Shown here piece after piece: positions 1 through 64,000 of a stretch of DNA of 64,000 nucleotides; the first letter of the stretch is position 1; each line of letters begins with the position of its first letter. The notes under the pieces were generated by a model that did not search any database, was not told where the DNA came from, and saw only the letters and a program-made list of their open reading frames with translations. The position numbers were made by a program, and so were the translations under genes. The stretch is from Candidatus Latescibacterota bacterium (GTDB lineage Bacteria; Latescibacterota; UBA2968; UBA8231): positions 960,001 through 1,024,000 of the forward strand of contig CBDETY010000003.1 of NCBI GenBank assembly GCA_965243025.1. The letters are read 5' to 3'.

Positions 1-314
1 GCTATCTCCGCCGGGTGATCACCGGGCACCTGAACAATTATGGCGTGCCCCGGAATGGCCCGGCGCTGTGCGCGTTCGTCAGGGGTATCGCCTCCCATTG
101 GTGGCGTGCTCTGAAACGAAGAAGCCATAAACCAGGGTCACGTGGGGGCGCATGAGGGTTCTCTGGTACCGACTGCTGCCTTCTCCGCGCATTACTCACC
201 CCCTACCCCGAACAGCGTTTCGCCGTCATGACCCGAGGCAGGAGCCCAGTGCGGTAACACCGCTCGCTGGGATCCGTGGAGGGGGTGGTCAGTAATGACC
301 ATTCCTACTCCGAC
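1..314 (+). mobile_element. 3' end of a group II intron (maturase domain X remnant, domains V and VI)
   Basis: Domain V-like hairpin GGAGCCCAGTGCGGTAACACCGCTCGCTGGGATCC at 241-275 with an AGC triad. Domain VI-like hairpin GGGGGTGGTCA-GTAA-TGACCATTCCT-A-CTCCGAC with a bulged A, ending in AC at 314. Confidence 0.85.
3..257 (+). pseudogene. C-terminus of group II intron reverse transcriptase/maturase, two apparent frameshifts, truncated by window edge
   Basis: Reads YLRRVITGHLNNYGVPRN...WWRALKRRSHK / TRVTWGRM...LLPSPRITHP / YPEQRFAV...SPVR*, typical of domain X. Frame breaks fall in homopolymers near 128 and 198. Confidence 0.75.
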
Positions 315-1292
315 TTTGGGGTGGTTGATTTTTCGGTGGGTACCGACCGAAAGGCACAGACTGACCCTGAACCGACCTTGAAGCGGAAAGCCGGAAGCAG
401 GGTGTTGGCAGAGTATTCGGGTCCAGCAGGATCGGGATTCGAGGAGGAATCCCGTGGCATAATTCAGCGAGCTGGTAGGGGCAACTGCGTCTTCTTCACT
501 TCACTGCAATCGAGCATCGACCCGACGGAGCGGAAGGCATGGGGATCGCGCCGGTGCCGGCGAACGTCTACATGCGCAACGGAGACCGGGGACGGCTGAG
601 TCTGGCGTATGGAAACCGCCTTGGGGGCGGTGCTGGCGAGTTAGGAACCCGTGATTTGGTGGGATGCAGTCCTTCGGATCGAGGAAATCGTGCAGGTTCA
701 GGTTCTGCGGGGAGGGAAGTAAACGCCTTTCTCCATTATGTTATACCAGATTTTCCGAGAATTCGCGCTTTTTTCCAGGCATTCCAACCGTCCCACTAAG
801 GAGGCACTTGAGCGATTCGTTGCCCCGGCGCAACTCGGCGGTCCATCCTTGGCCTCGCGCAGGCGGTCGCGGGGCTGGTGAAATTCCCCGTGCGGACTCG
901 GGAAGCTGCGCAGTTGTCGGCCGCTGGCGGTGACTCCTTTTTCCGGTAATCGCGTCATTTTTTTTCGAGAGCGGGGCCGCCATTTTGAAGAAGCACCGGG
1001 ATCCCAATGCGTAAAGGGCGTTGGCGTGACTGCGGACCTTGCCCATCTGCACTTTTGTTCAGCATAGTATGCTGTACGCATTGCGAGCAGGCTTCCGTTT
1101 CGGGCAGAGAACAGCTCCCATGACAAGCGGAAACCGACTGCTCCCCTTGGTGTTTTTCCACAGGAACCCCAACTCCAGAACCACCACGCCAAAAGACTGC
1201 CGACTGCTGCTCCGACCACAAACTTCGTCAAGTTTCGGGCTTGGTTCGCTCGGCGCATTTCCGATAAACGCCTCCTGGATGAATCGTCTCGA

Positions 1293-2393
1293 ATGCCAAT
1301 GGACACCTTGCGCGTTCTGTTATCGCTCGTAACGCTTCTTTGTTTCCTGGCGAACTTCCCCGCCGCCGCCTCTACCGAAGATGCCGCCCTGTATGCCAAC
1401 GCCTGCGCCGCGTGCCATGGGGCAGATGGACGAGGACGTTCGGCTGAAGACCTCGGCTTCGAGATTGAGCTGCCGGATTTTTCCGATTGTGAATTCGGTT
1501 CCAGGGAACCGGATCCCGACTGGTTTGCGGTGGTTCACGAAGGGGGCCCTGTCCGCGCCTTTGACCGGATGATGCCCGCGTTCGGAGATGCCCTGTCTGA
1601 GGAGGAGATCCACGCCGTCCTGAGGCACGTGCGCACTTTTTGCAGCAACGACGACTGGCCGCGAGGGGAGTTCAACGTACCCAAACCCCTGTTTACGGAG
1701 AAGGCGTTTCCCGAGGACGAGATTTACTTCCAACTGTCTGCAGGTACGGGCGGCCGCAAGGCGGTTGAATTCGAGGTGGTTTACGAAAACCGGTCCGGTC
1801 CCCGGGGGATGGTGGAAGTCTCCGTACCTGTGGGATGGCGCGATTCCCCGCAAGGGGGCGGTTCGAACTACGGCCCCGGTGATATAGGACTCGGCTACAA
1901 GTATGCCTTGTATCACGATCTGGAACGCGGGAACGGGTTGAGCATAGGCGGGGAGATGATTCTGCCCACCGGGGATGAGGACGAGGGTTTCGGGTCGGGG
2001 TCGACCAGACTGGAACCCTACGCGGCCTACGTCCATCTCCTCCCCGGGGACGCCTTCTTCCAGGCCCAAACCTTCGGTGAGTTTGCAGTGGGAGGGGAGG
2101 CTGACGACGAACTCGCACTGCGCGCCCTGCTGGGAAAGACCTGGACTCGGGGAGAGTTTGGCCGGGCCTGGAGTCCCATGGTGGAGGTACTGGTTTCCCG
2201 CGAGTTGGCCTCCGGGTCAGAAGCCAATCTGGATGTGGTCCCTCAAGTCCAGGTGGCTCTGAATACACGTCAACATATACTGCTCAATTCGGGGGTGCGC
2301 CTGCCCCTCGAGAACCGGCAGGACGGGGACCCGCAATTCGTCGCCTATCTCTTATGGGACTGGTTTGACGGAGGTTTCTTCGATGGCTGGTAG
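1293..2393 (+). CDS. Secreted monoheme cytochrome c fused to a putative outer-membrane beta-barrel domain
   Basis: Signal peptide, CAACH heme motif and MMPAFG distal Met. The C-terminal half has alternating beta-strands (GDIGLGYKY, LPTG) and an aromatic terminus. Confidence 0.75.
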   Translation: MPMDTLRVLLSLVTLLCFLANFPAAASTEDAALYANACAACHGADGRGRSAEDLGFEIELPDFSDCEFGSREPDPDWFAVVHEGGPVRAFDRMMPAFGDALSEEEIHAVLRHVRTFCSNDDWPRGEFNVPKPLFTEKAFPEDEIYFQLSAGTGGRKAVEFEVVYENRSGPRGMVEVSVPVGWRDSPQGGGSNYGPGDIGLGYKYALYHDLERGNGLSIGGEMILPTGDEDEGFGSGSTRLEPYAAYVHLLPGDAFFQAQTFGEFAVGGEADDELALRALLGKTWTRGEFGRAWSPMVEVLVSRELASGSEANLDVVPQVQVALNTRQHILLNSGVRLPLENRQDGDPQFVAYLLWDWFDGGFFDGW

Positions 2394-3999
2394 AGGCATC
2401 CTTCGGATGGGTTCCGGGCTGGCAATGGGACAGCTCGGGCTCGTTGCCATGCTTGCGGGGGGCCGGGCTCTGGCTCAACCCGCGGACCATGTCACGTTCG
2501 CGAGTTCGGATCAGTGTATTGCCTGCCACAGCAATCTCACCGATGCCGAGGGAGGGTCCGTGTCCATCGGACATGCCTGGCGCGGCTCCATGATGGCCCA
2601 TTCGGCGCGCGACCCCTACTGGCAGGCATCCGTACGGCGGGAAGTAACCGACCACCCGGAGGCTCAGGCCAGAATCGAGGATACCTGCTCCACCTGCCAT
2701 ATGCCGATGGCGCGGGTCCTTTCAAAGGCGGACGGGGGGCTGGGGAAGGTGTTCGAACACCTCGAGGCTGCCGCACGGGGGGAAGAGAGCGCAACCCTCG
2801 CACTGGATGGGGTGTCCTGCACGACCTGCCATCAGATTCAGGCAGACAATTTCGGGATGGAGTCCAGCTTCGACGGCAACTTTCTGATTCGTTCCGGCGC
2901 CGAACCCCGGATTTTCGGACCGTTCGAGGTGGAAAACGGTCTCCGCATGGTCATGCAGTCGGCAACCGGATTCAGTCCGGACAGCTCCTCTCACATTCAG
3001 GAATCCGAGCTTTGCGCCACATGCCATACCCTTTTCATAACGAGTCTCGATGAAACGGGACAGGAGGTTTCGAAATTCCCCGAGCAGGTTCCTTACCTCG
3101 AATGGCAGCACAGCGATTTCGCCCAAACCAGAAGCTGTCAGGCGTGTCACATGCCGGAGGCTGCGGCCGCGCCGATTTCCTCGGTGCTGGGCGAGTCGAG
3201 AGAAAATGTCTCGCAGCATGTCTTTCGCGGAGGCAACGAGTTCATGCTGCGTCTCCTGGACAAGTACCGGAACGAGCTCCTGGTAACGGCGCCTTCCGCC
3301 GACCTCCAGCGTGCGGCTGCGGCTACCAGGGACCACTTGCAGACTTCCACGGCGGAGCTCGGGCTGCTGGCGGTCGTTCGGGAAAACGACCGCTTCGCCA
3401 TCGACCTGGAAGTGAAAAACCTCGCCGGCCATAAGCTGCCGACAGCCTACCCTTCACGCAGGATGTGGATACACCTTCAAGTGCATGACGAGAATGGGCG
3501 CCTTCTGTTCGAGTCCGGGGCCATGCGTCCCGACGGCAGCATCGAGGGCAATGACAACGACGCGGATCCGGGACGTTTCGAGCCGCATTACCGGGTGATC
3601 GACGACCCCGGGCAGGTGCAGATTTATGAACCCATTATCGCGGACCGCTCGGGGGAGGTCACCACGGGTTTGCTCCGCGCCGTCAAATACGCCAAGGACA
3701 ATCGAGTTCTTCCGATGGGGTTTGACAAGGATTCCGCGGTCGAGGCCACCATGGTGCACGGCAAGGCGCGCGAAGATGCGGACTTCGTTGGGGGCAGCGA
3801 CACGATTCGGTACTTTGTTCCCGCGGAGACCGAGGTTCCAGGGGTAAATGTTCGGGCGAGGCTCATGTTCCAGAGCATCGGCTTCCGGTGGGCGCACAAC
3901 CTATCCGCCTACACGGCAAGGGAAACCGAGCGTTTCGTGGGTTATTTCAGGGAGAATGCTTCGACTTCGGCAACCGTACTGGCAGAAGTCTCAAACTAG
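2365..3999 (+). CDS. Periplasmic pentaheme c-type cytochrome (true start probably 2407 or 2425)
   Basis: Five CXXCH motifs (CIACH, CSTCH, CTTCH, CATCH, CQACH), a signal peptide ending ALA-Q, and a GHKLPTAYP motif common in c554-like multihemes. Confidence 0.88.
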   Translation: MTEVSSMAGRGILRMGSGLAMGQLGLVAMLAGGRALAQPADHVTFASSDQCIACHSNLTDAEGGSVSIGHAWRGSMMAHSARDPYWQASVRREVTDHPEAQARIEDTCSTCHMPMARVLSKADGGLGKVFEHLEAAARGEESATLALDGVSCTTCHQIQADNFGMESSFDGNFLIRSGAEPRIFGPFEVENGLRMVMQSATGFSPDSSSHIQESELCATCHTLFITSLDETGQEVSKFPEQVPYLEWQHSDFAQTRSCQACHMPEAAAAPISSVLGESRENVSQHVFRGGNEFMLRLLDKYRNELLVTAPSADLQRAAAATRDHLQTSTAELGLLAVVRENDRFAIDLEVKNLAGHKLPTAYPSRRMWIHLQVHDENGRLLFESGAMRPDGSIEGNDNDADPGRFEPHYRVIDDPGQVQIYEPIIADRSGEVTTGLLRAVKYAKDNRVLPMGFDKDSAVEATMVHGKAREDADFVGGSDTIRYFVPAETEVPGVNVRARLMFQSIGFRWAHNLSAYTARETERFVGYFRENASTSATVLAEVSN

Positions 4000-4187
4000 G
4001 TTCCATCCCCGGGGAGGGGTGCCGGACCAGTTGAAGCAGCGGCGCAGATTTGCAGGCCAGGCATGGATTTCCACCCGCTTTTCTTCACCATCCGGCGCCG
4101 GAGTGCGGTTTCGGGTGCTCTCGCCGGGGCCGGCCCGGAACCTCGGTGTAGCGGGAAGGTTCCCTAACCTGACGATGGGGAGATAAA

Positions 4188-4883
4188 GTGACGCGCGACA
4201 CTCCGAACCATGGATCCGCGGACTGCGGCCCGATGCCTCCCCTGGCCGAAGACGCGCTCAAGGTGCAGCGCTATTTCCCGACGCTCATTTTTTCCCTGGA
4301 AGTTCCGGACAGCGAGATACTGAACGCCCACCTGATCGAGGCGATCTACGCCGAACGGGAAGGCGACGGAACAGGGGTGCGCAAGTCGAACTTCCCGGAG
4401 CTGGGGAGTTGGCACAGCCACGTCAAACTGCACAGGGACGCCGCGTTTGCGGGATTGGTTCAATACGTCGACTCGGCCTCCGCCATGATGTGCCGCGAGC
4501 TCGGATATCACAGGTCCTATCACCTGAGCATCGGCACCATGTGGTCGATCATCAATCCACCGGGTGGCGTGAACCGGGCTCACATCCATCCCGGCTGCAT
4601 CTGGAGCGGCGTCTACTACGTCCAGGCACCCAGGAATTCGGGTCGAATCGAGTTCATCGATCCGCGCACCCAGAACCTGATGAGTGCCGTCGAATACATC
4701 CCCGACACCAGGCGCCCACGAATCTGCTGGACGAAGGTCCAATACAAGCCCGTGGCCGGAAGAATGCTGATCTTCCCGAGCTGGCTGTACCATAGCGTCG
4801 GTCCGAATCGATCCAGGGCCAGGGGGAAGGACGCCGACCGGATCATCGTGAGCTTCAACCTGTCTCAGGAAAGGCGCAGATAG
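4188..4883 (+). CDS. TIGR02466-like 2OG-Fe(II) oxygenase
   Basis: FPT N-terminal motif, WSIINPPGGVNRAHIHP (HxH), SGVYYV, LIFPSWLYHSV and RIIVSFN. No signal peptide. Confidence 0.85.
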   Translation: MTRDTPNHGSADCGPMPPLAEDALKVQRYFPTLIFSLEVPDSEILNAHLIEAIYAEREGDGTGVRKSNFPELGSWHSHVKLHRDAAFAGLVQYVDSASAMMCRELGYHRSYHLSIGTMWSIINPPGGVNRAHIHPGCIWSGVYYVQAPRNSGRIEFIDPRTQNLMSAVEYIPDTRRPRICWTKVQYKPVAGRMLIFPSWLYHSVGPNRSRARGKDADRIIVSFNLSQERRR

Positions 4884-4910
4884 TTACCTTCACAAGAGAA
4901 GTGAATAGTT

Positions 4911-6644
4911 ATGAAACATCTACGGCGATTTGTTTCTCTCGTGGGCATATTGGCCTTGATGACTTTGGGCCGGCCTTCCTCTCTTTTCGGGCAGAGTGAA
5001 AAAGACACGCCGTTGGGTGACCAGATTCCGCCCCTACTGAGAAGCGAAAGGAGCATCGACTCACGAACCAGCTTCAACATCGGTGCTTCCAGTGATGATG
5101 ACGACGATGACGACGACGATGATGACGACGACGATGATGATGACGACGATGATGATGACGACGATGACGATGATGATGACGACGACGGCGACGAGGGCGA
5201 TGAGGGTGATGAGAACGACGAGGGGGACGAGGGGGACGAGAACGACGAGGGCGACGAGGGCGATGAGGATGACGAGGGCGACGAGAACGACGAGGGCGAT
5301 GAAGACGACGAAGGCGACGAGGACGACGAAGGCGACGAGGACGACGAGGGCGATGAGGACGACGAAGGCGATGAGGATGACGAGGGAGATGAGGATGACG
5401 AGGGCGACGAGGGGGACGAGAACGACGAGGGCGACGAGAACGACGAAGGCGATGAGGACGACGAGGGGGATGAGGGCGATGAGGACGACGGTGACGAGGG
5501 GGATGAGGGGGATGAGGATGACGAGGGCGATGAGGACGACGAGGGTGACGAGGGGGACGAGAACGACGAGGGCGACGAGGGGGATGAGGACGATGAGAAC
5601 GACGAGGGGGATGAGGACGACGAGGGGGATGAGGATGACGAGGGCGATGAGGATGACGAGGGCGATGAGGGCGACGAGGACGAGGGCGACGAGGGGGACG
5701 AGGACGACGAGGGGGATGAGGATGACGAGGGGGATGAGGACGACGAGGGCGACGAGGGGGATGAAGGCGACGAGAACGACGAGGGCGATGAGGGCGACGA
5801 GGACGACGGCGACGAGGGGGATGAGGGCGACGAGGGGGATGAAGACGACGAGGGAGATGAGGACGACGAGGGGGATGAGGACGACGAGAACGACGAGGGC
5901 GACGAGGGCGACGAGAACGACGAAGGGGATGAGGGGGACGAGAACGACGAGGGCGATGAGGGTGACGAGGACGACGGCGACGAGGGCGATGAGGGCGACG
6001 AGGGGGATGAGGGCGACGAGAACGACGAGGGTGATGAGGGTGACGAGGGGGACGAGGGGGACGAGGACGACGAGGGAGACGAGGGGGACGAGAACGACGA
6101 GGGGGACGAGGACACCAACGGAAGCGCAGGGACGTCAGAAAGCAGGACATTCGCGCCGCTCAGTGGGGATTTCGATGGCGATGGAAAAGTCGGTTTTTCC
6201 GATTTCTTCCTCCTTGCCGATGCCATGGGCAGCAGCGATCCAACCTTTGACCTCGATGGCAGCGGCCTGGTCGATTTCTCGGACTTCTTTCTGTTTGCCG
6301 ACTCTTTCCCACCGTCGCAGCGGGCCAAGTTGCTGGAGCTGGCGCGGGAATCGATCGGGCTGCCCGTTGGCCCCGAGCTGTACCAGAACGCACCCAATCC
6401 CTTCAACAGCGAGACCGTTCTTTCCTACATCCTCCGGGAGCCTGGTCCTGCCCGCCTGGAGATCCTCACGGTAACCGGGCAACGGGTGAAGGTCTTGAGC
6501 CAGGGTGATCAGAAGGCGGGTTACCACCGGATTTCCTGGGACGGCCTGGATGACGCAGGCCAACCGTTGGCAAGCGGCGTCTACCTGTACAGACTGGCGA
6601 CGACCGAGGGGGCATTGACCCGCAAGCTGGTTCTGCTGCGCTGA
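4911..6644 (+). CDS. Secreted hyper-acidic Asp/Glu-repeat protein with EF-hand/dockerin-like pair and FlgD-Ig C-terminal domain
   Basis: Signal peptide, then 31 Asp, then ~309 aa of (G/D/N)DE triplets. Followed by GDFDGDGKVGFSDF and DLDGSGLVDFSDF, then QNAPNPFNSET...GVYLYRL...RKLVLLR. Confidence 0.88.
   Translation: MKHLRRFVSLVGILALMTLGRPSSLFGQSEKDTPLGDQIPPLLRSERSIDSRTSFNIGASSDDDDDDDDDDDDDDDDDDDDDDDDDDDDDDDGDEGDEGDENDEGDEGDENDEGDEGDEDDEGDENDEGDEDDEGDEDDEGDEDDEGDEDDEGDEDDEGDEDDEGDEGDENDEGDENDEGDEDDEGDEGDEDDGDEGDEGDEDDEGDEDDEGDEGDENDEGDEGDEDDENDEGDEDDEGDEDDEGDEDDEGDEGDEDEGDEGDEDDEGDEDDEGDEDDEGDEGDEGDENDEGDEGDEDDGDEGDEGDEGDEDDEGDEDDEGDEDDENDEGDEGDENDEGDEGDENDEGDEGDEDDGDEGDEGDEGDEGDENDEGDEGDEGDEGDEDDEGDEGDENDEGDEDTNGSAGTSESRTFAPLSGDFDGDGKVGFSDFFLLADAMGSSDPTFDLDGSGLVDFSDFFLFADSFPPSQRAKLLELARESIGLPVGPELYQNAPNPFNSETVLSYILREPGPARLEILTVTGQRVKVLSQGDQKAGYHRISWDGLDDAGQPLASGVYLYRLATTEGALTRKLVLLR
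5094..6113 (+). repeat. Low-complexity coding repeat: (GAY)31 followed by 9-bp period (GGN/GAY/AAC)-GAY-GAR units
   Basis: Seen directly. Synonymous third-position variation runs throughout and the frame stays intact. Confidence 0.95.
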
Positions 6645-6659
6645 CCGGGCCGGTCCCGA

Positions 6660-8072
6660 ATGGCTTCGGTTCTAAGGAGCCGCCCCGTAGTCCTCGCGGA
6701 GGTACTGACCCGGCAGGTCGACGCCTCCCCCATCGTGTTTTTCAGGGTCCTCTTCGGCATCCTCATGGCCGTAGAGGTCATTCGATACTGGGCCCACGGC
6801 CGCATATCGCGTTACTACATCGAGCCGGCGTTCCTCTTTTCCTTCGTGGAATGGATCAAGCCGGTCGGTGTCGGCATGTATCCGGTTTTCATCCTCATGG
6901 GAGCTGCCGCGCTTTTCCTGGCGATCGGATACCACTACCGGGCGGCGTCGATCCTGTACTTCGTCCTCTACACCTATGCGTTCCTTCTCGACAAGGCGCA
7001 GTACAACAACCACTACTACCTGATCTGTCTGCTGGCCTTTCTTTTCGCGGTGACGAATGCCGACCGGGGATTTTCAATCGACGCCGTGCGGCGCAGGCTT
7101 CCATCCCTGGTTCCCGCCTGGCAGGTCTACCTGTTTCGCCTGCAGGTCTGCGTCCTGTTTTTCTACGCAGGGGTGGCCAAGATAAACGCCGACTGGCTGT
7201 CGGGTGAACCGGTCAGAACCTGGCTGGCTGCCAGGTCGGACTATTTCCTGATCGGACCTCTCCTGCTGAAGGAGTGGTTCGTTTTTTTGTACGCCTACGC
7301 GGGGATGGTATTCGACCTGGGGATTGGGTTTGCGCTGTTATGGTCCAAGACCCGGGGGGCCGGTTTCGTGCTGCTCCTCGGGTTCAATCTCCTGAACAAG
7401 TGGTTCTACGACATCGGCATCTTTCCGTACCTGGCGATGGCGGCGTTCGTCCTCTTCATGGACGGTACCAGTATCAGCGGCCTGTTCGGTCGCTGGGTCC
7501 GAACCCGCGCCGTGGGCGGCGCCGTGGTGCGCGACCTGCTGGGGGAGGGGGCGGAAACCGGAGCAAACCCCCGCAAACCAACACCCTGGACGGAACTGCT
7601 CTCCAGGTTGGGCGGTTTCGGAATCCGGGCCAAGGCGGTTCTGGTATCCGGGTTCGTTCTCGTTCAGCTCCTTGCGCCGCTTCGCCATTTCGCCATCCCG
7701 GGCCATGTGGCCTGGACGGAGGAGGGCCATCTGTTTTCGTGGAGGATGAAGCTGCGAGACAAGAGGGCAGAGGAGATTATCTTCTATACCAAAGATTCTC
7801 GTTCAGGAAACATCAACGAGCTGCCGACGGATGGCCTGACCAGAAGGCAGAAAAGAAAGATGTCCACCAGGCCGCACATGATTGTTCAATACGCCAGGCA
7901 CCTTTCCGAGGATCTCAGGAAAAGCGGCTTCGAGAACGCCCCCGTTTACGTCGGGACCTCGGTTTCCCTGAACAGCCGCGATCCCAGACCCCTGATCGAC
8001 GAGAGTGCCGACCTTGCGAAAGTGCAATACCGCTCATTTGGGCATAACGGCTGGATAACCACCCTCGAATAG
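6660..8072 (+). CDS. HTTM-domain vitamin K-dependent gamma-carboxylase-like membrane protein
   Basis: FRVLFG, LLDKAQYNNHYYL, FFYAGVAKINADWLSG, FNLLNKWFYDIGIFPY and WTEEGHLFSWRMKL correspond to conserved GGCX blocks as recalled (LLDKTSWNNHSYL, YFIAGVKKLDADW, FHCMNSQLFSIGMF, WTNGLYGYSWDMM). Multiple TM helices are present. Confidence 0.9.
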   Translation: MASVLRSRPVVLAEVLTRQVDASPIVFFRVLFGILMAVEVIRYWAHGRISRYYIEPAFLFSFVEWIKPVGVGMYPVFILMGAAALFLAIGYHYRAASILYFVLYTYAFLLDKAQYNNHYYLICLLAFLFAVTNADRGFSIDAVRRRLPSLVPAWQVYLFRLQVCVLFFYAGVAKINADWLSGEPVRTWLAARSDYFLIGPLLLKEWFVFLYAYAGMVFDLGIGFALLWSKTRGAGFVLLLGFNLLNKWFYDIGIFPYLAMAAFVLFMDGTSISGLFGRWVRTRAVGGAVVRDLLGEGAETGANPRKPTPWTELLSRLGGFGIRAKAVLVSGFVLVQLLAPLRHFAIPGHVAWTEEGHLFSWRMKLRDKRAEEIIFYTKDSRSGNINELPTDGLTRRQKRKMSTRPHMIVQYARHLSEDLRKSGFENAPVYVGTSVSLNSRDPRPLIDESADLAKVQYRSFGHNGWITTLE

Positions 8073-8207
8073 TTGCCCGCGGAGAGGGTCTCGGTCGGAA
8101 TCCGATTACCGGGTGGACTTCTGGAACTACACGTCGAGGCGCGACTCAAGGTGTACGGGACACCCCTTGGAACCGGCTCCTGCCATCTTTTGCCCGCCTT
8201 TTCGGTC

Positions 8208-8699
8208 TCAAAGTGAAGACTTCGGGGACACGCGGATTCCCGAGGCCACCATTTCGAACTTCGGGGCCTCCGCAAGCCCGGGCGGCTGCGCGGAGGATTC
8301 CGCCCGATAGTGCTCCTCCGCGCCCGGATCAGCCGCCTGCAACAAGCCATGGACCGTGGCCGAACGCCCGCTGATCTCCCGCGGCACTGTATAGGCGTAA
8401 CTTCCGTCCTCGTGGCGCGCTACGTGCACGCGCAATCCCGCTGCGGTATCCAGGGCGCGCAGCACGAGCCAGCAGCCCGCATTCTGGCATACCTCATGGA
8501 CGGTACCTGTAACGGTAACCGGCCGGTCGAGATACCTTTCGGGCTCGGCCAGGACAGCCTCTACCGGCAAGGCTTCCTGCGGCATGCCGGCTGTGCCGAA
8601 GAGATCGTCCTCCGGGGTGTCCAGCCGTGCGCAAGCGGAAACCAAAAGGAGAACGAGGCTCCTCAAAGGCATGGTTTGAACTGTTGCAGCGTGTTTCAT
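8208..8699 (-). CDS. Lipoprotein, DUF4920-like OB-fold protein
   Basis: Lipobox LVSAC and the motif VTVTGTVHEVCQNAGCW. Confidence 0.7.
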   Translation of the reverse strand: MKHAATVQTMPLRSLVLLLVSACARLDTPEDDLFGTAGMPQEALPVEAVLAEPERYLDRPVTVTGTVHEVCQNAGCWLVLRALDTAAGLRVHVARHEDGSYAYTVPREISGRSATVHGLLQAADPGAEEHYRAESSAQPPGLAEAPKFEMVASGIRVSPKSSL

Positions 8700-11600
8700 G
8701 ATTTCAGGCGATGCTCACGTGTTGGCAATTCTTGCCCTGTCAGGGTCCTCTTCCCGTCCCTCATGTCCACCAAGCTGTACCTGCTGACGGAACACTCCGA
8801 GAACAACCGGGCTGGCCGAAGATGAGCGGGGGGTGACATCGCCGCAGGCCAGATAGCTGGTTTGCAGTGATTCCTCTCTGGCAGGCCCGACCGACACATC
8901 TACACAAAAGTCGAACTCCCCAAAGATATCAATTTCAGCCCCCGACCCAGGATGAATCCCCGGTTGGTGCGGGGCCTGGTGGCGCACCAGGCTTCGGACT
9001 TCCGGGACTGGAGGCTGTCGGTCATTGCGCTTCGACCGCGGCCGTCCTCGGAGCTCGGCACATTTTGGTGGTTTCAGGCCACGGACAGGATTACCGTAAT
9101 CAGGATTACCGTAATAGGGTAAGCTTGCGCGTCTGAACGCTCCCCTCGGTCGACAGCCGGTAGAGATACACCCCACTTGCCAGGGAGCGGCCATTGTCGC
9201 CACGTCCATCCCAGTGCACGCGGTGGACGCCGGCCTTTTTCGGTCCCTGGTGCAGCACCGCCACCCGTTGCCCGGTCAGGGAGAATATCTCCAGCCGCAC
9301 GGGACCCGGCTCCAGCAGAAACCAGGAAATGACGGTCTCGCTGTTGAAGGGGTTGGGCCAGTTCTGCTGCAACTGCGTTTCACGGGGCAACCCGATCAAG
9401 TCATGGGCCAGGGCCACCAGCTTCGCCCGCCCCGACGGGTTGAAGGCGTCGATGAACTTGAAGAAGTCGACGAAGTCGACGGTGCCGCTGCCGTCGAGGT
9501 CGAACCGGGCATCGGTGCCCCCATAGGCGTCGATGAACAGGAAGAAGTCGGCAAAATCGGTCTTGCCGTCGCCGTTGAAATCGGTCGTGGCCTGCGCCGG
9601 GGTTCCCCGGGCCTTGGAGGGCATGTTGTACGAGTAGATCTTCTTGTCGGACAGGTCGGTGACCCACATCGTCTCGCCGTCCGACCAGATGCCGAGAGTG
9701 ACGTGGGTCAAAGTTGGATGCAACGCACTGAAGTCCCTTGACGAGTCCCGGGACCCGGTCGCCAAGTCGTAGGCAAACAGCCTGAGGAACAATGAATCCC
9801 CGACCCACAGAGTCACGCCGTCCGACCAGATGCCGAATGCTCTCTGGTTGCCGTCCGAGCGCGGCGTATTGATATCCTTGGCAGCATCTCTCGCTTTCGT
9901 AACCAGGTCGTAGGCGAAGACCTTGTCATCCTTGTTGTCGTGGTTGACAACCCACATGGTCGTGCCGTCCGACCAGATGCCCCGGGGACCGTCGTTTCCG
10001 GCAGCGCTCAGAGTACCGAAGTCCTTGGACGCGTCTCTTGCCTTGGTGGAAAGGCTGTATGCATATATCCTGGCGTCTGTCCCATCTGCCACCCACATGG
10101 TCGTGCCGTTCGACCAGATGCCCCGGGGATCGTCGTTGCCGGCCGCCTTCAAAGTACTGAAGTCCCTGGCTGCATCCCTTGCCTTGGTGGACAGATTGTA
10201 TGCGAATATCTTGGACTCGGGGGCGTTGTTGTAGTTGGCCACCCACATGGTCGTGCCATCCGACCAGAGACCGGCAGGATGATTGTTCTCCGCGACCAAG
10301 GTGTTGAAGTCATCGACGGCCTTCCAACCGAAGGGTGTCGTCACGCCCCGGCCAATTGCGACGGTATACGCCTTCGTAGTCTGCCCGTCGCTCGCGGTGG
10401 CCCTGATTGTGACTTCGTTTCTGCCCTCTGACAGCGACACCGAGTAGGAAGATCCGCTTGAGACGGAAATGCCGCCAATGTCGATGGTGGAGCCGGCATC
10501 AGCCGCCGTTGCGGTAATGCTGACCTGAGGTACTGAATTGGCGACGCCGACGTGGTAGGTGGTCACGTCGGCGTCGAAGCCTGTAATGTCCACGGGACTG
10601 ACCGTGAGTGCTTTCAGGAGTGGTTCCGGTTCGGCGTCGGGCACCGGGGTCAGTCCCCAGCATTCGAGGCTGCCGTCTGTCCGCACCCCGCAACTATGCG
10701 CCCATCCGGCGCTCACTTGGCTGAAGGCCCCGCTCGGTGCGTCCCTGCGGCCGTCCAGATTGCTCCCCCAACAGGCTACGCCACCGTCGGTCTCCACTCC
10801 GCAACTATGCCAGATTCCCGCGCTCACCTGGCTGAAGTTGCCGCTCGGTGCGTCCCTCTGACCATAGCGGTTCCCCCCCCAACAGACCACCCTACCGTCC
10901 GTCCGCACCCCGCAACTATGGTACGATCTCGCGCTCACTTGGCTGAAGTTCCCGCTTGGTGCGTCCGTCGTCTGGTCAACGTCGTCACGGCCCCAGCATT
11001 CGACGCTGCCGTCCGTTCGCAGCCCGCAACTATGTGACGTGCCCGCGCTGATCTGACTGAAACGGCCGCTCGGAGCGTCCGCCTGACCATACTGGTCACT
11101 CCCCCAACAGACCACGCCACCGTCCGTCCGCAGCCCGCAACTATGGGCCGCGCCCGCGCTCACCAGGCTGAAGCTCCCGCTCGGAGCGTCCGTTCGGCCA
11201 TCGTCGGCCCGCCCCCAACAGAGTACGGTGCCGTCCCTTCGCACGCCGCAACTATGATAGGTGCCAGCGCTGACATCGCTGAAGCTCCCGCTCGGAGCGT
11301 CCGACTGCCCAAAGTCATCGAGCCCGCTGTTCCCCCAGCAGACGACCCTGCCGTCCGTCCGCAGCCCGCAATTATGTGACGTGCCCGCGCTGACCTGACT
11401 GAAGCTCCCGCTCGGAGCGTAGGGTGAAGGGGGCGGCGGAGGGGGCTCTGCGGCCGCCGGCATGTTGTATGCGTATATCTTTGCGTCCGTCTCGTCGGCC
11501 ACCCACATGGTCATCCCGTCGGACCAGATGCCCCGGGCCGCCTCGTTTCCGGCGGCGCCAAGGGTAGCGAAGTCCCTGGAGGAATCCCTAGCCCCGGAGG

Positions 11601-13053
11601 CCAGGTAGTATGCGTACAGCCTGCTTTGGGCCCAGTTGGCGACCCAGATGGTAGTGCTGTCAGACCAGATGTATTCAAACGCGCCGGAGCCGGGACCTGT
11701 GACGTAATCGAAGTCCTTGCCGGAGTCGCGAGCCCTCGTGAGCAGGTCGTAGGCATAGATGTGGTTGTCCTCATCGTCCACGACCCACATCGTGCTGTCG
11801 TCCGACCAGATTCCGGCGGGATCCTCGTTCCCGGCCGCCTTCAGCCCGTCGAAGTCCTTGGAGGCGTCTCGCGCCCAAGTCGAAAGGCTGTAGGCGTACA
11901 ACTTGGCGTCCTCGGAGTCGGAGACCCACATGGTCGTGCCGTCCGACCAGAGGCCCTCGGGACTGTTGTTGCCGGCAGTGGTCGGCGTGTCCAGGTCCTT
12001 GGCCGCATCACGAGCTGTCGTGGCCATGCTGTAGGCATAGATCTTGGCGTCCTCGGAGTCGGAGACCCACATGGTCGTGCCGTCCGACCAGAGGCCGCCC
12101 GGAGAGCTGTTGCCCGCGGCGTCGAGGGTGTTGAAGTCCCCGACGGCGTTCCAGCCAAAGGTTGTAGTCACACTCCGCACTACGGTGACGGTATAGACTT
12201 TGGTCGTCCGTCCGTCGCCAGACCTGACCGATATCCTGATGTCGTTTGGTCCTTCAGCTAGCGAAACCGAGTGGGAAGAGCCGCTTGATGCGGCGCTTCC
12301 ATCGATGTCGATGGTCACCCCCGGGGTTGTGGCATTGGCCACTACCGTGACCTCTGTGACCTCGTTGGGGACACCCACGTGATAGGCGGTCACCTCGCTG
12401 TTGAAGGGGGCGATGCCCCCGGGACTGACGGTCAGTCCGCTCAGCGTGGCGTCCGAATATTCGGGCATGTTGTAAGAGAAGATCTTGAATGTGGCGGATT
12501 CTTCTCCATACGAAGCCAAGTCACTGTCGTCCCAATCATGATCATCCATTTCCACTGTCGGGGATTCTGGGAATGGCCATATTCTGCGTTTCACTCCATT
12601 AACGACCCACATGGTTGTCCCGTCGGACCAGATGCCCCAAGGGGATGTATTGCCGGCAGCCACTAAGGTGTTGAAATCTCTGCTTGCGTCACGAGCCTTC
12701 GTGGCCAAATTGTAGGCGTAAATCTTAGCGTAGTCTCCGTACACCGCCCACATGGTCGTGCCGTCCGTCCAGATCCCTGCTATACCTCTTGTACTTGAGC
12801 CTTTGTCAGCAGAAAGATCCAAATCAAAAAGATGCTGCTTCGTGGCCAAACTGTAAGCGCGAATTATCCAAGTCGCCATTTCGACGACATACAAGACTCC
12901 ATTGCTGATCGCTATGTCGCCCTGATATGGTGTGATGCTCCCGTCGCTGATGGGATAGCTGACGAGGGTGATTTCCTTGCTCCAATCCCTCGCGTAGTTG
13001 GACAGCTTGTAGGCAAATAGATCTCCCGAGGACAACTCGGAGACATACTGAGG

Positions 13054-13938
13054 TTACCCCGATTTCACGGACAGTTTTCCGTTTGGATTTATACCCCTTG
13101 ATAAATGATACCTCTCGTAGTTGATGGGAGATCGTTGTCCCAGGGCCGAGTGCCGCCGATGGGGGTTGTACCAGCCTTCCAGGTATTCGAAAACCGTACG
13201 CTGGGCTTGCGACTGGGTAGCAAACCGATGACGATCCAGCAGCTCCCTTTCCAAGGTGGCGAAAAAGCTTTCGCACAGAGCATTGTCGAAGCAGTCACCG
13301 ACCGATCCCATCGACGGACGTACCCCGGCCTGGCGACAGCGCTTCCCGAAGGCCAGGGCCGTATACTGACTGCCGTGGTCGGAGTGGTGAATCACTTTCT
13401 TGGGACGGCGCCGGTGCAGGGCCATGTCAAGGGCGTCCAGCACCAACTGCGTACGCATATGGTTCGCCATGGCCCAGCCCACCACTCGGCGGCTCCAGGC
13501 GTCCATGACCACGCTCAGATACAAAAACCCCGACCTCGTGGGAATGTAGGTGAGATCGGCAACCCACAGGCGATTCGGGCCGGAGACCGAAAACACCCGC
13601 TTGACCAGGTCGGAGGCGACCCGGCCCTGCCGGCCGCGACGGGTGGTGGAGAGGCGGCGGCGGGCGCATACCCCGCGCACCCCGAGCTCAAGCATCAATC
13701 GGGCGATGCGCTTGCGACCGATGGCTTGGCCCTCCTCGGCCAGTTCGGCCCGGATCCTCGGCGCTCCATAAGTGCCCCGGGAGTGTTGGTGGATCTGCTC
13801 GACACGTGCCTTGAGCACGGCATCGGCCCGGGCGCGACCCGAAGGCGGGCGTTTCAACCAGGCGTAGTAGCCGCTGGGGGAGACCTTCAGCACGCGGCAC
13901 ATCGTCAGCACCGGAAAGTCGGCCTGGTGCGCTCTCAT
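13054..13938 (-). CDS. IS3 transposase OrfB (rve integrase, DDE)
   Basis: WVADLTY, HHSDHGSQY, DNALCESFFATLE and YNPHRRHSALG. Overlaps orfA by ATGA. Confidence 0.95.
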   Translation of the reverse strand: MRAHQADFPVLTMCRVLKVSPSGYYAWLKRPPSGRARADAVLKARVEQIHQHSRGTYGAPRIRAELAEEGQAIGRKRIARLMLELGVRGVCARRRLSTTRRGRQGRVASDLVKRVFSVSGPNRLWVADLTYIPTRSGFLYLSVVMDAWSRRVVGWAMANHMRTQLVLDALDMALHRRRPKKVIHHSDHGSQYTALAFGKRCRQAGVRPSMGSVGDCFDNALCESFFATLERELLDRHRFATQSQAQRTVFEYLEGWYNPHRRHSALGQRSPINYERYHLSRGINPNGKLSVKSG

Positions 13939-14249
13939 GAACTCGTAGACGGGCCGGACTCCGAGTCGGCCTCGCGAGCGAACCAGGCCGTGGCTTTTGC
14001 CAGGATCTCCCGTTCGATACGCAGTTGCTTGTTCTCACGGCGAAGGCGCCGCAATTCCTCCTGCTCCGGACGGGAGGGGCCGTCGCGGCGCACCCCCTCA
14101 TCGCGTTCGGCCTGGATCACCCAGTTGCGGATCGTCTGCCCGGACGGCTCGAATTCCTTGGCCAGCGACTCCGGACTACGACCCGCCCGTACCAGTTCCA
14201 CCATCTGTTGCCGGAATTCGGGCGGATAAGGGGAATGGGATTTCGGCAT
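13935..14249 (-). CDS. IS3 transposase OrfA (HTH)
   Basis: YPPEFRQQMVELVRAG...ELRRLRRENKQLRIEREILAKATAWFA. Confidence 0.93.
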   Translation of the reverse strand: MPKSHSPYPPEFRQQMVELVRAGRSPESLAKEFEPSGQTIRNWVIQAERDEGVRRDGPSRPEQEELRRLRRENKQLRIEREILAKATAWFAREADSESGPSTSS

Positions 14250-16844
14250 GGTTGGACACCCTCCTTTCTTTCAAGAAATGAAGTGTCCACGAAATCGGGT
14301 CAACTCCATACATAGTCGTGCCGTCCGTGGCGATGCCGGTAGGGTAGTTGTTCCCGTAGGTTCCCATGGTATGGAATTGATCGATCGCCCGCATCTTCGT
14401 GGCCATGCTGTAACTGCACAGATGGCTCGCTTGAATGGGATAAGGGTCCTGGAATGGCTCGATGCAGGTAAGCCACATCGTCGTACCGTTCGAAGTGATG
14501 TACACTGGTAAATTGGAAATGCCAAGGTCGTTGAAGTCGTCAGTAACCTTCCAGCCGAAGGGAGCATCGGATCCCCTGTCTGCGCCAATGCTGTATTCCC
14601 TGGTGGTCGTGCCGTCCTGCGCGGTCACCGTGATGGTGATCTCGTTGCTTCCTTCTGCGAGTGAGACGGTGTGGCCCGATCCGCTGGAGACGGTGCTTCC
14701 ATTGATGTCGATGGTCGCCCCGTCGTCACTCGAGTAGGGCGTAACCGTGACCTGGCTGACTGCGTTGGCCACGCCAAGGTGGTAGGAGAGCACGTCGGCG
14801 GCAAAACCCTCGATGTCCACGGGACTGACCCCCAGTGCCTTCAGCGTCGCGTCAGTCGAGGAACCCCCGCCGGCCGGCGGGGAGGCGTCTGGTCGCTGCG
14901 CCCCGAATTCCCGCCAAGTGGCAGTTCCGTCGCCGTCGAAGTCCGCTCGCAGCGCCGGGTACTGCTGCGCGGTCCCGAACTCCCAGGGGTCGTCGCCGCC
15001 GGTGGTCGCATCTCGGTCCCCGTCGGCGTTGTCCACGTCCAGGTTCCATTCCGCGTAGATGCCCGAGTACCCGGTGGGGGTCTGCAGTTCCGCTGTCGTC
15101 TTGCCTTCCCCTCCGGCGCTCGACACCTTGCCCGAGGTCGTGGTATTCCAATAGCAATTGCCGATGAACGAGGAGCTGTTGTTGATGACCAGGTCATAGT
15201 CTCTTCCCACCAGCCCGCCGACGTTGCTTCCCGTCCCCGTCACCCAGCCTGTCGCGTAACTGGCCCGGATGCTCCCCTGGATCTCTCCCACCAGCCCGCC
15301 GACATGGTCCTTGCCGGTCACCGCGCCCGACGCATAGCTGACCCAGATGACACCACCCCAGCTCTTGCCCACCAGCCCGCCGACATGGTTCTCGCCGGTT
15401 ACCGCGCCCGACGCATAGCTGACGGCGATGCTCCCGCCGTTGTGAAACCCCACCAGCCCGCCCACCTCCCCATCTCTTCCGGTACCTCTCACCGCCCCGG
15501 TCGCATAGCTGGCCCGGATACTTCCGTAGTTGTACCCGGCCAGCCCACCGACCTTGCCATGGCTGCCCGAGCCGGTCACCGACGCCGAAGCATAGCTGGC
15601 AACGAGGCTGCGGCTGGCGCCGCGGGGGCCGGCGTTCCTGCCAACCAGCCCTCCCACGTACCCGGCCCCCGTTCCCGTATTTTTCACCGACCCCGTCACG
15701 TAGCTCCCGGTGATGATGCCTGCGTTCGTCCCCGCCAGCCCACCGACGATGATCCCCCGGCCCGAGCCGGTCACGGCGACCTCCAGAACCCCCAGGTTCC
15801 GCACCTGGCCGCCGTCACCGACAACCCCGAACAAACCGATCCGGCCCGAGGAGCGATCGATGTACAGGCGGGTGATGGTGTGCCCGTTGCCGTCGAAGGT
15901 GGCGTTGAATTCGTTGCCGGAACCGGAACTGCCTATGGGCTCCCAGCCCGCGGCGCCGTTCCAGTATTCGTCGGCCGAGTTCACAGCCCCGTCGCCGCTG
16001 GTGTCGAAGTCCAGATCCCCCTTCAACTCGTAACCGATACAGACAGGCACATCCGGCGTGGCCGAGTGTCCATCATGGTCGGCGTCGGCACAGCCCATTC
16101 CCGGGGCGGGATTGGGGAAGGCGGCGGTATAGGCGGATGCGTTCACGTTCGCGGTGCCGTCGCCGTCCAGGTCCCAGCGGATGGCGTTCAACTGCGCCAA
16201 GCTGCTGATCTCGATCAGGCCGTCGCCGTCGCTGTCGTAGGACACCGTGGAGGCTGCAGCTGGCGGCGCCGCGAGCAGAAGGGCTGCGAAGAGGGCCGGC
16301 AACCCCAAAACCACCGCGAGGCATCTGTGCGTAGTTGGCGTTTCCATTTCTGCTGTCCCTTGAATGAAGTCTGAGGACCCAGGCCAGTGGCCCCGTTTCA
16401 CTATCGCGCTTGGAAGAGAACGGCCGCCCCCGAGGTAATTCCCGTTCACGTCTGGCGTTTTCATCCGTCACGAATGCCTATTCAAATTCTCCCATGGTGA
16501 CGCGTCCGTTCTCGACTTTGCAGCCCCCTGAAGCGATACAGGTATAAGTGGTTCCGTCCTGCAGTTGGATCTCCCCGCCATTGTTGAAAGTGATGGTCGT
16601 GGTTCCCCCGGAGCTGAAAAGACTTGCACCGGAAAGACGCGCTGGAACAAATGAGCCCGTGGGGACATTCGGGAGCGCATCACCCACGCCATGTATCCGA
16701 TCTATTGGTATCCAGTCTGGCTACCTCCTTTGGGGTGTGGGGTCCCGAAGGCGGCTAGGTTCCCCCTGTCATCCCGCCTCGGGAATTGAATGACCTCCGA
16801 ACCGGGGCCGGTTCGCTTTGGGCGTTATCCCTCCCGGCCAGGCT

Positions 16845-17560
16845 ATTTGAGAAGGAGCATCCTGCGCATCTGGGCGAACCGGCCGGCCTGCAACCGATAC
16901 AGATACACTCCGCTGGCGACCCGCTGGCCGCGCTAGTCGCGGCCATCCCACCGGATGGCGCCGGCGCTCGTCTCGTACTGACCCGCCGCCCGATGACCCA
17001 CATCGATTTCCTGGACCATCGCCCCCCGGACGTCGTAGATGCCCAGGCGCACCGGGGCCGGCGCGTGCAGTTGAAAGGGGATCCAGGTGTCGGGGTTGAA
17101 GGGGTTGGGATAGTTGGCCAGCAGCGCGGTCGACGCCGGCAGGGAGGCAGAAAGGGTTTCGACCGCAGTAGCGGTAATGGGGGGGGACATAAGGCGCCAT
17201 GTCCCACAGCAGAATCGTGCCGTCCAAACTGCCACTGGCCAGGGTCTGACCGTCCGGGGAAAACGACACCGAATTGACCCAATCCGAATGGCCTTCAAGA
17301 GTGGCCTTCTCTTCGCCGGTTGGCACATCCCACAAGCGGACCGTCTCGTAACTACCACTGGCCAGGGTCTGACCCATCCGGGAAAACGACACCGAATTGA
17401 CCCCACTCGTATGGCCTTCAAGGGTGACCTTCTCTAGACCGGATGACACATCCCACAAGCGGACCGTTTCGACGAAACTGCCACTGGCCAGAGTCTGACC
17501 ATCCGGGGAAAACGACCCCGAAGGGACAGTACCCGAATGGGATATCATACGCTGACAGCT
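16845..17560 (-). pseudogene. Frameshifted 3' fragment of a WD40-repeat + FlgD-Ig protein gene
   Basis: FSPDGQTLASGS...VRLWDV repeats in one frame, LLANYPNPFNPDTW in another. No signal peptide or credible start. Confidence 0.8.
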
Positions 17561-17952
17561 TGAACCGAGAAGGGTATCGACTTGATGCCGAAGCTCAAAT
17601 AAACGCCATAATTCCGCAGAGGCCTCCCGGTTTCGCGCCACACAAATCGACCATTTCGCTCGGGAATACTTACTTGCAAATCTCATTGATACTTATGTCG
17701 ATTCCGAAGTCGAGAAAATAACCCGTCCTGCGAACTGAAAAGTCCCGGGAAGGTGATTGGCTGGCGGTTCTCGTGGCTACCCCTAATCGAGAAGAGGAGG
17801 AGTCTTTTCTTTAAATTTCCAGTCTGGGGAAGGGCAGGTTGGCAGGGGGGACTAGGGTGACCCCCAAGACCGACTGTTACCGGCCGGGGTCCTTCAGAAT
17901 GCCCCCAAACCACTGAAGGGCAGTCGCCATGTGATTAATGCGATTATGATTT

Positions 17953-18369
17953 TCATCTCAGTCGGAGGTTAACGGCAATGCCATAAGATCCATTCGGAGA
18001 CAGGAATACGCGACTTTCTTCTTTCTTCCTGTCTTTTTTCTTGTTCTTGTCATGTATGATGAGTAATGAGACACCGATTATCCCCGCCCCTAACAACATG
18101 AGGTCCCTATGGCGTCTCTGTTTTTCCTTTCTAAGGAACTCTTTTTCGAGTTGTCTTTCCTTGTCCCGATCAGGGACACGAAGGTGGCAATGAATTTTCC
18201 CAGGTACTTCTTTTTCTTCCCTCCAAAGGCCAAAAAAAGAGCTTGTTTCCTTCTTGGGGTCACCTCTGTGGCACAGATCTTTTTCCGTTAAAGGGTTCCA
18301 GTCATGCAAGCTCAATAACGGGTTTGCCATTGCCAAGGCAACAATAAAAATAAAGGTTTTCAATTTCAT
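17953..18369 (-). CDS. Small exported/membrane hypothetical protein
   Basis: GGAGG RBS, signal peptide, one TM segment, lower GC than the flanks. Confidence 0.65.
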   Translation of the reverse strand: MKLKTFIFIVALAMANPLLSLHDWNPLTEKDLCHRGDPKKETSSFFGLWREEKEVPGKIHCHLRVPDRDKERQLEKEFLRKEKQRRHRDLMLLGAGIIGVSLLIIHDKNKKKDRKKEESRVFLSPNGSYGIAVNLRLR

Positions 18370-19607
18370 ATCCGCCTCCAGTAGCCCGGATCGTATCCGC
18401 CGATGATGATCAGTAACAGCAGAGGAAAAATGATTTCAAGGGTGACTTCCGAGGACATCTTCCGATACCTCGGCAAGGATGGTCATGGCGAAAGCGTGGT
18501 CGGTGAAAGCGAAGCGGTACTTATCTCCTATCGCTCTCCTTTCCGCCCCCAAAACTATACTAAACTGCAGTGGGTCCCCAGATCGAGACATAGACCCGAT
18601 GGTGGAAATCTCCATGTCGGGATCTGGCGAGGGCCTCGGTTGGGCGACCGACCGGGGCTACTCTACCGTGACCTCCCCCCTTCCCCGAAACAGTCTTTCC
18701 TATCTAACGATTCGACAGGTACTGATTCTGGGAAATTTTTTGGATCAAATCCTCGCCAAGGTTACGGATGGCAAGGTGTACTGATCTTGCGTAATTCCTC
18801 GGTAAGTTGGGGAATCCTCGATAGGAATCTGTTCCTTCTCCTATTCCTGTTATGGAGGTGACTTTGTGCATATCGGAACTGTAGAAGTCTATGACGATGT
18901 CTATTTCAGTGCTTCCTTCCCTGGTCATTACGAAAATTCCGGACATACCAAGAATTACATCCGCCCATTCTACTCTTGCCACCCCCGCAAGGTCCAGCTC
19001 TTCCTCCATAGATACCTGTGGAGTTGGGTAGGAATCCAATTCCTCATACGAGGTGAATGCCCTATTCAATGACCGGGCTATCAGTGGCTTGAGTGCTTCT
19101 CCAACATTGAAAATGTATTTGGGGAAAAATTCACCTTCCTTCACCGTGTCGTTAATCTGTAGAGACTTCACCTCCTCGGTAAAGAACAGCCCAATCCTCA
19201 AGGAAGCCGGGTTCTCCACCTCCATGGTCGGAGCGATGTCGCGTTTCAAGGTTACCTGTTTTCCTTTCTTGCCCGCAAACGGTCCTCCCCGGATGGGGAG
19301 AAAATCGCACTTCTTCTTCTTGGCGGCCTTCTCGATTGGATAAAGAGCCCTCTGGATCCTTAACAATCTATTTTTGTAGTCTTTGTTTAGCCGGTTTGTC
19401 TCTTCCTGTTCTTCTCTCCATTTATACAATGGATCGGGGCTTGCAGATAGGGTGGCTGCAATTGACGCCCCGAGGAGGGAGGGCCCCTTCTCAGGGCCGT
19501 CCCCGATAACTTCATTGTAGTGCATTATCGCTATCTCGGCTTCGCGTTTTAGTCCCCCGCACGTCGTCGGGCTGCTGTATCTGCTGGCACACCCCAAAAA
19601 CACCGAG

Positions 19608-21008
19608 GAGCTACCTTCAAAAGGTGTGGAAATAGAGAAAAGGCGACCCTAACCTTCCATTAGACAGTTTCCACAAACCGCCCGGTAGCCAGCCGGGCAA
19701 CGGAAGGAGAGAGTCGCCATGAGAGAATCTACCCTCGAATCTGTAGCCCCGTCCATGCCCACGTTCGCCACGTTGGAGGCTTGGGCCCGATCCTCGATCC
19801 AGGATCTGTTGCAACGGGTTCTGGAGGAGGAGGTGACGGCGTTTCTGGGACGGACGCGCTACCAGCGACGGTCCGCCGTAGACGCCACCCCCGGCTCCCG
19901 CAACGGACACGGCAAACCGCGACGGGTGTCGTTGATGTCGGGCACCGTCCAAGTGAGACGGCCGCGCGTTCGGGGACTGGAAGAGCGCTTTGAGAGTCGA
20001 ATTCTGCCGCTGTTCCTGCGCCGTACCCACGAGGTGACCCGGATGCTGCCCGAGCTCTACCTGCACGGGCTGTCTCAGGGGGACTTCGAACTGGCTTTGC
20101 GGGGGCTTTTGGGCAACGGCGCTCCCCTGTCGGCTTCGTCCATTGGCCGCCTGCGGGCGCAGTGGGAGGAGGAGCTGGAGACCTGGCGGGAGCGACGTCT
20201 CGACGACCGCGAGCTGGTGTACGCGTGGGCGGATGGCATCTACGTCAAGGCCGGGTTGGAGAAGGACAAGGCGGCTCTGCTGGTCGTCATCGGCGCCATG
20301 AGCGACGGTCGCAAGGAGGTACTGGCCGTGTGGCCCGGCTACCGCGAGTCGACGGCGTCCTGGCTGAAGGTCCTGCGCGACCTGCGCGATCGGGGTCTGC
20401 GGGCCCCGCGGCTGTTGATGGCCGACGGGGGTCTGCCTATCTGGAGCGCCACCGAGCAGGTGTGGCCGCAGGCGTCGCATCAGCGCTGCTGGAATCACAA
20501 GATCCTCAACGTGCTCGATGACCTGCCGAAAAAGGTTCAGGGAAAAGCGCGGGCGTTGTTGACGCAGATCCCTTCGGCGGAGACGCGCCAAGAGGCGCAG
20601 AAACGACGGGCAACCTTTGCCCGCCGCTACCGCGACCGGTATCCGCAGGCGGTAGCCACCCTCGAACGCGACTGGGAGCGCATGGTCACCTTCTACGAGT
20701 TTCCCAGGGAGCACTGGAAGCACCTGCGCACAACCAATCCGGTCGAGAGCCCCTTTGCTTCGGTGCGTCTGCGCACCAACGCCGGCAAGCGCTACAAGCG
20801 GGTTCAGGGAGCGACCGCTCTGATTTGGCGCGTGTTGATGGTGGCAGAAAAACGCTTTCGAAAACTCAATGCGCCCGAATTACTGCCCCTCGTCTACGCC
20901 GGACAACAATACCAGGATGGGAAGCCCATCAAGAACGAAAAGACATCCACCAGGAGAAGGTTGAAACGGGCCGCCTGATCTCATTTACACACCTTTTGAC
21001 GTGACCTC
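19608..21008 (+). mobile_element. Complete IS256-family insertion sequence
   Basis: Inverted repeats GAGCTACCTTCAAAAGGTGTGGAAAT and GAGGTCACGTCAAAAGGTGTGTAAAT. 9-bp target duplication AACACCGAG at 19599-19607 and 21009-21017. Confidence 0.95.
19719..20978 (+). CDS. IS256 (Mutator-type) transposase
   Basis: RNGHGKPR, YAWADGIY, LMADG, QRCWNHK and LRTTNPVES motifs. Confidence 0.95.
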   Translation: MRESTLESVAPSMPTFATLEAWARSSIQDLLQRVLEEEVTAFLGRTRYQRRSAVDATPGSRNGHGKPRRVSLMSGTVQVRRPRVRGLEERFESRILPLFLRRTHEVTRMLPELYLHGLSQGDFELALRGLLGNGAPLSASSIGRLRAQWEEELETWRERRLDDRELVYAWADGIYVKAGLEKDKAALLVVIGAMSDGRKEVLAVWPGYRESTASWLKVLRDLRDRGLRAPRLLMADGGLPIWSATEQVWPQASHQRCWNHKILNVLDDLPKKVQGKARALLTQIPSAETRQEAQKRRATFARRYRDRYPQAVATLERDWERMVTFYEFPREHWKHLRTTNPVESPFASVRLRTNAGKRYKRVQGATALIWRVLMVAEKRFRKLNAPELLPLVYAGQQYQDGKPIKNEKTSTRRRLKRAA

Positions 21009-21424
21009 AACACCGAGGCGATCAGGGATAATGTGGGATAAAGGAACATACGCACGAGTATTGCCGCTGATACTTGCATTTCAAATTTCTCCAAATAGCG
21101 AGTCAGAAAAGTCATCCGAAGTGTCTCATTCTCGCTGACAGGTTCCGAAGAAAGCCTGGGATTCCTGAAGGCCGCGGAAGCGCAAGGCCTTGCGCCCCGC
21201 CTCATCCGTCCGTTTACCGGACTTTTTCAAGGATCGACCTGATAGCACGACTTCCGACGGCACGGGCTTCGCCGAGGAGGATAACGGCATCGCCTGAGGG
21301 GAACGACTTCAATCAGAGGCCGCAGCAAGTAACCGCAGAACCTCCCTGCAGTCTCACAACAAGCCTACCCCGAGCAGGGGGCGAGTGTCAGGGGGAATTA
21401 CCCTCACTGACACACATTCGTTCC

Positions 21425-21973
21425 CTACATTCCCCTCTTGACCGTTCCCCAAGTGGTTGATTTTACGGAGGTCGGGACACTCAACCGGGAAAAAACCATT
21501 ACTTCGATCTCCGGACATCCCAGTGCAAGACATACGGCTATTCCCACTCCCAACCTCAGGGTATCTCCATCCAATTGATACAGAAAAAGATCGGGTTCAG
21601 GGGGTGGAGCGTCCTCGCGAAACTCGGTAATCAGCTCCGCAAGGGCCTCGTCATCCGGAACTTCGAGCCCGGCGTCCTCGAATTGCTTGCGTATGAATGC
21701 TTCCACCGTCATTCCATCGATAAGAATGTCCCAATCTCCCTCGGGAATGAGACTCAGGGAATCCCCGGAAGCACTCCAGGTGCCGCGCATGGTGCTTTCC
21801 ATCGTGAACCCCAGAAGACCTTCTTCCACTTCGGTAATGACCGTGAACGAGAATTCACCGTCTCCGAGAGTAATGCGGAATTCCGCTTCATTCTCGCGAT
21901 GCCCGCCCCATTCACCCTGGAGCTGTGCTCCCAACGACACTGGCAACAACATCAAAAGGACTGCTGATCGCAT
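21425..21973 (-). CDS. Secreted hypothetical protein with C-terminal TTWGxxK tail
   Basis: AGGAG RBS, signal peptide, ends PTSVKSTTWGTVKRGM. Confidence 0.75.
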   Translation of the reverse strand: MRSAVLLMLLPVSLGAQLQGEWGGHRENEAEFRITLGDGEFSFTVITEVEEGLLGFTMESTMRGTWSASGDSLSLIPEGDWDILIDGMTVEAFIRKQFEDAGLEVPDDEALAELITEFREDAPPPEPDLFLYQLDGDTLRLGVGIAVCLALGCPEIEVMVFSRLSVPTSVKSTTWGTVKRGM

Positions 21974-22157
21974 AAGAGTTCTCCTTGTAATTGGATGTAC
22001 CGGACTGGCTATCTTGGGGGTTCCGAATTCATCGGTCCTTCCTTCTATCTACAGGTATGGCCGACCCGATCAACATACTGAGTAAGCCACCTGGAAACAG
22101 CCCCGACTAGAGCGCCGGCGATTACAGCTCCCGCCGCCTCTGTGCAAACCTACCCGC

Positions 22158-22451
22158 TCAGTCGTTGCTTATGGTGCGGCTGATGTGTCCCTGCTCATCG
22201 CCTACGTAGATCGTCCCAAGGGTTCCCAAAGCCAAGTCAAGGCTGGCGACGGGCTTGGCGGTTGGCTTGGCCGCTTGGGCCGTAGAATCAGCCGATGCGG
22301 ATGCCACGGTGGCTGGGGATGCAACCACGGCGGGCTTCGGTTCTTCCTTCTCCTCAGGTTTGCGGTCATAGTCCCGAACAGCCAATTCCATCAGGGCCAT
22401 GAAGGCAGTTCCGATCAATAGAGACGTTTGAATCCATAACCAAGGGTTCAT
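22158..22451 (-). CDS. Small membrane-anchored hypothetical protein
   Basis: AAGGAG RBS, N-terminal hydrophobic helix and an Ala/Pro-rich linker. A paralogous copy lies near 51040-51260. Confidence 0.6.
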   Translation of the reverse strand: MNPWLWIQTSLLIGTAFMALMELAVRDYDRKPEEKEEPKPAVVASPATVASASADSTAQAAKPTAKPVASLDLALGTLGTIYVGDEQGHISRTISND

Positions 22452-22758
22452 GGTATGCTCCTTTCATGATACTGGACGGCCATGCACCGCCAGGGTCGCT
22501 GGCGAGAGGCTCGTCGGCGGCAACCGCAAGTTCAAAGGCATCCGGCCCCGCGGATCGGAATAGCCCCCCGGATCGAAGATCGGAGACCTGCATCCCCAGC
22601 AGCGGTTGACTGGAAAGATGAAGTCAGTAGGGGAAGGCGGACCTCGTTTGTTTGTGCCTTGAATCACCAATCGAGAAGAAGGAATCCCTCAAGCCTTCGT
22701 CCGCCTTCCCATTACGGTATTGCAAGAACCGTTTCCGGAAAGGAGAAATCGCCAAATA

Positions 22759-23331
22759 TTAATTGGAGATAATCAGGATTAAAATAGTGGCCGACCCCAG
22801 TAAACCTCCGCCAAGGCGAGCGCCACGTTTTTTCTGCTTTGTACGCTCCTTGTATCCTTGCGAAAAACCCATTGAGTAGTTAGAGCCCTTTTCCTGAACA
22901 ACACTGGAGCCCATCAAGTGAATTGGAACATCGTCGCCACCGGTAACTCCCCAAAGAATTCCGGTACCGATCAGGCCCGTAAAGAATCCACATGCGAATC
23001 CGCCGACGAAACTGCCAGCAGTACCCCTGCCCTCAGCTGCCACTCTTCCATCATTGAACCCATCCGCCATGCTGTATACACGGCTTTGCTGGGTTTGTTT
23101 CCCCGCCTGTGCAGTGACCAAGGGAATGGGTAATTGTTGGGTATAGAATGGGGTCCACCTGTTACTTCCCGCAGATAGTGTTCTCAATGAGAACGGTAGC
23201 CTTTGTAGAGGCACTACGTTCTCTTGTTGTAGCGATTTATGAAGCTTCGGGGAATCAAAGCCTACTTCTGCATGTGAACTCATGCCAGAAACGAACAGAC
23301 TGAGTGCGAGTGTCATCAGAATCGCTTTCAT
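22759..23331 (-). CDS. Exported protein with glycine-zipper-like membrane segments
   Basis: AAGGAG RBS before MKAILMTLAL, a signal peptide, and the segments GSFVGGFACGFFTGLIGTG and LGGGLLG. Confidence 0.7.
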   Translation of the reverse strand: MKAILMTLALSLFVSGMSSHAEVGFDSPKLHKSLQQENVVPLQRLPFSLRTLSAGSNRWTPFYTQQLPIPLVTAQAGKQTQQSRVYSMADGFNDGRVAAEGRGTAGSFVGGFACGFFTGLIGTGILWGVTGGDDVPIHLMGSSVVQEKGSNYSMGFSQGYKERTKQKKRGARLGGGLLGSATILILIISN

Positions 23332-23689
23332 GGAAGTCAGTTCTCTCCTTAAGTTTTGGTATTGACCGCTTGGGAGGATTTCCCTTTGTGTGGGGCGGGA
23401 TTTCTTGGACAGAAGTTTGTCAGGAATTTTTGCGATAAATGCCCCTCGGATCCTCGAGGTTGGCCCGTTGAATCTTGCCCGTATCGGAGTCCGCCCAGTA
23501 CTGCGATCCTCCCCGTGCATGTGTCCTTTGGGATATCTGCTATGTTATTTGCAAAAGAGTTTTCAGCCCTGCCTTGCGGTTTCGAAGCGGTTTCGAAAAA
23601 GGCAGGAGCGGGTTGCTCGACAGTCACGGATCCATCGCGCATCGCCGATCGATTTCCAAGGCAGCGGCGACCCAAAAGACGGATTCCCG

Positions 23690-24673
23690 CTATTCCCCGG
23701 TTTCCGCATACAGCTCCCTCGCCGCTTTCATCTCCTCCCCGATCTCCCGGCGCAATTCCTCCGGGGCCAGCACCTCGCACTCCGGTCCCCATGCCCTGAT
23801 CCAGGACTTGATTTCCAGAACGTGATTGACCAGGAACGTCAGCGTACAGCGACCCTCCCGGTCTTTCTCGTGGGCCACGACCCCGGGCCAGTCCGATTCA
23901 TTCACCCGATAGACCGCGTTTCTGGAAAAGCGCAGCTTCACTTCCACTACCTCGTCGCCGCCCCTGATTCCCCAGGAGTGCTTGAGGTAGTCGCAGGGGT
24001 CGAAATCAGGCAGAGGCTCGAAGCGGGTATCGAGCACCTCTACATCTTCCAGCCGTTCGACCTTGAATGAGCGGATGGCCTGGCGGAAGTGATCGAACCC
24101 GAACACGTAACAGGAATAGCCCACGAAGGAGGGCTCGATGAAGAAGGGATCGAACAGGCGCTCGGAGCGCTCCCCGGTGATGGGATCGCGATAGACCAGT
24201 TGCACCTGCCTCCTGCCCGCCCATGCCCGGGTAAGGCCTTCCAGAACTTTCAGGTAGTCCGGGGCAAGCCGCCTCTGGGAAACAGCCACGGCGGCCTGCT
24301 CGACGTGCTCTCCGATGGCGTCGGGCAGGGTTGCGGCGAGCTTGAGCAGGGACGCGACCACATGGGGATTGTGCTTGTCGCTGTAGGCCGACAGCATCCG
24401 CGCCGCCAGGTAGAGCGAGAGGGCCTCGTCGAGGTTCAGCTGGATGCGAAGGTCGATGTGCCCGCCTTCCACCAGCCTCCAGACGCGGCCCTCCCGGTAT
24501 ACCGGGAGCCGTCCCCGCTCCGACAGCTCCTTCACATAGCGCCGGGCCGTCCGTTGGCTCACCCCCAACAGCCTGGCGATTTCCCCGGTTCCCACCCCTT
24601 CGGGCTTCCGGGGGAACAGTACCTTGATCTGTTCGAGCCGATCCGCTTTGTGGATCGCATCTGACATGAGCAT
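23690..24673 (-). CDS. HTH-WYL-WCX transcriptional regulator (PafBC/DriD/YafY-like)
   Basis: wHTH EIARLLGVSQRTARRYVKEL, WYL region (RLFDPF...CYVFG...RSFKVERL) and C-terminal WIRAWGPECEVLAPEELR. GGAGG RBS before the ATG at 24673. Confidence 0.92.
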   Translation of the reverse strand: MLMSDAIHKADRLEQIKVLFPRKPEGVGTGEIARLLGVSQRTARRYVKELSERGRLPVYREGRVWRLVEGGHIDLRIQLNLDEALSLYLAARMLSAYSDKHNPHVVASLLKLAATLPDAIGEHVEQAAVAVSQRRLAPDYLKVLEGLTRAWAGRRQVQLVYRDPITGERSERLFDPFFIEPSFVGYSCYVFGFDHFRQAIRSFKVERLEDVEVLDTRFEPLPDFDPCDYLKHSWGIRGGDEVVEVKLRFSRNAVYRVNESDWPGVVAHEKDREGRCTLTFLVNHVLEIKSWIRAWGPECEVLAPEELRREIGEEMKAARELYAETGE

Positions 24674-24709
24674 GGTTTCCCCTCCCCCGATAAGGATGAG
24701 TTCCAAAGG

Positions 24710-24772
24710 GGACAGGGGGTGTCTGTTGTATTCACCAGGTCAAAAAAAATCCAAGGCGGACAATGACCGTCC
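24710..24772. promoter_or_regulatory. Two GAC-N7-GTC palindromes, putative WYL-regulator operators
   Basis: GAC-AGGGGGT-GTC at 24711-24723 and GGAC-AATGACC-GTCC at 24758-24772. The spacing matches the DriD-type core as recalled. Confidence 0.5.
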
Positions 24773-24798
24773 CTTTCCATTACCAAATGGATCCACCT

Positions 24799-25003
24799 TC
24801 TCCGTCACGTGGATCCAACTCGACTCACCCGGGAACCGACCGGGGATGGTCTCCGGCGCAGGGTGCCGTCGGGAAAACCAGTCGGATGAGAGGGGATGTC
24901 CGTACTCCGGGGTAGCCCTCACTGAGACCGGCAGGAAGCCTTCGGCCACCTCCGTGACGTAGATATCGGCATAGCCCCTTTTGCTGCCAGGCAGGGCTAT
25001 GTC
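24799..25003 (+). ncRNA. Candidate structured ncRNA divergent from the WYL gene, followed by a hairpin
   Basis: Nested complementary segments 24799-24813/24951-24963, 24848-24853/24924-24929 and 24860-24868/24911-24919. Further hairpin at 24968-24977/24994-25003. No convincing ORF. Strand is inferred. Confidence 0.35.
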
Positions 25004-25339
25004 AATCCCGAAAAAAGCATTCCGGTGAAGGGAGCACCGACGGGAAAACCCTGCGAGGAGAATAGCTGTCGCCAGTGAGTATCTCATTGGGTAGTCGCTC
25101 TTGAATAGACCTCTGAAGGGTTCAAAGTACTACAATTCAAATGACTTCAGGATGATACTTTCCCCAATTTGTATGATAAACACATAACTTTTTGTGAAAG
25201 GGGACTCGTCGGGGCCAAGCCTACCGGCCCGACGGGTGATCTCTTTCCCCAGGGAGTCAGACCCTACCGGGAAAGAGGATGTGAAACGCAGTCGAAAGGA
25301 GTGGGGGGTGAAGGGACGAGATCCCCCCAACAGGGGCGG

Positions 25340-27835
25340 TTACTCCGGATGCTGTCCTTCGGGCATGAAGTAGCCGACGCGTCGCTCTACAAACAGGTAG
25401 GCGGGGTGGGCGCCGTCGTCGTTGAGCTTTCTTCGGAGTCTTCTTACCAAGGCGCGTACCACCCCCAGATCCGCGGAGTGGGCCGGGCCCCATACCCTTC
25501 TCAGCAGCTGGTTGTAGGTGACCACCCGTCCTGCGTTGACGGACAGCTCGAAGAGCAGGTCGTATTCGGAGGCGGTCAGATTCAGGGCCCGGCCGGCCAG
25601 GGTGACGCGGCGTTGGGCGTAGTCGATGGCCAGGTCCCCCAGCACATAGGGTCCGGCCGGCTCGTCGGAGGGGTCCTCCCCCTTGCGCAAGGCGGCCCAG
25701 ACCCGGGCCACCAGCTCGGTGGGGGAAAAGGGCTTCAGGATGTAATCGGAGGCCCCCGACTCGAAGGCCTGTGAAACGGTCTCGCCGCCGCCGTACCCGG
25801 ACACGAAGATGACCGGTACGTCGGACGTGCCCAGGAGGTCCTTCATCAGCTCGAGCCCGTCGGACCCGGGCAGCATGAGGTCGAGCAGGACGAGGTGGGG
25901 CTTGTTTTGCTTGAGGAGGACGGGCACCTGATCCGGGTCGGCGGTCGCTACCGGCTCGAACTCCGCCTCGGTGAGCGCCTGCCGCATGAAATGGAGCGCC
26001 TGCGGGTCGTCGTCGACCACGAGGATGCGCGGCTTCCGTTTCCCCTTGCGGGGCGACTCCGGGGAGGGCGAGGACCGGTCCACGGCCTCGTTGACCGCCG
26101 GAATCGTGAAGGTGAACCGCGCGCCCTGGCCGGGGCCGTCGCTTTCGGCCCAGATGCGGCCCCCGTGCGCCTCCACGATCCCCTTGCAAATGGCCAGACC
26201 CAGGCCCGACCCGCCGTCCCCTTCTTCCCGGTGTTCCCTGTGGGTACGGGTGGGCTTGCGAAACAGCTGCGGCAACCGTTCGGGGGGTAGGCCCCTGCCC
26301 TGGTCGGCGATGGAGACGGCGACGTGGGTGTCCTGCCGGACGGCCGTCACCTCGATGGGCGACGATTCCGGCGAATGCCGGGCGGCGTTGGACAGCAGGT
26401 TGCCCAGGACCTGGACAATGCGCCGCCGGTCCGCCATCACCAGGGGCAGATCCGGCGCCAGGTCGATGTGGAGGTGGGGCCGGCCCCCTCCGCTGAGGAA
26501 CAGGTTCCGGGCCCGGTCCACCACGGCCGAAACTTCCACCGCCTCCGGAGCGATCTGCAGCGTGCCCGTCTCGAGGTGCGCCACGTCGAGAAGGGCGCCG
26601 ATCAGCTCGCGCATGGACTCGGCCTGGTCCAGAATAATCCGGTGAAACTGGCCCCTCTCGGCCGGGTCCAGGTCGGAGGAGGGATTCAGCAGGGCGGTCG
26701 CCGAGCCGATGATCGAGGTCAGCGGAACGCGCAGTTCGTGGCTGACCATACCCAGGAACTCGGCCCGCAGCCGCTCCTGCTCCTCCAGGGGGGTCAGGTC
26801 CTGCAGGGTCATGACATAGGAGACGACTTCGCCATCCTCGGAGAGGATGGGGGTGGCGTTGACCAGCACGGCAACCGATCCCCCGCCCGGAACCTGCATG
26901 ACGATTTCCTCGGCGCGCACCGTCTCCCCGGCGCTCAACGCCTGGGCAATGGAGAACTCTTCCAGGGAGACCTCCCGCCCGTCGCCACGCCGGAAGGTCA
27001 GGATCCGGAGCAGATCTTCCGGTGACTGGTCCGGTTTCCGCAGGTTTTCGGTGATCCTGTTCGCCTCCCGGTTGAACGATTTCGGCGCGCCCGTCCTCAC
27101 ATCGAAGACCACCACGCCCACCGGGGACGTGTGAATCAGGGTCTCCAGGTCGGCCCTTGCCCGCTGCTCGTCCCGGTAGCGGCGGGCGTTGGCGATCACC
27201 AGGGCCGCCTGGGAGGCGAACAGGACCAGGGTCTCCTCGTCTTCCCGGGTGAACTCCTCGCCGGCTTCCTTGCCGGCCAGGTAAAGGTTGCCGGCCCGTT
27301 CTCCGCCGTGGAAGATCGGTGCCGCCAGGAAGGACACGACCGGACCCACCGGCAAGGGCGGCCGCAGCTCGGGCAGACCCTGCGACCGGAGGTGGCCGAG
27401 CAGGTCCGGGATCCGGAGGGGGGAGGCAAGGTTGCCCAGGTACTCGTAGAGCCGCATCGCCTCGGGCAGGTCCCAGAGCAGTCTATCCTCTTCGGCCGTC
27501 ATCCCGGAGGAGAGGAAGTCCCGGGGTAACCCCGCATCGTCCAGGAAGGTCATCACTCCGTACCGGGCATCCGTCAGGGACCGGGCCGAGTCCAGGACCC
27601 CTTGCAGTACCGTGGGGTAGTCGAGGCTCTCGTTGATGCGCAGGCTCGCCTCGCTCAGCCGGGACAGACGGTCGCGCGGAGCTGGCATCTCCTGATCGGG
27701 CCGGTGGGTCCTGTTCATTTCTTCCTCTCTTCCTCCTCCAACAGTCATCCGGATCGGGCTCGGCAGCCCCGGACGGTGGTCAAACCCGAACACGCTGGGG
27801 ACGGATTTGATAAGGAGCCCCCCTGTGTCATACAA
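25340..27835 (-). CDS. Cytoplasmic hybrid sensor kinase-regulator GAF-PAS-HisKA-HATPase-REC-OmpR wHTH (probable start 27718)
   Basis: VSHELRVPLTSI, NLLSNAA, DQGRG, GSGLGLAIC, ILVVDDD, LLDLMLP, YILKPFS and LTASEYDLL...VGY. No TM segment. Confidence 0.93.
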   Translation of the reverse strand: MYDTGGLLIKSVPSVFGFDHRPGLPSPIRMTVGGGREEEMNRTHRPDQEMPAPRDRLSRLSEASLRINESLDYPTVLQGVLDSARSLTDARYGVMTFLDDAGLPRDFLSSGMTAEEDRLLWDLPEAMRLYEYLGNLASPLRIPDLLGHLRSQGLPELRPPLPVGPVVSFLAAPIFHGGERAGNLYLAGKEAGEEFTREDEETLVLFASQAALVIANARRYRDEQRARADLETLIHTSPVGVVVFDVRTGAPKSFNREANRITENLRKPDQSPEDLLRILTFRRGDGREVSLEEFSIAQALSAGETVRAEEIVMQVPGGGSVAVLVNATPILSEDGEVVSYVMTLQDLTPLEEQERLRAEFLGMVSHELRVPLTSIIGSATALLNPSSDLDPAERGQFHRIILDQAESMRELIGALLDVAHLETGTLQIAPEAVEVSAVVDRARNLFLSGGGRPHLHIDLAPDLPLVMADRRRIVQVLGNLLSNAARHSPESSPIEVTAVRQDTHVAVSIADQGRGLPPERLPQLFRKPTRTHREHREEGDGGSGLGLAICKGIVEAHGGRIWAESDGPGQGARFTFTIPAVNEAVDRSSPSPESPRKGKRKPRILVVDDDPQALHFMRQALTEAEFEPVATADPDQVPVLLKQNKPHLVLLDLMLPGSDGLELMKDLLGTSDVPVIFVSGYGGGETVSQAFESGASDYILKPFSPTELVARVWAALRKGEDPSDEPAGPYVLGDLAIDYAQRRVTLAGRALNLTASEYDLLFELSVNAGRVVTYNQLLRRVWGPAHSADLGVVRALVRRLRRKLNDDGAHPAYLFVERRVGYFMPEGQHPE

Positions 27836-28267
27836 ATATAATATTATTTGGCTAAAATATCATTCAATAATCACGGAATTGTCAGTATTTTGAAAATGCG
27901 CTACAAGTCCGGCCAGACCCTTCCCAAATCGGGTTTGCCGGGAAAGAGAGACCAATGTGCCCTTCGGCTTCGGACAGACGTATCCAAGGGTTCCCTCACA
28001 TGCCGTTCTCCCCTTGCCGACGATGACTTCGCCGAGTATCAACGACGGTGTCTCAAGGTCCTTGGCTTCGAACTCCTGGACTCGAAAGCCATCCGCTCCT
28101 GAGCCGGGTTGGTGGACGTGTTTTCTTCGCGTTGGGTGATTTCCGCGTCGAAAAAGGGGTCCGATGGAATCTCCCCGATGAGAAACTGGCTGATCTCGAC
28201 CCGACATACGATGCTGGCCGTCTCGGTGAGGGGGGTTTGGCCTCCCTTTTGAAAGGGAGAAGACCCC

Positions 28268-28858
28268 ATGCGATTACCTGCCGGTATCCTGTTTTTCGCT
28301 TCACTGGCTTCCGCCGATGAATCCCTGGTCGGTACCTGGATGCTCGAGGGCGGCACGGACTCCATTACTATTCGAGATGACGGGACTCTTGCGCGGGAAA
28401 TCAGCATCGACGTGGAGACGTTCCTGGCTCCCTCGGATCTGGGATTCAGTGATAGCCCCGAGATAAGGGAAACCCTGGCCGCCCTTATCCCGGGGCGAAT
28501 TGTGCACGTGTCCCTTTCCGGGACCTGGGAATCACGAGGCAGCCGGTTTTTGACTGTCTATCGAACCGCCGAAGTGGAAGGGTGGGAAGAGCTGGTTGAC
28601 GACATTATGAAAATTGCGGGGCCGGCAATGGAGAAACGCCTGGAGGGCTCAGATCACGTAGACTTCCTGGTAGACGCCTACAGAGGGCTTCTGAAGTCGT
28701 TGTTTTCGCCGAGAGATACCTTTCAATTCGGGGAAGAAACGTCTGTTTCCTGGCGCATCGAAGACGAAGTCCTCACTCTGGGCGGCGATGTCTATAAGCG
28801 AGTGATCCCGACACCGGTACAGTCGGTGTCCTGGGGCCAGCTCAAGAAAGGGGAATAA
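28268..28858 (+). CDS. Secreted hypothetical protein with C-terminal SWGxxK tail
   Basis: Signal peptide, LVGTW lipocalin-like start, ends PTPVQSVSWGQLKKGE. Similar layout to 21425-21973. Confidence 0.75.
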   Translation: MRLPAGILFFASLASADESLVGTWMLEGGTDSITIRDDGTLAREISIDVETFLAPSDLGFSDSPEIRETLAALIPGRIVHVSLSGTWESRGSRFLTVYRTAEVEGWEELVDDIMKIAGPAMEKRLEGSDHVDFLVDAYRGLLKSLFSPRDTFQFGEETSVSWRIEDEVLTLGGDVYKRVIPTPVQSVSWGQLKKGE

Positions 28859-28939
28859 AGCCTGGAGCGTGGTTTCCGGTTCCGGGAAGGGTCTTCGTCG
28901 CGGGTGGCTCTTTTTCCGGTAAGGTGAAGCTCGCTTCAG

Positions 28940-29270
28940 GCCAACACGGATGCGGGTTGTATCAGCAGAGTTTCGACACGAGACGTTTCGCGGCGATCCG
29001 GACCGCTGGTGCGGTTCCTTCGCGTCGATGGGCGAGGGCCTTTCCGGCGATCCACGAGCGCCGCAGCGCAGAAAGCCGAATACAGGCGGGTTTCTATGCC
29101 TCTTCAGCCTATCGTCGAGAAGTTTGCCCGAATCGTGTGCCTGTTGGGGGATCCAGAAAAGAGAAAAAGCCAGAGGACAGTCCATGCGCCGGAGAGAAAC
29201 GCCCCGCGAGAAATCACCCGATGCGGACCGAAAGTGACGATCCAGGAAAATGATCCGAAAGACGGAATAC
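28940..29270 (+). pseudogene. Decayed fragment paralogous to the bPH-domain gene at 47656-48336
   Basis: RRVSMPLQPIVEKFARIVCLLGD here versus RRVSRPLQPIVEKLARIECLLED in the intact gene. Confidence 0.65.
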
Positions 29271-29555
29271 TTAGCAGATCCCTTACGGCAGCACGGATCC
29301 TCACCGCCACCCTAGGCGCAATCGCACAGGAGGAAACCGCCGATCAGAGGTGTACGTAGTCGAGAGGTCGACGTCACCGGCTCCCGCATCAAGAGCGCGG
29401 AGAGCCTGTCGCAGGTGCCGAATCGTGGTCGTATCGAAGGAGGAGAGACCCAAGAGCCTCACGGGTCGCTGCTGGAGTATCGCGACAACCTGACGTTCTT
29501 CTTTGAGAGGTTCCGGGGATGGCGCTCAAGAGGAGATACGGAGTACAGAGACGGA

Positions 29556-30423
29556 ATGAAATTCATGCGGACACCTTACCCGATTCTGGCGGCCGTACTG
29601 CTCATGGCTTTCAAAACAGAGGCCAGCGGCAATGACGCCCAAGCCACGCCGGAGAGAACGGAATTCCAGGAAATCACCATCCGTTTCAAGGGGAGCCGGG
29701 CGTGGACCGCGACTCTACTGGACGTGGCTGCCAAGGGGGCGACCGGTACCGGTATCGCCGATTTTGATTCCCTTTCTTCCCGTTATGGCCTGATGGGGAT
29801 ATATCCCAAGGGGGTATCCTCGGGCATTTTCGGATTTCGATTTCGGTTGAGATTTCCACCGGACGCCGATGGGGCAGACATCGCCGGGGCCTACCGCAAC
29901 TTACCCTATATAACTGTGGATAAATGGTATACGGTGGTGTCCAAAAGAAAAGCAGGAATCGGTAAGAAATTAAATTACGGTTATCTTGGGGGTTTTGTTG
30001 GGGGATTCGCAGGAGTCCCCTTTGGGATTCTCCTACTTCCCTTCCCAGAAGAGCACCCTGATGGTACCAGTGGCGCCCATCTTTATGTAGGGGCCTTCTA
30101 CGGGTTATGGTTTGGCAACATTCTTGGATCCGCAGTTGCGGTTAGTAAAGTTGATCGTCATGGCCATTTTTTCCTGACACTGGCGGGCAGTGCCCTGTTG
30201 GGAGCAGGAGTTCCTTATGCCATCCATGTTCTTTCATGGAAAAATGGTGTGGTTGTATCCTTCCCATGCGGCATGGTAGGTCCTGCAAATTGGGGCAACT
30301 CTGGCTTCGGAGTTAGGGGAAAGGATTTTCGCACCGGCTGACAGGGAAAATCCACGCTTTTCTTTTGGGTTGGTCTCGAATTTACAACGGGGCTTGTCGG
30401 CTTCCGCAACGTTTCACTTTTAA
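29556..30423 (+). pseudogene. Exported Gly-rich membrane protein, paralog 1, frameshifted near 30270
   Basis: N-terminal domain shared with 30938-31804 (TEFQEITI, GIADFDSLS). A shifted frame gives ATLASELGE...NPRFSFGLVSNLQRGLSASATFHF*. Confidence 0.7.
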
Positions 30424-30443
30424 CCCGCCGAAAAGGATTCCCG

Positions 30444-30915
30444 ATGAAACGAGCGATCCTGTGTGCCGTTTTGTTTCTGAGTGCAAAGGGCCTCTGTGCA
30501 ACGGAAGGCGCGGCGGTGTCCCAAAAAGAAGCAGGAGTTGGAAGAAAACTTGGGTACGGTATTCTGGGGGTTTGGTTGCGGACTCGTTGGATCGTTCACC
30601 TTATTCCCCGTCTCATCAGGAGGAGATGGTATCGGGGCAGCTGGAGGGCTCGCCATGGGATTTTGGGCGGGCAACGTAGTTGGAACCGCCATTGGCGTTA
30701 GCGTAGCTGGAGAGGGTCTGGGTTTCCCGGGTCATTTTGCGGGCAGTGCCCTGTTGGGGGTAGGAGTTCCTGTGGCAGCTTTATCTCATTTGGAGGCCGG
30801 GGAATTGGGGGATCGGTATCCACCACCAGGGGACAGGAAAAACCCACGCTTTTCTTTTGGATTGGCCCCGAGTTTACAACGGGGTTTGTCGGCTTCCGCC
30901 ACGTTTCATTTTTAA
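30444..30915 (+). pseudogene. Exported Gly-rich membrane protein, paralog 2, frameshifted at a G run near 30570
   Basis: MKRAILCAVLFLS...RKLGYGILG continues in another frame to NPRFSFGLAPSLQRGLSASATFHF*. Confidence 0.7.
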
Positions 30916-30937
30916 ATCCGTCTAATAAGGATTCGGG

Positions 30938-31804
30938 ATGATACGAACGATTCTTTGTACCGGCCTGTTCCTGAGTGTAACCGCCCTCTTGGCAACGGAA
31001 GCCGAACGGCAAGCCTTCACCCAGGAGGGAACGGAATTCCAGGAAATCACTATCCACATTCATGGGAACAAGGCGGTGACCGCGGCGCTATCGGACGCGT
31101 TTGCCAAGGGGTCGACAGTTATAGGGATCGCCGATTTTGATTCCCTCTCGGCGGTCTATGGCCTGATGGGAATAGATCGCGAGGACGCCATGTCCTCTGG
31201 TTTTTACGGGCATCGGTTTCGGCTGAGGTTCCCCTCGGATTCGAATGTGATTGTCATTGCCAAAGGCTATGGAAACTTGCCCGCCATTCAATCTGTCAGG
31301 ACCGAGGGGCCGGTTTATTTAGGCAATCATATCCATGGCTTGGGTGGCTCGAAACACGCCGGAGCGCGTATTTTCACTAAGGTAGTATCCGGCACTCTTT
31401 CCTATGTGGCTATTTGGGGGATCGGGTCTCTTCTATATCACTCCTATATCTATGATGAGCCAGAGGAACCGGCTGGTCCTATGGAAGGAGTGGAAGTTTT
31501 TATTTACGGTCTGGTGGCCGGGGGAGCAGTCGGATTCCCGGTGGGTGTGACCCTGGTTGATCCTGATGATTCCTTACCCATAACCCTGCTGGCCGGTGTT
31601 ATACCGGCAGCCGCGGGGCTGTATTTCTTTGAATCCGAAAAAAGCGTGGCATCCGGCTTTTTGTTGGCGTGGGTCTATCCGCCATTTATTTCTCTCGCGG
31701 CTTCTGAACTGTGGCGCAATCCTGCTGAAGATCGCCGCACTTCCTTTGCCCTGGTTCCCACCCCGAGGGGTGGACTTTCGGGGATTACCACACTCCGGTT
31801 TTGA
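30938..31804 (+). CDS. Exported Gly-rich membrane protein, paralog 3 (intact)
   Basis: Signal peptide, four hydrophobic segments, C-terminal FALVPTPRGGLSGITTLRF. Confidence 0.75.
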   Translation: MIRTILCTGLFLSVTALLATEAERQAFTQEGTEFQEITIHIHGNKAVTAALSDAFAKGSTVIGIADFDSLSAVYGLMGIDREDAMSSGFYGHRFRLRFPSDSNVIVIAKGYGNLPAIQSVRTEGPVYLGNHIHGLGGSKHAGARIFTKVVSGTLSYVAIWGIGSLLYHSYIYDEPEEPAGPMEGVEVFIYGLVAGGAVGFPVGVTLVDPDDSLPITLLAGVIPAAAGLYFFESEKSVASGFLLAWVYPPFISLAASELWRNPAEDRRTSFALVPTPRGGLSGITTLRF

Positions 31805-32093
31805 CCAGAGCTGGAGTTCTCCTAGTGTTTGCTGTGCTTCCCGGGATCGTATGACATAGAGGGGAATACGTTGCCACCTTAATCCCCCCAAGCCGGGTTT
31901 GGAGCCAACGTCCGGGGCGCCGATCCCCGCGGCCTCCTCTTCCTGTCGAATGGCCTTTCCCGGATCTCGGTGAAAGGTTCGACCTTACTTCGGGAGTTAG
32001 AACGGATCTCCGTGATTCGGGGGTAAACTCCGAAATACCGGAGCCCCGATATTTCGGACCGCCGGATCCACTATTCCGTGCCCTGTTTGCCGG

Positions 32094-33371
32094 ATGAGCG
32101 AATATCGCAGGACCGTCAACGCCTGGTGCCTCTACGACTGGGGCAACTCCGCCTTTGCCACCACCATCCTGGCCGGGGTCTTCCCCCTCTTCTACCGGTC
32201 GATGGCGACCCAGGCCGGCCTCGGCGAATCGAACGCCACCGCGGCCTGGGCATACACCACCTCAATCGCCCTGCTCATTGTCGCCGTCATCGGGCCTCCC
32301 CTCGGATCGCTCTGCGACCAGACCGCCAGCAAGAAGCGGTTCCTCGCCTTCTTCGCCGGCCTCGGGGTCTGCGCGTCGGCCCTGTTCGTCCTCCTCGGCG
32401 ACGACAGCTACCTGACCGGGTCCGTCCTCTTCATCGCCGGCAACATCGGGTTCGCTTCCGCCAACATATTCTACGAGTCGCTGCTGCCGCACGTGGCTCG
32501 CCCCGGCGACGTCGACCGCGTCTCGACGCGCGGGTACGCCATGGGGTACATCGGCGGCGGCCTCCTGCTGGTCGTCAACCTGCTCTGGATCATGCACCCG
32601 GACTGGTTCCTGCTGCCCGGCACCGGGTTCGCGCTGCGCCTGACCTTCTTCAGCGTCGCCTTATGGTGGGCGGCCTTCACCGTTCCCCTGCTGCGCCGCG
32701 TCGAGGAGCCGCCGGGGCCCACCGCTCCCGGGGCCGGGGTCGGGCAGGCGGTGGCCGCCGCCTTCCGGCGGCTGGTCAGCACCTTCCGCCAGGTGCGGCG
32801 CTACCGCCAGTTGCTGGTGTTCCTGGCCGCCTTCTGGCTCTACAACGACGGCATCGGCACGATAGCCCGAATGGCGGTCGTGTACGGGGACGAGGTCGGC
32901 ATCGGCCGCAACGATCTGATCACGGCGCTGGTCCTGACCCAGATGATCGGCGTCCCCTGTACCTTCGGGTTCGGCCGGCTGGCGCGGGTCCTGGGGACCA
33001 AGCGCTCGATCCTGCTGGGGCTGGGGGTGTACGGGCTGATCTCGGTGGGGGGCTATTTCATGCAGACCGCCCTCCACTTCTACATCCTGGCGGGGCTGGT
33101 CGGTATGGTGCTGGGGGGCACGCAGGCGCTGAGCCGTTCGCTCTACGCCTCGATGATTCCGCCGGCGAGGTCGGCGGAGTTCTTCGGCTTCTACAGCACC
33201 AGCTCCCGTTTCGCCGGCATCTTCGGCCCATTGGTTTTCGGGGTGGTCGGGCAGGTGACCGGCGGCAGCCGCCTCGGCATCGTGGCCCTCGTCTTCTTCT
33301 TCCTTGCCGGCGGGGCTCTGCTGCTTCTCGTCGACGAGAGGGAAGGCCGGGCCGCCGCCGCGAAAGAATGA
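32094..33371 (+). CDS. MFS transporter, UMF1/ATG22-like family
   Basis: AWCLYDWGNSAF, NIFYESLLP, GYIGG, QALSRS and EFFGFY motifs; about 12 TM segments. Confidence 0.92.
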   Translation: MSEYRRTVNAWCLYDWGNSAFATTILAGVFPLFYRSMATQAGLGESNATAAWAYTTSIALLIVAVIGPPLGSLCDQTASKKRFLAFFAGLGVCASALFVLLGDDSYLTGSVLFIAGNIGFASANIFYESLLPHVARPGDVDRVSTRGYAMGYIGGGLLLVVNLLWIMHPDWFLLPGTGFALRLTFFSVALWWAAFTVPLLRRVEEPPGPTAPGAGVGQAVAAAFRRLVSTFRQVRRYRQLLVFLAAFWLYNDGIGTIARMAVVYGDEVGIGRNDLITALVLTQMIGVPCTFGFGRLARVLGTKRSILLGLGVYGLISVGGYFMQTALHFYILAGLVGMVLGGTQALSRSLYASMIPPARSAEFFGFYSTSSRFAGIFGPLVFGVVGQVTGGSRLGIVALVFFFLAGGALLLLVDEREGRAAAAKE

Positions 33372-34062
33372 ATCACGCGGCGTTAGCCGAAGCGCGGGAC
33401 CGCGCCTCGGGCTGCCAGCTCGCCCGTGCCGCAGGGGCAGATTCCCAGAATCGGGTACTGCGTCAGTCTGGATTTTTTGCCAACCCTGGGTGCCTTCTTC
33501 CCACGGTTGGAGTGGGTCACTTGGTTGCCTCCGAAGATGGCGGCGCCGCGCTCCAGGAACTGCCGCGTCCTCGACGTATCCGCGGAGGGTGTGCTTGAGG
33601 TCTCCCTGCGCCCCAGACCTTGCCGAGGAAGAGTAGGACAAGGAAGCGGACAGGCGGGGGGAACGGTCTGGTTTTACCTGAATGACCCATTTGGACTCCA
33701 ACGCAGAAAGGTGAGCCTGCGTGCCCAAACGCCCTCGCCTGACTCCCGTACGGGCTGGCCGAAGGGGGCGTAAAACAGCAAGAAGACCGCAAAACCCACC
33801 GAGCCGGGACTGGTCAAGATCAAAGCGGCCTTCTCGGGTTCGTTTCGGGATCGGAAACGGACGGAGAATCCCGGGAAAGGCTCTTGAATTCCGCGTCGTA
33901 CTCCCCATCGACAACCGGAAGCTCAGGTGCCTGGCGAAAGCCCCTCCTGAAAAAAACTGGATGACGAAATTCAGAAAAACTGAAAAAAATCGGGCCATTG
34001 GAGGGGTGATATTTTGGTGGCCACCGAAAGTATTATCCCTCTCCTTGGCGGATGCCCTCGCT

Positions 34063-34749
34063 TTAGCTCCAGTTTACGAATACCAGGTTTTCGAGGTCGT
34101 CTACGGTGACCTCGATCCCGGTCGGCTCCACCGGTTCAAAGCCCTCATGGTACTCGTCCGGGATTTCGATTCCCCTGCCCACTGAATAGCCCGTCGGGAA
34201 GTCATGCACCCAGTGCATGTCCTCGCCCGAATAGCCGCCCTCGTAGTAGATGACGTTGTGCCGGGTGGCCCCTCCTATGAATCCGCTTCCGTAATCGAAA
34301 TCCAGCGGGACGAAACCCTCTTCCAGGGAAGCAGAGCTGTCCAAAACCACGATATACGCAACTCCCAGGGTGCCCCGGTTGAGCACGTCGTCGGGCGGGG
34401 TTGGTAGCGGCAGCTCGAAGGTCATGTCCGCCAGGTTGGGCTCGGTTTCGCCCCAGAGGTAGTTACGGTCCGGGTCCCCGCCTACGGACCACAAGAGCAC
34501 CACCCGGATACCAGGGGGAAGACGGATGTCGGTGTTGTTCGTGATAATGCCCGTAACCACAAACGGAACCATCATTGTGTCTACCGCAAGTTCCTGTGCC
34601 ACTGCCTCCGCCAGGCCAGCCACCGGCTCGCTGCGCGTGATACTGCTGCTCACGCGCTTGCCGGCTGGTTCGGCCGGAGATACCGGATCTTCCTTGCTAC
34701 AGGCCAGCAGGACCCACGGCAGGACATACAGGACGTATATCATCTCCAT
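34063..34749 (-). CDS. Hypothetical lipoprotein
   Basis: Lipobox LLAC-SKEDPVSP and a typical coding composition. Confidence 0.75.
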   Translation of the reverse strand: MEMIYVLYVLPWVLLACSKEDPVSPAEPAGKRVSSSITRSEPVAGLAEAVAQELAVDTMMVPFVVTGIITNNTDIRLPPGIRVVLLWSVGGDPDRNYLWGETEPNLADMTFELPLPTPPDDVLNRGTLGVAYIVVLDSSASLEEGFVPLDFDYGSGFIGGATRHNVIYYEGGYSGEDMHWVHDFPTGYSVGRGIEIPDEYHEGFEPVEPTGIEVTVDDLENLVFVNWS

Positions 34750-35254
34750 CTTCCTTCATGATTCAATCTCAAGACTCTGGGTCCCTCGATTAGCAGACCG
34801 GTCGCCTCCCTCCGTGGAAACAGTAGGCGACTCCCCCCCGGGGGAGAAAAACCAATATCGAGTTCAGGAGGTTCCTGGAGGAGCAGGGCACCGTGATGAT
34901 TGAGGCATCGCCTCAATCCATTGAGAGACCACCATTAAAGATGCGGCAAGGTGTCTGCTCCCCACAGTTGGACGATTAACTTCAGACCCCAGTTCCCAGC
35001 AGCAAGGAGGGGATTCGGGGGTCGAGACCTCCGGTGCTTGATCCAGCGTCCCCGGGTGGTTTCAGTCCGAAAAGATGTTCAGAAAATGCGCGTCTGAGGT
35101 GCCGGCTGCGCTTGCCAGAAAGGCATAACCGCCAAGCGTAACAACGAGGTCGCGGAGGTAATCCCGCAAAGCCTTGGGCAGATCCCATTCCTCGGTGTCG
35201 CGCCGTTATCTGGAAGGGCGTGGAGGTCGTCCCCAGGAAGGTGAGGGACCTGAT

Positions 35255-35510
35255 GGGGTAGTGCCAACCGCCACTGGCCAGGGTCTGACCATCCGGGGAG
35301 AACGACACCGACGTGAGGACAAAGTCCCCATTGCCTCGGAGCAAGCGAATTCGGACAGGGTGCGGGCGTTGTATACCCAGACGCCTATGCCCGCCACCGC
35401 CAGCCGCGTGCCGTCTGGGGACCAGGCTACCCCTCGGTCGCCATGCCGATTCCCCCTTTGCCCAGGCGGGCGAGGGAGCCTTCGGGTAAAGGGGGTATCT
35501 TCTGGGTAAA
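35255..35510 (-). pseudogene. 5' remnant of a WD40-repeat protein gene
   Basis: LPEGSLARLGKG / VAWSPDGTRLAVAGIGVWVY / VSFSPDGQTLASGGW spread across several frames. Confidence 0.7.
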
Positions 35511-35743
35511 ACTGTCCTACGTCATCAGGACGTCGCCCAACAACAAGGCCATGAGGATCACCGAACGCTTTTTGGTGCGTTGCTGAGCGGATGCAACCCG
35601 CTTGCGAACAGCGTGGGGACTCCGCCCAGGAAACCGGCTGCGACCGGAAAGAGCCGGGTTTAAATTATATTCTCCTCTATGAGTGATAAACTGGTGGAAA
35701 TAAGGGCCATTTCAGCGGGTATCTTGATGGAAAATGGTGGAAA

Positions 35744-38191
35744 ATGGACATTTCGGCCGATTTTGGCTTGAAATCAAGCTTGGACCCGGAGGAGGAGAAG
35801 ATGAAAGCCGCTGCGGAGATGGAACGAGACAACGAGGCCCTGCGGGAGCGCCTGACCCGGTTGAGCCAGGCCAGCCTGCGCATCAACGAGAGCCTCGATT
35901 TCAACACCGTGCTGCAGGGAGTCCTGGACTCGGCCCGGTCGCTGACGGGAGCCCGTTACGGGGTGATGACCCTCCTCGACGATTCGGAGTTTCCCCGGGA
36001 CTTCCTCTCCTCCGGGATGACGGCCGAAGAGGACCGGCGGCTCTGGGACCTGCCCGATGGGGTGCGGGTCTACGAGTACCTCGGCAACCTTCCCTCCCCC
36101 CTCCGGCTCCCGGACCTGCTCGGTCACCTCCGGTCCCAAGGCCTTCCCGAGCTTCGGCCGCCCTTGCCGGTGGGGCCCATCGTCTGCTTCCTGGCGGCTC
36201 CGGTGTTCCACCGGAACGAGCGGGCAGGAAACCTCTACCTGGCCGGCAAGGAGACCGGGGAGGAGTTCACCCGGGAAGACGAGGAGACCCTGGTCCTGTT
36301 CGCCTCCCAGGCCGCCCTGGTGATCGCCAACGCCCGCAAGTACCGGGACGAGCAGCGGGCCCGGGCCGACCTGGAGACCCTGGTCCACACTTCCCCGGTG
36401 GGGGTGGTGGTCTTCGACGCGAGGACGGGAGCGCCCAAATCCCTCAACCGCGAGGCGAAGAGGATCGTCGATTCCTTGCGGAGTGCGGACCAGTCACCGG
36501 AGGATCTGCTCCGGATCCTTACCTTCCGGCGCGGCGACGGGCGGGAGTTCTCCCTGAAAGAGTTTCCCATGACCCAGGCGTTGAGTGTCGGGGAGACGGT
36601 GCGCGCCGAGGAGATCGTCATGCAGGTGCCCGGCGGAGAGTCGGTCACCACCCTGGTCAATGCCACGCCCATCCTCTCGCAAGAAGGGGAAATCGTCTCC
36701 TATGTCGTGACCCTGCAGGATCTGGCCCCGCTGGAGGAGCAGGAGCGGCTGCGGGCCGAGTTCCTCGCCATGGTCAGCCACGAGCTGCGCGTTCCCCTGA
36801 CCTCCATCAAGGGTTCGGCCGCCACCGTGCTGGACGACCCGTCCGTGCTGAACGCCGCCGGCATGGTCCTTCAGTACTTCCGCATCATCAATCAGCAGGC
36901 CGACCACATGAGCGGGCTGATAAACGACCTGCTGGACGTTGCCCACATGGAGACCGGCACCTTGCTGGTCAACCCCGAACCGACGTCCGTGACCGGCCTG
37001 TTGGACCAGGCCCGCACCAGCTTCGGGAGCAGCGGGGAAGCCGACAACCTGCGGATCGAACTGCCCCCCGATCTTCCTCCCGTAATGGCGGACCGGCTGC
37101 GCATCCTCCAGGTCCTGGGCAACCTGCTGTCCAACGCCGCCCGCCACGCCCCCGGGACAACACCCATCCGGGTTTCGGCGGTGCGGGAGGAGGTCCACGT
37201 GGCGGTCACGGTTTCCGACCGGGGCCGGGGAGTGCCTGCCGAGCAGCTGCCTCACCTGTTCCGGAAGTTCCCCCGCCTCGAGCCACCCGACCGGGAGGAG
37301 GGTAATTGGGGGGGTGGCCTGGGGCTGGCCATCTGTCGGGGCATCGTGGAAGCCCACGGAGGCCGCATCCGGGCGGAAAGCGGCGGCGTGGGCCGGGGAA
37401 CCCGCATCACCTTCACCCTCCCCATCGCCGAGGAGACCGGAATGGCGGTTTCGGCGGAACCGGTTCCGACCTCCCGCCGACAGCGGAAGCGCGGAGGGAA
37501 GGGGCCCCGGATTCTGGTGGTGGACGACGATCCGGAGACCCTGCGCACGGTGCGCGACGCCCTCTTCAAAGCCGGCTGCCTGTCGATGGCAACCGGCGAC
37601 CCGAAGGAGGTGTCCGGCCTCATGGAGGAGCACCGCCCCCACCTGGTGCTGCTCGACCTCGTGCTGCCGGGGGTCGACGGAATCGAGCTGATGCAGAAGC
37701 TCTTCGAAAAAGCCCGGGTGCCGGTCATCTTCCTTTCCGCCTACGGCCAGGAAGAAGTGATTGCCCGGGCCCTGGACGCAGGGGCAGCCGACTACGTGGT
37801 CAAGCCCTTTTCGCCGACCGAACTGACCGCGAGAATCCGGGCCGTCCTGCGCCGACGGGCCGCAACCGGCCGGCCCGAACCAACCGAACCGTGCGTGCTC
37901 GGGGAGTTGACCGTCGACTACGCCCGGCGGAGGGTGACGGTGGCCGCACGCCGGGTGCCGTTGACCGACACCGAGTACCGGCTGCTGGTGGAGCTCTCCA
38001 TCGATCCGGGAACGCCGGTGACCTACGACGAGCTGCTGCACCGCATCTGGGGCCTGGAGGCCTCCTCGGACCGGCGGACCTTGCGCTCGACCGTCAAGAG
38101 CATCCGCCGCAAGCTGGGAGACGAAGCCAGGAACCCCACCTACCTCTTCAACGAGTCCAAGGTCGGGTATCGCCTGGGGAGGGCCGAGTAA
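35744..38191 (+). CDS. Cytoplasmic hybrid sensor kinase-regulator GAF-PAS-HisKA-HATPase-REC-OmpR wHTH, paralog of 25340-27835
   Basis: Same motifs as the paralog (SHELRVPLTSIKG, LLSNAA, GLGLAIC, VVDDD, VVKPFS, LTDTEYRLL) and a very similar GAF-PAS region. Confidence 0.93.
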   Translation: MDISADFGLKSSLDPEEEKMKAAAEMERDNEALRERLTRLSQASLRINESLDFNTVLQGVLDSARSLTGARYGVMTLLDDSEFPRDFLSSGMTAEEDRRLWDLPDGVRVYEYLGNLPSPLRLPDLLGHLRSQGLPELRPPLPVGPIVCFLAAPVFHRNERAGNLYLAGKETGEEFTREDEETLVLFASQAALVIANARKYRDEQRARADLETLVHTSPVGVVVFDARTGAPKSLNREAKRIVDSLRSADQSPEDLLRILTFRRGDGREFSLKEFPMTQALSVGETVRAEEIVMQVPGGESVTTLVNATPILSQEGEIVSYVVTLQDLAPLEEQERLRAEFLAMVSHELRVPLTSIKGSAATVLDDPSVLNAAGMVLQYFRIINQQADHMSGLINDLLDVAHMETGTLLVNPEPTSVTGLLDQARTSFGSSGEADNLRIELPPDLPPVMADRLRILQVLGNLLSNAARHAPGTTPIRVSAVREEVHVAVTVSDRGRGVPAEQLPHLFRKFPRLEPPDREEGNWGGGLGLAICRGIVEAHGGRIRAESGGVGRGTRITFTLPIAEETGMAVSAEPVPTSRRQRKRGGKGPRILVVDDDPETLRTVRDALFKAGCLSMATGDPKEVSGLMEEHRPHLVLLDLVLPGVDGIELMQKLFEKARVPVIFLSAYGQEEVIARALDAGAADYVVKPFSPTELTARIRAVLRRRAATGRPEPTEPCVLGELTVDYARRRVTVAARRVPLTDTEYRLLVELSIDPGTPVTYDELLHRIWGLEASSDRRTLRSTVKSIRRKLGDEARNPTYLFNESKVGYRLGRAE

Positions 38192-38319
38192 AGGGCTCAC
38201 AACCAAGCCCCGGGACAAGGGGGAAGCAAGGGAGAAAAACGTGGCCTGAACAACTACCCCGAGTAGGGGGCGGGTGTCAGCCTTGGGGGAAAAAAAATGA
38301 GAGAAAATGCAGAGAAACG

Positions 38320-38846
38320 GACATCCTCTGTCCCACTATTTAGCCGGGAGATGGGGGATGTCGACTGGCTGGCCATTTCACGTGATTGCGTGCGGGATCG
38401 GAAACTTGCCAGATTGGCACCAATATCGAGAAAGGCCACCGCTCTGGTCGAGGTGGAAATCAGGCCTCCTGCCCTGATCTGATGTCGGCGACTCGCAGCG
38501 GCATATCATGGCCTTCCCAAAGTCAGGCAGTCTGCATCCTGCGATCTACCGGGACTCGCAGGTACCTCCCCCCTGAAGTCGGCACCCTGGATCAGAAGGC
38601 CGGGTTCTGATGGAGGAGAGGATGTGCGAATTCCCCTGAGTTTCGCAAAGCCGTCGTCGCAGAGGTGAGCAGGATCATTTCGTTTGGTCGATAAGGTGGC
38701 AAGGCCGGCTGTATCTCTGTATCTCATTCCTGGATCGAAACCCACTCTGATCGAGGAGGGAACCGGGACTCCTGCCTGATCTGAGTCGGCGACTCGCTAC
38801 GACAAATTATTCCATTCCCAAAGTCAGCCAATCCGCATCCTGCGAT
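38320..38846. repeat. Mosaic dispersed repeat shared with 46279-46825, with an internal duplication
   Basis: Shared blocks include GGGGATGTCGACTGGCTGGCCATTTCAC, CAAAGTCAGGCAGTCTG, GACTCGCAGGTACCTC, CTGAAGTCGGCACC and ATCATTTCGTTTGGTCGA. Confidence 0.75.
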
Positions 38847-40254
38847 GTGGTATGCGCGGGCGGAATCATAGACCGGGAGACCGGGCGGGGCGGTAAAGGC
38901 TGAAGGAGCCGGGCAAGAGGGTCGAACCCGGGGTGGAGACAACAAGAGGAAGCCTCCTCCGTCCATTTTCCTGGCTCAGAACCTGCGGTCTGTGCCCAGG
39001 GTATCCCGAAAGCTGGCGAACCGGCAGGTGGTGAGTGCTCCCTGGCACGGTCTGTGCGGAACTACGCTGCGAAAGGGGGTAGGTAGCGGGTAGCGGGGTG
39101 TCCGCCATCCACAGAGGAGGTGAAGGCAGACGGAGAGCCTGGGTCTTCGGCTGACCTTCGTCACGTCACCGGACCCCGACGGTACGTCAGGCCCCCCATC
39201 CGTGGCAGGGGAAGGAGGCTATCCCCTGGAAGGTTTGTTCCCGGCAATCGGGGGGAACGGTGGGCGCTACGAGGTCGAGACGGAGAAAACGCGGTTATCG
39301 AGAAGACCCTGAGCCGACGCTTCGAAGGGCGGAGGCCGGCTACGTCGGTGTTATCCTGGAGATTCAGTAACAGAACGTGGAGGTAGGGGGTGCGGAAAAA
39401 ATGGGGATCCTGTGGCGAGGGTATCCGCAAGCCGGCGGAACTTCCGCAAGGATCGACCTGATGGCTTTGTTTCTCGACGGCAAGGGCTTCGCGGACGAGG
39501 AGATCCTTCATCCCTTGGTGAAATGCTCACCGATCAGGGCTGAAACATGGACGGCATGACCCCGCTCCAGGCGAGTAAAACGGCCAGCACAAATAGCGCT
39601 CAGCGGTCAAATCCAAAGCGCGGTTTCTGGAGTACCATTCCCACGCCGCGGAAACCCGAGAATCATCTCAAACCGGATGAGACCCGAAACCATAGCGGAA
39701 ATTAGCCCGTCAACCGGTTCGAAAAATGGGGCTCAAATCCAGTAGTAAGATGAATCAATGCACGGGAATGCATTATGAATAATGTGAAAAAACCTACTTG
39801 ATGGGATCCTTGTTACATTCGCCTCTCCCGATAATGCCGTCAACGAGACCGCGAATCTGATCCAGGGTGAATGGCACAGGGATCTTTCTCGTTGCATTGC
39901 ACCCTTGCGAAAATCCCCACGGCGGATCGGAGGCCCCCGGCTCTGATCGAGGAGGGATTTCAGTCCGGGATCGGGTTCCTGGGCGATTCAGGAACTGGGG
40001 TGTCGAGGGTGCTGCTGAGGGATACACCGGGGTGGGACGCGGTTGCCCTGTTCTTCGACGGCAAGAGCTTCGCCGAGGAGGAGACCCCTTCATCCCCTTG
40101 GTTGCGAGCAGGCCGTTCGAGCGGTCTGCCTCCGCTTCTTCCCTGGCATGGTCTTTGCCGAAACCGTTGCTTGGTGAAGAGAGGCAGGTTCCATCGGAGG
40201 ATTCCCCGGTTTCCCGGCTGGAACTTCATCCGGTCATATGCGCACATGTCAAGG

Positions 40255-40760
40255 GACGGGAGGCGTCGGCAAGCAGAAACGTCGGAGAAGCCAGTCTCGC
40301 CGTCGCCGTCGAGGTCGGGGGTCGCCTTGGCGGTTGCGGTGAAGGTCACGGGACCGAGGCCGGCCACGGTCGCCACCACGGTGACGGTCTCCGGTTCGCG
40401 CCCCAGGGTCAGGGTGGTAAGGGCCCTGCCGTCAGCAGCGGTGGTCACCGTGGCTGCCGACAGGGTCCCGTCGCCGGAGGTGATTTCGAAGTGACGGTGG
40501 CCCCGGATACATGGCCCCGTTCTGGTCCGGCACCAAGACGACAAACGGCTGGCCCAACGCGGAACCGGCCGGCCCCTGCTGCTCGTCCCCCGGAGATGAT
40601 CTCCAGGGCGAGTGGGCGGAGCTCAGTCAACTCGGCCACGTCCCACAACAGAATCGTACCATCCCCTGATCCGGAAGCAAGGGTGGCGCCATCGGGCGAA
40701 AGCGATACCGAAAGGATCCCAGACATTTGGCCTTCAAGGGTGGCGATAGGAGCACTGGAA
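40255..40760 (-). pseudogene. Degenerate fragment of a WD40/Big-1/EF-hand surface protein gene
   Basis: LSPDGATLASGSGDGTILLWD, FEITSGDGTLSAATVTT and PDLDGDGETGFSD in broken frames. Resembles the 3' part of 40805-46051. Confidence 0.8.
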
Positions 40761-40804
40761 ATTTGGCCAAATAAAGGGGGGTTGGGCGGGGTGAGAAAAT
40801 AGAG

Positions 40805-43800
40805 CTACCTCAGCAGGGTGAGCTTGCGCGTCTGAACGTTCTCGTTTGTAACCAGCCGGTAGAGATAGACCCCGCTGGCAAGGGGGCGACCCCGGTCGTC
40901 GCGGCCATTCCAGTGCACGCGGTGGACGCCGGCCTTCTTCGGGCCCTGATGCAAGACCGCCACCCGCTGCCCGGTCAGGGCAAACACCTCCACCCGTGCC
41001 GTTCCCGGCCGCAGCAGAAACCAGGAAATCACGGTCTGGCTGTTGAACGGATTGGGGGCGTTCTGCTGCAGCTGGGGGCCGTCGGGCAGTCCGATCCTCT
41101 CCCGGGCCAGGGCCAGGAGCTTGCCGCGGGCAGGATCTTCGAAGTAGTCGGCCAGGAGGAAAAAGTCGGCGAAGTCGACGCTGCCGCTGCCGTCGAGGTC
41201 GAAGCGGGGGTCACTGCTTCCGAAGGCGTCTGCGAAGAGGAAGAAGTCGGAGAAACCGGTCTCGCCGTCTCCGTCGAAGTCGGGGGAGGCCTTGGTGGTA
41301 GCGGTGAAAGTCACCGGCTCGATGCCGGCCACAGTCGCCACCACAGTTACCGTCTCCGGTTCGCTCCCCAAGGTCAGGGTGGTGACGGCACGGCCATCGA
41401 CATCGGTGGTGACGGTGGCTGCCGACAGGGTTCCATCTCCAGAGGTGATTTCGAAAGTGACGGTTGCCCCGGGATACCCCGCCCCGTTCTGATCGAGCAC
41501 CGAGACAACGAACGGACCTGCCAACGCGGCCCCAACCGAACCCTGCTGATTGTTTCCAGAGATCCTGGTCAAGGTCGTAGGAATCGCCAGTCCGGTGACG
41601 CTGAAGATCACCGGGGTCAGGTCACCGACCTTTGCGATGACGGTGTTTCTCCCGGGATCGCTGCCCAGGGTCAGGGTGGTGGCCGCGTGACCGTTGGCAT
41701 CGGTGGTGGCGGTGGTTGCAGACAGCGTCCCCCCGCCAGCGGTGACCGCGAAAGTGACCGTGGCTCCGGCCATGAGGTCCCCGTTCTGGTCCCTTACAAG
41801 GACGACAAGCGGTTTCGCCAACGAGCCGGCCGGCACTTGTTGCTCGAGCCCGGAGACCTTGGTCAGGGTTTGGGGATGAGGTTGCAGAAGCGACAAATCC
41901 CACAGCAGCATGGTGCCGTCCCTCGCCCCGGAGACCAAGGTGGCCCCGTCACGCGTGAACGCCAGGCTGTGAACCGAACCCGTATGTCCTGTCAAGGTGG
42001 CGGACCTTGTCTTCGTCCCCACGTCCCAAAGGGTGACCGGGCCCCTGGATCCCGAAACCAGGCTCTTGCCATCGGGCGAGAATGCCACCGAATACACCGT
42101 ATTCCCCTGCTGCAGAGTGGTGCTGGAGGTTCGGGTCGCCACGTCCCACAGCCGGACCCCGTCTGAACCCGAGGCGAGGGTCTTCCCATCCGGGGAAAAG
42201 GCGACGGTGTTGACCTCCCACTCGTGCCCTTCCAGGGTGCCGATCAACTCCCGATTGCCCACGTCCCAGAGCTTCACCGTCTTGTCTTCAGATCCCCCTC
42301 CCGAGGCCAGGAGGGCGCCGTCGGGTCGAGAGAACGCCACCGATTCGACCGACTTCGTATGTCCTTCGAGGATGCCGGTCTCTCGCCGAGTCGCCACGTC
42401 CCAGAGTCTGACCGTGCCATCATCCCACCCTCCGGCCGAAGCCAGGGTGGCGCCGTCGGGGGAGAACGACATCGAAGTGACTCCACCCCTGTGCCCTTCC
42501 AGGGTCTCCACCAGGGTTCCGGTCCCCACGTCCCACAGCTTGACCGTGGCATCCCACGACCCGGAAGCCAGGAGGGCGCCCTCGGCAAAAAACGACAGGG
42601 AAGTGACCCGGATCTCATGCCCCTCAAGGGGGGCCAACCGTGTCCGCGTCGCCGCATCCCACAGCCTGACCTTGCCCTCCTCGGACCCGGAAGCCAGCAA
42701 AGAACCGTCCGGCGAGAGCGTCATGGACAACATGGACCCGTGACCCGAGAGCCCGGCGGCATTGCCCGTCTCCACGTCCCGCAGCAGCACCGTGCCGTCG
42801 GCAGCGGCCGATACGAGGGTGGCCCCATCGCGAGAAAACGTCACCGAATGGACCGGACCCTCATGCTCTTCCAGGGTGGCCATCTCCTCGTGTGCAGACA
42901 CGTCCCACAGCCGGACCGTGCGGTCATTCGAGCCGGAAGCCAGGGTGGCTCCGTCGGGCCAAGAGAACGAAACCGACCGCACCTCCCTGTCATGGCCCCT
43001 CAGCGTGGCGACCTCTGCCTGGGTAGCAGCGTCCCACAGCCGGACCGTGGGATCCTCCCTCCCCCCGGCCGAAGCCAGGAGGCTTCCGTCGGGCGAGTAC
43101 GACACCGAAATGACCCAATGGGTATGCCCTTCCAGCGTGACCACCTCCGTTTGACTCGCCACGTCCCATAGCCGGACCGTGCCGTCCTGAAACCCCGCTG
43201 CAAGCCTGCTCCCGTCCGGAGAGAACGCCACCGACTGACCAGCACCAGACCAGTGGACGTCTGTGGGCACCTTCCAGGTGCCGGCCAAACCTCTGGTCTC
43301 TACATTCCACAGCTTGATTTCCTGCCTCCAACGGGAAGCCAGTCTCGTCCCGTCCGGAGAGAAGGCTACCGTAAGCCCGCTCCAGCCCCCATGCCTGAGC
43401 GTGCCGATCCGCTCCCCGGTCTCCACCTCCCACAGCTCGACTTGGCCATTGTCCAGTCCCGCGGCCAGGGTGCCCTGGAGTGAAAACGACACCGAATGGA
43501 CCGGTCTTTCCGTCGCCAGCAGCGCCAGAGCACGGGACGTGGCCGCCTCGTACAGCCACACGCCGATGGCGCTGGCCACAGCCAGACAGCGGCCGTCCGG
43601 GGAAAGGGCCACCGCCCGGTCTCCTTCACCGATAACCCCCTTTCCCAGGCGCGCGGCCGCCGTTTCGGGCAGATGCCAGGTCCGGTAGTCCCCTCCCAAC
43701 TCCGCCACGGCGGTGCCTACGCCGTCCGCGGCAAACCTCGCCAGCTCGCGCCCGCCGAGGGACACGCCCACGATGTTCCGCCCCGGTTGGGGACCCAGGG

Positions 43801-46051
43801 TAAAGATCAGCTCGGCCCGGCCGCTGGCATCGGTCGTGGTGTGCTCCACCATGAACTGGCCGCTGAGGCTGCCGTCGCCGTCGGTGACCGTAAAGGTTAC
43901 GGCGGTATCGGGGAGGGGATCGCCGTACTGATCCCGCACTTCCACCACCAGGGGACCGGGCAGGGCAACGCCTGGCGCACCCTGCTGGCCGTCGCCAGAG
44001 ATGATTTCCAGCGCGAAGGGGCGGGGTCCCGTCCACTCGGACAGGTCCCACAGGGTGATCGTGCCGAAAGACAACGACCCGGCCGCGAGCATGGCGCCGT
44101 CGGGGGAAAACGCCAGCTTCGTACTGTGAAATGCATCTGGCAGAGTGGCGATCTGTTTTCCCGTCCCCGTTTCCCATAGTGTGATTAAGCCTGAATGGAT
44201 AGCCAGGAGGGACCCGTCTGGTGAATACTCCACCCTGAAGCCCTCGAAAGTTGCGATCGGTTTTCGGATCTCCAGGTCCCACAGCGTGACCTGCTCATCC
44301 GGCCACGATCCCCAGGCCAGGGTTTTTCCATCGGGAGAAAACGCCAGGTCTTCAATCGCCCCCCGCGTACGCTCAACCGTGGTTACTTCCACTCGGCCCT
44401 CCACGTCCCACAGCCGGACCGTGGCAACTTCATCCTGCCAGGAGTCGCCGGATCCAGAGGCAAGCAGGGCGCCATCGGGGGAAAACGCCACCGCATTGAC
44501 TTGAGCCGCATGTCCTTCCAGGGTGGCGATCTCCCTTTGGCTCTCCAGGTCCCACAGCCTGACCGTGCGATCGTAGGCACCGGACGCCAAGAGTGCGCCG
44601 TCGGGGGAAAACGCCACGGATCGGACTCCTTCCGTATGTCCTTCAAGGGTGCCGATCAATTCTCGTTTCTGTACATCCCACAGGGTGATCTCCCAACCCC
44701 GGGTGGAGGCGAGCCGGGCTCCGTCTGGCGAAAAAGCAATCGCATGTGCTCCCCCTGCGCTTTCCAGAGTCCCGACCCGTTCCCGGGTGCTCACGTCCCA
44801 CAGTATGAATGAACCAAACCCCCACGGCCCGGCGGCCAGGATGGGTTGGACGGGCGAAAACGCCACCGATCCGATGTGTTCCGCATCTCCCCTCAGGACG
44901 GCGATCTCGTAGGGAGAGCTTTCGGTAAGGAAGGAATTCGTCTCGCTCACGTTCCCGTCCGCATCGACGGCGACAATAAAAAGATGATGCTTGGGTTGGT
45001 CGGAAAGGTTCCTGAAGCCGCCTTCCCGAAAGCTGCCGTCGAAATTGAACTCAACGACGGCTTCCCTCTTGCCCGCCAATCCACGACACGGCTTCGCGTT
45101 GCCGATCAGCATTACCTGGTGGAGCTCCTCCGAATCGCTGACCCGGAGTTGAACCGGGACGCTTGTGATGCCTGGTTGATATCTCGTGGAGGAAGTGATC
45201 TCGACGGTTGGGGGCTGTCCTTCTTCAGTTGGGATAGCCGGATTGAAGTACGAATGCGCCGACAGGAATTCGGCAGCGCACGCGGACAATTGACTCTCTC
45301 CAGGACCATACGACATGATGAACCGGTTGTCCCTGAAATCGTGGTACAGCCCGAAGGTATGTCCCAGTTCATGTGCCACCGTGAAGAAGTTGAACCGGTC
45401 CGGCACCACCAGGGCGCCGCCGTTTTTCGTCCGCCGCCACCCGACCCCGAAGGCAGGTTGGCCATTTCCCTGACGAAGCGCATCGGTACCGAGGACGATG
45501 AAGTAGATGTTGGCATCGAGATCGAAGGTCTGTTCGAGCTCGGCAACCACCGCGGTACCAAGGGTGTTATCGTAGTGGCTGAAGGGATGCTGTCCATCGA
45601 CGCGAAGCACCAGCGGCTCGCCCTGGGCGTCGGTCTCGTAGCGGAAGGTCCAGTTGCCGTAGCCGTGCGCCTCCATCTGCTCGCGATAGAAGGCCTGACT
45701 CTCTTTTATCACCGTCTTCATCGAAATCGACACCTGGGCTCGGTACGGCCAGTCGCTCGGCAGAAAGTAGATCATTCGGACCGTACGGGGTTCGCCCACG
45801 TTCAGATTCGACAGGGGCTTGGCGACAGGGCGGGGATGATCACGCCGCCACTGCCCGTTGTTGTCGAATGCGCAGAAATGCACACTGTGGGCTGGTGGGG
45901 AAGAAGCATGGGCGACGGCCAGCGGAGAGACAACGAGACTGAGGAGCCTTGGCAGAACAGCATGACGAAAGGAGGATCTCACGTCACCGGCCTTCTGTAA
46001 TTTCGAATCGGGCCTGATTCTGCAGTGTGGAATCGCTTTGTCCTGAATCAA
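40805..46051 (-). CDS. Secreted metzincin-type peptidase with WD40 propellers, Big-1 Ig domains, EF-hand pair and FlgD-Ig
   Basis: HELGHTFGLYH plus an FIMSY Met-turn, many GH...FSPDG...WD repeats, SGDGQQG Ig repeats and QNAPNPFNS. Start position uncertain. Confidence 0.9.
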   Translation of the reverse strand: MIQDKAIPHCRIRPDSKLQKAGDVRSSFRHAVLPRLLSLVVSPLAVAHASSPPAHSVHFCAFDNNGQWRRDHPRPVAKPLSNLNVGEPRTVRMIYFLPSDWPYRAQVSISMKTVIKESQAFYREQMEAHGYGNWTFRYETDAQGEPLVLRVDGQHPFSHYDNTLGTAVVAELEQTFDLDANIYFIVLGTDALRQGNGQPAFGVGWRRTKNGGALVVPDRFNFFTVAHELGHTFGLYHDFRDNRFIMSYGPGESQLSACAAEFLSAHSYFNPAIPTEEGQPPTVEITSSTRYQPGITSVPVQLRVSDSEELHQVMLIGNAKPCRGLAGKREAVVEFNFDGSFREGGFRNLSDQPKHHLFIVAVDADGNVSETNSFLTESSPYEIAVLRGDAEHIGSVAFSPVQPILAAGPWGFGSFILWDVSTRERVGTLESAGGAHAIAFSPDGARLASTRGWEITLWDVQKRELIGTLEGHTEGVRSVAFSPDGALLASGAYDRTVRLWDLESQREIATLEGHAAQVNAVAFSPDGALLASGSGDSWQDEVATVRLWDVEGRVEVTTVERTRGAIEDLAFSPDGKTLAWGSWPDEQVTLWDLEIRKPIATFEGFRVEYSPDGSLLAIHSGLITLWETGTGKQIATLPDAFHSTKLAFSPDGAMLAAGSLSFGTITLWDLSEWTGPRPFALEIISGDGQQGAPGVALPGPLVVEVRDQYGDPLPDTAVTFTVTDGDGSLSGQFMVEHTTTDASGRAELIFTLGPQPGRNIVGVSLGGRELARFAADGVGTAVAELGGDYRTWHLPETAAARLGKGVIGEGDRAVALSPDGRCLAVASAIGVWLYEAATSRALALLATERPVHSVSFSLQGTLAAGLDNGQVELWEVETGERIGTLRHGGWSGLTVAFSPDGTRLASRWRQEIKLWNVETRGLAGTWKVPTDVHWSGAGQSVAFSPDGSRLAAGFQDGTVRLWDVASQTEVVTLEGHTHWVISVSYSPDGSLLASAGGREDPTVRLWDAATQAEVATLRGHDREVRSVSFSWPDGATLASGSNDRTVRLWDVSAHEEMATLEEHEGPVHSVTFSRDGATLVSAAADGTVLLRDVETGNAAGLSGHGSMLSMTLSPDGSLLASGSEEGKVRLWDAATRTRLAPLEGHEIRVTSLSFFAEGALLASGSWDATVKLWDVGTGTLVETLEGHRGGVTSMSFSPDGATLASAGGWDDGTVRLWDVATRRETGILEGHTKSVESVAFSRPDGALLASGGGSEDKTVKLWDVGNRELIGTLEGHEWEVNTVAFSPDGKTLASGSDGVRLWDVATRTSSTTLQQGNTVYSVAFSPDGKSLVSGSRGPVTLWDVGTKTRSATLTGHTGSVHSLAFTRDGATLVSGARDGTMLLWDLSLLQPHPQTLTKVSGLEQQVPAGSLAKPLVVLVRDQNGDLMAGATVTFAVTAGGGTLSATTATTDANGHAATTLTLGSDPGRNTVIAKVGDLTPVIFSVTGLAIPTTLTRISGNNQQGSVGAALAGPFVVSVLDQNGAGYPGATVTFEITSGDGTLSAATVTTDVDGRAVTTLTLGSEPETVTVVATVAGIEPVTFTATTKASPDFDGDGETGFSDFFLFADAFGSSDPRFDLDGSGSVDFADFFLLADYFEDPARGKLLALARERIGLPDGPQLQQNAPNPFNSQTVISWFLLRPGTARVEVFALTGQRVAVLHQGPKKAGVHRVHWNGRDDRGRPLASGVYLYRLVTNENVQTRKLTLLR

Positions 46052-46278
46052 AATTGATAAGTTAAGCCCAAAGCGGACAGTGAATGTCCTCTTGTCCTTC
46101 CCCCGAAAAAAGATGGTGTGGTATGGAGTTAGAGTTAGCCTTCAGGATCCAGGAGCGAATTCACTGAAATCTGGAATAACCATGGTGAACCTGGCGATTA
46201 CGGAAGGGGCGTCGAGGTTCCGGCTGTGCCCAACTACGAGGCTGACGCCGCTATAGAGAAGAGAAAACCGAGAGAAGG

Positions 46279-46825
46279 ACATCAGATCCTTCCTGTTTAG
46301 CCGGGGGGATGGGGATGTCGACTGGCTGGCCATTTCACATGATCGCCTGCTGACCCGAGAAACCTGCCAGATTGGCACCCTGGATCGAGATCGGTGCGAG
46401 CATCAGTTCTGTGTGTGCAGGCTGCCGCTGGGGGTGACCAGAGATCATTCCGTTTGGTCGGCAAGTTGCCAAGAAGGATAGCCCACTGGTGAAGGCGTCT
46501 TTTCTGCGCAGGACGGCAGGCATCGAACAGCGGGATGTCGCCTTGTTGACCATTCGAGAAGATTCGCCGCTTCCATCCAGGTGGGGATGATCCGGGTTCA
46601 GCCGGCGATGGGACCGGAGGCAACGAGCAGCGGCATATCGTGGCGTTCTCAAAGTCAGGCAGTCTGGACCCGGCGATCTATCTGGACTCGCAGGTACCTC
46701 TCCTGAAGTCGGCACCGTGGATGGGGAAAGCCCCGGCTTCTGATCGAGGAGGGAATCGGGACATCTGCCTGATCTCCATGGGGAGAGGAGGAATCATTTC
46801 GTTTGGTCGAAAAGATGGCAAGCAG
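46279..46825. repeat. Second copy of the mosaic dispersed repeat
   Basis: Shares blocks with 38320-38846, interrupted by different intervening sequence. Confidence 0.75.
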
Positions 46826-47045
46826 AATGACTGAGGATTCCTCGGGTGCAGGCTGAGCTTACGCGCAAGAAGTCGACACCCTGGTAGGTAGCGATCAGCT
46901 CCTCTTCATGGACAAGCTCCAACTCTTCCAGCGGAACCCGTTTCAGACCTGGAAGTATCTCCCGAACCGCGCGCAGCCCATGGCGGCGGGAGTATTGCAG
47001 GTCGATCAGCGTATCATCGAGATCGAAAAGAACCGCCGTGCTCAT
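46794..47045 (-). pseudogene. Truncated HAD-family hydrolase
   Basis: AAGGAAGGA RBS and MSTAVLFDLDDTLID (HAD motif I). Similarity appears lost after ~55 aa, where it meets the repeat. Confidence 0.7.
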
Positions 47046-47655
47046 CCATTCCTTCCTTCCCGGGGTGCATATACGTGCTGCTGTCGATCACTCCATGCTT
47101 CCAAAACCACCCCTGCCTGAGCCTTGGCTATGTCATTGGCTGAATCTGCGTACGCGGTGGTACTCAGAAGTAACAGGGCAATTTCGGGGATTGTAAATTT
47201 CATCGGTTTGGATTCTTGAACCCCCTTTTGAAGTGATCCGACTCAGGATGGTCGGTACAGGGTTTCCGTCTCCGCGCGCTCATTGCAGGATCGTAAATCT
47301 TGTGGACTTGATCGAAAGACCTGGGCTGCTTTTCGCCGCTTCGATGACCTGCGGCAGAGTGAGTTCACCGTAACGACGTCCCGGACCCTCGCGGCCAGGG
47401 GCTTAAAGCTCGAACCGGTCCGGAACACCGACTGTTTCATGCATTGCCCTGCTTACTTGACGAGGCCTGCAACCGATACAGATACACTCCGCTGGCGATC
47501 CGCTGGCCGCGCTGGTCGCGGCCCTCCCATCACCTATGTCCTTTATGATCTTCTTCGTCTCCCCCCGGCTGCAATAAACACGGCTACGGCAATCAGGGAT
47601 GCCTGAATCCGAAGTGAAGATGGCCCTGAGAGGTAGGGACGGTAGGCAATGGTCA

Positions 47656-48336
47656 TCAACTGGATGAGAACCCCTCGTCCCCCGAATTGCTCTCTCCGGC
47701 GCTGGACCTGCCCGGATTCTCCGAGACCCCTGGGGGCCTGTCCTCCCGCTTTTCTTCATTCAGGTCTTCCAACAGGCACTCGATACGGGCCAGCTTCTCG
47801 ACGATAGGCTGAAGAGGTCTTGAAACCCGCCTGTCCTCGGCTTCCCGCGCCGCGGCTTGCAGTTGGTTCCGGACTTGATTCGGACGGATTATGCCCGCCA
47901 GGGTTATATCGAATCCATGGTGGTTGCCTCCAAGGGTCGAAAGGCCCACGTCGCCGTAGTCCAGGATTCGGCCCAACATGCTCTGGTCCAGGTGCACATA
48001 CCGGATGTGTTCCGTGTCGACTCGGTTGATGTGTTGGGCGATGATTCCATGGCATTCCTCGACCTGGTCGTCGGTGATCGAATAGCTGGTTCCTACGGTG
48101 TGGTAGAGAAGTACCGCCATTTGCAAGATCGCGCCGGCCAGAAAGGCGAAATAGGCGAAGACGACAATATCCGGCCTCCAGGCTCCCAGAAGCCGGTCCA
48201 GAAAGTCAAACTCAGGATGCCAGCGGTACGTCCCATAAGCCAGGACGGCCAAAATCAAAACGATAACCAGTGAACTGAGCTCTGACCGCAAGGAAGGCCG
48301 AAAGAACACCGGCTCACCTGTCTTCGATTCTGGCAT
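47656..48336 (-). CDS. Membrane protein with bacterial PH (bPH_2) domain
   Basis: Two TM helices followed by YSITDDQV...GII...QSMLGRILDYGDV. Confidence 0.8.
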   Translation of the reverse strand: MPESKTGEPVFFRPSLRSELSSLVIVLILAVLAYGTYRWHPEFDFLDRLLGAWRPDIVVFAYFAFLAGAILQMAVLLYHTVGTSYSITDDQVEECHGIIAQHINRVDTEHIRYVHLDQSMLGRILDYGDVGLSTLGGNHHGFDITLAGIIRPNQVRNQLQAAAREAEDRRVSRPLQPIVEKLARIECLLEDLNEEKREDRPPGVSENPGRSSAGESNSGDEGFSSS

Positions 48337-48456
48337 GGCAACTCCCCTTTCGAGTATCCTTGCGGTCCCCGATAGTTGGTTCGGGCTCTTCCTTGCGGAC
48401 CACTCTTTATAACCAAAGAAGCAGACAGCGGAAGATTGCAGGGAAGGATCAATCTG

Positions 48457-50295
48457 CTATCTGAGATAGAGGAGCCGCCTCGTCTGCACCCCTCCCGGGT
48501 ATTGCAGGCGGGTGATGTACACCCCCGCGGCAACCGTCGAGCCCTGCCGGTCGCGGGCGTCCCAGAGAACCTGGTACACCCCGGCGGCCTGGAACTCATC
48601 CACGAGGGTGCGCACCTGCTGCCCGAGGAGGTTGTAGATCGCCAGCCGCACGGGGGCGGCTTCGGCGAGACGGTAGACGATCTGCGTGGTGCTGTTGAAG
48701 GGGTTGGGGACATTGGGGCTCAGTCCGCTGGCCGATGCTGCTGCCTTGGCCGCGGCCAGCGATTCGACGCCTGCAATCCTCATGCCGCCGCCCAGCGTCA
48801 GTTCCAGGATCTGGCGTTTGTTGCCATTGAGAGGAATGCTGTGCCACTGACCGACGACCTCGCCGTCGGCGTCGCGGGCACGGGCCTGATAGAAACCACT
48901 CACCTGCCTCCCGCCGTAAATAGTCAGGGACGCCTGGCCGTCAGCATCGGTGGTCGCCTTCCAGGCAAAATGGCGGGAACGACCGGCGATGGCGCGGGAA
49001 AACTCGACGGTCAACCCCTCGACGGCGTCGCCCAGGACCGTGACCTCCACTTCCGTGCGGGGACCATCCGCGACAACTTCGGGTGCTCCGGGTTCATTCC
49101 CGTAAAAACCCGACCCGACGATGAGGTTGAGTGTCAATGCGGTTCCGTCAGGCCTCCCGACGGTAGCCGTGAACTGGCGGGCGTAGCCCACCTTGGGGAT
49201 ATCGGCGCTGTCGGTGTCGTCCGTGGGATCGTCGAAGTAATACTCCAGGAAGCCGCCTTCCGGGCTGCTTATCGCGGCGTCGATGACCTGAGGCAAAATG
49301 AGCCATCCGGTCCTGACATCTCGGACGGTCGCCACCAGAGGTCGCCACTCGAATCTGTCTGGAAACGCGCCGTGAAACAGGATGGTGTTGCTGGTAAGAT
49401 CCAGGACGTAGAGGTACACGGGACCGTGTCGCCAGGGCCCGTTCGGATCGCGCAAGGCGATCCTCGCTTTCGAGATAACCGCTGGATCGGTGGCCGTCTC
49501 CAGGAGTGGGACAAACCACTCCCCCGCTTGAGTGACGAAGGCCTTCAAGGTTTCGCGATCTACCACATCCCTGGCAGAAATGGCCGGGTTGCCGTAATCG
49601 AGTGCTTCATCGCTAATGGGAATCAGGTGGGACTCACTGAGATCGAATCCGGTGAGCAGCACGATGGGCAGCCCCGAATCGCCCAGTAAAAAAACGGCGG
49701 CATGGCCGGAAGCGCCGGGTATTCCAGATCGCAGGTCTGGAATAGGGGTGGTCGCATCGAATGCGGCATCCGGTTCCTGCGACAAGGTGCCCATGACCGC
49801 GCCGAAAGCCTGGGCCGCGGTGGCAGGATCGGGAGAAACCAGATTCGCCAGATCGGATGGGGAGACGCCCAGCGCAGAAAGGATCTCTGCAAAAACCAAG
49901 GGGTTGAGTAGTCTGCCCGACAATGCCATGGACTTCGCGTGTTCGTACACCCTGCCATCCGGCGTCAGTTGTACGAGGTAGGTGGAACCGGAACGCCAGG
50001 GGCTCCCCTCCTGCCTGACGAGACACTGAAAGTACAGGGCCCCTTCCAGTGTGCTTATCGGGGTCCTGTATCGATCTCTCGCGGCCTCTGCGAAGTCCCT
50101 CAGGGTAGCGCTCCCGTTTTCCACCTGTTGCGCCGTCACATGGGGATCCGCAGGAGGTGTCACGCCAGGAGGAAGTGGACACGTTTCCTGCGTCTGCCCC
50201 AAAGCGGGGCGGGCATGGGAAAAGAAGCCGGACAGCACGAGCAGTCCGACAACAGGAAGTATGTAGGCCAGAGTGAACAGAGTTCGAGCTTTCAT
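48457..50295 (-). CDS. Secreted Cache-like domain protein with FlgD-Ig C-terminus
   Basis: Signal peptide and two related repeats (PWRSGSTYL, PWRHGPVYLYVLD). FHGAFP...GGFLEYYFDDP...KVGYAR resembles a single Cache domain. Ends PNPFNSTT...RRLLYLR. Confidence 0.75.
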   Translation of the reverse strand: MKARTLFTLAYILPVVGLLVLSGFFSHARPALGQTQETCPLPPGVTPPADPHVTAQQVENGSATLRDFAEAARDRYRTPISTLEGALYFQCLVRQEGSPWRSGSTYLVQLTPDGRVYEHAKSMALSGRLLNPLVFAEILSALGVSPSDLANLVSPDPATAAQAFGAVMGTLSQEPDAAFDATTPIPDLRSGIPGASGHAAVFLLGDSGLPIVLLTGFDLSESHLIPISDEALDYGNPAISARDVVDRETLKAFVTQAGEWFVPLLETATDPAVISKARIALRDPNGPWRHGPVYLYVLDLTSNTILFHGAFPDRFEWRPLVATVRDVRTGWLILPQVIDAAISSPEGGFLEYYFDDPTDDTDSADIPKVGYARQFTATVGRPDGTALTLNLIVGSGFYGNEPGAPEVVADGPRTEVEVTVLGDAVEGLTVEFSRAIAGRSRHFAWKATTDADGQASLTIYGGRQVSGFYQARARDADGEVVGQWHSIPLNGNKRQILELTLGGGMRIAGVESLAAAKAAASASGLSPNVPNPFNSTTQIVYRLAEAAPVRLAIYNLLGQQVRTLVDEFQAAGVYQVLWDARDRQGSTVAAGVYITRLQYPGGVQTRRLLYLR

Positions 50296-51039
50296 AAGGA
50301 CGGTTTTCCTTCTCCGAAAAAGACAAGCTCATAAGTGACTACGGATGGTTGTCCGCTTTGTATCTCCGGGCTTCCCAGGCGGACGCTTCCCACCAAACCG
50401 TTCGGGGCTACTTGAGGTAGCAACTGGCCACGAACTTCCCGTAGGTCTCGGCATCGGCAACCGTGCTTTCGGGAGGGTCTTCATTGGGGGTTCCACCAGA
50501 GAATGAGAATGGTTTTCATGTCGGTTCCGGAAACTCGAACCATCTTGTTTTCGGCAGAGATGCGGTTCTGATTTCTCTGATCCCCCGTTTCGCACAGGTA
50601 CGGGGCGGAACCAGGCCCGCTATCTGATTCAGTCCATCGCCAGTGTCCGTAAGCCATTACTATGCGACTGGGCAATCCTTCGAAAGGAACTCACGGGGAT
50701 CTGATCGGTAAGGGGAATAAGTATAGCGGACACGGGCACGATGGGGTTCTCCTCCCTCCGTAAGTGGTTCCCGCCAACCATCCGGGAGCAACCCGTGCCT
50801 ACATGAACCGAGGATGAACTAGTTGGCGCAGTGGGAGGCTGTGTTGTCATTGTCTCATCAAGGGCTGCACATCCCCAACCCGTTGACAACAGGGCCATGG
50901 TTAGGCCCCTACCTACTGTCCATTGCACGATAAAACGCAGCATTCCCCTCGCCATCCTAGAGCGCTTGGGCGCGAACCGGCAGTGGAGGTCTGCTTTAGG
51001 GCGCCGTTAGGCGCCTTCGTTGGGTTCGGGTTTTTTCTT

Positions 51040-51262
51040 GGGCTTGGCCGCTTGGGCCGTAGAATCAGCCGATGCGGGTGGCTGGGGATGCAACCACGGC
51101 GGGCTTCGGTTCTTCCTTCTCCTCAGGTTTCCGGTCATAGTCCCGAACAGCCAATTCCATCAGGGCCATGAAGGCAATTCCGATCAATAGAGACGTTTGA
51201 ATCCATAACCAAGGGTTCACGGTATGCTCCTTTCAGGATACTGGACGGCCATGCACCGCCAA
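51040..51262 (-). repeat. Diverged, internally deleted copy of 22262-22492
   Basis: Near-identical blocks CCAATTCCATCAGGGCCATGAAGGCA and GATCAATAGAGACGTTTGAATCCATAACCAAGGGTTCA. The start codon is ATG in one copy and GTG in the other. Confidence 0.85.
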
Positions 51263-51400
51263 GGCTCGGGTTTTGTTCTCGGCGTCAAAGCGTTCTTCCA
51301 GAGCCGAAACCCTATCGTCGACAGCTTCAACGTCAGTGGGCTTGGCGTAGTCACATCCGGCCAGCCCCGCCAGCAGTACTATCAATATCGTCATCATCAT
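51233..51400 (-). CDS. Small lipoprotein with short coiled coil
   Basis: MMMTILIVLLAGLAGC-DYAKPTDVEAVDDRVSALEERF. Confidence 0.6.
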   Translation of the reverse strand: MMMTILIVLLAGLAGCDYAKPTDVEAVDDRVSALEERFDAENKTRALAVHGRPVS

Positions 51401-51852
51401 TTTAATTTCCCTTTTTTTTTGATTAACATCAACAGGGAAACATTGATGCGTACCCCCAAAGCGTTTCTCTTCAGAAAGGTCTATCTTGGGCTTTATTCCT
51501 TGACCTGACGGCCCTGAGGGAGGAACCTCCTGGCACTCCATCACTGCCCAATCCAGTTACCGCAGTAGAGTGGCTGCGTGTCAGGGTACCTTTTCTGGGA
51601 ACCAAAGCCAGGTCCCCACAAGGGGCAGCTCCCGATACTTTCCCACCGGGTATTCTCATCAACGAAACAGACCATGAAGGTTCCCAGGATACGGGCTGTG
51701 ATATCCTCCATTCTCCTCAAGTGGCAAAGGGGGGTAAGATGATGACGGCTGTTTCATGGCCTCAACTCCCCCTCTTTCCACATGGGCTGTCCGCTGTTGT
51801 GGTGTGCCTGATTCGGACCTGCGCAAAATGGCACAGGTCGCAGGAAGGCAAC

Positions 51853-54800
51853 CTACTGACAGTTCCTCCGCTGAGAGCTATCGGAAGTAGGTCTTGACAC
51901 CAACCGCGGAAGCGTTTCCAGCCGTGCAGGAAGTCTCCAGTCGAGGCTCGAGTCGCGGCCGAAGACCTCAACCCTCGTGGCTTCCCCAAGCTGGTCGGTC
52001 AGCTCGCCATCCTTGTACCATCCAAGAAGATGTTCCGTGCATTCGCCATGCAACCAGAGGCTCAGGAGAGCCGTGAAGCCGGTGGGGGAGCCGTTATTAA
52101 GTTCGGGATGGAGGGACACCGGCGGATGCCAACCGTCAATTCCACTGTGACCACCCGAGCCATAACTAACCGTGCCTCCCTGGAACTGAACCTGATCCAG
52201 GCGGACGTGTAAGGTCGATAGGAGGGTTTCGGGAAGCTGGGCCACCCCGTCCGGCCAGTCTACTCTTATCTCTGCTCTTCTTGTTGGCGACGGCAACACG
52301 GGAAACTGAGAGGGCAGCCATGCTTCGAATGCCTGGTAAAAAGCATCGGTGCGGGTGCCGAAGGCTTCCTGGAATGCCTGTTGCCAAGTCGGGCGTTCGC
52401 CCAGCAGCTTCCAGTACTTCACGTACGACTCCTCCCCTGCCTGCTCAACCGCGAACGCTGCCCCGGCGAAGGCCAAAGCGTAGCTGGCAGTCGCCGAATC
52501 CGCTCGAACGCAAACGTTGCGATAGAACTCCACTGCATCCTCTCTCCTCGATAGATCACCTTCGTTGAGCGTTCCTGCTGCCCAGGATTTCTCCAACACA
52601 AGGAATTTTTTAATGCCGTCGTGCCACTCCCCGTTCACCCGGTTCAGCAAGTACGCGAAATCGGCATACGCAGCGAAGCCCTCAACCGGCCATTTGGGCC
52701 AAATTCCTCCACCAGCCGTATTAGAGTAATACGCGATTTCGCCGCCCTCCAGTTGCTCGAATCCTGAAGCGAGTTGTCCCTGCAGAACGTGGAAGTACTC
52801 GTGAGCAATGGGCTCCTTGGCCGAAAGAACCAAAAGTCCCGGATCTTTCAGCAGAAGCCCCCTCTTTTTCTCAAACCCGTACGTGAGCACCACCACGGCG
52901 CCCCCTGTTCCAGAGCCAACAACCTGAGCTTGCCCCCAAATGGGGGGCACGTACCTCGGGTCAATTTGGGCGAGTTCTTCCCGGCTCCCGACCAGCACGG
53001 TGAAGCCGGTTGCCTCGACGCCGAAACGGGCGGCGAAGTAGGCCCGCGAATACTCCATCTCCTCGCGCAGGATGGTCTGGTCTTCCTCGGGTATATCTCC
53101 CAGGAACAGCCAGGTCGGAGGGGGTGTGGAAAGGACTCCGGGATCAATGGTCGTAACCGGGGGAAGATTCTCCAATTCCGCATTCAGCACCTCCATATTC
53201 ACCTCATCGATGTTCCTCAACCACCTCAGAAAGTCCGCATCCGGCGCCCGAAGATGGGTAAACCGAAAAGAGACCCATTCCAACTCCGTCAGATTCGTCA
53301 GGTTGGATGGGATGATTCCACTTAACCGATTCCACCCAAGGCGCAAGGTTTTGAGTTTGGTTAGATTGCCCAACTCGGAGGGAATGGGGCCACGCAACTG
53401 ATTCCTGCCAAGATATAGGGATTCGAGGTTGGAGAGATTGCCCAACTCGGAAGGGATCGGTCCGGTTAACTGATTGCTGCCAAGAGATAGCTTTCGGAGG
53501 TTTGAGAGATCGCCCAACTCGGAAGGGATCGGTCCGGTTAACTGATTGCTGCCAAGCGATAGATCTCGGAGGTTTGAGAGATCGCCCAACTCGGAGGGGA
53601 CCGGCCCCCTCAACTGATTATTGTTTAGTATCAGGTATTCGAGGTTGCTCAGATCGCCCAACTCGGAGGGGATCGGTCCGGTCAATTGATTGCCGGCAAG
53701 CCACAGCTCTCGGAGGTTTGAGAGACCGCCCAGCCAGGAGGGGACCGGGGCACTCAACTGGATACCGCTAAGGTACAGCTCCTCGAGGTTGCTCAGATCG
53801 CCCAATCCGGAGAGAATCGGCCCGCTCAAGGGATTTCCCCTAAGGCTTAGCACTCGGAGGTTTGAGAGACCGCCCAACCAGGAGGGGATCGGCCCGGTCA
53901 ACTGATTGCTGCCAAGCCATAGCTCTTGGAGGTTGCTCAGGTCGCCCAATCCGGAGGGAATCGGCCCGCTCAACTGATTTCTTTCAAGGGACAGCTTCTC
54001 GAGGTTGCTCAGATCGCCCAACCAGGTGGGGACCTGTCCAGTCAACCCGCCATTCCAGCCAAGGTTTAGCACTCTGAGGTTTGAGAGAGCACCCAATTCG
54101 GGGGGGATCGGCCCGCTCAACTGGTTTTCGTTAAGGCTTAGATGTTCCAGTCTGGAAAGATTGCCCAACTCGGAGGGGACGGGCCCCGTCAACTGATTCC
54201 TTGCCAGGTAAATGAATTCGATCTCGGAAAGGCGACCCAAATCCTTTGGTATTTCCCCTCGCAGGTTTGTGTTGAACAGGCTCAACCAGGTCACCCGCCC
54301 ATTGGCATCGGTTTCCACGCCCTGCCATTCGTAGAGTGGACGGTCGCTCAGCCAGTTCGTGTTGTCCGTCCAGTTGGGTCCATCTGTCGCCTGGTACAGC
54401 GCCACGAGAGCAGCACGGTCCCCGGCGGGGGATCCGGTAGTCGGAGCCGCCGAGTCTACGGTGACGCGAACTCCGGCCGAGCAGTTGTTCCCTGCGCTCT
54501 CGCCGCCGACGCTGACCACACAGGCCCCGTAATACCAGGTGCCTTCCGCCGATGGCGCGGTCAGCCGGATCGACTCGGCACTGGTGGCTGCAGCGGACAG
54601 GGCATTCACCGCATCCGTACCTATTCGCCTGTCCCGGGTGGAGATCGTCCGGTTGGTCGAGCGGTAGTAGCGCAGCGTGGTTGCCTCCGACGGTCCCGTC
54701 CCCTGGTTGCGCACGGTGGCGCTCAGGGTGAAGGACTGCCCCGGCGTCAGGGTGCTGTCGCTGACCGAAATCGACGCCACGACCAGGTCGGCGGGGCTGC

Positions 54801-56061
54801 CGGTCACCTCGAAGGTGTAGGTCCGCAGGACCGTGCCATCCGATTCCCGCCACAGCTCTACCGTGGCCTCTCCCTCGGCGCACCCGGACAGGTAGACGGC
54901 CTGGCCGTTCTCGCGCGTTACGTCGTCGTCGGCTTCGGCCGGGCAGTAGTTGCCCCGGCCGCTGCGGGTCGTGATCTCCAGCCCCGGGGCAGTCCCGGCC
55001 GGGTTGACCACCACCGAGACCGGCTCGCCGGCCTCGACCGTGAAGCGGTGCCAGGCCCCGTCGTCGGCAAAGGACACCGTCGAAGGGTCCGGCGACAGCG
55101 AAGCCGTGGCCGCCACCGGTTCCCCGATCCCTGCGGGTAGCACCGGATCAGACGGATCGTTCAGCCAGGCGGCGATGAGCCAGGCATCCGACAGATCGAC
55201 CTGGCCGTCGGCATTGACATCCCCCAGAGAGATATCGCCGTTGTTGGGAATGAAAACAGAAGCATCCAGGCTGTACAGGGCCACCAGCAGGGCATCGAAG
55301 AAATCGACACCCCCCGTGTTGTCCACGTCGCCGAGGATCCCGCCTGAGGAGGTAACTTTCGCTGGTGGAGCACTCCCGGAAGCTTTGACCACCACCTCCA
55401 GCGGAGCCATGGCCGCCTCGACCCGGAAGGCGGGGTCGACGTAGGGGACCAGTCCCGGTCCCGAGACCGTCAACCCGTAGGCCGAGGTCGCTTCCCTGCC
55501 CTCGTCCCTTGCGGCGGTCGCATCCCCCGGCCCACCCGAAGACATCCCCGCCTGCCCGTCCATCAGCAGCATCGACCGGGTGGCCTGCACTCCGTCGCCG
55601 CTGAGCCGGTAGAGATAGACCCCGGCGCCCACCGCCTCCCCGGCCCCACCCGTGGCGTCCCAACTGGCGGTATGAAAACCGGCCGGCTGTTCCCCGTCGA
55701 CCAGGGTCGCCACCCGCTGCCCCAGGAGGTTGAACACCTCCAGGCGCACGTACATGGAGGCCGGCAACTGGTAGGGAATCATCGTGGACGGATTGAAGGG
55801 GTTGGGATAGTTCGCCCCCAACTCGAAGCGCTCCGGCAGGACCCCGGCAAGGGTGGCCAAAGGCAGGACGAAATGACCCGATCCATCCGAAATAGCGGCC
55901 AGCGGAGCCATGCGCAGATCGGACCAATCGAACAGCAGCACCCGGGCTCCGGGCACCGGTGCGCCGGAAGGCAGAAGGACCCTGCCCTCGACAACGGGCT
56001 CGGTTGATGCATGACCCCATGACCCCACCATCCCGAGGATGCAGATGACGGCTGTTTTCAT
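51853..56061 (-). CDS. Secreted LRR protein: N-terminal FlgD-Ig, dockerin-like and CARDB domains, plant-type LRRs, C-terminal HEXXH domain
   Basis: Probable start MKTAVICILG. ANYPNPFNPST, GDVDNTGGVDFFD, LxxLxLxxNQLxGPIPxELG repeats, and IAHEYFHVLQ...WPVEGFA (gluzincin-like). Confidence 0.9.
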   Translation of the reverse strand: MKTAVICILGMVGSWGHASTEPVVEGRVLLPSGAPVPGARVLLFDWSDLRMAPLAAISDGSGHFVLPLATLAGVLPERFELGANYPNPFNPSTMIPYQLPASMYVRLEVFNLLGQRVATLVDGEQPAGFHTASWDATGGAGEAVGAGVYLYRLSGDGVQATRSMLLMDGQAGMSSGGPGDATAARDEGREATSAYGLTVSGPGLVPYVDPAFRVEAAMAPLEVVVKASGSAPPAKVTSSGGILGDVDNTGGVDFFDALLVALYSLDASVFIPNNGDISLGDVNADGQVDLSDAWLIAAWLNDPSDPVLPAGIGEPVAATASLSPDPSTVSFADDGAWHRFTVEAGEPVSVVVNPAGTAPGLEITTRSGRGNYCPAEADDDVTRENGQAVYLSGCAEGEATVELWRESDGTVLRTYTFEVTGSPADLVVASISVSDSTLTPGQSFTLSATVRNQGTGPSEATTLRYYRSTNRTISTRDRRIGTDAVNALSAAATSAESIRLTAPSAEGTWYYGACVVSVGGESAGNNCSAGVRVTVDSAAPTTGSPAGDRAALVALYQATDGPNWTDNTNWLSDRPLYEWQGVETDANGRVTWLSLFNTNLRGEIPKDLGRLSEIEFIYLARNQLTGPVPSELGNLSRLEHLSLNENQLSGPIPPELGALSNLRVLNLGWNGGLTGQVPTWLGDLSNLEKLSLERNQLSGPIPSGLGDLSNLQELWLGSNQLTGPIPSWLGGLSNLRVLSLRGNPLSGPILSGLGDLSNLEELYLSGIQLSAPVPSWLGGLSNLRELWLAGNQLTGPIPSELGDLSNLEYLILNNNQLRGPVPSELGDLSNLRDLSLGSNQLTGPIPSELGDLSNLRKLSLGSNQLTGPIPSELGNLSNLESLYLGRNQLRGPIPSELGNLTKLKTLRLGWNRLSGIIPSNLTNLTELEWVSFRFTHLRAPDADFLRWLRNIDEVNMEVLNAELENLPPVTTIDPGVLSTPPPTWLFLGDIPEEDQTILREEMEYSRAYFAARFGVEATGFTVLVGSREELAQIDPRYVPPIWGQAQVVGSGTGGAVVVLTYGFEKKRGLLLKDPGLLVLSAKEPIAHEYFHVLQGQLASGFEQLEGGEIAYYSNTAGGGIWPKWPVEGFAAYADFAYLLNRVNGEWHDGIKKFLVLEKSWAAGTLNEGDLSRREDAVEFYRNVCVRADSATASYALAFAGAAFAVEQAGEESYVKYWKLLGERPTWQQAFQEAFGTRTDAFYQAFEAWLPSQFPVLPSPTRRAEIRVDWPDGVAQLPETLLSTLHVRLDQVQFQGGTVSYGSGGHSGIDGWHPPVSLHPELNNGSPTGFTALLSLWLHGECTEHLLGWYKDGELTDQLGEATRVEVFGRDSSLDWRLPARLETLPRLVSRPTSDSSQRRNCQ

Positions 56062-56332
56062 TCCCTCAAACTTCTCCGGGTTAAGTACCCATACGATTAG
56101 GGCTATACCTCTTTTCGCCCACCGGATGGGCAAAACGCAATTTGGGCTTGGAGCGATGCCTGCCTCTCCTGACGGGCAGATGTGGCCGCATGCTACCCCC
56201 GGGCCCTCGACCTGGTTCCGCGGCGGGCCTGAAGTGTCAACGCGGTCCCAGATTGGGAACGACCATCTAATAGACCGGCGCACGGTGGGCCTGAGGCAGA
56301 TGCAGCCCTGAGCCTGCTGTCTTCGGGGGTTC

Positions 56333-59300
56333 TCATCGCACCCACGAGGCCGAATCCGGCAGGCCGTGACTGGTCAAGACCTCCATCCCCGGTTCCGGCA
56401 GCGCACGGGCGGCCAGGCGTTTTCCGGCCGGCCGTTTCCCGTCCGCCTCCGGCCAGTCTCGCAGGACGCCCCGGACGCGTCCCGTGTCGCGGTCCAGCAG
56501 GAGCGCGGCGGAAGGGTCTTCCACGCCGTCCAGGATCGAGACGCCCTCGGGGCCGGAAAGCACGATGCGCGCCAGCCGGCCCGCCCAATCGGCCTCTGCG
56601 GGAAGAATGAAAGCGAAGGCGCCGCCTTGGCCGCCGCACCCGAGCTCAGGCATTCCGAAGGGCAGGCTGAAAAGGCTGTCGCCGTCTTCATCCTCCCCGT
56701 GAAGCCGGTAGGGGCCGTCCAGCCGCGGCGGGACAGGCGGGGCGCTGACCACGAAGGCGGGTTCGACGAAGAGCTCTCCGCTCTCGTTCCGACCGCCCCA
56801 CAGCAGCAGGCCGCGCCCCGAGGATGCGTATTTCGCCGCCAGGCGCGGGGCCTCGGATCGGGAGCGGTAGCCCATGGCCTTGGCGAAGGAATATTCGCTG
56901 ATCCACTGGGGGTCGCAGTAGGTCATCAGGTCCGACGTTCCCGCACTCACCAGCGTCTCGGTGAGGAAATCGTATCCCCACACGCCGACGGACCCGTCCG
57001 CATAGGGATATTCGGGATCGGGGCCACCCGCGCCACAACCCGGGGCGTGCTCGAGGCTCAAGTTGTGTCCGAGTTCGTGGGCAATGGTGTTTGGGTCAAG
57101 GATGGACAGACTTGTGGATCCCGGCTTGTGGGCTATCCCCAACAGACCGCCGGCACCCTGCTTTCGGAAGATGCCCATATGGTATCCGCTCGCGCCTTCC
57201 ATGGCGTGGATCAGCTCGGTCTCGGGGAACAATTGGTCAACAGCGTCCGACGTGGGATCCACCGAAGTCCATACGGGCTCGTGCACGGTGAGATGGAAGT
57301 CGCCCACCGGAAGGAGATCGCGGGTCAGACGGAACAGATCGGACTCCGGCGACAATCCCTCCGTTCGCGTCAATACGGAACGGTCCGGGTTCTCTTCCCA
57401 CAGGAACGGTATCAGCGTCAGGTCGAAGAGCGGCACGGACCTCACGTTCAGAGCCGTCCGGCCCGTCGGGGGCAGGCGGGCGCCGACACCAAGGGTCGGA
57501 TCCAGGGTCTGGTCCGGATCGATCTCGACCACCATCTCCAGCCCCGGCCTCACGACGGATCCGGGCACCAACGCGTTGGCCGAATGTGAGAGGCTGCCTT
57601 CGTTGACCTGCCAGGGAATGCTCGTCGCCTGGGCAGCGATCTCCGCCGTGTGCGCCTCGGCGCCATCAAGGTAGAAGGTGGCCCGCACGGGAGGCATGGC
57701 GGCCTCCACGTCCCGTCCGGCGGTGACGAACACCCGCAGAAGGGCCGCCTCGCCGGCCACCAGGGGCACGGGGTATTCCAGCGATTGGGCGGCCTGCGTC
57801 AGGTAGGCCGTCGACCCGTCGGTACGGGCGCAGTTGGGGATGCGGCTGCTCGGAATCCCGAAAAGCCACGCCTGGAAGTCGGCGTCCTCGGGAGGGCACA
57901 ACAGCGTCTCATTCAGCGACAGGCTCTCCAGGGTGAGACGGGTCAGGGCGTCGGGCAAGGTGCCGGACAAGGCGCCGTTGTAGGCCAGGTTCAGCGATCG
58001 CAGATGGCCGAGATCGCCCAGTTCCGGCGGGAGATTGCCCCTGAGCTGATTGGATGAAAGGTCCAAGTTCGAGAGCCGGCCAAGCTGGCCCAGCTGAGGG
58101 GGGATCTCACCGGCCAACTGGTTGTTCCTAAGCCGCAATTCCTCAAGACTGCCAAGCCGTCCCATTTCGGAGGGGACCTCGCCCGTCAACTGGTTCCCGG
58201 AGAGGTCCAGAAGATCTCTGAGCTCGGTCAACTGCCCCAGTTCGGAGGGGATCTCCCCCGTCAACTGGTTCCCGGAAAGGTCCAGATTCCAGAGCTCGGT
58301 CAACTGCCCCAGTTCGGAGAGGATGCCGCCCGTCAACTGGTTCCCGGCAAGGCTCAGGTTCCCCAGATTGGACAACTGCGCCAGTCCGGAGGGGATCTCG
58401 CCCTCCAACTGGTTCCTGGCAAGGTTCAGATTCCTGAGATTGGTCAATTGCCCCAATTCGGAGGGGATCTCCCCGTTAAGGTCGTTGTTGATCAGCCGCA
58501 GCCTTTCGAGATTGCCGAGTTGTCCCAGTTCCGGAGGGATCTCGCCCGTCAGGGAAAAATTGTCGACAAGCTCCAGCACTCGCAGATTGGCGAGTTGTCC
58601 CAGTTCCCGGGGGATGGTGCCCGTCAACCGGGTGTACCAGATCTCCAGGGTTTCGAGATTCGTGAGACGCCCCAGTTCCGGGGGGATCTCGCCGGTCAAC
58701 GGGTTATAGGAAAGGTTCAGATTCGAGAGACGGGTGAGTCGTCCCAGTTCCGGAGGGATCTCGCCCTTCAACCGGTTCCCGGAAAGATTCAAATCCCCGA
58801 GGTTGGCCAACTGCCCCAGTTCGGAGGGGATCTCGTCCTCCAATTGGTTCCCGGAAAGGTTCAAATCCCCGAGGTTGGCCAACTGCCCCAGTTCGGAGGG
58901 GATCTCGCCCTCCAACCGGTTCCCGGAAACGTCCAGATTCGAGAGATGGGTGAGTCGTCCCAGCCCCGCGGGCAGGGGGCCCTGCAGGTTGTTGTCGGCA
59001 AGGAGCAGTCCCGTCACGCGTCCGCCGGAATCGGTGGTCACCCCGTACCATTCGCCCAGGGGCGCGGCCCTGGCCCAGTTTGTCTTGTTCGTCCAGTTCC
59101 GGCCGTCCGTCCCGCTGTACAACTCGACCAGGGCATAGTAGTCCAACCGTGTGTCGATACAGTGGGGCACTCCGGTGCCGCCGGATATCCCATTGAGCCA
59201 ACTCTGGAATTCGGCGCCGGGGGGAGTGCACACCTCGGAGCCCTGCAACGCCAGACGTTCGAGAGGGAGCGCCGTGATCGTCTGAGGCAAGGGACCGGAC

Positions 59301-62300
59301 AGGGCGGCGTTGCCGGCGAGATTCAGCGTCTTGAGGTTGGCGAGACCACCCAGCGCGGGGGACAAGGTCCCGCTCAGGTTGTTGTTCTCGAGGTTCAACC
59401 CGGTCACGCCCCCGCCGGCGTCGATGGTCACCCCGTACCATTCGCCCAGGGGCGCCGCGCTAGCCCAGTTTGCCTTGTTCGTCCAGTTCGGTCCGTCTGT
59501 CCCGACGTAGAGCGCCGCCAGGGCGTCCCATTGCGGATCGCGGCAATGTTCATAGGGAAAGAGGAACTCTATCTCATTGAGCCATTCCTGGAATTCGACC
59601 GCCCGAGGCACGCACACATTGGTGCCCACCAGCGCGAATCTTTCGAGAGGGAGTGCGGTGAATTCTCTAGGCAAGGGTCCCGACAGGCCGTCATTGGCGG
59701 CAAGGTTCAGGTCAGAAAGCTTGGACAGCTGACCCAGTTCCGGCGGTATCGCACCGGTCAATCGGTTTCCACCAAGAATCAATTCTTCGAGGTTGGCCAG
59801 CTGTCCCAGTTCCGGAGGGATCGTTCCCGTCAACTGGTTTGAGCCAAGTAACAATTCTTCGAGATTGGCCAGCTGTCCCAGTTCCCGAGGGATCGCCTCC
59901 GCCAACTGATTGCCGGCAAGCCACAATCTTTCGAGCTTGGTCAGTTGTCCCAGTTCCGGGGGTATCGCATCCGTCAAATTATTGGTCTGAATGTCCAACT
60001 GTTTGAGATTGGCCAGTCGTGCCAGTTCCGGAGGTATCGCACCCGTCAACCGGTTATGTTGAAGAATCAATCTTTCGAGCTTGGCCAGCTGTCCCAGTTC
60101 CGGAGGGATCGTTCCCGTCACCCGGGTTCTGTAAAGTTCCAACGTGGTGAGATTGGCCAGTTGTCCCAGTTCCGGAGGTATGGTCCCCGTCAACGCGTTG
60201 TGGTTAAGTTGCAACTGTGTGAGCTTGGTCAGCTGCCTCAGTACCGGCGGTATCGTTCCTTCCAACGCGTTCGCGGCAAGGTTCAACCTTGTGAGATCGG
60301 TGAGTTGTCCCAGTTCGGGGGGTATCGTTCCCGTCAACTCATTCGAGCTAAGCCACAACTCCGTGAGATTGGCCAGCTGGCCCAGTTCGATTGGAATCGT
60401 CCCCGTCAACTGGTTTTGGTGAAGCTCCAACCTTTCGAGGTTGGACAGCTGGCCCAGTTCGATTGGAATGGTCCCTGTCAGCTGGTTATCTCCGAGTTCC
60501 AAGTATCTGAGCTTGGTCAGCCCTGCCAGTTCGGTTGGAATGGTTCCTGTCAACTGGTTGTATCCAAGGCTCAAAGATTGGAGCTCGGACAGCCGTGCCA
60601 GTTCCGGCGGTATGGTCCCCGTCAGCTGGTTGCCGCCAAGGCGCAACCTTTCGAGGTTGGCCAGCTGGCCCAGTTCCGGCGGTATGGTCCCCGTCAGCTG
60701 GTTACTTGCGAGTTCCAAGGATCTGAGCTTGGCCAGTTGGACCAGTTCGATTGGAATCGTCCCCGTCAACTCATTCTGGTAAAGCTCCAACCGTTCGAGG
60801 TTGGACAGCCGTACCAGTTCGATTGGAATGGTTCCCGTCAACTGGTTATCTGCGAGTTCCAGGGATCTGAGCTTGGCCAGCCGTGCCAGTTGGGTTGGAA
60901 TGGTCCCCGTCAACTCGTTGAATCCAAGCCCCAACCTTTCGAGCTCGGACAGCTGTGCCAGTTCCACAGGTATCGGCCCTCGCAGGTTGGTGTTGGTCAG
61001 CGTCAAGCTGGTCACACGCCCGTTGGCGGTGGTCACGCCGTACCATTCGCTCAGGGGCCTGTCGCTCAGCCAGTTCGTGTTGTCCGTCCAGTCGGGTCCA
61101 TCCGTCGCCTTGTAGAGTGCAACCAGAGCAGCGCGGTCCCCGGCGGGGGATCCGGTAGTCGGAGCCGCCGAGTCTACGGTGACGCGGACTCCGGCCGAGC
61201 AGTTGTTCCCTGCGCTCTCGCCGCCGACGCTGACCACACAGGCCCCGTAGTACCAGGTGCCTTCCGCCGACGGCGCGGTCAGCCGGATCGAATCGACCCG
61301 GGTGCCGGCCGCGGCCAGGGCGCTCACCGCATCCGTACCTATTCGCGTATCCCGGGTGGAGATCGTCCGGTTGGTCGAGCGGTAGTAGCGTAGCGTGGTT
61401 GCCTCCGACTGTCCCGTCCCTTGGTTGCGGACCGTGGCGCTCAAGGTGAAGGACTGCCCCGGCGTCAGGGTGCTGTCGCTGACCGAGACCGAGGCCACCA
61501 CGAGGTCGGCGGGGCTCCCGGTCACCTCGAAGGTGTAGGTTCGCAGGACCGTGCCGTCTGATTCCTCCCGCAGCTCCACGGTGGCCGCGCCTTGGGCGCA
61601 CCCGGCCAGGTAGAGCCTCTGGGCGTCCTGGCGCGAGACCTCGTCGTCGGCTTCGGCCGGGCAGTAGTTGCCCCGGCCGCTCCGCGCGGTGATCTCCAGC
61701 CGCGGGGGGCCCCCCTCCGGGTTGGCCACCACTGTGACCGGCTCGCCAGCCTGCACCGTGAACCGGTGCCAGGATCCATCGTCGATGAAGGCCACCGTCG
61801 AGGGGTCCGGCGACAGCGAAGCGGCCGGACCCGCCGGCTCCCCGATGCCGGCCGGCAGCGTCGGGTCGGAGGGGTCGTTGAGCCACGCGGCGATGGCCCA
61901 GGCATCGGACAAGTCGACCTCGCCGTCGGCGCTGACGTCCCCCAACGAGATGTCGCCGCTGTTGGGCATGACGACGATAGAGGGGTAACGGCTGTACAGG
62001 GCCACCAGCAGGGCGTCGAAGAAATCGACACTCCCCGTATTGTCCACGTCGCCGAGGATCCGGTCTGAGGAGGCCACCTTCGCTCGTGGTGCCCCACCCG
62101 GAGCTTCGACCACGACATCCAGCAGAGCCATGCCCGCCTGCACCCGGAAGGCCGGGTCGACGTGGGGGATCAGCCCCGGACCCGAAACCGTCAACCCGTA
62201 GACCCGGGCGGTCTGCCCGGCTTCTTTGGCGCCTTCTCCTCCCGAGCCGGTCGCCCCGCCCCCTCCTGACGGAGTCCCGGCCCGCCCGTCGATCAGCAGC

Positions 62301-62791
62301 ATCGACCGGGTGGCCTGCACCCCGTCGCCGCTGAGCCGGTAGAGATAGACCCCGGCGCCCACCGCCTCCCCGGCCGCATCGGTGGCGTCCCAGCGGGCCG
62401 TGTGAAAACCTGCCTGTTGCTCCCCGTCGACCAGGGTCGCCACCCGCTGCCCCAGGAGGTTGAACACCTCCAGGCGTAGGTGCATCGGATGCGGCAGTTG
62501 ATAGGGAATCATCGTGGACGGATTGAAGGGGTTGGGATAGTTCGCCCCCAACTCGAAGCGCTCCGGCAGGACCCCGGCAAGGGAGGCCAAAGGGAGGGTG
62601 AAATGACCCGAGCCGTCCGTAGTCGCTGCCAGCGGGGGGGCACGCAGGTCGGCCAGATCGAACAGCAGCACCCGGGCTCCGGGCACCGGCGCGCCGGAAG
62701 GCAGAAGGACCCTGCCCTCGACAACGGGCTGGGCCCCTGCATGACCTGAGGATCCCACCAGCGAGAGGAGGGCGAAAAGGATCGGTTTCAT
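56333..62791 (-). CDS. Secreted LRR protein: same N-terminal module, three LRR blocks, C-terminal M66-like metallopeptidase
   Basis: 24-aa NQLTGTIPPELGQL repeats with W..NW...W.GV caps, then AHELGHNLSLEHAPGCG, GVWGYD and DLMTYC. Confidence 0.9.
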   Translation of the reverse strand: MKPILFALLSLVGSSGHAGAQPVVEGRVLLPSGAPVPGARVLLFDLADLRAPPLAATTDGSGHFTLPLASLAGVLPERFELGANYPNPFNPSTMIPYQLPHPMHLRLEVFNLLGQRVATLVDGEQQAGFHTARWDATDAAGEAVGAGVYLYRLSGDGVQATRSMLLIDGRAGTPSGGGGATGSGGEGAKEAGQTARVYGLTVSGPGLIPHVDPAFRVQAGMALLDVVVEAPGGAPRAKVASSDRILGDVDNTGSVDFFDALLVALYSRYPSIVVMPNSGDISLGDVSADGEVDLSDAWAIAAWLNDPSDPTLPAGIGEPAGPAASLSPDPSTVAFIDDGSWHRFTVQAGEPVTVVANPEGGPPRLEITARSGRGNYCPAEADDEVSRQDAQRLYLAGCAQGAATVELREESDGTVLRTYTFEVTGSPADLVVASVSVSDSTLTPGQSFTLSATVRNQGTGQSEATTLRYYRSTNRTISTRDTRIGTDAVSALAAAGTRVDSIRLTAPSAEGTWYYGACVVSVGGESAGNNCSAGVRVTVDSAAPTTGSPAGDRAALVALYKATDGPDWTDNTNWLSDRPLSEWYGVTTANGRVTSLTLTNTNLRGPIPVELAQLSELERLGLGFNELTGTIPTQLARLAKLRSLELADNQLTGTIPIELVRLSNLERLELYQNELTGTIPIELVQLAKLRSLELASNQLTGTIPPELGQLANLERLRLGGNQLTGTIPPELARLSELQSLSLGYNQLTGTIPTELAGLTKLRYLELGDNQLTGTIPIELGQLSNLERLELHQNQLTGTIPIELGQLANLTELWLSSNELTGTIPPELGQLTDLTRLNLAANALEGTIPPVLRQLTKLTQLQLNHNALTGTIPPELGQLANLTTLELYRTRVTGTIPPELGQLAKLERLILQHNRLTGAIPPELARLANLKQLDIQTNNLTDAIPPELGQLTKLERLWLAGNQLAEAIPRELGQLANLEELLLGSNQLTGTIPPELGQLANLEELILGGNRLTGAIPPELGQLSKLSDLNLAANDGLSGPLPREFTALPLERFALVGTNVCVPRAVEFQEWLNEIEFLFPYEHCRDPQWDALAALYVGTDGPNWTNKANWASAAPLGEWYGVTIDAGGGVTGLNLENNNLSGTLSPALGGLANLKTLNLAGNAALSGPLPQTITALPLERLALQGSEVCTPPGAEFQSWLNGISGGTGVPHCIDTRLDYYALVELYSGTDGRNWTNKTNWARAAPLGEWYGVTTDSGGRVTGLLLADNNLQGPLPAGLGRLTHLSNLDVSGNRLEGEIPSELGQLANLGDLNLSGNQLEDEIPSELGQLANLGDLNLSGNRLKGEIPPELGRLTRLSNLNLSYNPLTGEIPPELGRLTNLETLEIWYTRLTGTIPRELGQLANLRVLELVDNFSLTGEIPPELGQLGNLERLRLINNDLNGEIPSELGQLTNLRNLNLARNQLEGEIPSGLAQLSNLGNLSLAGNQLTGGILSELGQLTELWNLDLSGNQLTGEIPSELGQLTELRDLLDLSGNQLTGEVPSEMGRLGSLEELRLRNNQLAGEIPPQLGQLGRLSNLDLSSNQLRGNLPPELGDLGHLRSLNLAYNGALSGTLPDALTRLTLESLSLNETLLCPPEDADFQAWLFGIPSSRIPNCARTDGSTAYLTQAAQSLEYPVPLVAGEAALLRVFVTAGRDVEAAMPPVRATFYLDGAEAHTAEIAAQATSIPWQVNEGSLSHSANALVPGSVVRPGLEMVVEIDPDQTLDPTLGVGARLPPTGRTALNVRSVPLFDLTLIPFLWEENPDRSVLTRTEGLSPESDLFRLTRDLLPVGDFHLTVHEPVWTSVDPTSDAVDQLFPETELIHAMEGASGYHMGIFRKQGAGGLLGIAHKPGSTSLSILDPNTIAHELGHNLSLEHAPGCGAGGPDPEYPYADGSVGVWGYDFLTETLVSAGTSDLMTYCDPQWISEYSFAKAMGYRSRSEAPRLAAKYASSGRGLLLWGGRNESGELFVEPAFVVSAPPVPPRLDGPYRLHGEDEDGDSLFSLPFGMPELGCGGQGGAFAFILPAEADWAGRLARIVLSGPEGVSILDGVEDPSAALLLDRDTGRVRGVLRDWPEADGKRPAGKRLAARALPEPGMEVLTSHGLPDSASWVR

Positions 62792-63157
62792 GACCAGATG
62801 GACAGGCTGTCCTCTGTTGCCGTGTACCTGCCCTTTACAAGGGTTTCAAGGGTGACTTCCAGGACCTCTGCGGATACCTCGGCAAGGAGGGTCATGGTGA
62901 AAGGGTAAGGGTGATTTCGGAGTAGATTACCTGGATGTGCCCAGAATCTACCAATTATTTCATGACTTTTGGGTGATATTTAGGGGTTTTAAAATGATTA
63001 ATTTATGATACCGACAGTTCTACGGAGTCTCCTCCCACCCTGGATCCAATCAGCCCAGCCCGGGCATGTTCCCGTTCCCGAAGTCGGGTTTCCGAGGCGA
63101 GCCGAAGCCACAACGACGGTACCTGAGCAGGGAATCCGTTTCGAAGGATGGGGCGGA

Positions 63158-63300
63158 ATGGAAGAGAGCCTCTCGGAACGATCAGGAGTAAAGCCCGCTA
63201 CGTGGGCACCCTGTCCCGGTTGAAGCGAGACCCAGCCCTGCGGATCAACGAAAGCCCGGACTTCAACACGGTGCTGCAAGGGGTACTGGGCTCGGGGGAA
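63158..63300 (+). pseudogene. 5' remnant of a third GAF-PAS-HK-REC-wHTH paralog
   Basis: LSRL...LRINESPDFNTVLQGVL matches LRINESLDFNTVLQGVLDS of 35744-38191. Confidence 0.75.
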
Positions 63301-63711
63301 GGACAACGAGCCGTCGCGAACGGAAAGGGAAATGGCTGGAGCCCGTTGGCATCACCCAAGAGCAGGGGTCTTTAAGGCTATGCCTCCTTGGCCCGTTCTC
63401 AGTTCAGGGAGCCGGGCAAGATGTTCGAACCCGGGTGGAGACAGAAAGAGGAGCGTACCTCGTTGCCGAGGCTCAGGACGAGTCCTTGAGCCCCCTCGGA
63501 CAGATGATGACGGTGTAATCGTCCACACGGAACATCGTAGGATCGCCCCTCCCGGCTGCGTCGCGTGCCTGTATTTTCGTTACCGGCTAAAGGATAGGCG
63601 CAACGGATTGCACCTACCCCTCGGTCGGCAGCTACCGGCTGCGCCAGTGGTTCAGGACGATCTGAATCACCTCCAGCGCGACTTCCAGCAGAATCGCCAA
63701 CCATCTTGGCA

Positions 63712-64000
63712 TCATGAGGTATCACCCCCTTCCCGTGGTGGGTCTTTCCGGATGAACTTCCCGGTCTCGTCCCGCACTCTGCGCTGGGCAGCCCGCTGGG
63801 CAGCCCGGCTTCTCGGGCTGGGTCCTTCCGGATCTACGCCGTTCTGGATATCGTCGTCAGGGATACCGGAGGTGTCCTGTGGATCGGGCTCCGGCTCCAT
63901 TCCGAAGTCGCGACGGACGACAGACAGCTTGTCCTTCACCTTCGCCTTGATCCACTCGGTATGGACCTTGTTGAGGGCGAGCTTGTAGAGGTACACCCCC
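63712..64000 (-). CDS. C-terminal end of a hypothetical protein entering from the window edge
   Basis: Open frame to the edge with GC3-rich codons. No recognisable motif. Confidence 0.5.
   Translation of the reverse strand, partial: GVYLYKLALNKVHTEWIKAKVKDKLSVVRRDFGMEPEPDPQDTSGIPDDDIQNGVDPEGPSPRSRAAQRAAQRRVRDETGKFIRKDPPREGGDTS

Follow-up and report, generated by a model that had tools for sequence, protein, structure and literature searches.

A candidate maturation cassette for a surface polyanion: linkage of a VKGC-type protein and a 2OG-Fe(II) oxygenase to an exported poly-acidic protein in Latescibacterota

Gene organization

The window, the whole stretch of 64,000 nucleotides analysed here from a Candidatus Latescibacterota bacterium, contains at 4188-8072 of the plus strand three co-oriented genes (g1, g2 and g3) separated by gaps of 27 and 15 bp, as the initial annotation had described and as the ORF coordinates confirm (Table 1). 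The surrounding genes encode cytochromes, a DUF4920 protein and T9SS cargo, and an IS element is also present. No PKS or NRPS genes were found in the neighbourhood of g1-g3.

Table 1 Features of the g1-g3 locus (positions within the window)
Feature	Position	Strand	Basis
g1, TIGR02466/PF13759 2OG-Fe(II) oxygenase, 231 aa	4188..4883	+	HMM matches
g2, exported poly-acidic repeat protein, 577 aa (D178, E111)	4911..6644	+	ORF and composition
g2 signal peptide, aa 1-27	4911..4991	+	by eye
g2 conserved leader, aa 28-61, KDTPLGDQ..PLLRSE followed by SID.RTSF..GASS	4992..5093	+	alignment
g2 poly-Asp run, 31 D, aa 62-92	5094..5186	+	sequence count
g2 (x-Asp-Glu)101 repeat tract, x = Gly/Asp/Asn, aa 93-401	5187..6113	+	unit count
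g2 pair of dockerin/EF-hand-like DxDGDG loops, aa 420-466	6168..6308	+	by eye
g2 T9SS type A C-terminal sorting domain, aa 495-574	6393..6632	+	TIGR04183
g3, bacterial VKGC-type protein, 470 aa	6660..8072	+	HMM matches, alignment, model
g3 HTTM domain, aa 18-268	6711..7463	+	PF05090
g3 VKGC_lumenal_dom, aa 326-469	7635..8066	+	PF22777

The presence of a 2OG oxygenase, proposed previously, was borne out by the matches of g1 to TIGR02466 (194.8 bits, cut-off 62.5) and PF13759 (83.2 bits, cut-off 27). The gene is present in a single copy and has no paralogue in its own genome, and no signal peptide was recognized in the product by eye. Across 26 sequences, no substitution occurs at H132, H134, H202 or R218, which were placed by eye as candidate residues of the metal site. 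The closest solved folds to the g1 model (pLDDT 81) are 3bvc and 2rg4, both uncharacterised, followed by protein prolyl 4-hydroxylases (PHD2/EGLN1, Pseudomonas putida P4H, and viral and algal collagen P4H) with Foldseek E values of approximately 1e-7 to 1e-6, TM scores of about 0.5 and identities of only 12-16%. These enzymes hydroxylate proteins, EF-Tu being the target of P. putida P4H, but they possess the Asp of an HxD motif where g1 has His134 (alignment by eye).

The g2 product was described earlier as an exported protein with roughly 100 regularly spaced Glu residues, and this agrees well with its signal-peptide-like N-terminus and with the 101 Glu found at a period of 3. The acidic tract of 340 aa (aa 62-401) consists of D160, E101, G66 and N13. 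The 101 units ending in Glu are GDE (63), DDE (21), NDE (13), DDGDE (3) and DE (1), and 96 of the 100 intervals between successive Glu measure exactly 3 residues. At the DNA level, TRF detected a period-18/27 array at 5094-6113 with 76-77% matches, which indicates a diverged array and not a recent expansion. No other ORF of the whole 6.8-Mb genome reaches 65% D/E in any window of 40 aa, which argues against a chance feature. The only Pfam match of g2 was Collagen (32.9 bits); we rejected a collagen-like protein since the match reflects the triplet periodicity, and although 63 of the 101 units are GDE, 34 are DDE or NDE without Gly. Neither a Gla domain nor a GGCX-type propeptide was matched in g2 by Pfam.

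The N-terminus of g2 is conserved among 13 orthologues, and the leader forms a family of its own in the alignment. Of the 13 rows of this alignment, the 12 that are oxygenase-linked all contain the KDTPLGDQ motif, and in the lone oxygenase-less row (G151) another sequence takes its place. The dockerin-like module occurs also in a neighbouring 1309-aa protein, in which the NF041540 dockerin_GC match is below the cut-off. Like T9SS type A cargo proteins, g2 carries a TIGR04183 C-terminal domain above the cut-off (31.7 bits, cut-off 23), and this type of tail module is common to 123 ORFs of the genome, which also encodes the T9SS machinery (SprA, 470 bits; two PorU genes, 615-621 bits, cut-off 420). 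The cargo tail is nevertheless not constant among the orthologues: those of genus g22 have nothing beyond the dockerin-like loops, and a different C-terminus is found in the partner at locus L031.

Conservation of the VKGC-type protein

The HMM search proposed in the initial annotation found in g3 both the HTTM domain (246.1 bits, cut-off 27.7) and the VKGC lumenal domain (132.9 bits), the latter being predicted to be periplasmic by homology to GGCX. GGCX was recovered by phmmer (E 5e-44 against the human GGCX chains) and was the sole PDB match of the g3 model in Foldseek (16 matches with E 7e-19 to 2e-10; the next best match had E 0.16). The two proteins share both Pfam domains and the catalytic residues, N159, H160, K218, W223, D263, F299 and M401 of human GGCX corresponding to N117, H118, K174, W179, D219, F255 and M363 of g3. 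In GGCX, according to sections 12-13 of PMC12647623, Lys218 is the catalytic base acting with Trp223 and Asp263, Phe299 belongs to the CO2 pocket and Asn159/His160 bind the carboxylate. The 26-member subclade shows no variation at the equivalents in g3 and the 155 homologues almost none, which means that these residues are kept family-wide and are not subclade-specific; the loci were retrieved with peptide patterns that include the columns N117/H118 and M363/K364, and the conservation of these columns is therefore partly by construction.

The earlier statement that the third gene retains GGCX motifs thus holds for these seven positions but not for Lys217, Tyr395 or the second propeptide-binding lobe. 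Lys217 is replaced by Ala173 in g3 (Ala in 152 of 155 bacterial homologues), Tyr395 by His357 (His in 153 of 155) and Met402 by Lys (K364). In GGCX, Lys217 couples epoxidation to the Glu substrate, and Tyr395 forms a hydrogen bond to the Glu carboxylate (PMC12647623 for Tyr395); Leptospira homologues without Lys217 were described in a preprint as lacking substrate activation (bioRxiv 10.1101/2025.02.09.637231). The similarity of g3 to GGCX stops near human residue 504, and PBD-2 comprises D508-V604 (same preprint), so that g3 has neither this second propeptide-binding lobe nor the C-terminal domain; the arch of the human protein (758 aa against 470 for g3) is also absent. Lumenal domains within the subclade are more basic (net charge +3 to +8) than those of the other homologues (mean 0.3, sd 4.7).

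No match to VKOR (PF07884) was obtained in the 96%-complete genome carrying g3, whereas the control genomes did give matches. Two menaquinone genes (PF02621, MqnA/MqnD) scored above the cut-off in the same genome. In the absence of VKOR, stoichiometric carboxylation of more than 100 residues would use up quinone, unless another reductase exists.

The departures from GGCX at Lys217, Tyr395 and Met402 would be compatible with a g3 that modifies the acidic protein by a chemistry other than carboxylation, the base generated from quinol and O2 being used otherwise; the HTTM proteins of the SDP toxin and linaridin pathways may act in this way. The reported occurrence of HTTM proteins in peptide-maturation clusters with unexplained reactions (PMC9927463) points in the same direction. 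We regard this explanation as rather unlikely since the CO2-pocket Phe (F255) and the carboxylate-binding Asn-His are kept in 155 of 155 homologues, the Asn-His column being biased by the search pattern, and since g3 differs from SdpB-type proteins in being a VKGC-type protein that has the lumenal domain. Moreover, MloH, the one characterised bacterial relative in the sources available, is a carboxylase.

Gene linkage across genomes

Whether homologues in other genomes adjoin acidic secreted ORFs was a check proposed in the initial annotation, and they do so both in the subclade and outside it. In all eight subclade loci with an intact or near-intact carboxylase gene (the window, G001, G127, G131, G151, G169/L031, G168/L032 and G292/L240), which represent three lineages, an acidic-repeat ORF lies directly upstream on the same strand; five of the eight loci come from one family, and relatives are not independent. 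The N-termini of the acidic partners are signal-peptide-like or hydrophobic where assembled, the contigs of L029-L031 ending inside the acidic repeat. In the tree, seven subclade rows form one clade (SH-like support 100), and five further poly-Asp neighbours belong to more distant homologues on separate branches, so that the tree needs six changes: the linkage has evolved repeatedly. Among the distant homologues such neighbours are rare (5 of about 150 loci). When the flanks of 161 carboxylase loci were summed, the 612 kb lying no more than 2.5 kb from the carboxylase gene contained 12 acidic-tract ORFs, versus two in 875 kb of farther flank.

The oxygenase, too, is consistently linked to the acidic gene. 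Orthologues of g1 with 82-100% identity were found in 14 of 168 Latescibacterota genomes, and an acidic gene with the same leader lies immediately downstream in 14 of 14. At least eight of these 14 genomes possess the oxygenase-acidic pair without any carboxylase. The G001 carboxylase reads in three frames with one stop and only carboxylase remnants are present in G091 and G126; together with the carboxylase-less genomes, these decayed copies show that the carboxylase is dispensable for the acidic protein. Conversely, an acidic-carboxylase pair unaccompanied by the oxygenase is seen in G151, G168, G169 and G292, the first three of which yielded no TIGR02466 gene. As each pair occurs alone, the three genes do not form an obligate unit. 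The enzyme-substrate operon postulated earlier is thus supported in part, as a recurrent cassette around the acidic exported protein and not as an indivisible operon, and the linkage data favour a functional module in which the acidic protein is the hub.

The dispensability of the carboxylase also bears on the reading in which g3 has no enzyme-substrate relation to g2. In that case, g3 would act as a redox enzyme of the envelope, for instance as a menaquinol epoxidase, and would owe its place beside g2 to shared regulation or envelope function only; g2 would be unmodified or modified by the oxygenase only. The Leptospira VKGC orthologue is reportedly an epoxidase, without protein carboxylase activity on the test substrates, and to our knowledge it has no acidic partner. 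It is, like g3, bacterial and without Lys217 (bioRxiv 10.1101/2025.02.09.637231). The lack of Lys217, of VKOR and of the second propeptide-binding lobe, the eight or more carboxylase-free pairs and the decayed copies are all consistent with this explanation, and so are the quite different conserved neighbours of other VKGC subfamilies, which in three Rhodothermales genomes are lipoproteins and an 840-860-aa protein. We nevertheless consider it doubtful: the acidic partner is present at every intact subclade locus, five more poly-Asp adjacencies arose independently on the tree, the genome has no second ORF like g2, and the linkage persists while the repeat type, the middle domains and the C-terminal tail of the partner all change.

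The change of repeat type is informative as to the residue that might be modified. The partners in the window, G001, G127 and G131 have Glu repeats, whereas Glu is almost absent from those in G151, L031, L032 and L240, whose repeats are of the DDDDDG type (D154/E7 in G151), and yet the carboxylases paired with the Asp-only repeats are orthologous (53-70% identity). The initial annotation favoured a Gla-rich product, with g3 turning the approximately 100 regularly spaced Glu of g2 into gamma-carboxy-Glu. The period-3 array of 101 Glu, the Glu repeats in the four partners just named and the Glu-binding and catalytic GGCX residues largely kept in g3 are in accordance with this proposal, which however appears improbable. 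Not only are four carboxylase-linked partners Asp-only, but the Glu-bearing repeats co-occur with the oxygenase and not with the carboxylase, eight carboxylase-less genomes included, and the Tyr395 that binds the Glu carboxylate in GGCX is a His in g3; the missing Lys217, second propeptide-binding lobe and VKOR weaken the proposal further. Beta-carboxy-Asp, mentioned earlier as a bracketed alternative, would fit the four Asp-only partners better. The poly-Asp tract is the sole feature common to all carboxylase-linked partners, so that the main target is probably Asp.

Proposed function of the cassette

As a tentative conclusion from sequence comparison, we suggest that the carboxylase most likely modifies the Asp-rich tracts of the exported g2-type protein, and that the whole may be a modular maturation cassette for a surface-displayed polyanion. 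The g2 protein would consist of a Sec signal peptide, the conserved leader and a disordered poly-Asp/(Gly/Asp/Asn)-Asp-Glu tract, and would be sorted to the cell surface by T9SS. Two separable O2-dependent enzymes, g1 and g3, would be dedicated to it. The g1 enzyme would be cytoplasmic and most likely hydroxylates g2 before export, its mark being the leader and/or the Glu-bearing repeats. A working analogy is SmaO, a dedicated Fe(II)/2OG Asp beta-hydroxylase that acts on Asp beside Gly in a DGDG motif of a RiPP (PMC12186529), which may resemble the action of g1 on the GDE/DDE/NDE repeats; SmaO pairs with an HD-domain enzyme to give aminomalonate, whereas no HD-domain gene was seen at the g1 locus.

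The g3 protein would reside in the inner membrane with the active site facing the periplasm, a topology predicted by homology to GGCX. Most likely, menaquinol and O2 would generate a strong base that deprotonates the side-chain CH2 beside the carboxylate, and CO2 would then be added. Asp would thereby be converted to beta-carboxy-Asp, a malonate-type bidentate ligand, with Glu as a secondary target at most. The same chemistry is known from malonomycin biosynthesis in Streptomyces, where the bacterial VKGC relative MloH forms a malonate-type group by carboxylation of an Asp-derived unit (PMC12647623, PMC12186529, 10.64898/2026.08.19.745780); MloH is likened to g3 here by its described chemistry. 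Its substrate is a hybrid PKS-NRPS intermediate, whereas the candidate substrate of g3 is a ribosomal, Sec-exported protein. As in the GGCX system, this candidate is an exported, acidic protein of a Ca-binding type, and it would meet g3 on the non-cytoplasmic side; in place of a Gla domain and a propeptide, however, the acidic residues of g2 number in the hundreds, Asp being the one that the partners share.

The product may be a Ca2+/metal-binding coat of very high capacity. The mollusc proteins Aspein and Asprich, which are secreted, contain long poly-Asp tracts punctuated by Gly or Ser and are thought to control CaCO3 formation. They resemble the DDDDDG repeats of the G151, L032 and L240 partners, although they are eukaryotic and unrelated in sequence to the acidic proteins described here, and we know of no dedicated carboxylase or oxygenase for them. 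With pairings of the same kind recurring in other genomes, the locus provides a testable candidate protein substrate for bacterial VKGC-type enzymes.

Arrangement of the cassette and its neighbourhood

The initial annotation had placed three closely spaced ORFs on one strand of the window, and their positions, with gaps of 27 and 15 bp, were borne out (table below). The three genes are designated here g1 (TIGR02466-type oxygenase), g2 (exported acidic repeat protein) and g3 (protein related to vitamin K-dependent carboxylases, VKGC). A scan of positions 3800-8500 was uninformative: it found no promoter-like sites and five weak terminator-like sites, all within g3, vs 3.1 expected. No RNA data set was listed among the sequencing runs looked up for positions 6400-8300.

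Coordinates of the genes and other features described in the text
Sequence	Position	Strand	Feature
Window	1293-3999	+	two overlapping cytochrome genes
Window	4188-4883	+	g1, oxygenase gene
Window	4911-6644	+	g2, acidic repeat protein gene
Window	5094-6113		repeat DNA array of g2
Window	4865-6406	antisense to g2	Ser/Pro-rich ORF, 513 aa (rejected)
Window	6660-8072	+	g3, VKGC-type gene
Window	8208-8699	-	DUF4920 lipoprotein-like gene
Window	9106-13035	-	T9SS cargo gene, 1309 aa
Window	13054-14249	-	IS3-type element
L003 (G000:C3:412500-413969)	8501-9904	-	second VKGC-type gene of the window genome
L198	11622-13016		PF06537 gene, genus g14
L221	4616-6007		PF06537 gene, genus g14
L220	3876-5975		gene of ~634-aa secreted protein, genus g22
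L222	9121-11247 and 11587-13491		gene of ~634-aa secreted protein, genus g22
L225	3518-5650		gene of ~634-aa secreted protein, genus g22
L228	2781-4685		gene of ~634-aa secreted protein, genus g22
L226 (G133)	~7640-8800		interrupted acidic gene

The cytochrome genes directly upstream of g1 encode a 366-aa protein in which cytochrome c is joined to an outer-membrane barrel of the Phenol_MetA_deg type, and a multihaem cytochrome (544 aa) with MtrC/MtrF-like and c7 matches. The same cytochrome lies ahead of the oxygenase in genome G127 as well; this adjacency was absent from the other 11 oxygenase loci. The DUF4920 gene is convergent with g3 and does not lie beside the cassette in G151. The T9SS cargo farther downstream contains seven RCC1 repeats, two cadherin-like domains and many blades of the WSDGTTMWV type, and it ends with the same dockerin-like and sorting-domain module as g2. 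The IS3-type element consists of two overlapping ORFs, first one of the HTH_Tnp_1 type (104 aa) and then that of an rve integrase (294 aa).

Other neighbours are conserved in individual genera. A secreted protein of ~634 aa, 80-93% identical between genomes, is encoded downstream of the acidic gene in genus g22; it matched no Pfam family and no homologue was found in the window genome. Its gene is duplicated in G091, where it adjoins an 83-aa carboxylase remnant. In genus g14, a di-haem oxidoreductase/peroxidase gene (PF06537, 373 bits) is convergent to the cassette, whether the last gene of the cassette is the carboxylase gene (G151) or the acidic gene (G147 and others).

The acidic repeat protein

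The g2 protein (577 aa, including 178 Asp and 111 Glu) has a signal-peptide-like N-terminal segment and then a leader of 34 residues, which are followed by a run of 31 Asp residues and by 101 units ending in Glu (GDE 63 times, DDE 21, NDE 13, DDGDE three times and DE once). The Glu-to-Glu spacing is exactly three residues in 96 of the 100 intervals. Since the underlying DNA array, with a period of 18/27, shows a self-identity of only 76-77%, it is at the protein level that the composition is kept, and recent slippage does not account for it. At the C-terminus, a T9SS type A sorting domain (TIGR04183, 31.7 bits vs a cut-off of 23) follows a pair of dockerin/EF-hand-like DxDGDG loops, and the window genome encodes SprA and two PorU sortases. 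This C-terminal module is common to 123 ORFs of the genome, many of which cluster at ~817-1040 kb of contig C3, and no other ORF in the 6.8 Mb has the composition of g2.

The antisense ORF was rejected as a gene and considered a shadow of the repeat, the plus frame being the one with a signal peptide and a sorting domain. A collagen-like character of g2 was also rejected, because Gly does not occupy every third residue. In genome G133 the acidic gene runs into a stop and the T9SS tail goes on in another frame, which is either a frameshift or an assembly error.

Linkage of the acidic gene to the oxygenase gene

The g1 protein belongs to the 2OG-Fe(II) oxygenases TIGR02466 and PF13759 (195 and 83 bits, respectively) and is encoded by a single copy in the window genome. 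Orthologues with 82-100% identity were found in 14 of 168 Latescibacterota genomes, and the next gene downstream encodes an acidic protein in all 14. These proteins have in common their signal peptide and the leader KDTPLGDQ..PLLRSE, as well as a poly-Asp run and (x-Asp-Glu)n repeats. No carboxylase gene was present within the 14-15 kb read in eight of these genomes (G094, G147, G152, G136, G087, G133, G130 and G086), and searches of the eight whole genomes found nothing that matched g3 with an E of 1e-60 or below. G091 retains the carboxylase remnant, and the contig of G083 stops within the repeat. G151, G168 and G169, in turn, yielded no TIGR02466 gene in any part of the genome, nor did the 16 kb read in G292. 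Either enzyme thus occurs without the other, which makes the acidic gene the hub of the cassette. One distant TIGR02466 member, that of G170, lacks an acidic neighbour.

The structural model of g1 (pLDDT 81) is nearest to 3bvc and 2rg4, uncharacterised structural-genomics proteins of its own family, and then to protein prolyl 4-hydroxylases (P. putida P4H with EF-Tu, PHD2 and collagen P4H; 12-16% identity, TM ~0.5). As judged by eye, g1 carries no signal peptide and would therefore act before export. A precedent is provided by SmaO, a dedicated 2OG oxygenase which, according to PMC12186529, hydroxylates Asp beside Gly in a ribosomal peptide.

Linkage of the acidic gene to the carboxylase gene

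A search of 5.8 billion proteins revealed a distinct subclade with 49-94% identity to g3, the general bacterial family appearing only from 44% down. We read the DNA surroundings of eight intact or near-intact subclade genes, those of the window, G001 (80-86% identity to g3, in three reading frames with one stop), G127 (68%, split across two contig ends), G131 (69%), G151 (70%, a one-contig genome), L031 (61%, from a record labelled Aminicenantes), and L032 and G292 (54 and 53%, both Rhodothermales). An acidic-repeat ORF lies directly upstream on the same strand in all eight. A ninth genome, G126, has only a 115-aa carboxylase remnant, which adjoins the oxygenase gene and the start of the acidic gene. 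The protein matches P0003 (83% to g3) and P0129 (87% to g1) both have a longest contig of 362,799 bp, which suggests a further triad. In these loci genes were called as the longest ORFs, and organism labels of MAG records may be wrong.

The signal peptide and the acidic tract are constant in the acidic partners of the carboxylase, whereas all else varies: the middle domain is absent, LRR-like, fn3 or Ig-like, and the tail is of the T9SS or another type. The N-terminus is signal-peptide-like or hydrophobic wherever it was assembled; the short-read contigs L029-L031 stop within the repeat.

In a FastTree phylogeny of 156 VKGC-type proteins, which left out seven loci with a best ORF below 380 aa (including the frame-shifted G001) and the duplicate records L143 and L145, the seven subclade sequences formed one clade with a support of 100. 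Five more distant homologues (L059, L094, L096, L121 and L176; 36-44% identity) also adjoin secreted proteins with poly-Asp tracts and lie on separate branches, so that the poly-Asp-neighbour label requires six changes on the tree. With acidic ORFs defined as having at least 65% D/E in 40 residues, thresholds chosen after the window had been seen, 161 loci contained 12 such ORFs at most 2.5 kb from the carboxylase gene (summed flank 612 kb) vs two farther out (875 kb). Six of the 12 come from the subclade, and one, in L109, is a D/E/A-rich tail instead of poly-Asp; poly-Asp neighbours are thus rare outside the subclade (five of ~150 loci). Three other Rhodothermales VKGC homologues have a different conserved neighbourhood, and neither the g3 paralogue of the window genome (31% identity) nor its third HTTM gene has an acidic neighbour. 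The metagenome contig scan contained no subclade members among its 80 loci, all of which showed at most 44% identity to g3, and serves as background only.

The paralogue gene (in L003) lies between genes for an FG-GAP repeat protein and a PIN-domain protein. Lys, Phe and Ile are visibly more abundant in its product than in the surroundings, and the gene may have been acquired horizontally.

Relationship of g3 to the human carboxylase

The g3 protein matches HTTM (246 bits) and the VKGC lumenal domain (133 bits), and the only sequence match in PDB is human GGCX (E 5e-44). The best 16 Foldseek matches of its model (pLDDT 70.6) are all GGCX, the next match having an E of 0.16. The GGCX residues Asn159/His160, Lys218, Trp223, Asp263, Phe299 and Met401, whose roles are described in PMC12647623, correspond to N117/H118, K174, W179, D219, F255 and M363 of g3, and all of these are invariant in an alignment of 26 sequences of its closest relatives. 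Three departures from GGCX (Lys217 to Ala173, Tyr395 to His357 and Met402 to Lys364) are family-wide in bacterial homologues (Ala in 152, His in 153 and Lys in 155 of 155). The 155 homologues were fetched by peptide patterns containing the N117/H118 and M363/K364 columns, and conservation at these columns in the large set is therefore partly by construction; the K174, W179, D219, F255 and H357 columns are unaffected.

The similarity to GGCX ends near human residue 504, and the second propeptide-binding lobe of GGCX is assigned to residues 508-604 in a preprint (10.1101/2025.02.09.637231), according to which Leptospira homologues without Lys217 also show no substrate activation. As judged from its sequence, g3 keeps the predicted quinol-deprotonation and CO2 sites of a carboxylase without the substrate-docking and coupling apparatus of GGCX. 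That g3 modifies g2 by some non-carboxylating chemistry is improbable; this alternative would accommodate the family-wide departures, and the retained CO2 site speaks for a carboxylase.

The lumenal domain is more basic in the subclade (net charge +3 to +8) than in other homologues (mean 0.3, sd 4.7) and contains the stretch RQKRKM..RPHM, with RPDM there in other homologues. This is a minor supporting observation for g3 acting, as proposed, on the acidic g2. A predicted complex of g3 with residues 27-110 of g2 scored 0.01 in a run without controls and counts neither way. The subclade carboxylase P0018 (546 aa) has a C-terminal extension which opens with a (DG)5-like tract and continues with a beta-rich domain; it could represent an enzyme fused to a short acidic tract.

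Discussion

The partners of the two enzymes differ in their repeats. Carboxylase-linked partners without an oxygenase carry Asp-only repeats (DDDDDG in G151, with 154 Asp and seven Glu; DDDDDGA in L031; DDDDDG(DG) in L032 and G292), whereas every oxygenase-linked partner has Glu-bearing x-D-E repeats and the KDTPLGDQ leader, which is replaced in G151. Another leader motif, SID.RTSF, was rejected as a mark of carboxylase presence, as it showed no such correlation in the leader alignment. All carboxylase-linked partners, the five distant ones among them, share just one feature, a run of Asp. In a small sample of relatives that are not independent, this argues that the conserved target would be Asp, not Glu, provided that these proteins are carboxylase substrates, and that the Glu repeats and the leader go with the oxygenase. 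The Glu-to-Gla system proposed in the initial annotation fits the abundance of regularly spaced Glu in g2 and is nevertheless quite improbable, as Glu repeats are missing from the Asp-only partners.

In the pathway that we favour, g2 would be translated and possibly hydroxylated by g1, as suggested by the linkage in all 14 genomes and by the co-variation with leader and repeat type. Export by Sec would follow, given a signal peptide recognized by eye. In the periplasm, g3 would modify the Asp-rich tract using menaquinol, O2 and CO2/bicarbonate, which is suggested by its conserved catalytic residues, its topology by homology and the repeated linkage. The sorting domain and the T9SS machinery indicate that g2 would then be handed to T9SS and fixed on the surface, where it would probably bind Ca2+ or other cations. 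This whole reading, from hydroxylation by g1 through Sec export and modification by g3 to surface display, is tentative, the doubts slightly outweighing the case for it. A weaker claim, that g2 is a substrate of at least one of g1 and g3, is probably correct.

Both types of enzyme are O2-dependent. Two MqnA/MqnD-type genes of the window genome indicate a predicted capacity for menaquinone synthesis. The genome, 96% complete, yielded no VKOR gene. How quinone epoxide would be recycled is thus left unaccounted for, and this weighs against heavy stoichiometric carboxylation. The Leptospira orthologue reportedly shows epoxidase activity only, and g3 might likewise be an epoxidase, or some other enzyme of the envelope, without g2 being its substrate. 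We consider this unlikely in view of the acidic gene directly upstream in all eight subclade loci.

Among known systems, animal GGCX with its Gla proteins resembles the proposed modification of g2 by g3 in fold and catalytic core and differs in docking and partner, as well as in the VKOR missing from the window genome. Streptomyces MloH shares the Asp-directed chemistry proposed here for g3, but its target is a small molecule. The SdpB- and linaridin-type HTTM proteins, unlike g3, have no lumenal domain. Our search of mostly non-subscription journals, without their supplements, found no report in which bacterial VKGC homologues or TIGR02466 proteins are connected with poly-Asp proteins.

Bacterial VKGC relatives are widespread: just two peptide patterns retrieved 334 of them from species-representative genomes. 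To our knowledge, a reaction, on a small molecule, has been assigned to a single one, and a protein substrate to none. The cassette and its relatives supply a concrete candidate substrate that is short and can be synthesised, namely poly-Asp or GDE peptides carrying a defined leader, together with natural "knock-out" comparisons between genomes having the carboxylase only, the oxygenase only or both, and the question of a protein substrate thus becomes directly testable.

The broadest claim is that bacterial VKGC-type enzymes carboxylate ribosomal proteins, converting exported poly-Asp tracts to runs of beta-carboxy-aspartate with malonate side chains, with g1-type hydroxylation of Gly-Asp-Glu repeats added in this lineage. 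This claim is doubtful. If it is true, bacterial VKGC homologues would gain their first class of natural protein substrates, and protein-bound beta-carboxy-Asp would have an enzymatic route of formation. The modification would be a prokaryotic counterpart of the Gla and beta-hydroxy-Asp chemistry of vertebrate Ca-binding proteins, and quinol-driven CO2 fixation onto proteins would be older than animals. For the organism, the modified g2 would form a super-chelating coat for the capture of Ca and metals or for mineral control, and this new bacterial protein modification would explain the extremely strong cation-binding surfaces of some uncultured bacteria.
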